Assembly (NCBI GenBank): GCA_965112735.1
Contig: OZ218950.1
Span: 4,650,001-4,714,000, forward strand
Source of the DNA: Phaeosaccion multiseriatum
Lineage: Eukaryota; Protista; Ochrophyta, other classes
Length of the DNA: 64,000 nucleotides
Reading direction: 5' to 3'
Below the pieces are notes generated by a model, which was not told where the DNA came from, ran no database searches, and was given only the letters and a program-made list of their open reading frames with translations. Both the position numbers and the translations under genes were made by a program. This document shows, in pieces, positions 1-64,000 of this stretch; position 1 is the stretch's first letter, and every line of letters starts with the position of its first letter.

Positions 1-5
1 GCGTA

Positions 6-1711
6 TCAAGGTCGCCAATTCCTCTTTCGTAAGCTTCTGAGTTCCTCGAAGCCGCCCCCCATGTCTCCCAAGGCGAGCTGCCAGAAACTCACCTCCCCTA
101 GAAACTGTAGCTGCTTTCGGCTCAGGGAATGCGACTCCAGTTCCTTAAACAGCTTCTCTGTGTCACCGATGCCGCCAGTTGATGTACCGTTTCGCACGAG
201 AAGCAGGGCCGCTGAGGTTGTAAGGGCCGTGTTGCCTGGTCCTACCTCAACGGGCAGCTCTGCAGTCACCCACTGGAAGCGTAAGTTCTCCTTGTACGCT
301 GTGGTCACGCGTGGGTCGTAGGAGTAGAAGGAGGTCGAGTACTCGCTAATGGCTTTCTTCTGAGCGGCAATCTGAACAGGGGTGGGGACAAGGAAGGAGG
401 GCGAAGAAGAGAGGCGAGGCGTCTTCATCCAAAGCCGCAGAGAGTAGCGCAAATGAGACACAACCGAAGCACACGAACCTGCTCTTGTGACGTTTTCTTT
501 CTTCTTCTCCGCCTCCTTGTACGCAGCTTTCATCCGTTTCTTCTCCTCCCATCGCACTGCACACAGATGCCTTGTCCCCACCATGACAAAGTTGTCCTCC
601 AGGCTGGTGACATGCACAGCCCGCTGCGGCGCCGTCCATCCATTAGCTTGTACACACTTTGACGAGGCATGCCATGCGCAAAGAGGCTGCCGATGGTCCT
701 CTCCAAGGTTGTGGAAGATGTGGGGGGGCCAGACAAACACGTCACGTTGGGCGTACCCTCCCACTTGAGACTGGCGGCTTACCGTCGGGGCCCTGAAGTA
801 GGGAGATCCCCAAGTAGACAACCCTTTCTCTGGATCCTTTGCCGCCTGGAGTGCTACCTTGATGAACTCAGTCTGCGCTGGTGGTCTATTCTTCGTCCCA
901 AACCCTCCCCCACCACAACCGCCCCCCTCCTCGCCCGTATTACCATCCTCCTCGTCCTCATCCTCGTCGTTCTCACCCCTGTTAGCACAAAGAAAAGATG
1001 TAGAAAGGGGGCGAGAGCAACAGGGGCAAGAAAGTGTGTCAAGGTATGTACAGAAAGGGCGGCGAAGAGGCGATAATTGAGAACGTACCGCTTAGACGTG
1101 CGACCAAGGGGCGGCGAAGAAAACCCTACGAAGTGGTCACCACTTGCACCATCTACCCTGTCTGCGCTCGAAGACATGTCACAGCCCTTCTTCTTCCTCT
1201 CCTCCATCTCCTTCTTTCGCTTCTCTTCCTGCTCCGCTGGGAGCAGGAAATCCTCATCAATTCCTTTTATAGCTGCACCAATCAACCGCTTCTTCTCGCT
1301 TATACCCTTCGAGGGCCGGCCTCGTCCTCCTCCAGTTTTGTAAGCATCTTCTAAAGTCGCCTTCTGGTTGAGCAAGTCCTGCCTTGCTGCCTGCAATTGT
1401 TGCTTTCCGCCTCTCCTCTTGTGCTGCGGCGATTGTTGCAAGCTCAGCCTCCACTCTCGCTTGAGTGCCAGTTTTCGAAGCGGTCGCTGGTTGTGCCGCC
1501 GCAGCGGCTGCATCTGCCAGAGCACCGGCTTGCGTCCAAGTCTCGTCGTCCCAATCACTGGCACTGTCATTGTCGTCGTGCGCTCCTGCGGCCTTTCCAC
1601 TGATATCCGAAGAGCCCTGTGCGCCAGAAATCTCTTCAGGACTGTCACAAAGGTGGTGCTGTTCCATCCTTTTGTGTGCTGCCCCGCTACAGCTTCTTCA
1701 TTCTCCTCCAT
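6..1711 (-). pseudogene. Degenerate DUF6729-like, probably transposon-derived, coding region
   Basis: ORF 6-821 contains DVFVWPPH...PLCAWH...C..NGW..PQRAVHV...FVMVGTRHLC...SFYSYDP, which resembles the Cys/His-rich DUF6729 pattern from memory. Coding-like sequence upstream (854-1711) is split across reading frames, implying frameshifts. Confidence 0.45.
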
Positions 1712-1941
1712 TTGTCTCTGCTGCTGCTGGTGGTGTCATGGTTTGAAATGTTTGATATGTACCTCTCTTTGCTTGACTGCTGCTGCTACTACCAGCCCTG
1801 CCACCTTCCTGCCATGAGAAATCCTTCACTAAGCCATTACTACTGCTGGAATGTAGCAGTTGTGGTTTTTTAAGCAGCGTTGACCTCCTTAGAGGAGGGG
1901 GAAGGAGGGGGGGGAGCAGAAAAATATAGGAAAAAAGTCGC

Positions 1942-1994
1942 TCCACGGACCAAAAAAAATCGATCCACGGACCAAAAAAAATCGATCCACGGAC
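1942..1994. repeat. 22-bp tandem direct repeat TCCACGGACCAAAAAAAATCGA, two copies plus a partial third
   Basis: Seen directly. Lies just upstream of the decayed locus; may be a subterminal repeat. Confidence 0.85.
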
Positions 1995-2111
1995 AGGTCG
2001 ACACTATAAAAGTGCGCCTCTCCCTCCTAATAAGTCAATAAAGTAGCGACCCCGCCGCTCAAAACCAAAAACAATAAAACAATAAAGGCCAGGCAAGGCG
2101 TATATATATAT

Positions 2112-4483
2112 ATGGAAGAGTGGGGAGTGGGTGTAGAGGACAGGCTTCTCCCAGGCTCGTCTAAGCCTGACCCACGTGTCGCTCGCGTCCTCCTTGTGGG
2201 AGATCAGGCGGTGGGGAAGACCTGTCTTGCGGAGTTGCTCAGCAGCAGCAGTAATGCGGCTGGAAGAGGTGGTAGGCGAGGGAAAAGGAGACCTCGGCCT
2301 ACCATCGGGTGCGATGTGACCTGCCATCAGGTGGTGAGCAATGGTGAGCTCCAGCGGGAAGGATGGGTGGAAGTATGGGAGGTGGGTGGCCATACGAGTT
2401 GCAAAGACGACCGGCACATCTTCTTCAAAGAGCAGGGCGGCATTAACGGTGAGTACGTCTCCTCGTCTTCCTCTCGTGTGTATGTAAGCTAAAGCCTAGT
2501 CGATGGCACGCTGCTCTCAGGGGTCATGCTCGTCTTCGATCTGGCGAACCCGAGATCGCTGCTGACGCTGGTAAGTTGTGGAAGGAAGCAGCACCTTCGT
2601 GTGGAGACACTGTTGCACTGCTGCTTTTCCTGAGGCAGGACGGAGGGGGGCGTGAGGTGAAAGGTGTGAGCGGTATGGAGCATGCAGTCAATCAGTCGTC
2701 GTTGCCTCATCATCCTCCGCTCTTTCCTCTTGTGGTACCACACTAGGACCCTTGGCTGGACGAGCTGCTCTCCAATGGGCTCGAATTGGATCTGGGAGAG
2801 CTTCCTGACTACAGACAAAGCGATCACCACGGAGCAGGAGGTAGGTCTATCGACCTACAGGGAAACCTCACCTATATATCTCTCTCTCGTGTCCCTCATC
2901 TTGAACTCAAAAGATATTATCTCTCTCTCTCTCTCTCTCGCTCTTGCTCTCTCTCTCCTCGTGTTATTGTCCAGCATGCACCTCTCGACTTCCCTTTGTG
3001 GCGATTGCCAATAAATGCGACGCCCCGGCAGCGGGCCTCTTCGGTAGCGAAACAGGAGGGATGATGCCGAATAGCAGTGGTGGTGTAAAGGGCGTGCCTC
3101 GGCAAGAAAGCCTCTTGGTCTCACTCTTACCTCGCCTGCCTGCCCGATTAAAGGGGAAAGCAAGTGGGGGAGAGTCACTTGTGGTGCTGTCGGTGAGAGC
3201 CGAAGGGTGTAGAGGGGCAGAGAACAGCGTGGTGCTCTGCGAGGAGGAGGATAGAGAGAGAATGCCCACCAAGTTGTGCTAACCAAGTCTCTGTCCCATC
3301 CTGTCCACAGCAACACCCACCACCCCCCCCCCCTCCACACTCGAATATGACCTGGCCAACGAACCAATTGGTTCTCATCATCCACCCTTCACTCACAGAC
3401 TTCAATGGGAGCGGACCCTTCGACGGTTCGCAGCTCCTTTGACGATTTCTTTGCCCGGGCTCTTGCCCACCGCGAGGAGCAGTGCTCGGAGTTCGTAGGT
3501 GAGGGCGAGCGGGCCCACAGGACCTATGATACGTGGCAGTCAGTAAGATGGGCCGACCGCGTGTGCCACAATAACTTAAACCGCCTGTCCTCTCCGAACG
3601 CACGCAAGTGTGTAACGCATTCGTTCGAGTCAGACGAGGCTCTCACTCACTCACTCACTCCACCCCCCCCTCTCTCTCCTTCTCTTATCCCCTCTCTCTC
3701 TCTCTCTCTCTCTGATCTCCCACTTGTCCTGCTTCACGTCCGTGCCCTCCTTCACCAGAGGCAGCGGGAGAGGTCTCCGACAGGTCCGACGACGACGCCT
3801 TCCCCAATGTGCCCCTGCCCGTGTACATCCCTCCAGGGGGGGGCTCTTTTGGGGACTACGAGTATACGCCAGGCAGCTTGGGGCCGAGTCTGAGGGCCCG
3901 GGGATGGAGTAAGTCCGTTGGAGGTGTTGGACGAAAGCCTCTTGAGTTTGTGGCTGGGGGGGAGGGAGGGAGGGAGGGCGGGGAAAGGAGGGAGAAGGGG
4001 TTGATTATTGCTGCTTGTAACGACAGGGAAAGGCATCAGGGAGTGTATATGGGGCCAACGCAGACCAACGCTATTGTACTCAATGGGGCTTCTTACCCCC
4101 GCCTTTTTTCCTATGCTCTGTCCGCAGGCCGAGACAGCCGAGGCGACTCCTTCGACAGAGGCGAAAGAGGCTTCAAGACGGCCGGAGGGGGGCGGGCGTC
4201 AGGCGGTGGTACAGCAGGCAGCGGTAGTGACGGCTTTGGCTTGAGTATGGGTGCCCCTACACCCCCCCACAGCAGCGTATGGAGGGATAGCTCGGCCGGC
4301 TCTGTAGGAGGAGGCGGCGGTTCGTTCAAAGCATTTCCCCCCTCCCCCTTTAGACGCGCGAGTAGTAGCGAATGCTTTGGTACAGACGATGCTTCTGCTT
4401 CTTCTTCTGCGACGGAAGCCTCACTGATGTCGTTGAGCTCTTCGCGCCTGCCTCGACCCGGGAAAGGCGAAAAAAGATATTGA
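2112..4483 (+). CDS. RABL3: Rab-like protein 3 (RABL3)-type small GTPase, multi-exon, with a long low-complexity C-terminus
   Basis: RVLLVGDQAVGKT P-loop, PTIGC, VEVWEVGGH, INGVMLVFDL and VAIANKCD (G4). GT-AG introns. Confidence 0.8.
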
Positions 4484-5177
4484 AGAAGTGATCATCATTT
4501 GTTCTACAGGATCCCAACCTTAACGGAGTGTTTGATTCGATAGCCTCTGCAGCAGGCGCCAAAACAGGACAGAAAGGTGGGGGGGAGGAGGGGAAAAAAA
4601 GGAGAGCCCTTTTACAAGTAGTGTGAATTTTAGGTTGGGGTGCGGGCCCACGGGTGTCGGGGTGTGTGCGACATTTTAGAGGGCGAGAAAGAAAAGACGA
4701 TCAGCAAGGTAAGGTGATCAACAGATGAGCAGCTGCTGCTCGGGGGTTGTGCAGCACCTGGATGCCTCTGTGTGGCTTTGCTCAGCAGCGCTTGAGCGCT
4801 TGGCGGGCGATCGAAAGGCGGGGAGGAACAAGGGCCTGTCCCAACCGCTCCTCAACCCCTTGCCTTTGCTCCGCACCATATGAAGCATCCCTAGGTGCAC
4901 TTGCCTTGCTCTCAATCGCGTGTCAGCGCACAAGGCGATTGGTGCCTACCCTTACTCGTGTAGCAGCAAGTCGCCTCCGCACTCCGACGTCTTCCCACCT
5001 CCCGGTCATTTTCCCGCGCTCTGTCCCTCCCCCCTGCAAGGCCCATTGCGCCGCTCCAATACTCTTCAGCGCGCGGATAGAAGGCCGGTGCCATACTGTC
5101 GTCGCCTCCCTACGACTCCGGGCACCTGCGAATCCCTTGGGAATCCCTGTGGCCCTCATCGACACGAACGGAGTATC

Positions 5178-8100
5178 ATGGCAAAACCACAAGGGGGTGG
5201 CTCGCGGAGGCGGGCACAGCAAGAGAGGGCCGCCTGCTGCAGCAGCGACAAGGCCACGTAAGCTCTACGGCGGATCCCCCTTTTCTTTTCTCTTTGATTG
5301 AGCTATCCATGCTAAAATGCCGCCCTATTGCCTGTGCCTCCACCTGTGCCTCCGCCTCTGCCTCCGCTCTCCTCGTCACATCATCATCGTAATGCAGCGT
5401 GGATATTCTCCAGGATTGTCCATCATCGTCGGATGAAGATGATCAATCGATGGTCATCGCCGACAGAGAGAACACTCTGCCGTCTCCTCCGCACGTCTCC
5501 GACGTTGGCGCCAACAAGAAAGGGCGGCAGCACCGGCAGCAGCAACAAGAGCATCATCAGCAACACCATCATCACCACGCCTCGCCCTCGTCCTGCCAGA
5601 GCAACGCCACTCGGCACCTGTGCGCAGGTTGCTCGGAGCCCTACCCTCAACCACAAGAGGAGGACCACTCTAAACAAGGAGCCCTACTCACGCCGCCACC
5701 GCCGCCAGGCAAGCGCTGGAGTGCCGCCTCATGCGTTCTTGCAACAACGGAGACGACACCACCGAGCAAGAGGCTCAAGATCTCTCTGCCCCGCCTGAGT
5801 CTCCTAGTGGGCCCCAAGGAGCTGCAGCAGGAGATATTTCAGCACCTCACCGTCACCTGTTGGCTCCTGCTTGCTCAGGTGCGAGACGCACACGCGCGTC
5901 GCTTTTGCTCTTCCTCTTTGCTTGCCACTTGGTTTTGTCGCGCGCTTTGCTGATAGAGCCACGAAAGAGGAAAAGCCCGAGGTCAGCGAGGACGAGGGTA
6001 GAGGAGTGTGGCTAGACATTGGTCTGGGACGAGCGTATCAACCAAGCGCCTCGCTGTTCCGCCTCCAAGCCGCCGACCCTCTGATGCCTCAAGCACCTCC
6101 CCCGCCCCTCCCCTCCTACACGCCCACCTTCCCGCCTGCCTCTGTATTGTATTGCCTCTCTAACCTGTTACCCGTGTACCGCACTGCAGGTCTGCAAGAG
6201 TCTCTCACAACGGGCCGAGGAAGTGCTTCGCACCAGGCTCACGACGGTAGAGAGCGCAAGCCTCGGCTTGGCCACGCTTCAGCCTCGGCCCTCCGTTCAG
6301 AGCTCCAGGAATCTCATCAACATTGTGCTTTCCAGGGCCCAGCAGCTCCGTGTAGTGCAGGTAGTGGACTGTACTGACTTGGCTGATTGATTGACTGGTT
6401 GACTGACTGACTGATGGACTAGCTCACTCACTGCCTCTTTCACTAACTGACTCTGATTGACTGACTGACTGACTGGCTGCCTCATTTACTCACTCGCTCA
6501 CTCACTCACTCACTCACAGGTCGAGCAGGTGTTCAATAACGCGCTTCTCAGGACCCTCGCCAAGTCGCTCGGCGCTGCTGATGCTGCTGCTGGTGCTCGT
6601 GCTGGTGCGGGTGCGGGTGCGGGTGCGCCGCCTTCGCCTTCAAGAAAGGGGGGCAAGAGCAGGGGGGGTGCTTCCTTGTGCAAACTGCGCTCGCTGAGCC
6701 TGCCCAAGTGCGAGGACGTCACGGACGACGGGTTGCTTGCCTTGGCCGCAGCCCCCTACATTCGGAAGTGAGTGCAGGTGTTCGTTAGGCAGGATCGAGA
6801 TGGACTGAGCGAGCGGCGAGGGAGTCGATGCATGTAGCCATGGACATGGCCTGTCTGTGTCTCTTTGGTTGGGCTTGCTGTATTAAAAAAGCTTGCCTGC
6901 TTGCCTACTTACTTGCTTGCCGCCCGCCGTCTGACCTTCGTACCGCTACTGCTCTACTGCTATGCTCCGCCCAGGCTTCTCCACCTAGACCTGGAGCAGT
7001 GCGTCAATGTGGGATGCAGAGGTCAGCAGTACTCCCCGCCAGCGCGTGATCGCGGCCCTTCCTTTGTCCGGCCTGCCTCAACGGCTGTTGTCCCTGCCCT
7101 TCTCCCTCCCTAGTCCTCCCTCCCTCCCTCCCTTCCTTCCTTCCTTCCTTCCTTCCTTCCTTCTCTGCATTGCTGACCTGTCTCCGCTCTTCTTTCCTCC
7201 GCCCTTCTCCAACAGGTCTATCGGCACTTGCAAGAGCTGTGCCCAACCTCGAGTAAGTGAAAGATACTTTGAAGTATAGCACTCCTCACCCCTCTTCCCT
7301 CGGTCCGCATGGATACTGTACCTGCGCCCAGGGTGACCGGTTCTCAATGGCTCCTGCTTCGTCCGTGCTGCGCTCGTCCTCTCTGCCCTTCCCATCCCAC
7401 CCTCAGGCTCTTGCACCTCAACGGCTGTTCTCTTGTCAACGTGAGTAGAGATAGGCTTTTTCGTCTCAGGTTACCGTACCGCACCGCTTGAGTACCACCG
7501 CCACCACCACCACCACCAGCAGCAGCAGCAGCAGCAGTAGCAGAGGCAGCAGCAGAGGCAGCAGCAATGCTCCTTCTCATTGAGCCAACCCTACCCCAAC
7601 CCCAAAACCCCAATCCCCACTCTCCACTCCCAATCCGACCGCTTTCCCCCTTTCCATTCCCTGCCTTCCCCTCCCCCCCTCCCTGTCTCTCTCAGGACGA
7701 GGCCCTGCAGACTTGTGTGGCCTTGTGCCCCCGCTTGGTCAGCATCAACGCCGAGTGCACGTCAGTGGGCAACGCCGCTGTGTGCACCATTGCCGAGCAG
7801 TGTCCGAACCTCAGAGAGCTCTGTCTCAGAGGCAACATGGCGGTCCAAGACAGTGGGGTGCTGGTGAGTAGGGAGTGAGTGAGTGAGTGAGTGAGTGAGT
7901 GAGTCAGTGAGTGAGTGAGTGAGTGAGTGAGTGAGTGAGTGAGTGAGTGAGTGAGTGAGTGAGTGAGTGAGTGAGTGAGTGAGTGAGTGAGTGAGTGAGG
8001 GAGTGAGTGAGTGAGTGAGTGAGTGAGGGAGTGAGGGAGTGAGGGAGTGAGTGAGTGAGTGAGTGAGTGAGTGAGTGAGTGAGTGAGTGAGCGAGCGAGC

Positions 8101-10794
8101 GAGAATGAAAAGTGAAGGGGTCCCCTCCCCTCATTCAACCGTCGAAGTGCCGTGGCCTCACCCTTTTCTTTCTTCGACTTACTTCACCTCCCTGCGGCTC
8201 TGCGACGGTTTCTTGTCTGTCTTTGCTTCAGGCCCTGGCGAGGGGCTGCGGAAAATATCTTCGATGGCTCGGCTTGCCCGGGTGCCATCACCTCGGGGCG
8301 GCCGCTTTTGAAGCCATAGGGAGGTTTGTGAGGGATTTGACGGCTTCGGTGTTTTCCTGTGTACTGCCTCATCTCGAAAAGATCACCTCGAACAAGACTG
8401 GTTGATAGCCCCTCTGCTCTCGGTCCCCACACGCGTACGCGCACACATACTCTCGCGCCTCGCCCCCCCCCTCTACCCTGCAGATCCATGCCCCGCCTCC
8501 GGTACGTGGACGTCGAGGATGTGCCGGCCTTTGGAGACGCAGCGGCCGCCCGAATCGCCGAGGGCTGTCGGGAGCTGGAGGTCGGTACTCATGCATAGCG
8601 AAAGACTCACATGGCACCGTTTACACAAGATCTGCCGGCTAGGGTATTGGAGCAGGGATAGAGCTATGTTGCTCATCATTTTCTCACATTGTTTTCTTCC
8701 CTTCTCATCTCAGTTCATCGCCACGGATCAGTGCTACCAGCTCACAGACATCGGCGTCAGTGTCCTGAGCAGCAGGTGAGGCCAGGCAGTGACCGGCTTG
8801 AGTGTCTGAAGTGTATGAGTGGGACTCCCACTCAAAGGCATGAGGACCACCGGATTGCCTCGCGAGGGCGCGTTTCCCTCACGACCTCACGACCTCACGA
8901 CCACACCCCACTACCGCTTCGCTTCCCTTTGTTGCCTGTGTTTTGCGGTGTGGCCTTCTGTCAGTCTATCCTCTACTCTTTACGAGGTTATGCACAACGG
9001 CTGCACAGCGTTGACGGATGACGCCCTCATTAGCCTCGCCCGCAACGCCCCGAAGGTGAGCCAACAAAGCCCCTCGCTGTTGTACTGGGGCTCGCGTCCT
9101 ATAATGTACTCTTTCCTCTTCTCACCTCTTGCACGCTCCCTCTCTCTCCTCCCCTCATGTCTCCCCTCCCCCAACCCGACCGTCCGCCTGTCTCTCGCCT
9201 TGATTTGTGGCAGCTCACATACCTGGGCATAGAGGGCTGTGTGCGCATCACAGACAGAGGCCTAGCCGCTCTAGGCACCCACTCGGCCTCCCTCCACACA
9301 GTTGGACTCAACCACCTCCCTCTCATCAGCGACGAGGGGGTGTCACGCCTCGTCCAAGGCTGCCAGGAGCTCAAGGTCCTGTACTTGAACTCCACAGGTG
9401 AGTGAGATTGGTCGTGTGGAAGGGAGGAAAGTGCGCGGCTCTCGTCTGCCTTACTGATGCGGTCGCTTCGTATCTCTACACACCTTTGTATTGGTTGACG
9501 GGTCACTTCCTGCTCGTCCATGATAAAGCGACTCCTGGCTATTGCTGTCTAAGTATCGACGATAGAGGTGGAACTGCTGCACACACCTGACTTTGAAGCC
9601 TTGGCGCGCCACCCTCCTTCTCTGCTTAGCTACTCTATTCATCCCTCGATTGCTCCCTCCCCCTCCCCTTCCCTCCTTCTTTGCCTCACCTTCTTTGTCT
9701 TGTGAACACAAGCTCTGACCAACGTGGGTTTGCAGGCCATCGGGCAGTGCCTACCCGACCTGCACAAGCTCGGTCTGAGCAGCTGTGCGGGTATTACCAA
9801 CTCCGGCTTGGCCACACTCGCCGCTGCTCTGCGCTCCCTCACCCACATCTGGGTGGATCTGGCACCGCAGGTGAGAGCTGACAGTCGTGAGTGGTGTCGC
9901 ATATCACTCAGTCCCCACACGGGCGGGCGCGACGCCAAGCAAGCCTTGGCAGCCGCAACCAACTTACCACACCACTCCCTTACTCCCTCACGCACTCGCT
10001 GTCGATTGCCGGCATGTCGCGCTCGCTCCCTACAGATCGACGGGCAGGCAGTGTGCCACCTGTTCTGCTCGCGCTGTCAGGTTTGTTATTCGGCTCGACT
10101 CAACCCCACGCCTGCGGAGGAGGGGGTGGAGAACGAAGCTGAGGCGCAGTTGGACGTTGGAGCGATGCCGGCTACCCAACAAGACGAGTACGAGCACGAT
10201 ACACGCTCTCACGCGGAAGAACAAGGCCTTGACGAGGAAGCGCAGCCCCCCCCCACCGAGAGTCACAGTCACCCTCATTATCCCCAAGCCGTCTCGGGGG
10301 GAGGAGCCGTGGATTTGGAGGGGGGGGGAGAGAGCGAAATGGACGAGGCCAGCGACGAAGCCTCGGTCACGGCGGAAGATCATGAGGAGGAGAGCGAGAA
10401 CGAGGACGAGAAGGAGAACGAAAAGCCGAACGAGGAGGAGGACGAGGAGGCGGACGAGGAGGAGGCAGATGTGGGCCTCGTCTTGCATTCGTCTCGTGGG
10501 AGACGTGGTGGCTTCGATGGCAGCGACGCTGCGGCGGGGCAGGCCTCGAACAGGGCAAGCAGCAGCACCCCAAGAGCCTTGGAGCCTGAGCTGCAGTCTT
10601 TGGATATCGGCGAAGAAGGGATTGAAGAGAACGGCGGGGGTGCCCTTGAGGCAAGCTCAACCGCTGAGCAGCAGCCTGAGCAGCAGCAGCAGCAGCAGCA
10701 GAGCGGCGGGGGGGGGCGGGCTCCGCTCGACCTTCTCGCCAGCGTAGCGCGTGGTCTGCCATTGATGCCCATCGATCTGGGAGAGAATAGGTAG
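5178..10794 (+). CDS. F-box/leucine-rich repeat protein (FBXL type), many exons
   Basis: F-box-like PKELQQEIFQHL...LAQ followed by cysteine-containing LRRs (LRSLSLPKCEDVTDDGL, LTYLGIEGCVRITDRGL, LHKLGLSSCAGITNSGL) and an acidic tail. First exon from ATG 5178 joins the next in phase through intron 5258-5397. Confidence 0.85.
7864..8092 (+). repeat. (GTGA)n intronic microsatellite beginning at the splice donor
   Basis: Seen directly. Confidence 0.95.
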
Positions 10795-11212
10795 ATACGC
10801 GGATACGCGGATAGCAGTCTTTCTGGGGGTAGCGTCGTGATTTTGACTGATTGATTGATTGATTGATGATAGACGTAGTGACCCTCCTTCCTCTTGGGGG
10901 CGGAACGGGCATGCGTGTGGGCGAGAGGGGAAGGAGATATGCCATGTCTGGAGCTTTGGAGGGGAGAGATTATTGAGCCGATGGGATCAGAGGGCACCCG
11001 TTGCCGTCTATCCATGAGCTGCCATCCACCTTTCTATTTCCCTCGTGCACGCGTCCCCCCTCCTCCCCACCTTGACACTCTCGTCTCACACACACACCCA
11101 CACACACACTTTCAGTTTCAGTTTCTCAGGTGATTCCTCTTAAGTCAATATATGTCCCTTTCCCTCAGCAGTGTGTCGTGCAGCTCAAACTCTGATTGCC
11201 CGCGCGTGTTAG

Positions 11213-11261
<49 letters not shown>

Positions 11262-11475
11262 ATACACATATAGATAGGAGGTAGGTGCCTTGGTGCAAAT
11301 ATAAAAGACACACTTCCGGCACTGCTGTATTACAAGCTTTGATCGCGCCCGATGTGTACCAGACGGCCTCGAACAGCCGAGGGGGGGCTCAACAGAGCAC
11401 TGCGTCAAGACAGCGAAAACAGGGAAACAGTGACGAGACAACAACTCGCGTGGAAAGAAAGCACACCCCTGCTCG

Positions 11476-12774
11476 TCACCCCTTCTCTTCTCCTGCCCCT
11501 CCTCCTGCTGCTGCTGTATCACCAACTACAGCAACTTTTGGTGCTACTTGTGATGCAACGGGGGGTCGCACTGTGGGGCCCAACCAACCTCCAATACATG
11601 GTGGCTCTTTCTGCACCGCTGCTGCTGCTGCTGCTGCTGCTGCGACTGCAGTAGAGCCAGGCAAGACGGCTGGGGCGGGGGCAAGGGGTGTCAGGACGGA
11701 GGAAGCGGAAGGGATGCACGCTCTAGCTCGAGCGAGCTTGGCCTGGAGCTCGTTCTCCTCGTCGTTGCGCAGCCCAGTGAACATACTGTAGCTGGGCAAT
11801 CAGAGACAAACCACGAGGAGGAGGAGCAGCAGCAGCAGCAGCAGGAGGAGGAGGAGGAGGAGGAGGAGGAGGAGGAGGAGGAGGAGGAGGAGGAGGAGGA
11901 GGATAAGGAGGAGGAGAAGCGATACGCCCTGACTCACTCACACGCCCGCCCCTGGCCTCTCTCTGTCGCGTACTTGCCACACACTCCACTCCACTCCACT
12001 CCACTCACTCATGCACTCACTTACTCACTCACTCACTCACTCACTCACTCACTCACTCACCGATACGCGAAGTTGAAAATGGCTCTGCCCACCTCGTGGG
12101 GTTTGTCTTCGTGCAAGCTGTGCCCCGCCCCATACACCACCACGTTTTGGAAGTGCTTTTGGCCGTAGTTGAGCTCTGTATCTAAGCGGTCCATCCCGGC
12201 CACCATCAGCATCTTGAGTGACAGGGATGGAACAGAATGGGATGAGAGGAGCACGAGCGAGGACTGAATGAGTCCGGCAACGAACGGCCCGAACAACCAA
12301 CTTTCCTATAAGCCGCGTTACCCCACTACCGCATTGCCTACCTTATGCTGCTTGAGACTCAAGAACATGCTGGACACTCCAAGGAACCAGCCTCGCCAGA
12401 AGGGCTCCCAGCGGCGGAGGTCTACCCGCCACCTCACCCTCACGCCTTCTCCTCCTAGGTGCGGCGTTCGCTCTTCCTTTCCTTCCTCCCCTTCATCCTT
12501 GACATCAACTTGACTTTGCTTCTGCTCGTGCTCCTTCTCCTCCTCGTCCTCGATGTCTTTGTCATACTCGACTTTGGCGGTGTCGACTTTCTTGTTCTCG
12601 ACCTTGGTCTCGAGTTCCTTGCTCTCGAGGCTGTCGTCTTGCATGTCAACAAAGCGCGAGGGGACGGTGAGGGCAGCAGATGCCTCACAGCGAATGGCAC
12701 CTGAGGACACATGCCACGCCACCGCTTCATCCATACAGGGGAAGGAAGCGGGGATGGTGTCTAGTACCTGAAGG

Positions 12775-12809
<35 letters not shown>

Positions 12810-13922
12810 GAGGAGGCGAGAGGGTCATGCCATGGCACAAGGAACGCAGAGCGCCAACAAAGCCAAGCTTAGCTAAAGCGAAGCAATAGAGGACAGTGCT
12901 GCCCCTTCCTCTCCCTCCACCTCACCACTCCTCACTGACTTACATCGCGCATGTTCTTGAGCGACGCAAGCGCTGTTCCTTCGACCATGTCGATGACCAC
13001 GACGCCCTTCACCTGGTCCTGACACCTCATTTTCTCTCGAGCGGCAATGCGCACGGCGAGGGCGCCTCCGAGACTGTGTCCGATGAGCAGCACACCCAGA
13101 CTAGAGAGGGGCAGATGGTCGTCTATGGCAGGGGCGGACGCCTTTGGCCCGTGCTGGTGCTCTTCTTTCGGGGGGTGGCACCTGTCCATCTCTTGTGGCG
13201 AATCTCCTGGTGCTCCTGCTATTGGTGCATCTCTCGCGGCCGCCTCAGCTGCCGAGCGAAGTGAAGGCAGCGGGGATTGGGCTGGGTCTAGAAGGGCGTC
13301 GAGGAGAGTCTCCATGTCTGCACACAGTCCCTCTGCAGACTTTTCAGTCCCGAGTGGCGATGTAGGCGGCAATAGGGGATGGGGTGGAGGAAAAAGGGGA
13401 GAGGAGGGTCAAAATGGGGGCGGGGTCGCTAGGCAGGCAAGACACCAAAAGTGATGAAGGCCCTTCATGGTGAATAGCTCGTCGGAAGTGAGGCAATTGG
13501 TCGCGGAGTCTGTTTTTTCACGTACCATGTCTTGAGGGTCTGCTGATGCCTCGACTGGTCCCTCTACGCCCCTACTCGTGACGGTTTGACCATGGCCTCG
13601 GAGGTCGGGAGCCACGAGGCAACATTGCGTAGAGAGATGCTCGGCGAGGGGTGCCCAAGACATGCCTGATCATTTGCAATAGTGTGGAGTAGGGCAAGGA
13701 TCCAAAGTGGGTGGCGAACAATGAGTGTAAAGCGATACGGCCAGGTGCGATAGAGGTCAAAGACGCAGAGATCTTCGGGGAAGGGGTTGGAGGAGAGCTC
13801 AGACCTGTGAAAGCGCCCCCGTGCAAGAGAAGAGCCAGCCCGCAAGAGAGCTTCTCCAAGCCTTTGACATAGCAATGGAATTTAATTCCACGTGACGGCG
13901 AGTCGAATGTGAAACTCTGCAT
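11476..13922 (-). CDS. PPME1: Protein phosphatase methylesterase 1 (alpha/beta hydrolase); 5' end uncertain
   Basis: LLHGGAFTGLSW, APDLRGHGQT, LIGHSLGG nucleophile, VIDMVEGTAL, W.GWF.G.S..FL, AGMDRLD and GHSLHEDKP motifs across exons. Confidence 0.9.
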
Positions 13923-14220
13923 GTTCACTCTATGAATCTGATCGTGGAACGCCCTTTATACTCCCAGCATCAGTAGCTTTCCTCACGTCCTACCCATCCT
14001 CATTTTGGCGAAGCAGACGGAGGAAGATTATGTATTACACCCTTAATGCCAAGAAGGAATGATTGTGGTGAAGTTCACGTGTTGTGCGCCAGATTCTCAG
14101 ATGACGACGACGCGTGGAGTCAGCTAGATCGATGCTTTTTTCCCTTTCCCGCCCATTCCTTCCTGCGTCGGCACCATGCGCTGATAGTAGTGCGTTGGGG
14201 TTGTCGAGTCGAAAGGTGTA

Positions 14221-16530
14221 ATGTCTTGGGAGGAGCGGATCCCAATCGCCAGAGTAGGCCTTGGCAGCCCTTCTGGAAGCGGAGACCATGAAGGGGAACT
14301 GGAGTTGGCAAATGGACCTCCACACGCAGCGGCAGGGAGGAAGCTTGTTGCAAACTCCATTCTACTGTGCGTGGTCATAAGCTCATGTGTCTTGCTCCTT
14401 CTCCAACGGGTAGGCCATAGTGGATCACATTCATCAGGACCGGAAGCCCAAACAGGAGGTGCGGATACGTCCTTTGCGGCACTCCTCGTGGCGTCTCAAC
14501 CATCCCTGTACTCGCAGCCACTTGATATACCGGATGCTCGTTTCGCAACGTCTCGGAGGGGGTCAGAAGGTAGTGAAGAAGGAGGGGAAGATGGCGCGGG
14601 CAGCATACTGCACACGGAGCTAAGAGTCGAGCCTGTCTTTTGGGAGGTGGGGCCGGTGGCGTTCCACGTTAGGTGAGAGGAATGAAGGGCAAAGAGCCAA
14701 GCACCATGTACTTGACTCGAAGGGACCCGAGCACCACAGATGGGTCAAGGCTTCTGCCAGTCCTCCGATCTCCTTTCACTGCTGTGCGTCTCACACCCTC
14801 CCTCCCTTCTTGCGCCTCATCATCATCAGGGCTTATGAGGGCTCTGTGCCAGGCCCTACGCTGTATATATCACCCGGAAGCAAGCTGGTCATTGACTTGG
14901 TGAACAACTTGGAGCCACAGCCAGGTAGGTAGGTCTTCTCCATAGCCGTGTGCTGCTGTTGTTGTTATTGTTGTTGTTGTTTCATTCATCCCCTCTCAGT
15001 CTTCTTTCTCGCATCAAGGTGGGCGCTACACGCTTACATACCCACCGCACTGCCACTTCCATCTCAATAAAGTCGCCCCGCCCCCACCCCTACCCCACAC
15101 ACCTCGGCCCTTCCTCCTCCACTCTCTCCTCCTTTCTTATCCCTCTCTACCCTCAGAGCCGGACGGCCTGCCCTTCGAGAGCTCCTCCTCCCTCACGGAA
15201 GACACGGAGCTCGTGGGGAAGGATTGGTCAGCCCCTAATGCCACCAACCTGCATGTGAGTGCACCCCTCTCCCCAGACTGGGAGGGGATAAATTTGTGGT
15301 GGATGCTTGCCCGGGGGTTGGCCTCTATGCCTCTAACATCAATTCGATCCCACGATATGCCCATTGACCTCACCACACCATCCACTGCCGTCCCTTTCAG
15401 GTGCACGGCCTTCACGTGAGCCCCTCGGGAATCGCGGACAACATCTATCGCAAGTGCCCCCCGGGGAAGGCCCTGCAGTACAGGTAGGGTAGGGCAGGGT
15501 AGGATAGGGTAGGGTAGAGGTGTATGGGGCCAGGGAGGGCAGGGTAGGGGTGTATGGGCACGGTAGGGCAGAGCAGGGTAGAGGTATATGGGCAAGGCAG
15601 GGCAGGGTAGGGTAGGGTAGGGTAGGGTAGGGCAGAAAATAAGGGTGAGTCACTCCATCTGAGTTACTCTTTATACACATTTATCTGTCTGTGTTAATGT
15701 CTATCTATCTGTCTGTTGCTCCGTCCATCTATCTGCGGCGATGTGTCTGTAGCACACGCTCCTTCTTTCCTTGACGTGTTGGTGCTATACTAACATGTCC
15801 CGTCGCTCACAGATACGACGTCCCACGGAACCACTACTACGGCCAGTTCTATTACCACCCCCACCACGAGGTCAGTAATAGTCAGCTGTACTTCTACCCT
15901 TCTCCTGCCATCCCCTCCTCCTCCTCCTGTCCATCCACTGCCATCATCCTCCCTCCTAAGACGACCCTTATCCTTTGGGCTCCCTCCCTCCTTGCTCCTC
16001 CGTCCTTGTTGCTACTTTGTCCTATGCGTGTGTGCGTGTGTCTTAGGGCTCTAGCACGATTCAGACGATGGGGGGCATGGCAGGGGCCATCCTCGTCAGA
16101 GAGGAGGCAGACTTTCAGGGGGGAGAAGTGCGCCTGGACTTCCATGGGCACCAAATGAGGACCATCGTAAGTCAATGGGAGCGTGTGTTCGACGGTTACA
16201 CATGCCCACCACTTCTCTCTGCGTATGAGCAGTGCTTAACCCTGACTCTATCCCTTCTGACCCTGACCCTTCCTGGCGCTGCTCTCCTCTCCTCTGCTCT
16301 TCCCCTCCCCTCCTCTCCCCTCCCCGGCCATCCTCTCCTCCCCCGTCCCCTCCCCTCCTCTTCTCTTACCTACGCAGGTGCTGGTCCTTCAGGAAATGAA
16401 CGTGCCCAAGTGAGTGTCACGCCCTAGGAAGCCTCCCTCCCTCCCTCCCTCCCTCCCCGCCTCTCTGAGTGATGTGTTGCTTCGGAGGCTGTCTGCTCTC
16501 TGTCTATCTGTCTACCCACCTACCTCTCTG

Positions 16531-16562
<32 letters not shown>

Positions 16563-19500
16563 CTTCCTATTCATGGGGGACGGTTGCGCTCTCACCCAAA
16601 CACCATATCAACCTCCCCCTCTTGGATGCAGGATGACACTGCTCGCTCACAATGGGTGTTGGGGGGGGCCATATGGGCAGGGGTAGGAGAGGTATATGGG
16701 AATATAGGCATCGCAGAACAACACCCTCCCATCACCCACACCCTCTTGTTTTTTGTAAAGAACAACACGACCCGACCACCCTTTTAACAACCAACAACCA
16801 GGTACTCTTACTACGCCTCCACCGCCGCCGTGTCCAGCGGAGGTCTGGGCTGGGGTGGAGCGGACTTTGCCACGGCCGCGAAGGACCTCTCAGCAGCGCA
16901 CTTGCCTCTCGAGTTCTTTGCTGTCAATGGGCAATTCCAGCCCGTGCTGGAGGTCAAGCCGGGGGAGACGGTGGTGTTGGAAGTGCTGAACGCGGGGTCA
17001 GGTGAGTGAGTGAGTGAGTGAGGAGGGAGGGAGTGAGGGGGGAGTGGGTAAGTGAGTGAGTGAGGAGGGAGTGAGAGGGGGGCGAGTGGGTGAACAGAGA
17101 ATGAGTGAGTAGAGAATGGGATAGAGGTAATTGCAAGGTAGCCATTTTTCTCTCCATGTCATCCCCTCCTCCTCCTCCTTCTCCTCCTCCTCCTCCTCCT
17201 CCCCTCCTCCTTCTTCTTCTTATCCTCCTCCTCCTCCTCCTCCTCCTCCTCCCCCTCCTCCTCCTCCTCCTCCTCCTCCTCCCTCACAGCGGCCCATCTA
17301 TGCCTCTTCGTCGACGATGTGGATGATGGTGAGCAGCAGGAGGAGAAGCAGGGGGGACATGAGCAGGAGGAGGACGGGGAGGAGAGGACCTCCTGCGGCT
17401 GCGAAATGCGGACTTTGGCGAGAGATGGGGTGTATCTGGATGCTCCCAGGAAGGTGAGTGAGATAAGAGACAGATAGATAGATACATAGATAGATAATAG
17501 ATGGATAGATAGTAGAAACATAGATACATAGATAGATAGATGGATAGATAGAAATAGACGGAACCCAAGCAAAGAGTGGAGGAAAAGAGTTTGGGGAGAG
17601 AGAGAGACAGTCGTACAGGCATACAGGCAGACAGGTATACAGACATACTGGCATACAGGCATATAGGCATACAGGCGTACAGGCACACAGGCATACAGAC
17701 ACACAGGCAGGCAGGCATACAGCCATACAGGCACACAGGCATACAGGCACATAGGCATACAGACACACAGGCGTACAGGCATACAGGCGTACAGGCATAT
17801 AGGCACACAGGCATACAGGCACACAGGCATACAGGCATGCAGGCATACAGGCATACAGGCATACAGGCATATAGGCATATAGGCATACAGGCACACATAC
17901 AGGCATACAGGCAGGTAGGCATACAGGCATACAGGCATACAGACATACAGGCACACAGGCATACAGGCATACAGACATACAGGTATACAGGCATACAGGC
18001 ATACAGACATACAGGCATACAGGCACACAGGCATACAGGCATACAGGCAGGTAGGCATACAGGCATACAGGCATACAGGCATATAGGCATACAGGCACAC
18101 AGGCACGTAGGCATACAGACACACAGGTATACATGCATACAGGCATATAGGCACACAGGCATACAGGCACACAGGCATACAGGCACACAGGCACACATGC
18201 ATGCAGGTATATAGGCACACATTTTGTCTTTCGCCGCTCGGACTTGTGGGTAAGCACTCTCTCCTTTCTCTGACCCTCTGTTGCTCTGTTGCTCTATTCC
18301 TGTGTTCCATCCCCCCTTTTGGTGCACCCCTCTTCCATGCTTCCGTGTTGTGTATGTACATTGCAGGAGGAAGTGGTAATGGCCCCCGGCTCCCGAGCTG
18401 AAATTGCCATCCGTTGTGGAGGAGGAAAGGGCTGTAGGGGAGGAGGAGGAGGAGGAGGAGGAGCAGAGGAGAGGAGCAAGAGGACGGTCCGAATAGCCTC
18501 CTCCAAGCACCGAGAGGCGCTCGATGCCTTCCTCACCAGCAAAGGGGCGAACAGTGCCTTCTACGAGGTGGGTAGCGTGAGGAGGGGGGCGGGGAGAATG
18601 ACGCAGAACTCGCTTTCAAGTGTGAGAAGGAAGGGTTGAGAAAGGAAGGAAGGAAGGAAGGAAGGAAGGAAGGAAGGGAGGAAGGAAGGCTAGAGGAGCA
18701 AGAGGGCACAGGGTAGAAAGAAGATTTTGGTGAAGTGCGCGCAGCAGGAGGCCTACGAGTGGCCGAGGAAAGGTGCCACTGCATGTAGCGCTTCTGCTCC
18801 CGCTCTCCCTCACTTCCCTCCCCAAACCACCCACCTTTCTTTCCCTCCCTCCCTCCCTCCCGTCCTCTCTATCTCATCCCTCCCCCCCCTCACCCCAATA
18901 CCCAACACCCAATACCCAACACCCGACATGTACCCATCAGGGTACCCTCTTGTTTCTGCAGGTGGAGGGCGACGCAGTGGACACCCCCCTTCCGACTGCC
19001 ACGCCACCGAGAAGCCGGCACGACATTAACAAGGACGTGGGCAAGGACAGCAGGAGCAGCAGTGACAGCAGCAGCGATAGTTGGTCATCCAGCAGCAGTG
19101 GAAAGAATCTCTTGGCGGATCTGAGGAGTCTCTCACCGGTGGAGTACTCCACCTTCATCTTCGAGTTCAATCAGGCAAGGCATGCCAATAGATGATACAG
19201 CACCGTGCGGGCGCCAGAGCAAGGCAGGCAGACAGGCAAGTTGGTACTCAACCCCCCTCCCTCCCGCCCCCCTCCCCCCGACAGGACAAATCCGCCCCGC
19301 GAGAGGTCAACGGCTTGTTGTACTCCACCGCCTACGGTATCAACGGCCAGCCCTACGATGTCTCCACCATACAGCGCACGGTCGCCCTCGGAGCAGCTGA
19401 GGAGTGGCTGGTGGTGAATCAAGTTGTGGGATCGGAGGGCATGACCCTCGGAGGGATGGACAGGACTCCCACCACCTCCACGCACCCTTTCCACCTCCAT

Positions 19501-19959
19501 GTGAATCACTTCCAAATAGTGGGCTTTGAGGCCGGTGCTGGGGGTGGTGGTGGTGGTAGTTCGTCTGGCGGCGAGGAGGAAGGCGGTGATGGCTCCTCCT
19601 CCTCCTCGGCCTCGGCCTTACAGAGTGTGGACTGGCGTGTGGGCGATTGGCGTGACACCATTACTGTACCCGCCCCTGGCAATGTTACCCTTCGTTGGAG
19701 GGCGGATGACTTTACGGGCGTCTCTCTGGCCCACTGCCACATCTTCTCACACGCAGGTAAGGAAATGTGTTCCCTCTGCCAGCCCCAAGAGGCAATTTGA
19801 GTTTCGTTGTCTCCGCCCCGACCCTGCCCACTAGCTCGCTTGCTCCCCTCTCGTCGCTTCCCTCCCTCATTTTGTCAGTGTCCCTCCTCCCTCTCCCCCC
19901 CAACCCCCTTGGCAGACACGGGCATGGCGCTCAACTTTGAAGTGTTCGAAGAGCCGTAA
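14221..19959 (+). CDS. Multicopper oxidase (3-domain) with an N-terminal membrane anchor
   Basis: All four Cu-binding motifs: TNLH|VHGLH, YYHPHHEG, HPFHLHVNHF and HCHIFSHA|DTGM. Also PGPTL and WRDTI. Confidence 0.92.
15484..15633 (+). repeat. G-rich dispersed intronic repeat, copy 1, starting at a 5' splice site
   Basis: About 110 bp align closely with the reverse complement of 31997-32118. Confidence 0.8.
17614..18220. repeat. 8-bp minisatellite (CAGGCATA)n, about 600 bp, in a multicopper oxidase intron
   Basis: Seen directly, with variants CAGGCACA, CAGACATA and TAGGCATA. Confidence 0.95.
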
Positions 19960-20498
19960 GTGAAGTGTTGGAAGTGTCCGAAGAGCCGCAAGAGAGAGCC
20001 GCAGAGAGAGGCGTAGAGAGCCATACCTGAAGGAAGAAAGAAGGGCTGTGTGTGTGGTCAACGTTTGTTTGTTGCTTTGGCTCTTGCCTTGCGCAAGCGG
20101 AGGGGGAGGAGGAGGAGGAGGAGAAGAAGAAGGAATGGGCTGTAATGTAAACAATTTATTCTCTTCATCCATGAAAATAACACAGCACTTGAACATATGA
20201 AGCATAGCGCCGAATTGGCTTGCGTTTAGGGCAGCGCATACCTCTGCGCTCCTACGAATCTCACTTACAACAGTAGCAGTTGGTGATACAGCACCAGCAA
20301 CAGCCACCGCAGCGAATGCCATCTAAGGATGTCCCGCCTCGTCAGGGAGGTGCACCTTCGCACACACACACACCGCTCTGCCTCTACCCCGCGCGAAAGA
20401 AGGCCCATCTATGACCATCCTTTATTCTTTGGAACCCTCTCTCATCCTCCCACCCTCTCTCCCTACACGTTCGTGTCTGACGTTGCTCCTTCCTCCTC

Positions 20499-20860
20499 CT
20501 ACATGTTCCCCTCCTTCTCCTCCTCCTCCTCCCGCTCCTCCTCCCCCCCCTCCTTCCTCTTGTTGCCCTTGCCCCCCTTGAGGAGGGAGCCCCACTTGTG
20601 ATAGGCCTGAGCTTTTGCCGCTCCCAAAGTGTCCAGAACCTTCGCCTTCACCTTCTTCCTCCCCCCCACTGGGCGTGACCTCGCCTCCCCCCTCTCCCCT
20701 CCCCCCCCTTCCCCTCCCTGTCTTCCTCCTCCTCCTGCTGCTGCTCCGCTGTCGGCGATGAGGAAAGGCGACAAAGCTTGTCCGATGGCGGCATGCAGCG
20801 TGTCCTGCTTCTTCTCCGCCCCTCCTCCCCCCCACCCCGCTCCTGCTTCATGCCCATCAC

Positions 20861-20901
<41 letters not shown>

Positions 20902-23360
20902 CCATCACCCCGGTACGGACACACTCCACAGATGCTGATGGTACCTAGCGGGGAGTAGCAACCTCCTCCTCCTCCTCCTCCTCCTCCTCCTCCTCCTCCT
21001 CCTCCTCCTTCTCCCCCTCCTTCTCCCCCGCCCCCACCCCCCTCCCCCCCCGCCAGTGTCTTTGTCCCACCATAGAAGCCACCGCCCACAAAGGCACTTC
21101 CACCGAAGTATTCGTATAAGGGAGCAGAGGTGCCGCTCTGCTCGGAGAGGGAAGACATGACGACTCGGCTTCCCACATTCCCCTCCTCCGGCTCAGTCTC
21201 CGTCCCCATCGCTCCCCCAGGCGGGCTGCTGTTCCAAGCGGCTTCTTCTTCTTGTTCTCCTCCTCCTCCTTCTCCTCCTCCTTCTCCACCCCCTCCACTA
21301 CTAGCACTGCCCTCCGTCCCCTCGAGGGCCGCCCGTCCTTCTTGTCGACGCCTCAACAAGTCAACGCAAGGAGGTGTTGGATTGGCGTGGGACGAAGCAG
21401 ACGAGCCCCCTCCAGCCGAGGAGGAAGCCAAGGACTGAAAAGACGAGGAGGAGGGCAAAGAGGAGGGCAAGCGAAGCAGCATGCCGTCGTCCTTGGCCTT
21501 GGCGAGGAGCTGCTCCATGTTGTGTAGTAGGACGATTTGGTGCTGCTGGGCCCCCAACTGTCGACGCTGGGTGGGCGAGAGCGCGTTGAAGGTGATGGTG
21601 TTGGTCGTCTGAGCGGGATGAGCACTCACAGAAGGCAGCGACGACGTCGACGACGAAGGAAAAGAAGCAGGAGGAGGAGAAAGCCCCCCCCTCCCCTCGG
21701 CGGAGGATGGTGACGGGGGAGCGCCTCTGCTGTAGCTGTGTCCCATTCTCGCCATCCCCATCGTCGTCGCTCCTCCTCGTCCTCCTCGGCGTCGTTCTCG
21801 TCCTCGTCCCTCACTATCCCAGTCGGCCTCCGCGGCATTCGTATCGGCATCGACATCGGCACCGACATTGACATCGACATCAATAGTAGAGGAGAAGAAG
21901 CCCCCCGGCATGCCGCCCGCCGCCGCAGTGGGTGCGTTGAGAAACGGTGACGGCGGCGGCATGTTCTGCATCTGTTGCATATGCTGCTGCATGTGTTGCT
22001 GCATCTTCTCCATACGCCTCATGTGCTGCAAGTGCCCGGCCTCGTCGGCTTGCTCCTCTTGCTCCTCTTGATCATGATCATCATGGTGTAGCACCAACCC
22101 GTCCACGTCGTCGCCAAAGTCGCGGTCGACCTCGAGGGCGGATGGAGAAGGAGAGCGGCGGCGGTTGTTGACCGCCGAGATGTTGTTGAGAGTGTCTTGG
22201 TCTTGGTGTTGGAAGCGTTCGGTCCGCTGCCCCTTGCTGCTGCTGCTGCTGCTGAGCGGCTGCTGCGCTCTTCCCTGTCCAGCATCAACATCACCACCAC
22301 CACCCTCCTCCCCCTCCTCCTCCTCCCCCTTCTCATGCACGCCCCGCCTCACACCAATGTCCTCCACCTCCACGTTGAAGCTTCCGCTGCTGCTGCTGCT
22401 GCTCCATGCTGCATCGCATCCTGCTTGCACTCTTGCCCTTTCTGCCGCTGCAGTATGCTCCTCCTCTCCCGCCCCCCTTCCCGCGCCGTAGTCTGCTGTC
22501 CAGAACGGACTTCCTTTCTCCTCCTCCATTGTTGCTGCATATGGCGACCCTGCCAACCTCCCAACCTCCTCCTCTCCCCCACAGATCACCTCCAAAGAGG
22601 ACTCGTACGCGGCGTCTCCCTCGAATCTGCTATCAGGTGCCCTGAGCCAAACAGTCCCTCCAGAAGGCCCATCGAAATTCTGTTTCAAAAGGAAGTTTAC
22701 TCCCCTGCCTCCCTCACCACCTCCCCACCTGCCCTCCCAAGCCATCCCTCGCACTTGTCGCGCATACCCCACGCTGGCTTCTGCGGATGGCCTGGGCGCT
22801 TCTGCTCCCCCTCCTTCCCCTTCTGTCCGTCCGTGTCCTTCTCCTTCTCCTTCCACTTCCCACTCCTTCTCTTCGCAAGGAAGCGGCGAATGTTCCAGCA
22901 GCACAGTATGGTCCTGTGAGACTGACCCAGAAGTAGCGTCTCCTCGCACCGCCTTGTCGCCTTCTGCCCCTCCCTTGACCCTTCCCGTCTCCCTTGGCGA
23001 GAGAGACCAAGGTGCAGGGGGAGGCGAAGACCTTCCTTCCCTGCCCATGCTCTGCTCATTCGGCGAGAATAAAGGGAAAGGAGAGTTTGAGGCCGGGAAG
23101 GGTGATCCCATCACGGTCTCGGCGGGCGAGGATGGTGCACGGCCGCGGATGTACCATTCATCCTGCCGAGTGCTGCTGCACTGCGGGTGCCTTTGCTCCT
23201 TGTCACACCATGCACCAACCTCAACAGTGAAGCTTGTTGAGTCGCCGGGCTCATCATCTCCCCTACTCTTCCCTGTCAGTAGGGGGGGCTTGTGCGTCTC
23301 GCGCTGCTGCTGCTGCTGCTGCTGCCGCTGCCGCTGGAGGTGGAATTGGGACTGACTCAT
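20499..23360 (-). CDS. Hypothetical 953-aa low-complexity, likely disordered protein
   Basis: Uninterrupted 2.86-kb ORF whose trinucleotide repeats stay in frame. No recognisable domain. Confidence 0.6.
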
Positions 23361-23823
23361 CCTGCGCTATAACGCGGCACACTGGCGTTCTCGCAGTAGC
23401 AGAAATAGTACCATGAGAGAGATCCGATTTGATAGCATCGCAGGAATGCTTTGCCGGAGCAATAGAGAGGGAGACGGTCTGTATTCGATGAAATGATAAA
23501 AAAAAAAAAAAAAATAAAGACCGCCACCCAATGCTCGCCAGTTGGGATTCGGAGCACCAACACACGTGTGTGTGTGTGTGTGAGTGTGTGTGCAGTGCAC
23601 GCAGCAGTCGGCCTCGGCCGGACAGCACTATCAATGACACTGTGCGTCGATTAGGAACTTACTACCTACTCTCCCAATCAAGACTGCTCCCTCCCTTCCT
23701 CCTTTCGTTCCATATACGCGACGCACACACTCACAGCCACAACAATGCTGCACGTCCCCCCCTCCATACGCGCTCTTGCAAGCCCTTCTCTCAGTCAGCA
23801 AAAGTCTTTGCTCCCATCCATCC

Positions 23824-23962
23824 ACCCCACCCATCAGGCACACACTTACGCAATACTTAGGTTGATTCCTACGAGTCAAATTAATATACCCCACCCATCA
23901 GGCACACACTTACGCAATACTTAGGTTGATTCCTACGAGTCAAATTAATATACCCCACCCAT
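23824..23962. repeat. Exact 64-bp tandem duplication
   Basis: ACCCCACCCATCAGG...TTAATAT starts at 23824 and 23888; a partial third copy starts at 23952. Confidence 0.95.
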
Positions 23963-24190
23963 TCTGCGAGCGTTCCTGTCAGTTTCCTTTCAGTCAGCAA
24001 ATGCCCTTTGCTCCATCCATACATCTACGCAGGTAAAGCCGGTGTACCCCTGCCTGTGCGTAGGTCACGCATAGACCACAAACACCACCACACCAAAAAC
24101 AAGTCACGTAGCGCTACTTGCCTACCCCTCCCTCTCCGGCACCAGGCCTCCTTGCTTGAACACACCGCACACCATACACACATCCCTCCG

Positions 24191-24389
24191 TCAGAGCCGG
24201 CCGCTCGACGCGGGCAAAGACACAGGCAGCAGAGACGAGCAGTACTCGGGCTCCTTCGGTAGGAGCATCGCGGGCGCCCTCAACTCCGGCTGTAGATAGT
24301 TCAAGTCTTCCGCCCCGGGGGCGGGTAAGGGCACGGCGCCGCGGGTGGTGCTCTCGTCGTCTACACTCGGTATCTCTCGGTGCTTGAAT

Positions 24390-24429
<40 letters not shown>

Positions 24430-26026
24430 CGTCTTCGTCGCCGCCTTCAAAGAGATCCAGCCCTGTGGCAATCTCCAGCGGAAGGGAGAGGGAGACAGGC
24501 TCGTACATCTGCAGGGGAAGAGGAGGAGGAAGAGGGGATAAGGAGGAGGAGGAGGAGGAGGAGGAGGAGGAGGAGGAGGAGGAGGAGGAGGGGAGGGAGG
24601 AGGAGGAGGAGGAGGAGGAGGAGGAGGAGGAGGAGGAGGAGGAGGAGGAGGAGGAGGAGGAGGAGGAAGAGGAGAAGAGGGTGCGTCAAAAGCTCATCAC
24701 GTGCGCAGCGTGTCCTTTGCGACCACTTCCCTCCGGTCTCGATCTGAGCTGAGCGGTATTCAACTACACTCAACCCCCCCCCCCTCCCTCCCTCCGTCCC
24801 CCTCCCTCCCTCCCTCCCTCCCTGCCCCTCACCTCCCGCATCTTGTGTTTGAAGACCCACGTGAGCAGCATGAGCAGGGAGATGGCCCACACTTGCTCGA
24901 GGCCGTTCTTGAGCAGGAACATGCCCAGCATAGTGCCTTGCGCCGCGAAGAGGATGAACACCACTCGACGGAACACCTATCGGTTGTGGGGGTTTGACGG
25001 CGCATAGGGGTTTAGGGGTATCGGGAATGATGGGGTATAGAGTGCGGGTATGAAGTAAACGGGTAAGTGTTATTGCGGCCTCCTCTGTACCTCCCTCCCC
25101 CCTCTGCCTCTTCTCCTCTCTCCTCTCTGTCCTCCTCTCTGCCGTCCTCTCTGCCGTCCTCTCTGCCGTTCTTCCTCCCTCCTCTCCTCCTCCCCTCCCC
25201 TCCTCTCCTCCTCTCCTCCTCCCCTCCCCTCCCCTCCCCTCCTCTCCTCCTCCCCTCCCCTCCCCTCCCCTCCCCTCCCCTCCTCTCCTCCTCCCCTCCC
25301 CTCCCCTCCCCTCCCCTCCTCTCCTCCCCTCCCCTCCCCGTGTCCACGCCACCTACCCACCCACCCACCATAGGAAAGAAACTCCCTCCCGACTCAAAGG
25401 TGGGCACGTAGCAGTACAGGAGGTTGTGCCTGTACACAACTTGGGCCATGCCGAAGAACAGCAGCCCCACCACCACGATCACGGGTGCGATGCACGCATA
25501 TGTCATCACCAGCAGCAGCACCAGCAGGTCCTAATGGGGAGGGTGTTACGTGGGTCGGGGTGCGTGCGTGCGTGCGTGCGTGCGTGAGTGAGTGCTTTTG
25601 TGTGTGTGTGTGTGTGTGTGTGTGCGTATGTGTGTGAGTGAGTGGACGGGGGAGGCAGTCACCCCGCCCCCGCCCCCACCGCAGCGGCAGAGCAAAAAGA
25701 GTCACAGGGCCACAGAGTGGCACTCCAATAGACACTGGACACCGAACGCTGCACAAGAGAGACTAACCTGGGCGAGAGTCTCTCCATAGTAGAACATTCC
25801 AGGCTCTGAATAGGGAGGAAAGCCGAAAATGCGGTGCCAAATGCCCCTGCAAGTAAAGCAGTGAAGGAGTGAGCGGATCAGGGCCAAAGGGAGAAGGAAG
25901 CACAAAGGAGGGGGGGAGAAAGGACGGGACGGTAAGAGCTTGAGTACTTGAGTACTTGAGTACCATAGGATTGGAAGAGGAGCGAGGGTCGCAACTAGAG
26001 AGGGGTGATGAAAGGAGGATGGTGGT

Positions 26027-26073
<47 letters not shown>

Positions 26074-26752
26074 ACCTGCTGAGGGGGCTGATGAGGAGTT
26101 GAGGGATGCGCACGAGCTCCGTGCCCTTGAGCGCCAAGGCTCGAATGATCATGAAGTTGCAGAAGAAACCGGCCACCTGCCAACAGATCGGTAGACGCAT
26201 ACATATACATCGTTAAGAGAGATAGATGCGTAGTTAGATACGTGGATGAATACACATCCACAGATAGAGGATAGATGGTTGGATATACAGATTTGGGTAC
26301 ATGGATAGATAGATGGGATGGATAGACAGGTACACAGGTAAAATAGGAGAGTGGGCGATGGGAGACCGCACAGAGCGACATACGAGAGGTAGGAGAGGGG
26401 GGGGGGTACAAGGGAATGGCGAGCAGGGAGGAGGGGGAGGGGGGAAGGGGCGGAACTTAACTCACGAAGACCATAAACTACCAAAACTGTACGTGTAGGT
26501 ACGGTAAGCTTATGTATGCCTATCTCATCTCTCGCTATCTCACCTTAGGCAGAGACTCCCCGAGTAAGGTGAATGAGTCTGACGGGTGGTTGAGCACTCT
26601 CTGCACAACGTCAATGACCGAGCCGGCGATGGTGGTCACCAGGGCAACGTTGATGACCAGGAACGTGAAGAAGCGCCCGAGCACGAGTTTCTGTAACGGC
26701 AAGGCGAAACAGCGAAACGGTGGAGTAGGATCAGAGACGTCAGTCGCCACTC

Positions 26753-26791
<39 letters not shown>

Positions 26792-29045
26792 AACAATAAC
26801 AGCAACAGCAGCAGCACCACCACCACCACCACCACACCTACACACGCACCCACACCCACCCACCTGCGAGGCTGACTCCGCTATGATGCCCTCGAGGTGA
26901 CTAACCCATCGCAGGAAGAAGGGTAGGGTGGACATGAGCAGGATGAGCAGCAGCGGCTGAATCACTGTGATAGCCGTGCTGAGGACCGGGCTGTGTACGA
27001 ACAGATAGGCAATCACCTGTTGGTGTTCGTGTTGGTGATACACAAGCACACGCCCCACAAACAACGAAAGCACGAGAACAAAAGCAGGCCAGGCAGGAAG
27101 AAGAGAGGGGGCGAAGGGAAGGGCGCGATAAAGCGAGAGCCAAAGGGATCATTGCGACACCAGGGATGGAAGGGGGCGTGATTAAGTAGGTGGTGTGAGG
27201 GGAGGAGAAGGAGGGGGCCACTTCCATCTACATGGATATGGAAGTGGTGCTGAAGTTGAGCAATTACGAAGAGAAAGTCGCGCGGTGTCGACGTCGCCTT
27301 CATCCTCCTCCTCCTCCCCCTCCTCCTCCTCCTCCTCCTCCTCCTTCTCCTCCTCCTCCCTCCTGTTCCTCCTCCTTCTCACCGCGCTCCTCCTTACGAG
27401 CTCATCCACTGACAGCAGCACGGAGAGGATGGTCACCAGCACTGGGAATGACAACATGAGCACCAGCAGGAAGAGCTCCACAAAGACGAAGCGCAACGTG
27501 TGCTGCCGCCTGCGCACATGCGAGTTTGAGTTTGAGTTTGAAGGCAAAAGAGATGTGTGATGACAGAAGAGCGAGAGCAGAGAGAGGGACGTAGAGAGGG
27601 AGGGGGGGGGAGGCACACAGCGGTCGCCCGAGGAGGTCATCCGCAGACAGAGCTGTCAGACCGTCGACCTTACATACGCAGGCACTCTCTCACTCACTCG
27701 CTCACTCGCTCACTCACCCACCCACGCACTCCCGCCCTCACCCACGTATGTACTCACTTCACTCACTCACTTACTCACGCACGCACGCACTCGAACACTT
27801 CCGCACTCACGCCCTCACCCACCTGGAGACGATGATGTTTGGCCAGTAAATGTCGCTGGGCTCTGGGGCACGCACTGTAGCCATTCGACCCGCGCGGGCA
27901 CTGTGAGTAACCTGCACCGCGACCGATGCCTCTCTCAGTGTCTTGAAGGTCACGAAAGCCCTGCTGGAAAATGCTCCTCTCGAGGCTTTCCGACTCCCCG
28001 CCTCTCTACCCGCCATGAGGCCCCCACCGTCTCCCACTACAATCCCAGCAACGTCATACCCCACGCTCACTCCTCCCCTCCCCGACGCGGATGCTACCTC
28101 TCTCGCATCTCTCGTCTCTGTCGCTGCTCTGCCTTGAACGTGTTTGTCTTTGTTGTCCTTCGCCAACAAGGCCGTTCTCTCCCCGCCACTGCTCGGAAAT
28201 TGCTCTGCTGCAGAAATGCCACGACTCGGAAACAGCTCTGCTCCTGTAGGGCCCGTTGTAGCACGGTCTCCGCTTCCTCCTCCACGACGGCTCGAGGTGG
28301 TGCCCCTGTTTCCTCCTCCCCACCCCGAGCTACTGTTGCTCCGACTGCGCCACCCTCCCTGCCCCGACCTCTTGGACCTTCTCTTCCCCAGAGGCAAGCG
28401 CCGCAGAACAGAATGCCACGCGTCCTCCAAAGGTGAGGGGGTGCTCGCTTCGAAAGAGCCCGATCGATTGATGAGCCCATGTCGACTACTCCCCATAAAA
28501 TTTCCCCTGTTCGCACCGCCCCCGCTGCTGCGGCTTCTTCTCCGTCGGTGAGGGATGTTCTCCCAAGACGGTGACCCCCCCCCCTGGCCACCTCCTCCCC
28601 CTCCTCCCCTCCCGCCTCTTCCTCCTCTTGTAAGCCCCTCCTCCTCATCTCCCTCTCCCCCGCCGTCTTCTTTAGTCTCCTCCTCATAGACGAAGGAAGA
28701 AGTGTATTCATCGTCGTCCTGCCCCGAGTTTGGATCACACACACACATATACACACACACACAATGAGAAGGATACGTAAGACAGGGAGGGAGCAGGGAT
28801 GACCGACAGACCGACAGACCGAACGATAGACCCACAGCTACACTGCGTCCCTGCGTCCTATGAACAACTGAGTGTGCGTGTGTGTGGGTATGCGTGAGTG
28901 TGTGTGTGCGTGTGTGTGTATGTATGTGAACGCACCGAAGAGTCTGAGTCGGATGATGTGGAATCCGAAAACTCCGAGAATGCCACTGAGCTCTCAATGG
29001 GCCCCTGAGATGTACAAGACCACCACCACCACCACCACCACCAAT

Positions 29046-29092
<47 letters not shown>

Positions 29093-30421
29093 CGCGTTAA
29101 AGGGAGAAATTGAGAAACGATGAGGGTGACAGAGAGGGAGAGGGCGTGAGAAGGAAACAGATAGAAGAATAGAGAGGCACAGCCTCCACCCATTCCTCCT
29201 CCTCCTCCATCTACCCCTGCTCCTCCTCCTCCTCCTCCTCCTCCTCCTCCTCCTCCTCCTTCCTCGGTCTCTTCCTCGCCCCTACTCACCGCGGCTCCTC
29301 TGTGATTGTACTCCGCCATGTCGACTGACCTCACCCTCCTCGGCACGGACGTCGATCGGCCCGGGCTTCTCCTGCGCCTTCGTCGCCCGATTCTCTCGGT
29401 GGCTGGTATCGGCGTACTACCAACTCGTGTATCACCAACAGGTGGCACGGCTGTATTACCAACTTGTGTTGCTGGTGCTTGAGCTCCCATAGCCCACGCA
29501 CCGCCATCATCACCGTCACCGCCCGCACCACCACCTCCATTACCCATGCTGCTACTCCTGCGGTCCGTTTCACTGCCGCTCTTGACCTCACCCCCCACGC
29601 TGCTGCCATTTGTATGCATCCCCCCGTCCCGCTGCCCTTCCGTGTACAGCTGATGTCCGTTCTCTGGAGCCTCTTTGCTTGCTTGACGCTGCTGCTGCTG
29701 CTGCTGTGGCGGCGGCGACGGCTGTGTCGGTGAGGCTGTGGGCGTGCGCGTCCTGACGAGGAGCGGAGAGCAGATAGCATCAATACATCTCCGGTGTAAG
29801 TCAAGAGTGGAGCGGCCGAGAGAGAGAGAGTAAGCCAAGCCAAAGCCAAGCCATACCGCGCCTAGCGAGTATCGAGGAGGGAGTGCTAGCCTTCTCTTGC
29901 AGGGCTTGATCTCTCTCCTGTCTCTCCAGTCTCATGCCGCAAGTCGCTGCCCCTTCCCTCTTCCCCCAAGTACACCTGCGTCACAAGGCTGACGCCCTAC
30001 AGCAGACCGACATCCAAAAGCAGACACACCACACCACACCCACGCTCAAGCCACCACCTGCCCTCACCTCTTGCTGTTGGCGCGCTGCTCCCTCCTCACC
30101 GCCCTGTTGAGCTCCCTCAGCCTCGTGGCAAGCATCTGTATGGAGTTCACTTTCCTGCCCACGCCCATCCATCCCACCACACCCTCATGGTGGTGAGGGT
30201 CCACTCCAATCACTCCCTGGACTCGGGCAGCGGGGGGAGCAAGAGCGAAGGGAGGAATGAAGGAATGAAGGGAGGGGTGAAGGGGGGGATGAATGCATCA
30301 AGAAATCAATGAATTAGAACCAGCGAACCAGCGAGGGAAGAGGAACAACAATCCCGGAAGGGGCAAAAGACGGGGGAGAGAGGGGAGAGGATACCTGGAG
30401 AGCACTGAACCAGGCTCTGAA

Positions 30422-30465
<44 letters not shown>

Positions 30466-31283
30466 CATGCGCACACACATACACCCCTCCCTCCCTCCCT
30501 CCCTTACCTTGGCAGCGAGGCTCTCCTCCAGCCTCGCGCACACTTGACTCCTTTCCTTGAGGAGCTTTTGCAGCGTGCCCAGGTCCCTCGGTAGCTGCAC
30601 CGTCGAGATACCCCCCGGGTACAGCGTGTCAAAGTAGCGGTAGAGTTTGGAGTAACTGCGTAGCTCCGTGGGCACGCCCTCTACCAGCACAGTACGCAAA
30701 TGGGCGGCTTTCCTGTGAAGTGGGAGTGGGAAGGAATGCAGGAAAGAGTGGGAGGGAAGCACAGCGACGGGAGTGTGTTGATTGGTGTCAGGGAAGGGGA
30801 GTGAAGGGGACATGTTGATTGGTGGTGGGAGTGAAGGAAGTGTGTGAATTGGTGTCAGGGCGGTGAGGGGTGGTGTTGAGGCGACCATGGCGCGCTAAAG
30901 GGAAAGGGAGGGGAGATGTGGGGTGGGGTAGGATGGGGTGTAGGAGAGGGGGGGGGGGAGTGCTGCGTGTGCATATACGTGCGTGCGCATGTGCGTTTGC
31001 GTACCTGCACAAGTACTCGTGGCGGAGGGCGGTGAAGAAGCGGTACTCCACGAGAAGATAGTACATGGTAATGAAGCTCAGCAGGTACAGCCCAAGTGCG
31101 TGCACCCACATCCGCTCGTCGTAGTGCTGGATGTTCGACATGGTCATGCGGTTGAAGCTGTTCATACCCGCAGGAGGATTAGGGGTGTGAGGCATCCCTC
31201 TCCTCTTCCACTTTTGAGCCTTGCCCTTGTCCTTGCCCTTGCCCTTGCTCTTGCTTTCCCCGTTGCTGTCAGGACTATTGCTG

Positions 31284-31327
<44 letters not shown>

Positions 31328-33398
31328 CGTATTCGTGTTGCTGCTGCTGCTGCTGCTGATACTGCCGCTGCTCGCCTCAGCGAACTCTGCATCAGCCAGG
31401 GCATTGGGAATCCCCCCATCACCATCATGACCAGCTTGACCACCCCAGCCAGTGGGGAACAACAGGGACCTTCCGCTGCCGTCCAGGTCCAAGGGGCCGG
31501 CGCCAGACCCGTCTCCGTCCCCGGCTTTGGAAGCGGCAGTGGCAGCCGCACTGCTGCCAACACCAACAGCACCTCCTACCGCCGCCCCCTTGCTTACGGT
31601 TTCAGCAACAGCGTCAACAGCACCTGTAACAGGGTCTCTTCCTTTGAGGAAGTTATGCCCTTTCATGTTGGTGGGGAGAATGGCAAAGAGGGCGTAGAAG
31701 GAAAAGATGGCAAAGATCTGCCGTCGTTGCGTGACGGATGATCACGTGATGGACCAGGCAGACAATGTGTTGTGTGTGTGAGTTGGGTGGCGGGGCGGGG
31801 GGGTGGACAGGAGGGACAGGAGGGACAGGAGGACAGGAGGGAGAGGAGGGACAGGAGGGACGTACGGGTCATGAATAAAAAAGGGGAATTGAAGAGGGAG
31901 GAAACAGAGGAGGGTGAATGAAGGCGGTTGTTGCTTCCAAGGAGCACCTGGCCGAGACATGGAGGGACAGGACACTACACCACGCACCGCATACTCCTAC
32001 TCTACCCTACCCTGCCCTGCCCTGCCTTGCCCATATACCTCTACCCTGCCATGCCCTGTCGTGCCCATTCACCTCTACCCTGCCCTCCCTGGGCCCATTA
32101 ACCTCTACCCTGCCCTACCTTGAAGGCCATCTTGTGGAGGCGCAGCAACACCACCGCGTCGAAGCCTGTCTCGTGAATACACCGTACGGACGTGAGGGAT
32201 ATCAACGTCAGACACGTGAGTGAGGGACAGTTACAGTTACAGTTACAGGTAGAGGGTAGGGCAGGGACACAACTTCCATAGGTACCTGCATAGGAAAGAA
32301 TGTCTGCCTCCGAAATGTTGAACATCAGGTGCCATATCCAAGAGAAGTAGCCGCTAGGCATGTCCGGAGGGGTGCTGCCTGGCATCTGTGCACAGATGAA
32401 TGTGAGGTAGGCAGGTCGAGTCAGTAAGAAGGTGTATGTACAGAGAGATGGAGAGAGAGAGAGAGAGAGATGCACCATGACGCGATAAGTTGCGTTGGCC
32501 TCACCTGCTTCCGTTTGTGACTGAAGAAACCCGGGTAGTTCTGCCGCATGGCCCAGAAGAAAAGCAAACACTTGATGGGAAAACAAAGCAAGGCACAGGG
32601 GAGGACGAAAGTGAGGGAAAGGGAGCCGCAGGCGAGTCCGGCATTGGGGTTTCAAGGGACCCACGCATTCTGCCAACCCCCCCTCTAGGCGTTACGATGT
32701 AGTCCTCGGTCTCTAGTGAGACACCACGTCTGCACGCCCGTGAATACCAAGGGCACGATTCTAAAGACACTATTCCTTTCTTTGCCCTCTGCTCCACTCG
32801 CTCGAGAACCCAAGTCCGTGAAAGACATAGCTGCACCCGCCCGGTCTGCTCCAGGTATACTACAGGAAACCAAGGGCCCGCTGGCGATCCGGGCACATCA
32901 CATAGCGACTCTAGAAAATGCTGTGTTACACATCCAAGGTTTCGTAAGTCTCCTCATGCCTTTTCCCGACACGACCCGGGTCTCTCTCACCAGCAACAGC
33001 ACGACAATGTTTGCGACGAAGGTTACAAATATTGTATCAACGTCAACTCCTTGGTGCTGCATGAACGCTTCTGCTGTGCTAGCATTTTTGTACTCATCCT
33101 CGAACTCCCTGTGCGAAAGTGAGGAAGAGGCAGGTGGAACGAAGTGGGGCGGCGGTTGAGACGGGAAGAACAGAGGGCGCGAAGGTGGAGCAAAAGGGGG
33201 GGCAAGAATTCTGACCAATGGGTAGGAGTAGAGAGGTGCGATCGGATGTATCAGAGCTTCGTGCCTGCTGACTAACACTCACTTCGGCACAAGATCGTTC
33301 CACAAGAGAAAACGTCCAGATTTTTCAGCGCTGCTGGTGGATCCGTCCACTACAGCTCCTTCTCCCACCTCCCACACCTCCCACCATTCTTCCTCCAT
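24191..33398 (-). CDS. OSCA/TMEM63/CSC1 mechanosensitive cation channel, many exons
   Basis: GFDAVVLLR, FNRMTMSNI, RTVLVEGVP, AFVTFKT...A.Q, APEPSDIYWPN, AGFFCNF, YACIAPVI and YRHNLLYCY...ESGG. Confidence 0.92.
31997..32118 (-). repeat. G-rich dispersed intronic repeat, copy 2, starting at a 5' splice site
   Basis: The intron after ...KMAFK begins GTAGGGCAGGGTAGAGG and matches copy 1. Confidence 0.8.
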
Positions 33399-33544
33399 CT
33401 CCTGCAACTCAATTTCCCTTTTATATGTTTGTGGGCCGTAGGACCCCCTAATCCATGAAGTCAATGAACCCTGAAAGCGGCCCCGAACGTCCTCAACCGC
33501 CCTCTTTCAATTCCTCTTCTCGGATTCCTTCTCGTCTCTCCCTC

Positions 33545-34544
33545 ATGGCGGCTTATGCCCGGAACAAGAAGTGGGAAAAGGAGGAAGATGATGATATCGT
33601 CCCACCGCCGTGCTTGCTGGGGCAATTGGTGAGTGAGGAAGGTTTGCTCCCCCCGTCTCCTCTATCCGTCTTTCCCTTCCCTCCTGGCTCCTTCTCCTTC
33701 TATTCCTCTTGAACTCTTTGTATATTCTCTCCCCCTTCTTGCGTCACTCGCCTCCCGTTTTGCCTCAGTTGATCGGAATGGTGATGGGTTCAGTCTTCGG
33801 AGTCGTGACGGCGGCACTCTTGCACACGAAAAACCAAGCCTACCTCTGGCATCACGCTCTCCCTGGCGTGGTAAGTTCCAAGTGGTACGAATGGATTGAC
33901 TGACGAAAGAGGGAGGAAGACTGACATATGCACCACGAGAAGAGGTTTCCATGCAGTACCCTCGCGATCCCCCCACCTCCCAACTCTAAGAAACTGGCTA
34001 CTCTCTTTTCTCGCGCTCTCTCTCCACACACAACCACACACACACACACATACACACGCACCACCACCACCTATGCACAGGTATTTGGCTCATCTGTGGG
34101 CGTTGTGGCGATTCATTTTTCCGCAGAGGACACGGAAATCATTGACAAGGGAGCGCTTTCCTTCCTGTGCTCCGTCATGGCCCTGGAGGGGCTGGTGGGG
34201 GTTCTTACGGGAGTGGGTGTGCAGGATTGGCTCGGACTGCAGCTGGAGGCTGGTCCTTTGGTGCTTCTTTTGTCTCTCAACGCGAGTATGGCCACCACCC
34301 TGCTCTTTCGCATTCGTTCGCACCGGCGCTTGATGAGAACGACGGGGATGGCGCCGCAAGCATTGCGCAGGAAGGCTTCACTAGTCTCTGGGGATCGCTC
34401 TCTGCCGGTGTGAGCGAGTAGTGTGTGAGGCTCCTCGTTGGCCTCGGCCCTGCCCACCTCACGAGAGACACAACTGCCGCATCTCTCGCTGCAAAGCTAC
34501 CCTGCTGTTCGTGTCGGTCGAGAGTTAACTAGCCCGAGAGCTGA
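33545..34544 (+). CDS. Hypothetical small multi-pass membrane protein (3-4 exons; stop at 34413 or 34544)
   Basis: In-phase GT-AG exons encoding several hydrophobic segments. Divergent from the OSCA gene. Confidence 0.5.
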
Positions 34545-35847
34545 GGCAGCGGGTGGCTGAGTTTCGTTTCTTACGCCCTGACTGCAATTGCAGCCCATGA
34601 GCCCATCCAGGGGGGTTGACCCTGGGCGCTCGCTTTTTCAACTGCATCAGGCGTGTGGCAACAGCTACTGTTTCTGGGACCTGCCAACATGGGCTGGGGT
34701 ATGCTGCTGTTCGCGGGTCGATTCTAGCCATGGCTTTCGACGGTCGAGTGTCGCCACCCGACTTGCCGCTCCACAGTTCCCTCTAGAACAGGCATTGGCT
34801 GTCCTACTACTCACTTGGGGATTCGAAGCGGCCACCCCCTGCCCTGTCTGGATGGCCGAGACAGTGGCTACAGAGAGAAGCAACGCCCTCGACTCTCGAG
34901 AGAATGAGGTGGAGAGAGAGAGAGAGCGCGCGGTCCCGGAGGCGAAGGGTGCAGTGGCGGCGGCCGCAGATTAGCTGACGGAGGAAGGAGAGGAGGGAGA
35001 CTTTTGTGCAAACAGAAAGAGCGGAAAGCAGAGCCGAAGGACGCGAGCAAGAGAGACAATGTGTACCCCTGAAGAAGAGACAGAGCATGTTGTCTTCGAG
35101 GAGTGCCAATAGGCCGATGATTAATTCCTGATGCTCGGCACCAGACTTGCGTTTTTCAATTGGTGCTGCAGTCGGCCAAGTGGTGGTGGCGAGATTCACG
35201 CCTACCGAGAGCGCCACCTCCCGCAAGAGAGGGTGAAGGTGCAGCTGCGCAAGGCAGTGAATGCGCTGATCGTGGATGCGCTGTCTGTTGGAGGGACACA
35301 CCGACGGCAGGCGCTACATGGTATCACGAATCTCGTCTTGCCCGCGAGAGTACGCGGCATCAGTTCTTTTCTTCAATCACGAGCAGGCCTTTGCATCCGT
35401 TCTTCTCTTCTTCGGGGCTGTGCCACCAACTCAACTCCTCCCCCCCTGGTTTCAGAGGTAGCGAGGTCAAGCAAATTTTAAATTTCATTGGTTTTCAGTG
35501 TGCTTTGGCCCTTATGGGCCGCAAAGGCTCAGGAAGTAGTTCCACAACGAGAATGTTTTTCTTTGCCCACCCTATCTTATCTTAACCTTAACCTGCTCGA
35601 GAAACGCGCTATCCCCCTACTTTCCCTACTCCTCGCTACCCTGCGTCTCCCCTCACCGCTCTCATCCTCCTGTCTTCGACTGCCTTAGGCTGCGCCAGAC
35701 AGAGGAGCGGCCTCTTATGCTCTGTTTTCCCCTCTCTTCTCTCTCCCCTTGTCGTCTTCGTGCGTGCATGCTCCTCTCCAGCAGCATATTTCTTGTGGGT
35801 GGTACTTTCTCTCTCCCAAGCCCCCCTGAGTGACCTTAGAGAGCCTC

Positions 35848-36062
35848 AGCAGTCGAGGGTACCGAAGACGACCCTCAAGTCTGCAATCGGATCCGCCCCT
35901 TTCGCTTCCGGCCAGAGGCACTTCATATCCTTTCACAGAGAGCAGTCCTCCCACTTCATCATCGGCTGCGCCAAGGTCGCCACCAGCTCCTTGTCTGTCA
36001 TTGAGCGGAGCAGCTCCTCCGCGGGCACCATGACCACGGGCCTCTCCTCGGGCCAGCGATAC
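35848..36062 (-). pseudogene. Decayed partial duplicate of the 3' end of the 305-aa ORF
   Basis: WPEERPVVMVPAEELLRSMTDKELVATLAQPMMKWEDCSL* aligns with parent WPEEGPVVMVPAEELFRTVTDKELVAALAETLMKRQDCSL. Contains an internal stop. Confidence 0.85.
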
Positions 36063-36204
36063 CATCTTGTCGCATGAGATAGTGACCCCCCTCCCCCCCC
36101 CTTGCTCTCGTTCTCCTCTCTCACCCCTCACCCCTTCCCCCTCAGTGAATATACACAATCTGCCCTCGATAAATTCAAATTTGGGGGACAGGACCAGCAG
36201 AGTC

Positions 36205-37122
36205 TCAACAGAAGGGGTGCCCGTAAATCACTCTCAAGTCCGCGATATCAGCGTCTTCTGCTTCGGCCAACACGATGCCCATTTCGCTGGTGGGGCACAG
36301 GGAGCAGTCTTGCCTCTTCATCAGCGTCTCTGCCAAAGCCGCCACCAGCTCCTTGTCTGTCACTGTGCGGAACAGCTCCTCGGCGGGCACCATGACCACA
36401 GGCCCCTCTTCGGGCCAGCCATACTCCTTCTTGGCGGCGGCAGCGACCTCGGCACACAGGGCGGGAGTCAAGGTGGGGGGGGCAACACTCTCTTTCCAGG
36501 CACACACCTCGTCCACACGTGCCCTCAGCTTGCGAAGCGTCTCGATCGTTTCCTCCGGCAGCGTCTTCGTGGTGGGCTGGAACGGGGAGTAGCAGAAGTC
36601 GTCGTCTGCCGATTCGCCATCACTCTTCGCATACATCTCCAGGCTCCCAAAAAGGGCTCGAGCTCTCTCCACGGTATAGCGCACGGACAGAGCTTGAGCA
36701 CAAGCAATTGGCTCGCGCGGTACCGTGAACACGTCATCAGTCTTCCAGTACAGCAGGAGATTCTTCGGGGGGGGGTATCGGCTAAAGGTAGAAAGAGCCC
36801 CAAAGCAGAGACCGATTCGCCGGCTGTCCACTCCAGCAATTGGTGCTCGTCCTCTGAAGCTGTGATTGAAGGGCATGACCACTCCATCACCGACACCCTT
36901 TATGCGCACTGTGAGCTCCTTGGCGGAAGCAGCGGCAGGTGATGTGGTGGGGGTCTCCGCCAGGAGTTTTGCTCCGCGGTAGAGGACGCGACGTGTGTCC
37001 ATGCTCCCCGCAGGGCCCAACCCAACCAAAGCCGCTTCATTCTCCTGCTGCTCGAAAGCAGCCCTCACTTTTTTAACGTAATCGTCAGGAAGCACCGTCT
37101 CAGACCACTCTCTTGTCGCCAT
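36205..37122 (-). CDS. Intronless orphan protein, 305 aa
   Basis: ATG-initiated ORF with globular-protein composition and no recognised motif. Confidence 0.65.
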   Translation of the reverse strand: MATREWSETVLPDDYVKKVRAAFEQQENEAALVGLGPAGSMDTRRVLYRGAKLLAETPTTSPAAASAKELTVRIKGVGDGVVMPFNHSFRGRAPIAGVDSRRIGLCFGALSTFSRYPPPKNLLLYWKTDDVFTVPREPIACAQALSVRYTVERARALFGSLEMYAKSDGESADDDFCYSPFQPTTKTLPEETIETLRKLRARVDEVCAWKESVAPPTLTPALCAEVAAAAKKEYGWPEEGPVVMVPAEELFRTVTDKELVAALAETLMKRQDCSLCPTSEMGIVLAEAEDADIADLRVIYGHPFC

Positions 37123-37287
37123 TCTTCAACAGGGGGGAAGAAACAACTGTGAAGAGAGAAAAAAAGTGTCGAAAAATAAAAGAGCCCCAAGAGGCAAAAC
37201 AAATTGCCCTCCAATTATTTTTTTTATTTTTACATTTTGTTGTAACTGCCCCCGACCCCCTTCATCCCTTCGACCCCCCCCTCCCCT

Positions 37288-37587
37288 TCGACCCCTGACG
37301 CACTACAGTTGTATTGCGCGCCCACATTCTCGATAGCGCGCTATTGGGCCCCGGGGGGGCCGATAGCGGATAGCGGATCGGCTGGCGCCGGCGATAGCGG
37401 ATAGCGCACCGGCTAGCTGGCGCCGGCGATAGCGGATAGCGGATTCGAAGCGGATAGTGCGTCAGGGGTCGATCCTGATGCACTATTGCCCACATTCTCG
37501 ATAGCGCGCTATCCGATAGCGCACTATCCGATAGCGGATAGCGGATCGGCTGGCGCCGGCGATAGCGGATAGTGCGTCAGGGGTTGA
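37288..37587. mobile_element. MITE-like palindromic element, two tandem units with internal GATAGCG repeats
   Basis: TCGACCCCTGACGCACTA (37288-37305) is inverted at 37455-37472 (perfect) and 37570-37587 (one mismatch). No clear TSD. Confidence 0.65.
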
Positions 37588-38482
37588 CCAAAGCCAGCCC
37601 CGCCTCTTCCTCCTCTCCTCCCCCACACACCTCTACGACTAACAATTGCTTGCTGACAGCTAACACTTACTCATCAGATGCGAAGCACTCACTTCTTCTT
37701 CCTCTTCCTGGGTTTATTGTTTATTCTTATTCACCTTCCTCTTATAGGTACAATTGATCGGATACGGGCGGATGGATATGGGACAGTAGATAGCCCTGCT
37801 GCTTGCCTTTATCTCTGCTTTTCTTGTGCTCGTTGAACCTTGGCATCCACGCTCCTACTCCTCCACCTCCTCTACAACTCCTCCTCTCCTACTAGGCTAC
37901 TACTAGGCCGCCGATACCCCGCTATTTTAATTACACAACTCTTCTACTCCCTCCACGGTACCAGCCAGACTTGGCTTCAAGGGTTAGGGTTTTGACTGTT
38001 CGACGGACGGTGTTGGCTTTTAGCCACACTTCTACTATGGAGAAAGGAGAGGAAGGAGAGGAGAAAGAAAGATTTTTACTTTTAGACCCATTGCTTATGA
38101 CTGGGCTCTTTCTTCCTCCTCTTCTCTCTTTTCTACCCTCCTCTACACTTAAAGCCTGCCCCTTTCCCCTCCCCTGTCTCCCGTTCGCCGTTGCATCAGC
38201 GAAGATCACGTCGTGTGAGCGAAGCTGCAGGATCCCCTTCTCGGGTTTTCACGAAACTTCGCGGAGCTTTCGGCGCAGGTGGATATCAGACATCAAGAGC
38301 AGCTTAAGTTCAGAGGAACACCTTTTGAGAGCAGAGGCTGTTACAGAATAGGACGAATCTCTGGTCACAGGGGATACACGCTCAGTAGCAGCGGATCTTC
38401 CTGTGATTTGTGACTGGGTAATTCAAATCTTCCTCTCGGAACTGCGACACCTCCTTGTGAGAGGGGAGGGGGGGAAAGAAGG

Positions 38483-41292
38483 ATGGCCAATTACGGCCTG
38501 AGAAAGCGAGGCACGGGCCCTTCGCCTCTTCCAGTCAGCGAGAGCACGGACAGTCTGATGGAAGACGATCCAGGGGAGCTGCCTTCCCCTCCAAGGCTGG
38601 GGAATGGGCGTGAAGAGGATGATGAAGACGACGACGACGATGGGAAGGATGTGCAGCAGGCTCGGGAAAAAGTGTCGAAGAGCGAGAGCAAGCTCAGGAA
38701 GGTCCTCACGAGAGCGGTGTTTGGGTTCGCCATGATCTTTGCCTTCTTGGGCATCGTCTACGCCGGGCACATCTACGTGTGTATGATCATTGTCCTCTTG
38801 CAGGTAAGAGGGAAAGAGAGAGAGAATAAAAAGGTGCAGAATGCACGTACTCCTATGGGTTGCATCATATCTCTCTCTCTCTCGCTCCTCGTCCCTCCCA
38901 GTCGCGCCTACGACAGTCCGTCCGAAGGCCAAGTCCTGTACCCTACTCCGCCGACACTCCTCCCCTCCCATGCCGCCCCTTGCCTTCCCTTGCCGCCCCT
39001 TCGCATCGGCCGATTCTATCATTATCGTGAGGGCAGTCTATGGTATTTAAGGAAATGGTAAACGTGCGCTACCGAGCCGCCAAGGAGAAGGAAATCCCGC
39101 TCTTTCGGACGCTGCAGTGGACGTGGTTCGCCACTGCCATCTCCTACGCGTACGGAGACTTTTTGCATCAGTTTGCCATTCAGCATGAGGGCTTGTTTTG
39201 GCTGGCGCACATAACCAAGTGGAACGGTTGGTTGGGCTTCAACGCGTACTGTGCGCTCTTCGTGCTCTCGGTAAGTACAGGACACGATCGTCGTCAATGA
39301 TCACCATTGGCACATCTCGAAGAGGGTACACATCTCAGCTTTGTCATATTGAGTGGAGATGCCTGGGCCATTGCCGTGTCGTGAATGCGCTTAGTGGCTG
39401 GTGTGTAAGGGGTGAGGACGTTGGGCGACAGAGAGAGAGAGAGAGAGAGGAAGAGAGAGGGAGAGAGAGTCCATTGCAGCAGTCCCTGCGCCACTCTGCC
39501 TTATCGAAATTGTCGAGTGTTGGCATCGAATGGGAGGCCACAGACGGAAGGCCGCGTTGCCTCCTCCTTCTCCTCCTCCTCCTCCTCCTCCTCCTCCCTT
39601 CGTCCTTCACGTTTTTCAATATTTTGAAGGGGGGCCGTGTTCTTATCCGCATCGCCATCCCCGTCGCCAGCATGTAAGAGCAGCTTCCAGTGCCTCATGC
39701 CCATTGCTGTCGCCCCCGCACCCCACCCCATGCATACCAGGTCCTGACCCTCAGGAAGGGGCTCTACAGATACCAAGTGGGGCAGCTGACGTGGACCATC
39801 GTCACCATCATGATGATTGTGGCGCAATTGAGATTCGTCGCGCACAATATCTTCAATGGCATGTTTTGGTTCTTCCACCCTTCCTCTCTGGTCGTGGCAA
39901 ACGATTGCTTTGCCTACTTTTGCGGTATGGCCTTGGGAAGGAAGCTCATCAAGAAACCGTTTCTTAAGGTGTGTTCCCTGCCCTCGACCCTTCCCTCACC
40001 GTGTGTGCTTACCGAGGAGGGAGGAGTGAGTGTGGCTCTCTTTCTGTGAATGCTCGCGTCGACATGTCCAACCCTCATACCGTCCTGTTGCTGGGCTCAG
40101 TCGTCATGCCACTTTGCGACCCCCTTGTCCAACGCAACAAGAAAGACGAAAGGAGGAAGAAAGAGAGGGAGAGAGAGAGCCAACGCATCTGTACTGTCCC
40201 CCCTTTCGCTTTCCCCTCGCCCTCCCTCCCTCCCTCCCTCCCTTGGCTCTTGGCCTTACAGATCTCCCCCAACAAGACGTGGGAGGGCTTTCTGGGCGCC
40301 ATGGTGTGCACTCTCGTGTATGCCTGGTACAGCAGTGCGTGGCTCGCCGATATGCCTTGGTTTGTGTGCCCGGTGGACGACATTAGCCTCACTCCCAGCG
40401 CCCTTAGCTGTGAGCCCAATTACATCTTCCTCCGACAAGATGTGACTGTCCCCGTCTTTAGCAGGCTGCTGGACTGGTTCTACACCTTTGTGTCCGGCAA
40501 GGGCGGTGCGAGTCTCCCGACGATGAACTTCCCCGGCGGCTTTGAGGCACCCGTGGAGGAGGCGAAAGATTTTACGACCCTGCACGTGCTGCCCATTCAG
40601 CTGTACTCGCTCGTTATGGCCATGTTTGTGAGCCTCATTGCGCCCTTTGGCGGGTTCTGGGCCAGCGCTATCAAGCGCGCATACGGGATTAAGGACTTTG
40701 ACAGCATCATACCAGGTTAGTTAATTAGTTAGTTAGTTAGACATGCTCTGGGCCTGGTCTTTGTTTTGTTTCTGTATGTGGTCGGCCTTTGGCGTCAAGA
40801 ACTCTTTTGCCCCCCAGAGCTCTGATTGAAAGGGAGAGGGAGGGAAGGGAAGGAATAGTGGTGAGTGCGAAAGGAATTGGAAGAGGGGGGGCAGCAAACT
40901 AGCGGACTCTCGAGCACAGGGCGTTTTCGGGGAAGGGGAGGGCCCCAAGCAAGCAGGCTGCAGCAGATCAAGGAAAGGACGGCCTCTGCGCCTTTTGCTC
41001 GTCTATGGAAGCCTCTCTCTCTCTCTCTCGTTTCCCTCACATTCTCTCTCCCTCTTGACTCTGCTGCTTCCCCCTTTACCCCTTCCACTCAGGGCATGGA
41101 GGAGTAACGGACAGGATGGACTGTCAATTTATCACGGCCCTGTTCGTGTTTGTGTTCCACGACACCTTCATCCGCCCGAGCATGGTCACGGTCGGGGGTT
41201 TGCTGAGCAGTGCCAGCTTGCTCCCTGTCCTGGAGCAACAGGAGCTGTACTCGAGACTGGGCAAGATGATTGAGGGTGTCTCAGGCGACTAA
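38483..41292 (+). CDS. CDS1: Phosphatidate cytidylyltransferase (CDP-diacylglycerol synthase), eukaryotic type
   Basis: VVANDCFAYFCG, ISPNKTWEGFLG, APFGGFWASAIKRAYGIKDFDSIIPG|HGGVTDRMDCQ. Confidence 0.95.
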
Positions 41293-42051
41293 AGGTGGTT
41301 GATCGGCTGGCAGTGCGTGCCCAATCCAAGGCGGCGAATGGTGCATACGGCGAGTGGTGGGGTGGTGCAGAGGGACTTCGCACCCGAATCAATGGGATAG
41401 GGCGACGCGAGAGGGTCGTTGTCGCAGAAGAGGAAGCATCAAGCTGCTGCAGGAGCAGCAGCAGCAGCAGGAGTAGTAGCAGCAGTAGCAGCAGACAAGA
41501 GATTGCCCAGTGCCGTTGCTGGTTGTTGAAGAAGTGTTTTGCCTGCCTGCCTGTACACGTGTGTGGGTGGCCTCCAAACGCAGAGGGGCAGATGGTGGTC
41601 AGAGTCACGTGGTATGTAGAAGTAGAGACATGTTGACCTTACGGGCCCATCTATTTATGTACAAAAGATGAGAGTTTAATGGCATCCCTCCGCCCCAGCC
41701 CCCTCCGCCTTCACTCCTCAACCAAACAAAGTGAAGGTACTGTAAACAATGGAACAAGGAGATCTCTGATGAGGCACCTAAACATATCCTCATCTCTCTC
41801 CCTCTCTCTCTCTCTCTCTCTGTGCCAGAAAAGTTACCCATACCACCCCACCCGCCCACACCCCTGCGGCTGCTGCTGCTACACAGCGCTGGTGGAAAGG
41901 CGCCAAACTCTGCTGCTGGCGGGGAGGGGGGTGGTCCGTGGTCTGAGGCTATTCGCCGCTGTGTCCCCGCCGGGCGGTGCATCTGAGACTGGAGCTGCGG
42001 GTGGTGGGGTTAGTACAACCTGATGTATATCACCCATGCACTGCCCCCACA

Positions 42052-43865
42052 CTATACTGCGGCTGCGGGTGTCCGGCCCAGCTCAATCACCCTGTCGAAG
42101 TCGATATAGGGCTCGTAGGTGCGAATGACGCTCGATATTCGCTCGTCATCCTCTGCGTGCATCTTGGCTGTGAACTTATCCAGTGCATTCAGGGCCTCCG
42201 TGGTGGACTGGTTGCTACACAGCACAGGCAGGCCGCTGTGGCGAATGTACTCGAGGATAAAGGCGTGCGGCACATTGTAGGGGGGAGAGCCCGTCAACAT
42301 CAAACCTCCCACGGCATTGCTGCTGCTGTCCGACGAAGGCAATGCCCCTCCCTCTCGTCCTCCTTCCCCGCCCCCACCGTCCTCCCCTCCCTCTTCCGTC
42401 CCCGGGCCAGGGGTGAGAGAAGCCGTATCTCGGACGTGCGTCAAAATTCCTATGATGATGTCATTCCTACTGGCGTGCGTGATGAAGCACGTATTCCTGT
42501 ACTTCTCCTTGTCTTGATTGACAAAGTCCAGAAAGTGCACCATACTCGTGGTCACCTGGACAGAAGAAAGGAGCAGAGAGGGGTACTTCGTTTAGTGCGC
42601 TTCTTTGTAGGGGGGCGATGAGGAACACGAGAAACATGTGCTCACCAGCTCGTATCGTTCAAAACGCCGCAACCGATGCTCCTTGCCCGACAACACCTTG
42701 GTGTGAAACAGATTTTCCAGGTCCAGCACCGAAGGCTTGTCCAGGGACTCCGCCATAGGCACCACCCCCAGGAGGGGGGCACGCCATCCCCAGTGCTTCA
42801 GAGCCATGTTCATGTAGCGCGTGCATTGCTCCACCTTGGCGGGAGACACCTTGTTGAGTATGATGCCCCCGACGTGAAAGCCCTGCGCTAGGCACAGCTG
42901 GCGGTTGAGTGTCAGCTGGTCAAAAGTGTTGCCCACGCCCCCATTCGCAATCAAGATTACATCCAGACCAAGCGTGGATGCGACTTTGGCGTTGCTCCAT
43001 CCGACAATGCTCCCCACCCCTGTATGGCCCGTGCCTTCCACCACCTACAGGAGGGAGGGTCCAGAGAGATGGCAGCAGAGGGCCAGGCAATAGAAGGGGT
43101 CCGAAAGTGTGGCGATAAGGGGGTGTACAACTTCTCGGTGCGCAACCCCGTCCCAACCCCCCTTGACTGTATGCTTACCACAAAGTCGTGTGTAGAGACG
43201 AGAGACTCGAAACACTCCAGCAACCTTTGCCTCTGGCCGTCCCTGGGAATTTTCCCATCCAAGTACTCCCTCGTATACGTCTTGTGCAGGACGAGCGGCG
43301 ACATATCTCTGTAGCGACAGTGCAAACCAAAATGCTCCTTCACTGCCTTCACGTCCTTGTCCACCCTCAGCCCCCTCAGCTCGCCATCGTCCACGAGCAC
43401 GTACTTCTGCCCCACGGGCTTCATGTACGCTACCCTGTGCGCCCCGAAGCGCTTGATCAGTCCCGACACTAACGCCATGGACACAGACGTTTTGCCTGCG
43501 TGGTTCGCCAAGCAACAAGAGAGAGAGGGATGGGGGTGGGCAAGCATATGCCTCAGTGGAGCCGCGATACCACAGCAGCGAGCAGGAGTGTAGGTGGGAG
43601 GGTAGGTACGCAGTGAAGGAAAGTACGCGTAGAGAGCAAAGCCATAGCACAAGCAGCTCCTCTCAAAAGGAAGAGAGAGGGATTCACCTGTGTGCTCCTT
43701 GGTTGCGGCCACAAAAATAGCTTTCCCCCTCTTCGCTTCGCCCACAGCTACAGGCCTAGTAGTAGAAAAGCAGACCATCCGTCTTCTCGACAGCGCCGCA
43801 AAGGCCACATCGGCTGGCCTTCTCTTGAACAGCGGCCAAACCATCGAGCCAGACCTAGATCTCAT
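42052..43865 (-). CDS. BioD-like AAA_26 plus DRTGG protein (phosphate acetyltransferase N-terminal-like), with a predicted mitochondrial presequence
   Basis: IFVAATKEHT|GKTS, YMKPVGQ, VEGTGH, GIILNKV, ITHASRNDI and GLMLTG. No PTA catalytic domain follows. Confidence 0.8.
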
Positions 43866-44105
43866 CGCCCTTCCTGCTCATACGCGTTCCTCCACCCGCA
43901 AACACAGCCCCTCCGTCTCCATTGATTACTCGCAGTAGAAGGCACGGCAGTAGCCCAGAAAAGGTGGTTGAAGCCGAGTGCGAGAAGAACTTTGTGCCAG
44001 AAGCAGAGTAGGGGCGATGAATCGTTGACTTACACTGACTTGCGTGTCCTTTCCTGTTTGTTCTTCCCCTCTCTTGTTGTGCTGCTCATGTAAGCTGAGG
44101 GAACG

Positions 44106-47100
44106 ATGGCTCTCGCTCGTACCGCGAAGGGCTTGCTTGGAGTCACTGCTGGCTGTACAGGAGTGGTGGGGTTAGTGTGCATTTTGGACGAGGAGAAGAG
44201 GGGCCTGACGGGAGGCGTGAAGCGAACAGCCGTGGCCGTCTACCAAGCTGGCGCGGCTGCATACGACTATAAAACCTCTCTGAGAGACTTCGAGAAGGGG
44301 ACCAAGGCGTACAATGAGAAGAAAGAAGAGGCGCACGGCAGGAGCGCACAGAGATTCCTCAAGGTGTGCGTCAACTATGGCGGACTGTACACGAAGTTCG
44401 GCCAGCACGTGTCCAGGTCTGTGTTCCTCCCTCCTCCTCCTGCTTCTCCTCCTCCTTCTTCTCATCCTTCTCCACCACCGCCATGACCTCCAGTATGAAC
44501 CACATTATGCCAAAGCAGTACACAGAGACGCTCAAAGTGCTCCAGGACGAGAACCCCAGTGTGAGCCTGGAAGAGGTCGAGAAGGCCGTGCAGAGAGAGC
44601 TGGGCGGATCCATTGATGAGTTCTTCCATGAGTTCGACCATGTTGCAATGGCGGCTGCCTCGCTGGCTCAGGTCCATCGCGCAGTGACCAAGGCGGGGAA
44701 GGAAGTTGCGGTCAAGGTAGGGAGGAATTGAAGGAGACGGCGTGGATCCGTAGACGGTGTGGATCCTGCCTCCTCGAGCTGCCGCTACTCCATTGTCCTA
44801 CTTTTCCCTCTCTCTCTCTTCTCCTTTTAGTTGTTGCCTCCCTTTCACACCCGCCTGCCTCACGGACAATCCTTCGCCTCTCTGACTAAACTTTCGCAGC
44901 TCCAGTATCCAGGCTTGGAGCAGCAAGTTCAGATTGACATGATGACGATGGAGCTCCTCGCCAAGGCATTGGGCATCATCTTCCCGGACTACGAGTACAC
45001 GTGGCTGTTTCCAGAATTTAAGGAGAGCATTGCACTGGAACTGGGTGAGTTTGTATGTGTGTGTGTGAAGGAGAGAATGCTTGTGTTGTGTGTTACTTCA
45101 CTGCTGCTCTACTTTCTCTGCAGTGTCCATTCCCATTGAGCCTCCCTCATGTTCTCTCTGGAGAGAGGAGCTAGTCCTTTTCTGTGTATTTATAGCATTT
45201 GTTTGCCTCGTTTCGCCGCCCGCTGCTGCTGCTGCTGCACCAAACGACGGGACATGCGGCGCGATGCCCATGTCACAGACTTCGTCCAAGAGGCTGCCAA
45301 CTCAGAGCGGGTGGCGTTGATGTTCAGGGACGACGAGGATGTGCACGTACCAGGCGTTGTATGGGAGCTGACCACACGCCGCCTGCTGACGATGGAATAC
45401 ATACATGGCATTAAGATTAGCCGGGTGGACGAGATCGCAAAGCAGGGAATGGATCCCAAGAAGGTGGGTGGAGTGGGGTGGGGGGATGAGTGAGAGAGAG
45501 AGGGAGAGAGAGAAAGAGAAAGAGAGAGACGGGGGGGTGGGGGGGTAGAAAGACAAGGGGAGAGGAGAGGGAGAGACATAGAGACGGGGGGAGGGAGAGA
45601 AAGAAATGGAGCGGTTGGCATGGTGCGAGGGGGTGTGGAGAAGAGATGAAAGGCTCCTCGAGGGACGTGCACATTCAGACTCACCATGCAGCAGCCGCCG
45701 CATGAACCTTCCCCAAGCTCAGTACCCTCCCCTTTCTTCCTTCTCTCTCTCTCCCTCTCTCTCTCTCTCCCTCTCTCTCTCTATGTCTTCCTCACTCGCT
45801 CTTTAACTATAGGTTGCCGGCTTGGTGAGCAAACTGTTCGGGTCCATGATCTTCTATCACGGAATGGTGCATTGCGACCCGCACCCAGGCAACCTCTTCG
45901 TTCGGCCGCACCCTTCAGAGGTAAGTAAAGTGACAAGTCCCGGGGGGGCTTTTTTGATTTCTCCAAATTCACCTTCCAGTAAGCTGCATCTTGACGCAAT
46001 TGGTGGGTGTGCAATTTCTCCAAGTGGCTTCAGAAGAGAGAGAGAGAGAGAGAGTGTGTGTGTGTGTGTGTGTGTGCGTGTCTCGCCCTTTCCCTCCCCC
46101 CTGTTGTTGTCCTTCGCTTCACATGTGTGTTGCTTGTGTGTTTTTTCTACCCCAAATCACACGCCCGTCCATTGTTTCAAACTATACACGTAAACAAAAC
46201 AGTCTGCAGACAAGCTGGAGAGTGCCAAGAACGTCCGCCCTCAAGTGGTGCTGTTAGACCACGGAATGTACCGTCGCCTGGACCCGGCTTTCCGACACAC
46301 GCACTGCAGACTGTGGAAGGCCTTTATTACTCACGACGACGCGTTGGGGCAGCAGAGCGCTGTGGATCTGGGGCAGGGGCCGGAGATGTACGACGCTCTC
46401 AGTCTCATCTTCACGTGGCGCCCCTCCAACAGTTCCGCTCGCATTGGCCAGCGCATTACCGAGGCGGAGCGGCTGAGGCTCAAGGAGAAGTACGAAACCA
46501 TCTTGTCCGCTGAGGTCAGTTTTGGGGGGTTTGTGGTTTGTCTGTATAAGTGGTGGTGGTGGTGGTGGTGGTGGTGGTGGTGGTATTTTGTTGTTGACAA
46601 CGGATTGTGTGGGCGACCGAGAGGAGGTGACGCTGCTTCGAGCAATGTATGCCCAATCCCCAATCGATGCTCCGTCATGACAAGGCTACTTGAATTCCCC
46701 TCTGAAACCATCAACAGCTCTTGACGCCTCGCTCATGTTTGCCTCCCCTTCCCTCCCCATCCCTCAGCGCGTCAACGCCTTCTTGGAGAGCTTGCCTCGG
46801 GACTTACTCTTCGTCATGAGGACGGGAGACATGGTGCGAGGACTCAACAAGGAGCTGGGCGGCACCACTCAGCAGCGCCTGTCCGCCTTTGGAGAGGCAG
46901 CCATCCACGGCCTCGCCCTCAAAAACCCCCCTGAGCTCCTCATGCAGCAGGAGGAGCAGGGGACGAAGGAAGAGCAAAAAGGGCAAGGGCAGGGGCAAGA
47001 AGGGCAAAGAGCAGCGGTTGATGGCACGCCTCCTCCTCCTTTGCTGTCAGCCACGGATTCTTTCACCAAAGAAGCTGCCTTTCGAGAGTATCTGGTGGCC

Positions 47101-47316
47101 AACGGAGTAGATGGACCCTCCTTACTGAGGCTCTCCAACCCGCAAGCAGGGGTGAATCGGTTAGTGAGCTCGGAGGTCACTCCAAGAGCTCAATCTCACC
47201 CGGACTGGTGGACGATGCTCCACTTCCGTGCGAGGATGAAGATCTTCGACTATATCTTGGCCGCGGTGTGGTGGTGGAGGGGAGATAAGCCCTTCACGAC
47301 ACGGAGTGTGGGGTGA
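44106..47316 (+). CDS. ABC1/aarF-domain atypical kinase (ADCK1/ADCK5-like)
   Basis: GGLYTKFGQH, AAASLAQVHRA, VAVK|LQYP, ELDFVQEAAN, LTMEYIHG, VHCDPHPGN and LLDHG. Confidence 0.92.
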
Positions 47317-47561
47317 AAGCAGGGGGGTGGGGGGACTTACTGACTTATAGGCGTCGCGAAAGAAACTGAAAGTGTGTGGGGGGAGTTTGACTGTGAGCTT
47401 TTGCATACACTCTTGGGGGGCGCGAGCAACCAACATGTACAGACAACAATAAAGGAACATTAATCTCTTTCGTTTTAATTTTTTTTAAATTAAAAATGAC
47501 AGTTTTGTTTGTTTTCATAGGAGAAAAAGGGGCTTCCAGAGGCCCAAGCTGGAGCTCACCA

Positions 47562-47763
47562 TCGGCCCCTGACATGGTTCTGAGGCGACCCTCGTTCCTG
47601 GTTCTGGTCGGCGCCAGCCGGCCTGCTTCCTGCTTCTGGCCGGTGCCAGCCGGCCAGGCAGGTTCCAGGTTCTGGGGGAAAGCCATGCAGTAAGGCAATG
47701 ATGAGGGCCAAGGCTGCTTCCTGCTTCTGGGCTGGCCTGTCTCAGAACCATGTCAGGGGCCGA
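47562..47763. mobile_element. MITE (202 bp) with perfect 23-bp TIRs and a 6-bp TSD
   Basis: TCGGCCCCTGACATGGTTCTGAG at 47562-47584 and its reverse complement at 47741-47763. Flanked by TCACCA at 47556-47561 and 47764-47769. Confidence 0.88.
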
Positions 47764-48088
47764 TCACCACGCACCACAGTAGAGGGGGGGCTCAGAGATC
47801 AGGCATACTCGCGCTTCCGTGAGCTCCATAGCTGCTCTCCCCCTCATTCTGCGGTGAGAGCGACGAGCTCGACCGAGTTGGGGAAGCTCCATTGTAGTTC
47901 TCCGTAAATACAATCGGGGTGCCGACCTGTCTGCCTTGCCAGGTCTGCTTTCTCGGGCCTGTCTTCCCTCTCTTTCCGTATTGACATGTGTAGTATCGCT
48001 ATGCTCTCTCTCTCTCTCTCTTACGTGGCGGAGCCTTCGTATAGCGGCGTTATGCTCTCTCTCTTGTTCTCTCTCTCTCCCTCTAAGG

Positions 48089-48877
48089 TTACGGAGCCTT
48101 GGCGTCTCTGAAGATGAGCGAGATGCGTCTCTGCCGCTCGTAGCAGGCCCCCGTATGCCACTTCACCAGCGACTCGCCCCGACTGGGCAAGATCTCGTGT
48201 GTGAGCTTGTACCGTGCTGCTCCTTGCAGCATGTATACAGAGCGTGGGGGCAGTAGCATCTGGGCAACCACGCAAGCTTGCGCATCACTGGGTTTGTTTT
48301 CCTCACCCCCCTCCTCGCTCTCTGGGCAGAGTTGCATCACGCTTGTGGACAGCAGACTCAGTCCACATACGACATCCCCGGAGAACTTGGTGCTATCGAC
48401 ATGTGGCTTGATGAATCCGTCCTTGGCCAAGTCAATAACGTGGGTGGTGGGCATCCAGGGTGCCCTCAAAGGGTGCCTCGCGCAGGATGCCAGTCTATCG
48501 CGTAGGATGGCCAGGGTCGACCTGTTCTGCTCTGACCACCCCCCATCATTCGGCCGCTCGATTTCTCGATAATCTATGATCACACTGTCCCAGTGGTCGG
48601 CTATGTACCGCCTCCTCTTGAGCCAGCCTTCTAACTCCTCCACCAGGGCGTCGTGAGCCTCGTGTGAGATGGCGTTGGGAATGACCTGGACGTCGTCCAA
48701 CTCGTCCAGCCATTTCAGAGCCCTCTCCTTCCCCTCAGGCAAGTGCACAAGCTCCTGGTCTTCCTCCTCTCCGGCTGCTGCTGCGGAAGTTGATGGCCGC
48801 GATCGGAGACGGGAGGGGAACACGGGCGCAGTCCTTCCATGGCGTCGCACCACAGCTGCGCTAAGCGCACGTCTCAT
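48089..48877 (-). CDS. ALKBH7: Alpha-ketoglutarate-dependent dioxygenase ALKBH7, mitochondrial, intronless
   Basis: RRY...HWD.VI..YRE.E, HVIDL...G.IKPHVDS.KFSG, ARY..THEIL and RRISLIFR. Confidence 0.9.
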   Translation of the reverse strand: MRRALSAAVVRRHGRTAPVFPSRLRSRPSTSAAAAGEEEDQELVHLPEGKERALKWLDELDDVQVIPNAISHEAHDALVEELEGWLKRRRYIADHWDSVIIDYREIERPNDGGWSEQNRSTLAILRDRLASCARHPLRAPWMPTTHVIDLAKDGFIKPHVDSTKFSGDVVCGLSLLSTSVMQLCPESEEGGEENKPSDAQACVVAQMLLPPRSVYMLQGAARYKLTHEILPSRGESLVKWHTGACYERQRRISLIFRDAKAP

Positions 48878-48987
48878 ACTCGGAGTTTGTTTACAAAAAC
48901 AATACTGTAGCTCTCGCCAATCGCATACAACCAACTGTTGTACAAGGATTGGATTGGTGTGGCTCGTCCAGCAAACAGAGAGCGGCG
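48878..48987. promoter_or_regulatory. Putative bidirectional promoter between ALKBH7 and WDR18
   Basis: Only 110 bp separate the divergent start codons. Confidence 0.5.
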
Positions 48988-50142
48988 ATGTTAAAGGAAG
49001 TGGTGCTAGCCACCTCGTCCGTAGACAACACTGCTTACATCGTGGACCCCCGAAGCGGCGCTCAACTAAGCACTCTCAAGGGCAACCTGTCCGGCACCCA
49101 CGGTACCGCCTTGGTTGGGCCAGACTATGTGGTGAGTGCCCAGACCAAGGGCACTTCCCTGCAGTTCTGGGCGTGGGGAGGGGAAAGCGCCAAGCTCAAG
49201 TGCCATGGCCCTGAGAAGGTCGGCCCGGTGGTGGTGACAGCCGACGGAGGGTTCTGCGCCGCTGGAGGGGTGTCGGGCCGGCTCTACGTGTGGGAAGTGG
49301 GGACGGGACAGTTTGTGCGGGCTTGGGACGCGCATTACAAGGCCGTGAGCGCCCTTGCTTTCAGCCCGGATGGGGGCTTCTTGTTTTCAGGAGGGGAAGA
49401 TGCCATGGTATCCGCTTGGAACATGCTGGAAGTGGTGGCCGAACAAGGCCTCGGCTCGGCAGGAGGGATGACGGGACGCGGGGGTGATGGAGCCGCAGAC
49501 GCATTGGATTCCCGCTGGACGAGCTCGGACCATACGCTGCCGGTGTCAGCGCTGCATGTCAGTCGCACCGGCACTCGGCTGTTTAGTGTGTCCTTGGACC
49601 GTACGGCACGCATCTGGGACAGCTGCAGCGGACAAATGCTGGCCGCGGTGGGGGCAGGTGTGTTCCTTCGGTCGGTCACCGTGACCCCAGATGAGACCTT
49701 TCTGTTTTTGGGCGGTGGCGACGGACTCATTCTCAGGCTGGACATTGACGCGAATGCACGTGCCGCCGCGACTTCGGAAGTGGAGGGCAGCGCAGCAGGT
49801 TGGAGCGGGGGGGGCGGAGGCAACAGTAGAGTTACCAAGTCCTCTTTGCAGCAGATGGTGGGGCATACCAACGTCGTAACGTCGCTGGCTGTTGCCGCAG
49901 AAGGGCAGCTCATTGTGTCTGGCTCGGCGGATTGCTCCATCCGGGTGTGGCATAGCGTGTCCCGCCAGTGCGTCCGCAAGATCGACGTGGTCAAGGGCGC
50001 CGTGTCACAGGTCATGGTGCTCAACGTATCCACTGCCAAGCTTTACAGCCACCAGAAGGTCAGTCGAGGGCCGTCCTCTTCTCCTCTTGTCTCTCCTGTG
50101 GGAGTACTGACACCAGTGTTTCGTCGAAACGGGGATTGACCT

Positions 50143-50198
<56 letters not shown>

Positions 50199-50604
50199 CG
50201 TTTCTCCCCCCTTTCTCGCCCTCTCCTACCCGGTGCAGATGACCAAGGCGGCGGAGCAGGCTGTCCTTCCCTTGGCGCCCTTCAAGAAGTTCGTTCGCCA
50301 AGCCGGGACCCCCAAGGATACTTCCGTGGTGCTGTACCCCTCTCAGGCCCCAGACTCGCGCAGCGGCTGGCAGAAGCTCAAGAAACGCCGCCGTACACAC
50401 GACACGGTCCAAGAGCTCGGGCAGCAGCAGCAGCAGCAGCAGGAGGAGGAGGGGAGAGGGGGGGGTATCACTGACTTCATCACCGAAGAGGAGGTTGCTT
50501 CATTGCTCGATGAGGTGACGAGACTCACCGGGGAGAACGCTCGCTGGCAAAAGCTCAACAATACGCTCTGCAAGAAATTGAAAGACGGAGGAGGGGCGTC
50601 GTGA
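48988..50604 (+). CDS. WDR18: WD repeat protein 18 / IPI3 (Rix1 complex), 2 exons
   Basis: SGRLYVWEVGTG, WDAHYKAVS, SGGED, SDHTLPVS, VSLDRTARIWD, LAPFKK and a C-terminal coiled coil. Confidence 0.88.
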
Positions 50605-50690
50605 GTGTGTCGTCAAGTCATTGCAGTCGTCTCTCTCCTCTTCCTGTGGGGCTGACTCTGAGCACGAAGGGGTCGAAGGTTCAGCCGAAG

Positions 50691-50764
50691 GCGGTGTGAT
50701 GAGTGATGATTTCTGCCATCTGAGGCGGGCTTAGAACCATCACGGACCATTCAGACTGAACTGC
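50691..50764 (+). ncRNA. Weak candidate box C/D snoRNA
   Basis: GTGATGA at 50696-50702, CTGA at 50720-50723 and 50756-50759, and a terminal stem GCGGT/ACTGC. Confidence 0.2.
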
Positions 50765-51362
50765 GAGAGGAAAAGGGCCCACCTGCGCTGCCCCTGACAA
50801 TGGAGGGGGGGTTCGCGGGAAGCAGCCCCCTCTTTCGGGCAAGAGCAGGAACTGGTCGGGGGACGGGGAGACGGAAGTTTTCGTTCGTCGTTCGCAGTGG
50901 CAAGTGGCATTCCCTACGCAAGGTAAGGCGTCTCCCTTCTATTTTGGAATGGGATGGTGCTCAGGCCTTGAGAAGCAGCTGCAGCAGCAGCAGCAGCAGC
51001 AGCAGCAAGAGCAGCGCAGTATGGTAGGGGCGTTTCTCTGCACAAGCTCGCTCTCATTCGTCCAAGGGCGATCGATGCGGCCTCAGATGGCCCCCCAGAG
51101 GGGCATCGACTTGGTGCGCAGGAGGGAGGGCACACCAGCGCTGACCAAGAGTGGGCCCCACTAGAGCGGAGGGGAGAGAGTTTTGACGAAGCTGACTCGC
51201 TGCGTGTCAGAGCCGCAACATTCTAGGGATGTGTGGGCATCCCCCCTCCCTCCCTCCCTCCCTCCCACCCACCCACCCCTGGCAGGGGCGCAGAGGAGCT
51301 TAATACAACATTATAAAGGACTGATAGCACCACGTTCTTTGTCAAGTACACTCGATTTTGTA

Positions 51363-52319
51363 TCATACATAGAACTCGGAATCGATGTTTGTCTGTGCAC
51401 TTCCAGTGTCCTCTGAGTCACCCCCATCATCTTCCATGTACAGCATCGCCGCCTCCCAGAGTTTCGCCGATGCCTCCAGTAATAAGATTATCTCCGGAGG
51501 GCGATCAGGGAAGGCCACCTTGGCAGGACCCTCTCCTTCCTCCGGGCTCCTGAGAATGTCTGCCCCTCCCATGAGTCCTATCCGATACGCCATGTTGACG
51601 GACTCCGACAGCTGCTGAAGATCGTTCACCTTCATCACAAGGCTGGCCCCGGAGGCGAACGCTACCTGCGTTGACATTTCAAGCCCCGCGTTCAATCCTG
51701 TCCACTGGGACGGCTTGATGTCGTCAATCATGAGTTTGGAAGGGGCGGTGCGGCTACCCGCCGCAAACGTTTTGCCCAGCTGTGCAATGTTGAAGGGGTC
51801 CGGACTCTCCACGTCCGGTGTAACCACGACACCGTAATCGCCCCCCTCTTTGTTCCAAGCCTGTGCCGCCGTCGCCGTGGGAAGCACCTTGATCACCCTG
51901 CTGCTATCCTCGTTCATCATGAAGAAGCTCAGAGCGGCAGCTCCTGTTCCTGCATCCCCGGCGTCACTCTTTTCTGCGAAGCTCTGTGCCTCCTCTCCCC
52001 TCCCAGCGGGGAAAAGAAGCCCGCTGACCGGGTTATTCATCTTCGGCTCAACGGCATCAGGGGCGTCAGGGTCATCTCCCTTTTCCGCCTCCAGCTTCCT
52101 TGCCCTCATGTCCACGTATAGCCTTTGCATCTCTTCGTGCGCAGGAAGAATGCAGTAACGAAGATCGAGCCAGCACTTAACGCTGAGAGCCTGCGAGGGG
52201 GCCTTTCCGGCAACTGCTGGCGCCCCGGCCGTGAGGATGAGGCCCTGAACTCCCCACGTTGAGCAGCAGCACAAGAGGAGAGCAGCGACCACGAAGAGCT
52301 GTGGCATAGAAGTCACCAT
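51363..52319 (-). CDS. Hypothetical 318-aa protein with a signal peptide, possibly plastid-targeted
   Basis: Intronless ORF with hydrophobic N-terminus LFVVAALLLCCC...VQG followed by an Ala/Pro-rich segment. Confidence 0.7.
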   Translation of the reverse strand: MVTSMPQLFVVAALLLCCCSTWGVQGLILTAGAPAVAGKAPSQALSVKCWLDLRYCILPAHEEMQRLYVDMRARKLEAEKGDDPDAPDAVEPKMNNPVSGLLFPAGRGEEAQSFAEKSDAGDAGTGAAALSFFMMNEDSSRVIKVLPTATAAQAWNKEGGDYGVVVTPDVESPDPFNIAQLGKTFAAGSRTAPSKLMIDDIKPSQWTGLNAGLEMSTQVAFASGASLVMKVNDLQQLSESVNMAYRIGLMGGADILRSPEEGEGPAKVAFPDRPPEIILLLEASAKLWEAAMLYMEDDGGDSEDTGSAQTNIDSEFYV

Positions 52320-52499
52320 CTTGGGAAGCGCACCCTATGTTGGGGCTCTCAGCTCCGTTGAGCGTGAAGGAGAGAAGGAGGAAGGTGTGTTTCTATGGTC
52401 TATGGTGGTCTAAAAGTAACGAGGAGGAGGATGCATTTCGCGTGTTCAGCAAAATATCACAGATGGGCTTGGGCATTGCTTTTTTCTTTTTTTTCTTCT

Positions 52500-52927
52500 T
52501 CATTTAGGTACTGTACCGATGGCAATGTCGATGCCCACCGGGCAGTGGTCGCTGACCCCCACAGTGTCTGTATCAAGAACGAAACTGTCCAACACTCGCA
52601 CAGTGTGGGTCCCACTTCCATCCTCTCCCTCGCTTCCTGTGGCCTTCTCCTTGTCTGCTTCTTGTGCCGTGGCAGCCAGCCAGTAGTCGATTCTCATCCC
52701 TTCGGCGCCGGGTGGGAGGTGGGGGGTGGAGGGGGGTAGGCCGACAGTTCGTGTGTAGCACACAGGATAGAGAGAAAGGAGGGACATGCAATGAGCTCTC
52801 ATTGTGTACGCGTGTGTGCGTGTGCATGTGCGTGTGTGTTCGGGTGTTTATGTGTGTGTGTGCATGTGCGTGTGTGCGTGAGTCTTGCGCAGCAGGCCCT
52901 CCATTGTAGTCGTCTGCCACATACGAA

Positions 52928-52974
<47 letters not shown>

Positions 52975-54009
52975 GCATCCGCACGGCTTGCTTCCTTTTG
53001 TGAGCCGCCCCCAAGGCCCCACGCCCCACCACCCCAACCCACCGCCCTCCTCCTCCTCCTCCTCCTCCTCCTCCTCCTCCTCCTCCTCCTCCTCCTCCTT
53101 TTCCTCCTCCTCCTCCTCCTCCTCCTCCTCCTCCTCCTCCTCCTCCTCCTCCTCCTCCTCCTCCTCCTCCTCCTCCTCCTCCTCCTTCCTCTCCCTCCGC
53201 ATTGTCCTCCCTCCCCCCCCCTCACTCACCTCGATTGAAGGGCCTGTTCCTCGCTCTGACGGACCAGTAGCTATACACGCCCTCGGCCGAGGGGTGCACT
53301 TGCCGAAAGGTGTCCACGAAGCGCCCCTCCCGGAGAATGTTCTCTACGAAAGAAGAACGTTCTTGGGGTGTAGTGCAGGCCTGGGTCAGTGTGCGCTTCT
53401 CGTGAGGGTTGAAAAAGTCCACATCGTGGTGTGCTGCGTTGAGGTCACCTGGGTGGAGTGATGGATGGACGGATGGATGGAGGGGGGCAGGGACGGAGGG
53501 AGCGAGGGGAGAGAGCGAGAGAGAGGGAGGGAGTGTGTGTGTGAGAGAGAGAGGAAGAGCATTGCAAGCGAAGGACAAGGCGTGCGTGCGTGCGTGCGTG
53601 CGTGCGTACGTGCGCGTGCGGAGGCAATGGCTGTGTATTCGCTCTGGGAGCATGGGGCGGAGGGTTAGGCAGGGGTTAAGGATGTTACCCATGGTGTCGG
53701 ACAAGAGGGTGGCTTTTAACGAAGTAGAGACCGCGTGAGCTGAGCTGTTGGGAGAGACGGAGAGACAGAGAAAAGAGGCGAACGATGACACTACGTTCGG
53801 ATTATTGAAGGTAATGCAGGAGACGAAGCAAGTTTCGCACGAACGCACGCACGCACCGCATACAAGCACCGGCGTGAATCCGTTTCGGTCCGAGAGGTCC
53901 TGGATGTACTTGCCAAACGCCACGTCCCATGTCTGGGTCCGAAAGTCGAGTCTCTTTAGTCCGTCTCCTGCAGGGTGGGGAGGGGGGGCAGAGAGGGAGA
54001 GAGAGAGGG

Positions 54010-54050
<41 letters not shown>

Positions 54051-55873
54051 AAAGAAAAAGAGAGTGAGAGAGAGAGAAGGAGAGAAAAGAGCGCGCAATT
54101 GAAGTTGGCTCCCACAACAGGGGTCAGGAGCAGAGCAGCGAGGCCTAGGCTTCACAGCGCAGCGCCAACACGAAAGGACCCCTCTCAAATTCCACAATAC
54201 TTCCGTCATCCGTCGTGCGCTCTACTGACCAACCTGCGTTTGGAGTGTAGACTGTCACCACGTACCCCCACGTGTACGTGAGTGTAATGACCCTTCCCTC
54301 AGCGTCCCCCTCGGATTGGCCAATGCCAAACTCCACTGCAAATATACGTCGAGTTGAAAGAGTGGGTGGGGGGTGGAGGGGAGGGGAGGGGAGGGGTGAA
54401 GAAAGGGATGAGCTAAGAGAGGGCGGACGTTGCGCGTATCGGGAGGAGGAGAGCTTCAGCAAGCAAGACACATTCTCCTTCTCTCTATGTGTCTCGCTCT
54501 CCATCTTTTTCTCTATTTCTCTCTCTCTCTCCTCGCACCCTCGCACCCTCGCACCCGGGCCTCACCTTACCTTTCAGTGGCGTTGCCACCTCTTCGCACT
54601 CCTCACGAATCAGCATGGCTTTGCGTGTGTGGGTAGCAGACAAACACACAGAGCGGACACAGGCGAAGAGCAGAATCAGGGCGCGACGAAGAGGAGCAAG
54701 GGCAGTGGAGTTTGAAGTCGTCAAGGAAGGCCAAGCTAGGGAGACAAACAAGATGAGGGCAGTGGAATGATCATTCAGCTTACCCCCCCCCTCTTTAACT
54801 TCCCTCCCACGCACCCGTTCCGCTGTACCCCAGTCTGGCAACAGAGCAGCTCCAATGGGCCTTGTATCCCGGCAGGAGCTCCACGATCTGAGCATGTACA
54901 TCGTCAATGTGCTGCTCCTGGTGAGGGAGAGGTAGGAGGGCATGGGAGGGCCGTAGCAGTAGCAGCAGCAGCAGCAAGCATACGTGGAGGAAGAGGTGGA
55001 TGTGAAGGGTGAGCATCAACAGCAAGACCTTCGAAGCATCGGCCATCGGCATCCGTGCTGCCCAGTCTTAAACCCCAATCCTCCCTACAGATGGCTGTAT
55101 CGCCTCCTTCTCCCATAGGTGTCCGGGTGCGCACCCACCTGTATCTTCGTTTCTTGAAAGGTGATGAGATTGGGCTTCTCTTTCTCCACGAGGCCTTTGA
55201 GGGCGGAGACACTCTCAGGCTTCCTCAGGACGGCACGGATGCCGTTCACATTCCACGATAGCAAACGCATTTTCACGCCGTCGTCCACCTCAGCTGCCTG
55301 GCCGCTGCCCGTGCCGCTGCGGCTCCTCTCGGCTCGTCGAGGCGTGCTTGACCTGGGTATTGACGCCCTAGTCGGCGCCACTCGCTCCTTACTTCCAGCT
55401 TCCGCTTTGGGCTGAGCAACCCTTTTCCGCTTCGTAGGAGGAACAGCAGTAGTAGTGGGAGAGGAGCCCGAGAGTCTATCCACAAGCTGCGCTTTATTCC
55501 CTGACACGGGAAGTCCCCGAGCGCGTAGCTTGTCCTTCAAGTCTACCACCCTCAGCGCCAGCAGCGAAGCCTTGCTGCTCCCCCCTTCACCTTCTTCTTG
55601 TGCCCCTGCGCCTCTCCGCCGCCTCCCCTCTGCATTTCCTCCTGCCTCTTCCGCCCATGAGGAAGCTTTCCTGGCCATGACCCGTCTAGAGTTGGCTGCA
55701 TACACAGCTCCTCCCTGTGCAGCCGGAACTGTAAAGGCCTTCGGTCGACCTCGCCCCCGAACGGAATAGAGTGACGTGTGAACGGCGGTGAACGATCTAC
55801 ATGTCCTAAGGGACAGGGAAGCAAGCATGAACCACAGAGATACCGGTCGTAGTAGATGGGGAGGGCGTGTCAT
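52500..55873 (-). CDS. AP endonuclease / exodeoxyribonuclease III with an N-terminal SAP domain (plant ARP-like), probably organelle-targeted
   Basis: SAP domain LRVVDLKDKLRARGLPVSGNKAQLVDRL. Catalytic motifs SWNVNG, QETK, GYSGT, EGRVI, YTPN, GDLN, RIDY and SDHCP. Confidence 0.93.
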
Positions 55874-56344
55874 GAAGAGAGAGACGAGAGAGAAAAATAG
55901 AGAGAAGGAGATGGGGGTGTTGGTGATGGTCTGCCAACTGTGAGTTCAGGGCGCCGATTCCGGCGCCAAAAAAAAAACAAACCCTAAGCCAACGCTGTCA
56001 GCACAGCAGCAGAAGCTCTTGTCAACACACAGCGAGGGGACAGGAGGGAGAGCGGCGAGTTGGAGATCGATGCGGTACGCCACTGCTATTATTGTTACGC
56101 CCTTTAAAATCAAAGTTATCAGAGCCAATTATTAAAGGGACTCGACTTCTCTTCCCATGAAAGAAGAGCTTCCATACCTACGTACTACACACGCCAAGTC
56201 CCATACCTATCGCACTTCCCTTTCTTTCCCCGCTTTCTCCAAAATGTTACTTACTCTACTCGGCACCAAAGCCATGGGATTATTACACTAAATAAAATCC
56301 CCCAAAAATGTCTTTGCAAGTATACGTACACCGCCCCTCCCCTC

Positions 56345-59300
56345 TTACTCGTAAAAGCGTGAGCCGCCGGAGCTGGAGGGCGTCCCCTCTCCTCCCTTCG
56401 CCACGGGGGTGAAGACGGGTACACCCCAGTCCGCCGCGTTGTGGGGAGAAGCCCTGCGTACGTCTTGCCGAGGAGCAGGCCCAGTGAACACAAACTCCCT
56501 GGACCTGTCCCCCCTCCTTTTGTTCATGTTGTTGCTCATGTGGTTGTTGTTGGTCATGAACTCTCTCTGACCGTAGTTGTGGCTGGTGTGGTTGGTGTGG
56601 GCGTTGAGCACATTCGCCTCGTCCATGGACAGAGGCCTTTGATCCCTCTGACTGAAGGTGCTGCTCGTGTCGCTGCGCGCCGAGCTCCCACTGCTGCCAG
56701 TGCCACTGCTCACTGTGAGCGGTGGGCTGTCCATTGGGCTCCTCCTGCTACCACCTCGACCACCATTCTGGAAGTGGCGCCTCTGCTGCAAGGGGGGACG
56801 GCCATGTCCAACAGGGCCACCAGCCTCACCATCTCGGCCTTGACGGTCAGCAGCACCACCTGCAGCGGGCGGCTCGTAGATGAAAGGACTCTCCTCTCGT
56901 GGCCCTCGCAGAGCCTTGATGCGGCTCGGACCGTACCCGCCCAGCCCCAGGCAAGGCACCACCACAAGGAGGAAGAGGGCCGTGAGCAGCACAAAGCCAA
57001 CCAAGATGACCAGCGCAAGCACACCGTCGTTCAGCACCTTGTGGTTGCTGCCGGGCATCACGTCGTCCGCGCCACGACCAACACCCATCACACCCTCCAT
57101 GTTCAATATATCGAACTCCCCCGAGCCCACCGGGTGCCTGAGCAACGTCGACACCTCACCCCAGGAGAGAGTGAGAGCGCGGGATTCCTCGTCGCATGAG
57201 CCGTAGCTCACCACCACGTGGTCCTTTCCAAGCTTGGTCAGACCGGAAGCAAAGATTGGGCACGCCTCCGGGTCGGAGCTGAGCAGCGGAATGGGTCGGC
57301 TGATGGCAAGGGGGTGGAAGGGCTCCTCGGTAGTGAACTGCATAAAGTAGTTGATGTACTCTCCGGTGGCGCTGAGGGTGTGGAAGACCGCCAAGTTGTA
57401 GTCGTCCAAGAACGATCTCTCCACGAGGACGGCATTGGACCCGCCGTGTATCTCGACACCCATGGAGTCCTTGAAGTACAAGAGCGGTGTCACCACTTCC
57501 TCGTAACGCTGCTCCACCGCGTGATTCTCCAGACTCGATCGAACGGGCGTGAAGGGAGAAGCGTGGGTCAAAAAGCCGATGCTGCCTGCCTCATCCTCCG
57601 CCTCCGCGACGGCCTCCTCTTCGCTCGTCTGCACCCCGAAAGCCATCCAATTCTTTTCAAAGATCTGCGGCGTGGTGGCGGCGGGGTCTGGTTGGAGCAT
57701 GTTAGCCACAATCACCTCCTCACCGCCCTCCGTGCCCAGCAAGTCTCCCTCCGTGATGAACATTCCACCAATGGTGTCGCCTGAAGCCGGGCACTTGTCC
57801 TCGTCTTGGTTGGGCAGCGTGGAGAAGAAGGTCATGAGCAGCTTGCCTTGGTGCAGAAGGAGGCGCGGATCCTGAGGTCCGGTCACAACATGCTGCGTGT
57901 AGGTGTTGTTGGCGGCGAAGAAGATGGGCTCGGGAATGCAGGGTGTCCACTTCTCCTCCCCAGCGGAGGGTGCAAAGTTCATCACCGTCATCTCCCCAGT
58001 GGGCTGCAGGGTGGAGGGCTCCACCTCACCAAAGACAATGTCACTGAACCAGGTGGTGGTGAGGAGCCCAGCATCCGTCTCTCCCATGACCACATCAGGC
58101 GTGGTGTCAAACTCCATGCGATGTCTTCGTGCGGCCATGAACATTTTGTCGCCCACCTCGAGCAGAGAGGGGTTGATAAAGTCGTACTCGTCCTGCATCG
58201 TGCTGCTACTGCCAACCCCTAGAGGAACGCTCGTGGAAAGGTCCAGTCGAGTGTCAGTCGCGCCCGAAGGATAAGACACTTCTGCGGCTACGGGAGTGCC
58301 ACTCCTTGCCGAGCCGTTGGGATTGTCCTCGCCCCATTCGCCAGACACAGGGGTGGGCACGATGCCCCATAGGGAGGTGAGGGCCAGACCCAGCACACCG
58401 GCGTAGGTCAGTCGCTTCCAGAACACAGAGTTGTCCTTGGTGGGGAAGAGCAGGCCCGAAACGTTGAACATGACAATGGCGAAGGCGAGCAGGAAGGTCA
58501 TCATGCCCATATCGGCCCAGCCGCTCCAGATGTTGAAGGCGATGAACTGGAAGATGTACACCGAGTACGAGTAGCGCCCCAGCACGCGGAAGGGCCACAG
58601 GTTGAACAGCTTGGCCACGGGGTCGACTCCAAAGGCCAGGCCGATCAGGATGAGGCCCTGCAGAGGGGCGAGGGCTCCGAGTCGGCACGTGAGCTTGTAG
58701 CCTGGGGGCTGGATGGCCTCGACGGTGAAGACGAGCAAGAGCCCGGCGTAGCCAATGCAGGCCCCGAATCTGAACAGAGCAGGGGCCGCTTCGCGGTAGT
58801 TGCTGCGGGTGTTTCGGGGGTACGAAAGAAAGACAAGACAAAAAAAGGCGCAATGAGAACAAAATAATAGTATGTCGGAAGAAGAGAGGCATGTTGTCGG
58901 GCCCTGAGGCAGACGCATCACCACCCTCTCCACTCGCGTCACTCACCGGTAGAGACAGGCCAGGCCGATGCCGTAGATGTACACATGGGCGTAGAAGGCG
59001 GGGAAGAACTTGAGCATCACCACAAACATGTCCTCCCACATCTTGGTGGACCCGTAGGAGTGCACTCGGTACCAGTCCGCAGGCTCTCCCACAATGGGGG
59101 GGATGATAGCAGGGAGCCAGCCCGCGACGGACAGCGCCACCATGAGAGCGACGAGGGCCTTGTTGCTGAGGTTAGACATGAACTTCTCCATGCGGCCGTG
59201 GAAGAACCTGATGAAGCAGGTAGAGGAGAGGAGAGTGTGATGACGAAGTGAGTGAGTTGCGCGAGGGAGAAGAAGGAAACTTGCGAGGGAAGAGACAGCT

Positions 59301-61936
59301 GCACACGAATGATTGCGAAGGCTCAAGGTCAGGGTCAAGGCCAGGAGCACGCTTACTCACCAGAGAGGCACGATGGCGCTGAGGAACCAGCAGTGCGCTT
59401 GCAGAACGTTCTCCGTGATCTTGGGGATCCACGCCTGCGTCAGCGTCACGCTCGCCACGGCCTCCAACCAAGTGATATTCTGCCAGCGGTCATCCCACAC
59501 GGACACGAAGAAGGCGGCGATGAGCCCAAGCAGGTACAGAGGGTAGATACTCTTGACTCGAGCCTGGAGGAAGGTCCACGGGTTGGGGTACACGCCGACC
59601 TGGCCAGACTTGGCCTGCCTCTTGAGCGACGAGTAGGTGAGCACGAAGCCGGAGAGCATCATGAACCAGGGCACCCAGGTGAAGCCCCAGCCGATGATGT
59701 ACCAGCGGGGCGTGGCCTGCGGGGAGGTGCCGAAGTAGTGCCCGCCCACAATGTGCTGCGAGGCCACGAAGCGCGCTCCATCGAAGGCGGTGAGGTAGCC
59801 CCACGCACCCATGCCCATACCAGCAGCCCCTGCAGCGCCGGCAGCGGCGGTGGCAGGAATCGCCTTGGGGAGGGCTGCCAACTTCTCTGCTGTAGGCACG
59901 GAGGACGACGGAGCCATCTGCGCTGCTCCTTCCTCCTCCTTAGTCTCTTCGCGGTGTCCTTCCTCCTCCTTAGTCTCTTCGCGGTGTCCTCCCTCCTCCT
60001 TGGTCTCTTCTGCTGCCTGCCTCCCAGTAGTAGTTGCAGCAGCAGCAGCACTCGCCGCGTTATGCTTCTCCATCTTGCTCCTCAGCTCCTTGGGCACCTC
60101 CATCAACTTGCGCTCCTTCTCCTGGATGGTCGCGGACTTCAGGCCGCCTCCCTTCGACTTGCCAAAGGGCAGCCTCGCCTTGTACTCAGCCGGCATGGAG
60201 GTGACAAAGGTATACACGACCAGCACGAGGGAGAGGCAAGCCGCCAACCACTTGAGCGCTGTGTACTTCCACGGCGTGTACTCCCTGCCGCTGGAGGTGG
60301 GCGAGTCGCCGCCTGCCGACACAAACTGTCCGTCAGCCGTTCGCACCACCGTAGCGGAGGCGAAAGAGGCAACAGGGGCTTGATCCAACACGAGCTGCGA
60401 GAAGTCCATCTCCTCCGGCTCCTCCGGTGCTCCTCCATCCTCCCCCTCGTCTTCGCTCCCAGTCTCCTCTGCTTCATATTGCTCTTCCGTGGGGAAGACT
60501 GTCACCTCACAAGGGCGGTGGTACTGCTCCCACCAGTCGATGCCGGGCCCCTCTTCTTCGGACCACTCGTAGGTTCGGCACCCTTCCGAGCCCGCCCACT
60601 GATTCGTGTCAGGAGAGGTGGGGGGCACGCACAAAGGATGGAAGGGGTCGGGGGGTGGGAGGGGATGGTAAGAGCGTTTCCCGTAAGACAAAACACGAGA
60701 GAATGTGGAAGGAGGAAGCCTCAGACAAGCGGAAATCGAGAGAAGACTGATGTAGAGGGCACTCTACCCTCATTCCTCTCCCTCCCTTCTTCCCCTCCCT
60801 TCTTCCCCTCCCGTCTAAGCACAGACTCACTCACTCACTGACTTCCCCACCCCCTACCACACCATCTCACTCCACTCACAACCTCACTGACGCACCTGCT
60901 CTTCGCACTCGTGGATCTCCACCTTGTCTGCCTCACACACAACGGAGATGAGCCTTTGCACGAGGGCCAGGTTGACGATGCCCACAGGGTGGTTTCCGAC
61001 CTTCTCCTCGGCGTTGGGCTCGTTCATGGTGCCCTCGATGTTGAATAGGATACCATTGTACTCATCCACCAACTGAGAGAGGGAAGGAAGGAGGGAGGGA
61101 GGGAGGGAGGGAGAGGTACGAGAGACAGACACACCAAGACAATAAGGAAGAGAGGGAGGGGGGAGGGAGGGGTACGAGAGAGACACACATCAAGACAACA
61201 AGGCAAGAGACGGGGGGGGGGGGGAGGAGCGTCACACGTCAATTTCAGTTTCGGGTTGTTTACAACTTTTATGATGAGAGCTGTCGAGCTACACTTTCAT
61301 TCCTTTGACCGACCAACCGGCCAACCGACTCACCCACTCCCTCTCTCACTCACCAGCTCAGCAATGGCAGCCGCTCCTGCCGTGAACTCGCCCCAATCAA
61401 CGACAGTCCTTGCAAAGACGGGGGTAATGTTGGGGAAATTGTCTCTCATCTTGTCCGCCATCTTCCTCATTTGCGAGTAGTAAAACTCCAGCCTCGTGTC
61501 CACGTTTGTTCCCCGAAGCGCCCTAATCTCCTCTCCGTCAGGCATGGCATCACAAGCCCATGGCTCGTTGCCGGGGTCGTTGCAAAGATCGTACCACACG
61601 TCCACTTGGAATACAAAGTAGCCCGACATGTCCGTTCGGCCTGCCGCGATCATGTCATCCATCCGGTCGATAAGGTGCTCTACAGAAACCCCGCTGCCCC
61701 AGAGAAACTCCGGAGCTCCGTCGCTGTCCGGGTCCTTGGTGTAAACGTCTATGCACTCGTCGTATTCGAGAGCGCCACCCTTGGTGAGCACATTGTCCTC
61801 TGGGGTGATGGAGATGCCGGCGCAGCGGATGAGCAGCGTATATTGCGCTAGGTTAGGGTTGCTGGGTGGCTGCCCGTCGAAGAGCCAATCATGCACGTCC
61901 AGATCGTTATCGTATTGCTCGTCCAACTGCAGGGAG

Positions 61937-61976
<40 letters not shown>

Positions 61977-62800
61977 CAAGTCGTCAGACACAGTGCGCCG
62001 ACAGTGCGTATACGGGGGAGGGGAAGGGGGGAGGAAGCGAAAAGAGGGAGGGCAGCGTTCCTTTTATGGGCCCTCCTTGCTCCAGGGTGTGCACTTCACT
62101 TACCCAAGGGAAGGCCGTGGCGAACAGGCCACCGACGTGACTCCCTCCCAAGAAGGCAATCACCATATCGGGGTCTTGCTCCTGCATGCACTGGGCCACC
62201 TCGGTCGGCTCGTAGAAGTGAAAGTGGCACGTGTGGGGATCTGGAGGAGCGCGAGGAGCAGGAGGAAACAGAAGGCAGGGGCAGGAAAGAGAGACGACGG
62301 CCGAAGATGAGTCAAGGTTAAAATATTATGTTACGGTGAAGAGAGGGGTGGACGTTAAAACCCCCCCGGTGTCAGCTGCCTACCTTATGGCAAGTTCTCT
62401 CCTATGCACTCCTTTCCAGCCCCCCCCCCCACACCACCCTCGACGTCTCTCACCTTCGAGCTCCAGCGTGTGGCATATCTCCTCTCCGTCTGCCGTTGTA
62501 TCACACCGCCAAGCTCCCTTCTCGGCCGTCGAGCTACATCGCGGAGTGCAAGCCTCGGGACGCCAATTCGGCTCGGGAACGTCGACCACTCCGCCAGTCC
62601 CTGAACGCACGGCACAGAAGAGAAGCGTCGGTGAGAAGAGATGCAAAGGGGGGAGCCAAAGAGAGGAGAACAGACCAGACCTTCCGACCCCAGAAGAAGC
62701 ACTCACCCGCTGCTCCAGGGAGCTGGACCAAGAGCGAGAGAAGCCCCCCCATGGCCACCGCTGCTGCGGCGCCTCCCGGCATAGCCACAGACGAGCGCAT
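56345..62800 (-). CDS. SGNH/PC-esterase-like + acyltransferase-3 + GH130/GT91-like beta-propeller fusion membrane protein (~1694 aa, 8 exons)
   Basis: Exons 62800-62707, 62600-62454, 62240-62104, 61926-61354, 61072-60896, 60598-59361, 59207-58947 and 58802-56345 join in frame through seven GT-AG introns. Domain motifs are listed in the findings. Confidence 0.75.
59931..60010 (-). repeat. 30-bp coding tandem repeat (EETKEEEGHR), about 2.7 copies
   Basis: Seen directly in the linker of the fusion protein. Confidence 0.9.
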
Positions 62801-64000
62801 TCTCAGCCCGGCCCAACTGTCTCCGATATCGACCGATGTGTAAAGGAGGTAGCGCCCTCAAAGCTGCAAGATTCCTCTTCCGATCACCCCCTTTCACCCG
62901 AACGGGAGGTTTGACGGGGATCAAGTGGCTGAATCCGAAGTGGGGTTTGCCTCTCTCCTCTTTCTCGAAGGCAACTGCGATTCTGGTAACCAGGGTTATC
63001 CTGGCCCACCTCAGCACCTGAGCAGCGGCTCCGGCCAGGCCTCCTCAGCCGCGCTGCTCCCAGTAGTGGCAAGCAAGCGTGGGCGCACAGCTCTAGCGGC
63101 TGGCAGGTCAGCTCCAAGGTCCCAGGTCGAGCTCACTCAAACAGGACCAGACTATTTTGTTGACAACACGAAATTCGTTCTGTGTGGAACGAGACCCGTC
63201 CGCGCCCGACACTACTATTCCTACGTTACGCTGTGCACTCTCTTCCTGCTGTGTGCTGCTCTCTCCCTCTGTCCTTCGTCTGCTGTTCCTCCCACTCTCG
63301 GGCAGTCTGGATCCCTCTCTAGCAGGACAGCACAGAGCTCATGTGGGCCCTCTTCTGTGTGATAATATATAAATCAGGCTCCAAAAATGCGGCATGGAAT
63401 TTTTGGGGTCCCAAAAATCTCCGAAGTACGAATTGGATCGCGAAGCCTCACTTGGCGGCAAGCGGGATCCAGGACGTGCGAGAGAGGCGTTTTCGGGAGG
63501 CTCTCACAACTGAGGCTTCGGCAGCAGCAGCCGAGACGCCAGTGTAGAGGAGGTACTAGCACGGTGGGCAAGGCAGTCAAGGCAGTCCACAGTGGGAGGA
63601 GCAGCGGCAGCAGCAGTCGTGCCGAGAATCGAAGAAACGCCAACGGCAGGGCCTCTCAAGAGGTCTGAGGACGACCTAAACCGCCTTGTTTCCCTCGAAA
63701 GGGCCGCTTGTTTTCTGACTTGGGCTGACCTCGAAGAGTCCCAGGTTGGAATATAGGACTAGCCTGACTGAGAACAGGAAGGCAGAATTACGGCAGTGGT
63801 GGGCAATCCAAGCACTTGATACAGACTTGTGTTTGGAAAGGGGGAAGGGTCGAAGTGGCCTGTCTTCGAGCTTGCCGCGGAGACGCCATGAAGACTGCAG
63901 CAGGATTGCCGGGATGGGCAGCAGCAGCGGCGGCGGGAGCATCTGCTTTGCTGATGGCGATGCCCGGGGCTCAAGGTGTGTGTGTGAGAGAGAGAGAGAG

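Follow-up and report, generated by a model that had tools for sequence, protein, structure and literature searches.

The window analysed here was a stretch of 64,000 nucleotides of the Phaeosaccion multiseriatum genome (contig OZ218950.1, positions 4,650,001 to 4,714,000), and a predicted gene of eight exons was found on its minus strand (Table 1). The exons were spliced with a script. All seven introns started with GT and ended with AG, and the joined coding sequence of 5,085 nt had no internal stops and translated into 1,694 aa. From its N-terminus the predicted single chain runs through a signal peptide and a Cys-rich N-domain to an anchor helix and a charged linker, followed by an Acyl_transf_3 membrane domain (AT3/TmAT), a GH130-like propeller, another anchor helix and finally a tail.

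Table 1. Features of the predicted gene and its product, with positions in the window.
Feature	Residues (aa)	Positions	Strand	Basis or remark
Whole gene (predicted)		62800..56345	minus	ATG 62800, TAA 56347-56345; 8 exons; product 1,694 aa
Exons 1-4		62800-62707, 62600-62454, 62240-62104, 61926-61354	minus	Sequence reading and script splice
Exons 5-8		61072-60896, 60598-59361, 59207-58947, 58802-56345	minus	Sequence reading and script splice
Exon 1, signal-peptide-like N-terminus, MRSSVAMPGGAAAAVAMGGLLSLLVQLPGAAG	1-31	62707..62800	minus	Hydrophobic core aa 7-27
Cys-rich 'GGS...GH' N-domain, exons 2-6	about 40-410	60497..62600	minus	Putative PC-esterase/SGNH-like acyl-transfer domain
Candidate nucleophile Ser114	114	62142-62140	minus	G[GA]S block
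Conserved His345	345	60991-60989	minus	Invariant across alignment A3
Anchor helix TM0	490-508	60203..60259	minus	Kyte-Doolittle 2.05
K/E-rich linker	509-640	59807-60202	minus	Three (H)REETKEEEG units
Acyl_transf_3 (TmAT), exons 6-8	about 643-1025	58355..59800	minus	Pfam PF01757, hydropathy; about 11 spanning helices
Five-bladed beta-propeller, GH130/GT108/GT91-like	1075-1445	57095..58207	minus	AF2 model, Foldseek, VIA-align
Invariant Asp1187 in GPQDPR	1187	57871-57869	minus	E/Q-D-P-K/R motif
C-terminal anchor helix	1473-1491	56957..57013	minus	Kyte-Doolittle 3.29
Low-complexity tail, Ser/Gly/Arg/Asn-rich, putative cytosolic	1492-1694	56348..56956	minus	Translation

Gene model and family

The model was compared with P0001, a 1,485-aa protein of Chrysoparadoxa australica that was annotated independently. 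The two were colinear, with 551 identities over 1,415 aligned positions (39%), and the alignment was gap-free at the junctions that lie within conserved sequence (80/81 to 875/876). An earlier sequence-only reading of this DNA had proposed eight exons joined in phase into about 1694 aa, and our own reading, the script splice and the colinearity with P0001 led to the same model. The motifs it had listed were present in the translation, both those of the N-domain and membrane domain (CHFHFYEP..EVAQC..IAFLGGSH, GNHP, FDGAR..GGHY, FMMLSGFV, RVKSIYP, HCWFLS) and those of the propeller (FINPS, GPQDPRL, EKNW, HGGS, IFASGL, VVSYGSCD).

The same reading had taken the locus as one gene encoding one polypeptide. 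The alternative is a gene model artefact, in which two or three neighbouring genes (for the N-domain, the AT3 domain and the propeller) were fused by chance in-phase splice sites, or in which the locus is a pseudogene. Introns 1-5 are based on consensus signals and homology only, and the four public runs that contain the stretch are all DNA contigs from one sample, with the introns retained and no spliced joints. Apparent joints in these runs, from 60845 to 61329/61331, were considered as splicing and rejected, as they lie in repeat-rich intron sequence and match no intron boundary. Against a fusion, exon 6 by itself encodes, in one open frame, the final pair of conserved Cys residues in the N-domain as well as TM0, the linker and the first five AT3 helices, and exon 8 by itself carries the last AT3 helices, the entire propeller, the last helix and the tail. 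Since each of these exons spans parts of two domains, two of the three domain joins are independent of splicing. P0001 and dozens of metagenomic proteins keep the same order within one ORF, and the contigs of some relatives barely exceed the ORF (1,348 aa on 4,091 nt; 1,268 aa on 3,982 nt). Stops and frameshifts are absent and all conserved residues are intact, which argues against a pseudogene as well. An artefact is therefore highly improbable, and the open frames of exons 6 and 8 together with P0001 support a single gene and a single polypeptide.

AT3 and propeller form the core of a family, being present in 47 of the 50 cluster representatives of at least 900 aa (171 in all), and this AT3-propeller family occurs in stramenopile, cryptophyte and green algae. 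The likeness of the gene to the family, as measured by sequence comparison, is far beyond chance, with the propeller alone matching P0001 at E 2.6e-71 in a library of 1.8 billion proteins. The gene belongs to a widespread algal and protist family without a characterised member; Guillardia theta is one of the species that carry it. A literature search found no paper describing the architecture of N-domain, AT3 and propeller, in line with the earlier reading, to which it was not known from the literature. The architecture is not unique to this gene, and defines a widespread family.

The AT3 membrane domain

The middle domain had been read as AT3, and its match to PF01757 was above the gathering score. 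The piece of the domain encoded by exon 6 covered profile positions 3-132 and scored 33.3 bits (E 3.4e-8), where the cut-off is 31, and the rest, encoded by exons 7-8, was colinear with relatives annotated as AT3. The core motifs of TmAT proteins are DxxR and a His in TMH1, FxxxxG in TMH2 and an Arg in TMH3 (PMC12423673). All were found here as D649-G-A-R652, H658 and H663 (TMH1), F688-MMLS-G693 (TMH2) and R723 (TMH3). R652, H658/H663, F688xxxxG693 and R723 were conserved in at least 85% of 29 family sequences; D649 was outside that list. AT3 domains have a core of ten helices, to which an eleventh is added where an outer domain is fused at the C-terminus. The family-averaged hydropathy gave 12 peaks, of which one, between TMH3 and the next peak, was weak. 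In OafB 11 of 13 helices span the membrane (PMC9833829), and the 12 predicted peaks are compatible with 11 such spans.

The N-terminus and the N-domain

The head-to-head paralogue of the gene starts with a similar N-terminal peptide. Plastid targeting was considered and judged unlikely, because Phe is absent after the predicted cleavage site of the signal peptide.

Of the 38 long relatives examined in MAFFT alignments A1 and A3, about 26-29 shared the conserved N-domain, including the Ser of the G[GA]S block, an invariant His and many Cys residues. The Ser was present in 26 of 28 sequences, and the His did not vary among sequences with only 13-20% identity. The conserved blocks follow in the order C..C, W....GGS, R.T, G.WY and GH.S, and the motif VWYDLC corresponds to the WY..C block of the family. 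This order presumably parallels the GDS, N.GHWW and DGHPS motifs of PC-esterases (TBL), and would argue against a domain unrelated to them. The N-domain differs from these motifs in having GGS, not GDS, and in lacking the Asp three residues ahead of the conserved His (the Asp of DxxH).

Pfam PC-Esterase and Lipase_GDSL gave no match with the exon pieces of the gene or with the N-terminal regions of 38 relatives. Searches of the PDB with the sequence and with the family profile returned no SGNH structure and no meaningful match. A local iterative HMM search that started from the N-domains of the model and P0001 recovered those two only, and homology beyond them was visible only in alignments A1 and A3. 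The homology search of the protein libraries, which do not include the predicted protein itself, found P0001 only, and profile A3 found nothing among proteins of 203-646 aa. Among Atlas feature (language-model) neighbours, PC-Esterase and NXPE4_C clusters were retrieved at 0.89-0.91; scores of 0.89-0.92 with 157-167 shared features are within reach of chance or of very distant relatives. Two divergent members with a mutual identity of 17-20% retrieved these same clusters. A CASD1-like cluster was a neighbour at 0.83, below the lead level.

The SGNH/PC-esterase identity that had been put forward for the N-domain is thus partly supported: motif order and language-model neighbours speak for it, and Pfam, the PDB profile and the missing Asp residues of GDS and DxxH do not. 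The same gaps suit another explanation, according to which the N-domain would be an unrelated Cys-rich luminal binding or regulatory domain, and AT3 would acylate the acceptor directly, like Oac, WbaK and Lag1; acetyltransferases consisting of AT3 only do exist (PMC9558356). However, the SGNH superfamily has members with a Ser-His dyad or with altered blocks (PMC9487903), and the retention of the Ser, the invariance of the His at such low identity and the shared clusters of the two divergent members fit an unrelated domain poorly. We regard that explanation as unlikely, and continue with the N-domain as a putative SGNH/PC-esterase-like domain.

The C-terminal propeller

A five-bladed propeller like those of GH130 and GT91 had been predicted at the C-terminal side, and structure modelling supported a GH130/GT108/GT91-like propeller. 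The AF2 model reached a pLDDT of 86.7 and a pTM of 0.87 with the 48-sequence alignment A2; from the single sequence the pLDDT was 32. GH130 came first in both fold searches. The top Foldseek matches were GH130 (E 1e-8), and VIA-align gave Z scores of 20-23 to GH130 structures (5ay9 23.1, 9gph 22.4; rmsd 3.0-3.7 Å over 265-288 residues), 17-18 to Leishmania GT108 and about 17 to GH43. Sequence identity to the GH130 and GT108 structures was 10-16%, and a fold shared with an enzyme family does not by itself show function. The structural neighbours in the Atlas included Glyco_hydro_130 clusters and one BMT-bearing cluster (16% of members BMT; TM 0.67).

At the sequence level the propeller of the predicted protein matched neither Pfam Glyco_hydro_130 (PF04041) nor BMT (PF12141). 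Comparison with the PDB by sequence or by family profile gave no meaningful match, NCBIfam gave nothing, and the protein-library homology search added just two further relatives. A few relatives gave weak matches to these two models. One of them, P0122, did align colinearly with the Pfam GH130 profile (residues 102-327 against positions 97-314 in a profile of 320, E 1.4e-4), and its EDPR motif is at the start of this match. The best relative scored 21.4 bits against PF04041, under the cut-off of 26. Pfam BMT was matched by only two of the 48 relatives, over the EDPR and EKNW regions (E 0.21-0.27), with scores of about 10 bits where the cut-off is 28.3.

D1187 was invariant in all 48 sequences. 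The residue before it is Gln in this copy, as in 3/48 sequences, versus Glu in the family. Other family-conserved propeller residues were E1258-K1259-N1260-W1261, H1350, Y1358, S1395, Y1409 and R1417, and R1101, K1259, N1260, H1350, Y1358 and R1417 were invariant or nearly so.

The propeller might belong to a new eukaryotic family akin to GH130, GT108 and GT91 and act in the lumen as an inverting glycosyltransferase that depends on NDP-sugars. The protein would then elongate a beta-linked (beta-mannan-like) algal surface or scale glycan and O-acetylate it at the same time, the acetyl group coming directly across the membrane from cytosolic acetyl-CoA. We put this forward tentatively; if true, the protein would be the first enzyme known to combine the synthesis of a glycan with its O-acylation in a single polypeptide. 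With the same anatomy, the propeller might not be a synthase. It might be a glycoside hydrolase or phosphorylase in the lumen or outside the cell, trimming a beta-linked glycan, or a lectin-like module without catalysis that only holds the acceptor for the acyltransferase. The nearest solved structures are GH130 phosphorylases and hydrolases, exported beta-1,2-mannosidases occur within GH130 (PMC4599007), and where bacterial AT3 domains are fused to an outer domain at the C-terminus, this domain handles the acceptor (PMC9833829). Simple binding is less readily reconciled with the invariant Asp and the invariant or near-invariant basic and aromatic residues, which favour catalysis on a phosphate-bearing donor, and phosphorolysis by free phosphate fits the secretory lumen oddly. 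In addition, GDP-mannose is used by GT108 enzymes and by some GH130 enzymes (PMC12814180), and BMT-bearing clusters are among the structural neighbours. A non-synthase role is possible but doubtful.

Topology and proposed mechanism

TM0 is flanked by two K/R residues before and five after, and by the positive-inside rule the linker should be cytosolic. The C-terminal anchor has one K before it and R, K, R and R after it. Within the propeller the N1174-N-T sequon was conserved in 43 of 48 sequences. The charges flanking the anchors and the conserved sequon suggest that the N-domain and the propeller are both probably luminal or outside, as had been proposed earlier for the two soluble domains, with the linker and tail in the cytosol. 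The tail has no conserved counterpart in P0001, and many relatives lack it and end directly after the propeller.

We propose that the protein would be a multi-pass enzyme of the secretory pathway, in the Golgi or at the cell surface. In the way known for OafB and suggested for CASD1, the AT3 domain would let a cytosolic acyl-CoA, most likely acetyl-CoA, present its acyl group on the luminal side. The N-domain, with candidate residues Ser114 and His345, would accept it as an acyl-enzyme and pass it on to a hydroxyl of the glycan. The propeller, with the invariant Asp1187 in an E/Q-D-P-K/R motif resembling that of the GH130/GT108 acid, would bind the beta-linked acceptor glycan, possibly of beta-mannoside type, and probably make or remodel it. 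We consider the anatomy very likely to be correct and give the coupled glycan-acylation mechanism about even chances, and the claim that joins the two is moderately likely.

Comparison with known systems

CASD1 and Cas1p have a luminal N-terminal SGNH domain ahead of a TmAT membrane domain, with acetyl proposed to come from cytosolic acetyl-CoA (PMC12423673). The SGNH-AT3 order, which the sequence-only reading had called reversed, thus has a precedent. The likeness to these enzymes (the sialate O-acetyltransferase CASD1 and the capsule O-acetyltransferase Cas1p of Cryptococcus) is in domain order only, the SGNH identity of the N-domain being putative here. Unlike in CASD1 and Cas1p, the membrane domain is Acyl_transf_3 (PF01757) and not Cas1_AcylT (PF07779), the N-domain has GGS in place of GDS and lacks a PC-Esterase Pfam match, an additional anchor helix and a predicted cytosolic linker lie between the two domains, and a GH130-like propeller is added at the C terminus.

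With the bacterial OafA, OafB, OatA and PglI the protein shares the AT3 core, including DxxR and His in TMH1 and FxxxxG in TMH2. In bacterial AT3-SGNH proteins an eleventh helix brings the soluble C-terminal domain to the outer side of the membrane (PMC9833829). Here a five-bladed propeller takes the C-terminal place of the SGNH domain, and the esterase-like domain lies at the N-terminus with an anchor of its own. The protein is eukaryotic, with a signal peptide and an intron-containing gene.

The GH130 beta-mannoside phosphorylases and hydrolases and Leishmania GT108 have the five-bladed propeller and an acidic residue in an E-D-P-R/K motif in common with the protein. However, they are soluble cytosolic enzymes, and the propeller here is membrane-tethered, probably luminal and fused to an acyltransferase. 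We know of no fusion of GT91 (BMT) with AT3. The GT91 enzymes likewise belong to the secretory pathway, and are linked to the family by the weak BMT matches of two relatives and one structural cluster in the Atlas, but these matches are far under the Pfam cut-off. The GT91 fold was unsolved as of a 2021 survey (PMC8476585).

Significance

Eukaryotic AT3 proteins have hardly been studied, and those in reviews are only the NRF-AT3 proteins of worm and fly, the substrates of which are unknown (PMC9558356). The delivery of acetyl groups to luminal glycans by CASD1 is debated (PMC12423673). With a TmAT channel, an esterase-like transfer domain and a GH130-like sugar enzyme in a single chain, this widespread algal family lends itself naturally to testing the model of trans-membrane acyl hand-over. 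It may also indicate a new family of glycosyltransferases or glycosidases that act on the polysaccharides of algal cell surfaces, a large pool of marine carbon.

Gene model and its support

We read the exon junctions base by base and then joined them by script. From 62800 down to 56345 the minus strand showed seven long open stretches, and the spliced model comprised eight exons with compatible phases and GT..AG at 7/7 introns. The predicted product is 1,694 aa long and ends at a TAA stop codon (56347-56345). The coordinates, protein length and all motifs quoted in the sequence-only reading matched this spliced translation.

Exons of the gene and its C-terminal domain (window coordinates)
Feature	Position	Strand	Protein (aa)	Basis
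Exon 1	62800-62707	-		sequence reading + script splice
Exon 2	62600-62454	-		sequence reading + script splice
Exon 3	62240-62104	-		sequence reading + script splice
Exon 4	61926-61354	-		sequence reading + script splice
Exon 5	61072-60896	-		sequence reading + script splice
Exon 6	60598-59361	-		sequence reading + script splice
Exon 7	59207-58947	-		sequence reading + script splice
Exon 8	58802-56345	-		sequence reading + script splice
C-terminal domain	57095-58207	-	1075-1445	alignment + predicted fold

The independently annotated Chrysoparadoxa australica relative P0001 (1,485 aa), which lies on another contig with other neighbour genes, aligned with the model from end to end (551 identities in 1,415 aligned positions) and was ungapped at junctions 80/81, 126/127, 317/318, 376/377, 788/789 and 875/876. 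Splice sites, phases and this colinearity confirmed that one spliced, in-phase gene encodes three domains, as had been observed earlier. Exon 6 by itself runs from the final conserved Cys pair of the N-domain through an anchor helix and the linker into the first AT3 helices, and exon 8 carries the final AT3 helices with the entire C-terminal domain; since both span domain borders, the three-domain join is independent of predicted splicing. In the four public runs covering the stretch, all of them DNA contigs from one sample, the introns were present and spliced joints were absent.

Membrane acyltransferase domain

The middle domain had been read as AT3, and this was borne out by a Pfam Acyl_transf_3 match on exon 6 (E 3.4e-8, over the gathering score) and by the TmAT-superfamily core motifs (PMC12423673). 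Among these, R652, H658/H663, F688xxxxG693 and R723 were each kept in at least 85% of sequences in an alignment with 28 relatives, and D649 is present in this protein. Family-averaged hydropathy gave 12 peaks over the region, with a weak one after TMH3. OafB has 13 helices, 11 of them membrane-spanning, and its TMH3-4 loop contains a short helix (PMC9833829). By this comparison, eleven predicted spans would be the natural reading.

N-terminal domain

The N-domain gave no match in Pfam, NCBIfam or the PDB. Alignment of the regions preceding AT3 revealed one domain of 330-420 aa, common to about 26-29 of the 38 long relatives, with the ordered blocks C.[YF]..F..E...C..G.W....G[GA]S, D.V, R.T, G.WY..C and P.E....GH.S and a Cys-rich end. 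The Ser of G[GA]S (here Ser114) was found in 26/28 sequences and the His of GH.S (here His345) was invariant. Taken in sequence, these blocks appear to correspond to those of PC-esterases in the TBL, CASD1 and NXPE families (C..C..FVGDS, N.GHWW and DGHPS/DxxH). P0001 and the Cymbomonas relative P0062, 17-20% identical, shared the same language-model neighbours, PC-Esterase and NXPE4_C clusters (0.89-0.91); a CASD1-like cluster was also among the N-domain neighbours (0.83). Such neighbours are leads to identity, not proof. The SGNH assignment of the earlier reading thus stood on block order and neighbour clusters, against the blank searches and the absence of the Asp of GDS and of DxxH, and we regard an SGNH/PC-esterase type as fairly probable. 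In some relatives PAN, WSC, ILEI or EGF modules stand ahead of the N-domain, consistent with a place outside the cell or in the lumen.

In the relative P0011 the GGS and GH residues were absent at the aligned columns before AT3. For P0160/P0011, a 284-aa member of the 90% cluster of P0011 carries the IMG name poly(3-hydroxybutyrate) depolymerase. Some family members may carry another esterase type at the N-terminus.

C-terminal propeller

The C-terminal domain of this protein had no match in a Pfam search or a PDB sequence search. An exhaustive HMMER search gave 171 cluster representatives with the domain at E ≤0.001. In local phmmer with the whole model as query, AT3 directly preceded it in 62/149 relatives, and in 47 of the 50 with at least 900 aa. 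The 48-sequence alignment showed the blocks INPS, AAR.H, W.S, N.T, GPEDP[KR], EKNW..F, HG[SG], H, Y, FASGL and YG..D..SR, with D1187, N1260, H1350, Y1358, S1395, Y1409 and R1417 invariant.

The fold predicted with this alignment (pLDDT 86.7, pTM 0.87) had GH130 beta-mannoside phosphorylases/synthases as top Foldseek matches (E 1e-8), followed by Leishmania GT108 and GH43. VIA-align gave Z 20-23 against GH130 (rmsd 3.0-3.7 Å over 265-288 residues), 17.4-18.2 against GT108 and about 17 against GH43. ESM Atlas structure neighbours were a GH130 cluster, GT2-fused giant-virus propellers and a eukaryotic cluster bearing Pfam BMT (GT91). The relative P0122 had a colinear Pfam GH130 match from the EDPR motif through the C-terminus (E 1.4e-4), and two others had weak BMT matches over the EDPR and EKNW regions. 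As structure comparison and the relatives' matches agree, the earlier description as a GH130/GT91-like propeller was right in terms of fold and remote relationship; judged by sequence, the domain is outside both Pfam families, GH130 and BMT.

We take Tyr103 of the beta-1,4 enzyme Uhgb_MP to be the residue directly before the catalytic Asp. At the Asp motif 45/48 family sequences have E-D and this copy has Q-D. GH130 beta-1,2-specific enzymes have Glu where Uhgb_MP has Tyr103 (PMC12814180), and the E-D of the family may be a hint of resemblance to them.

In Nucleocytoviricota, propellers similar to the ESM Atlas query model mfb95ca23f13c are fused to a GT2 glycosyltransferase and TPR (TM 0.65-0.66). 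GH130-like propellers in giant viruses, unannotated there, are described in a 2026 preprint.

Topology

The N-terminus is signal-peptide-like, without the Phe that typically marks plastid targeting in algae of this type. Around the helix at aa 490-508 there are 2 K/R ahead and 5 behind, and around the last helix (aa 1473-1491) 1 ahead and 4 behind. An N-x-[ST] sequon of the propeller was kept in 43/48 sequences, and conserved Cys are abundant in the N-domain. Put together, these agreeing features place both soluble domains outside the cytosol in the predicted topology and leave the charged linker and tail on the cytosolic side, which would imply an odd number of AT3-region spans. OafB has the same membrane arrangement. 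Three (H)REETKEEEG units stand in tandem in the linker, within a K/E-rich stretch (about 59930-60005, aa 575-600) that P0001 lacks.

Locus surroundings and read depth

A head-to-head paralogue begins at 63888 (+; seen over 63888-64000) with MKTAAGLPGWAAAAAAGASALLMAMPGAQG, a signal peptide much like that of the gene, followed by GT; the two share an upstream region of 1,087 bp (62801-63887). Downstream, a minus-strand frame (55085-55873) is unrelated to the three-domain gene; it encodes the SAP-like motif LKDKLRARGLPVSGNKAQLVDRL as well as the beginning of an exonuclease-III/AP-endonuclease-like domain (LLSWNVNGIRA).

Word depth was two to three times higher over 58379-59954 in all four DNA runs, and contigs there were short pieces with SNP and indel variants, covering exactly exons 6-8, which code for AT3, and introns 6-7. 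The pattern points to an additional, almost identical copy of this segment only, by paralogue, gene conversion or divergent haplotype. From 60845 to 61329/61331 the contigs of all four runs skip 483-485 bases, with 5 other letters between. Splicing was rejected for these joints, as their ends (CC..GA and CC..CT) do not correspond to intron boundaries; they resemble low-complexity, CT-rich repeats of the intron, or else a structural allele that would lack exon 5. Repeat-skipped zones were also seen at 61068-61176 and 61929-61982.

Known systems and proposed mechanism

CASD1/Cas1p have the same order, an outer SGNH-type domain followed by a membrane acyltransferase, but their membrane domain is Cas1_AcylT instead of AT3. 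OafA and OatA carry an SGNH domain at the position held here by the propeller. PMC12423673 and PMC9833829 name SGNH, NRF and alanine or serine racemase as AT3 fusion partners, and a literature search for AT3 combined with GH130, GT108, GT91 or BMT retrieved no description of a fusion of this kind. Named family members come from Chrysoparadoxa (stramenopile), Guillardia theta (cryptophyte, XP_005834830.1) and Cymbomonas (green alga); metagenomic or transcript-like contigs, some hardly longer than the ORF, are the source of the others.

Overall, the earlier interpretation was largely supported; within it, the SGNH/PC-esterase identity of the N-domain is probable and catalysis by the propeller is putative. 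The retained invariant acid and several invariant basic residues would favour a phosphate-bearing propeller donor (NDP-sugar or sugar-1-phosphate) rather than simple hydrolysis or binding alone, and placement in the secretory lumen would favour an NDP-sugar. Acyl relay, glycan handling and donor choice are all inferred steps. The AT3 pore would expose the acyl group of acyl-CoA from the cytosol on its luminal side, as in OafB and as proposed for CASD1 (PMC9833829, PMC12423673), the N-domain would relay it onto a glycan, and the propeller would bind, and probably make or remodel, the acceptor glycan.
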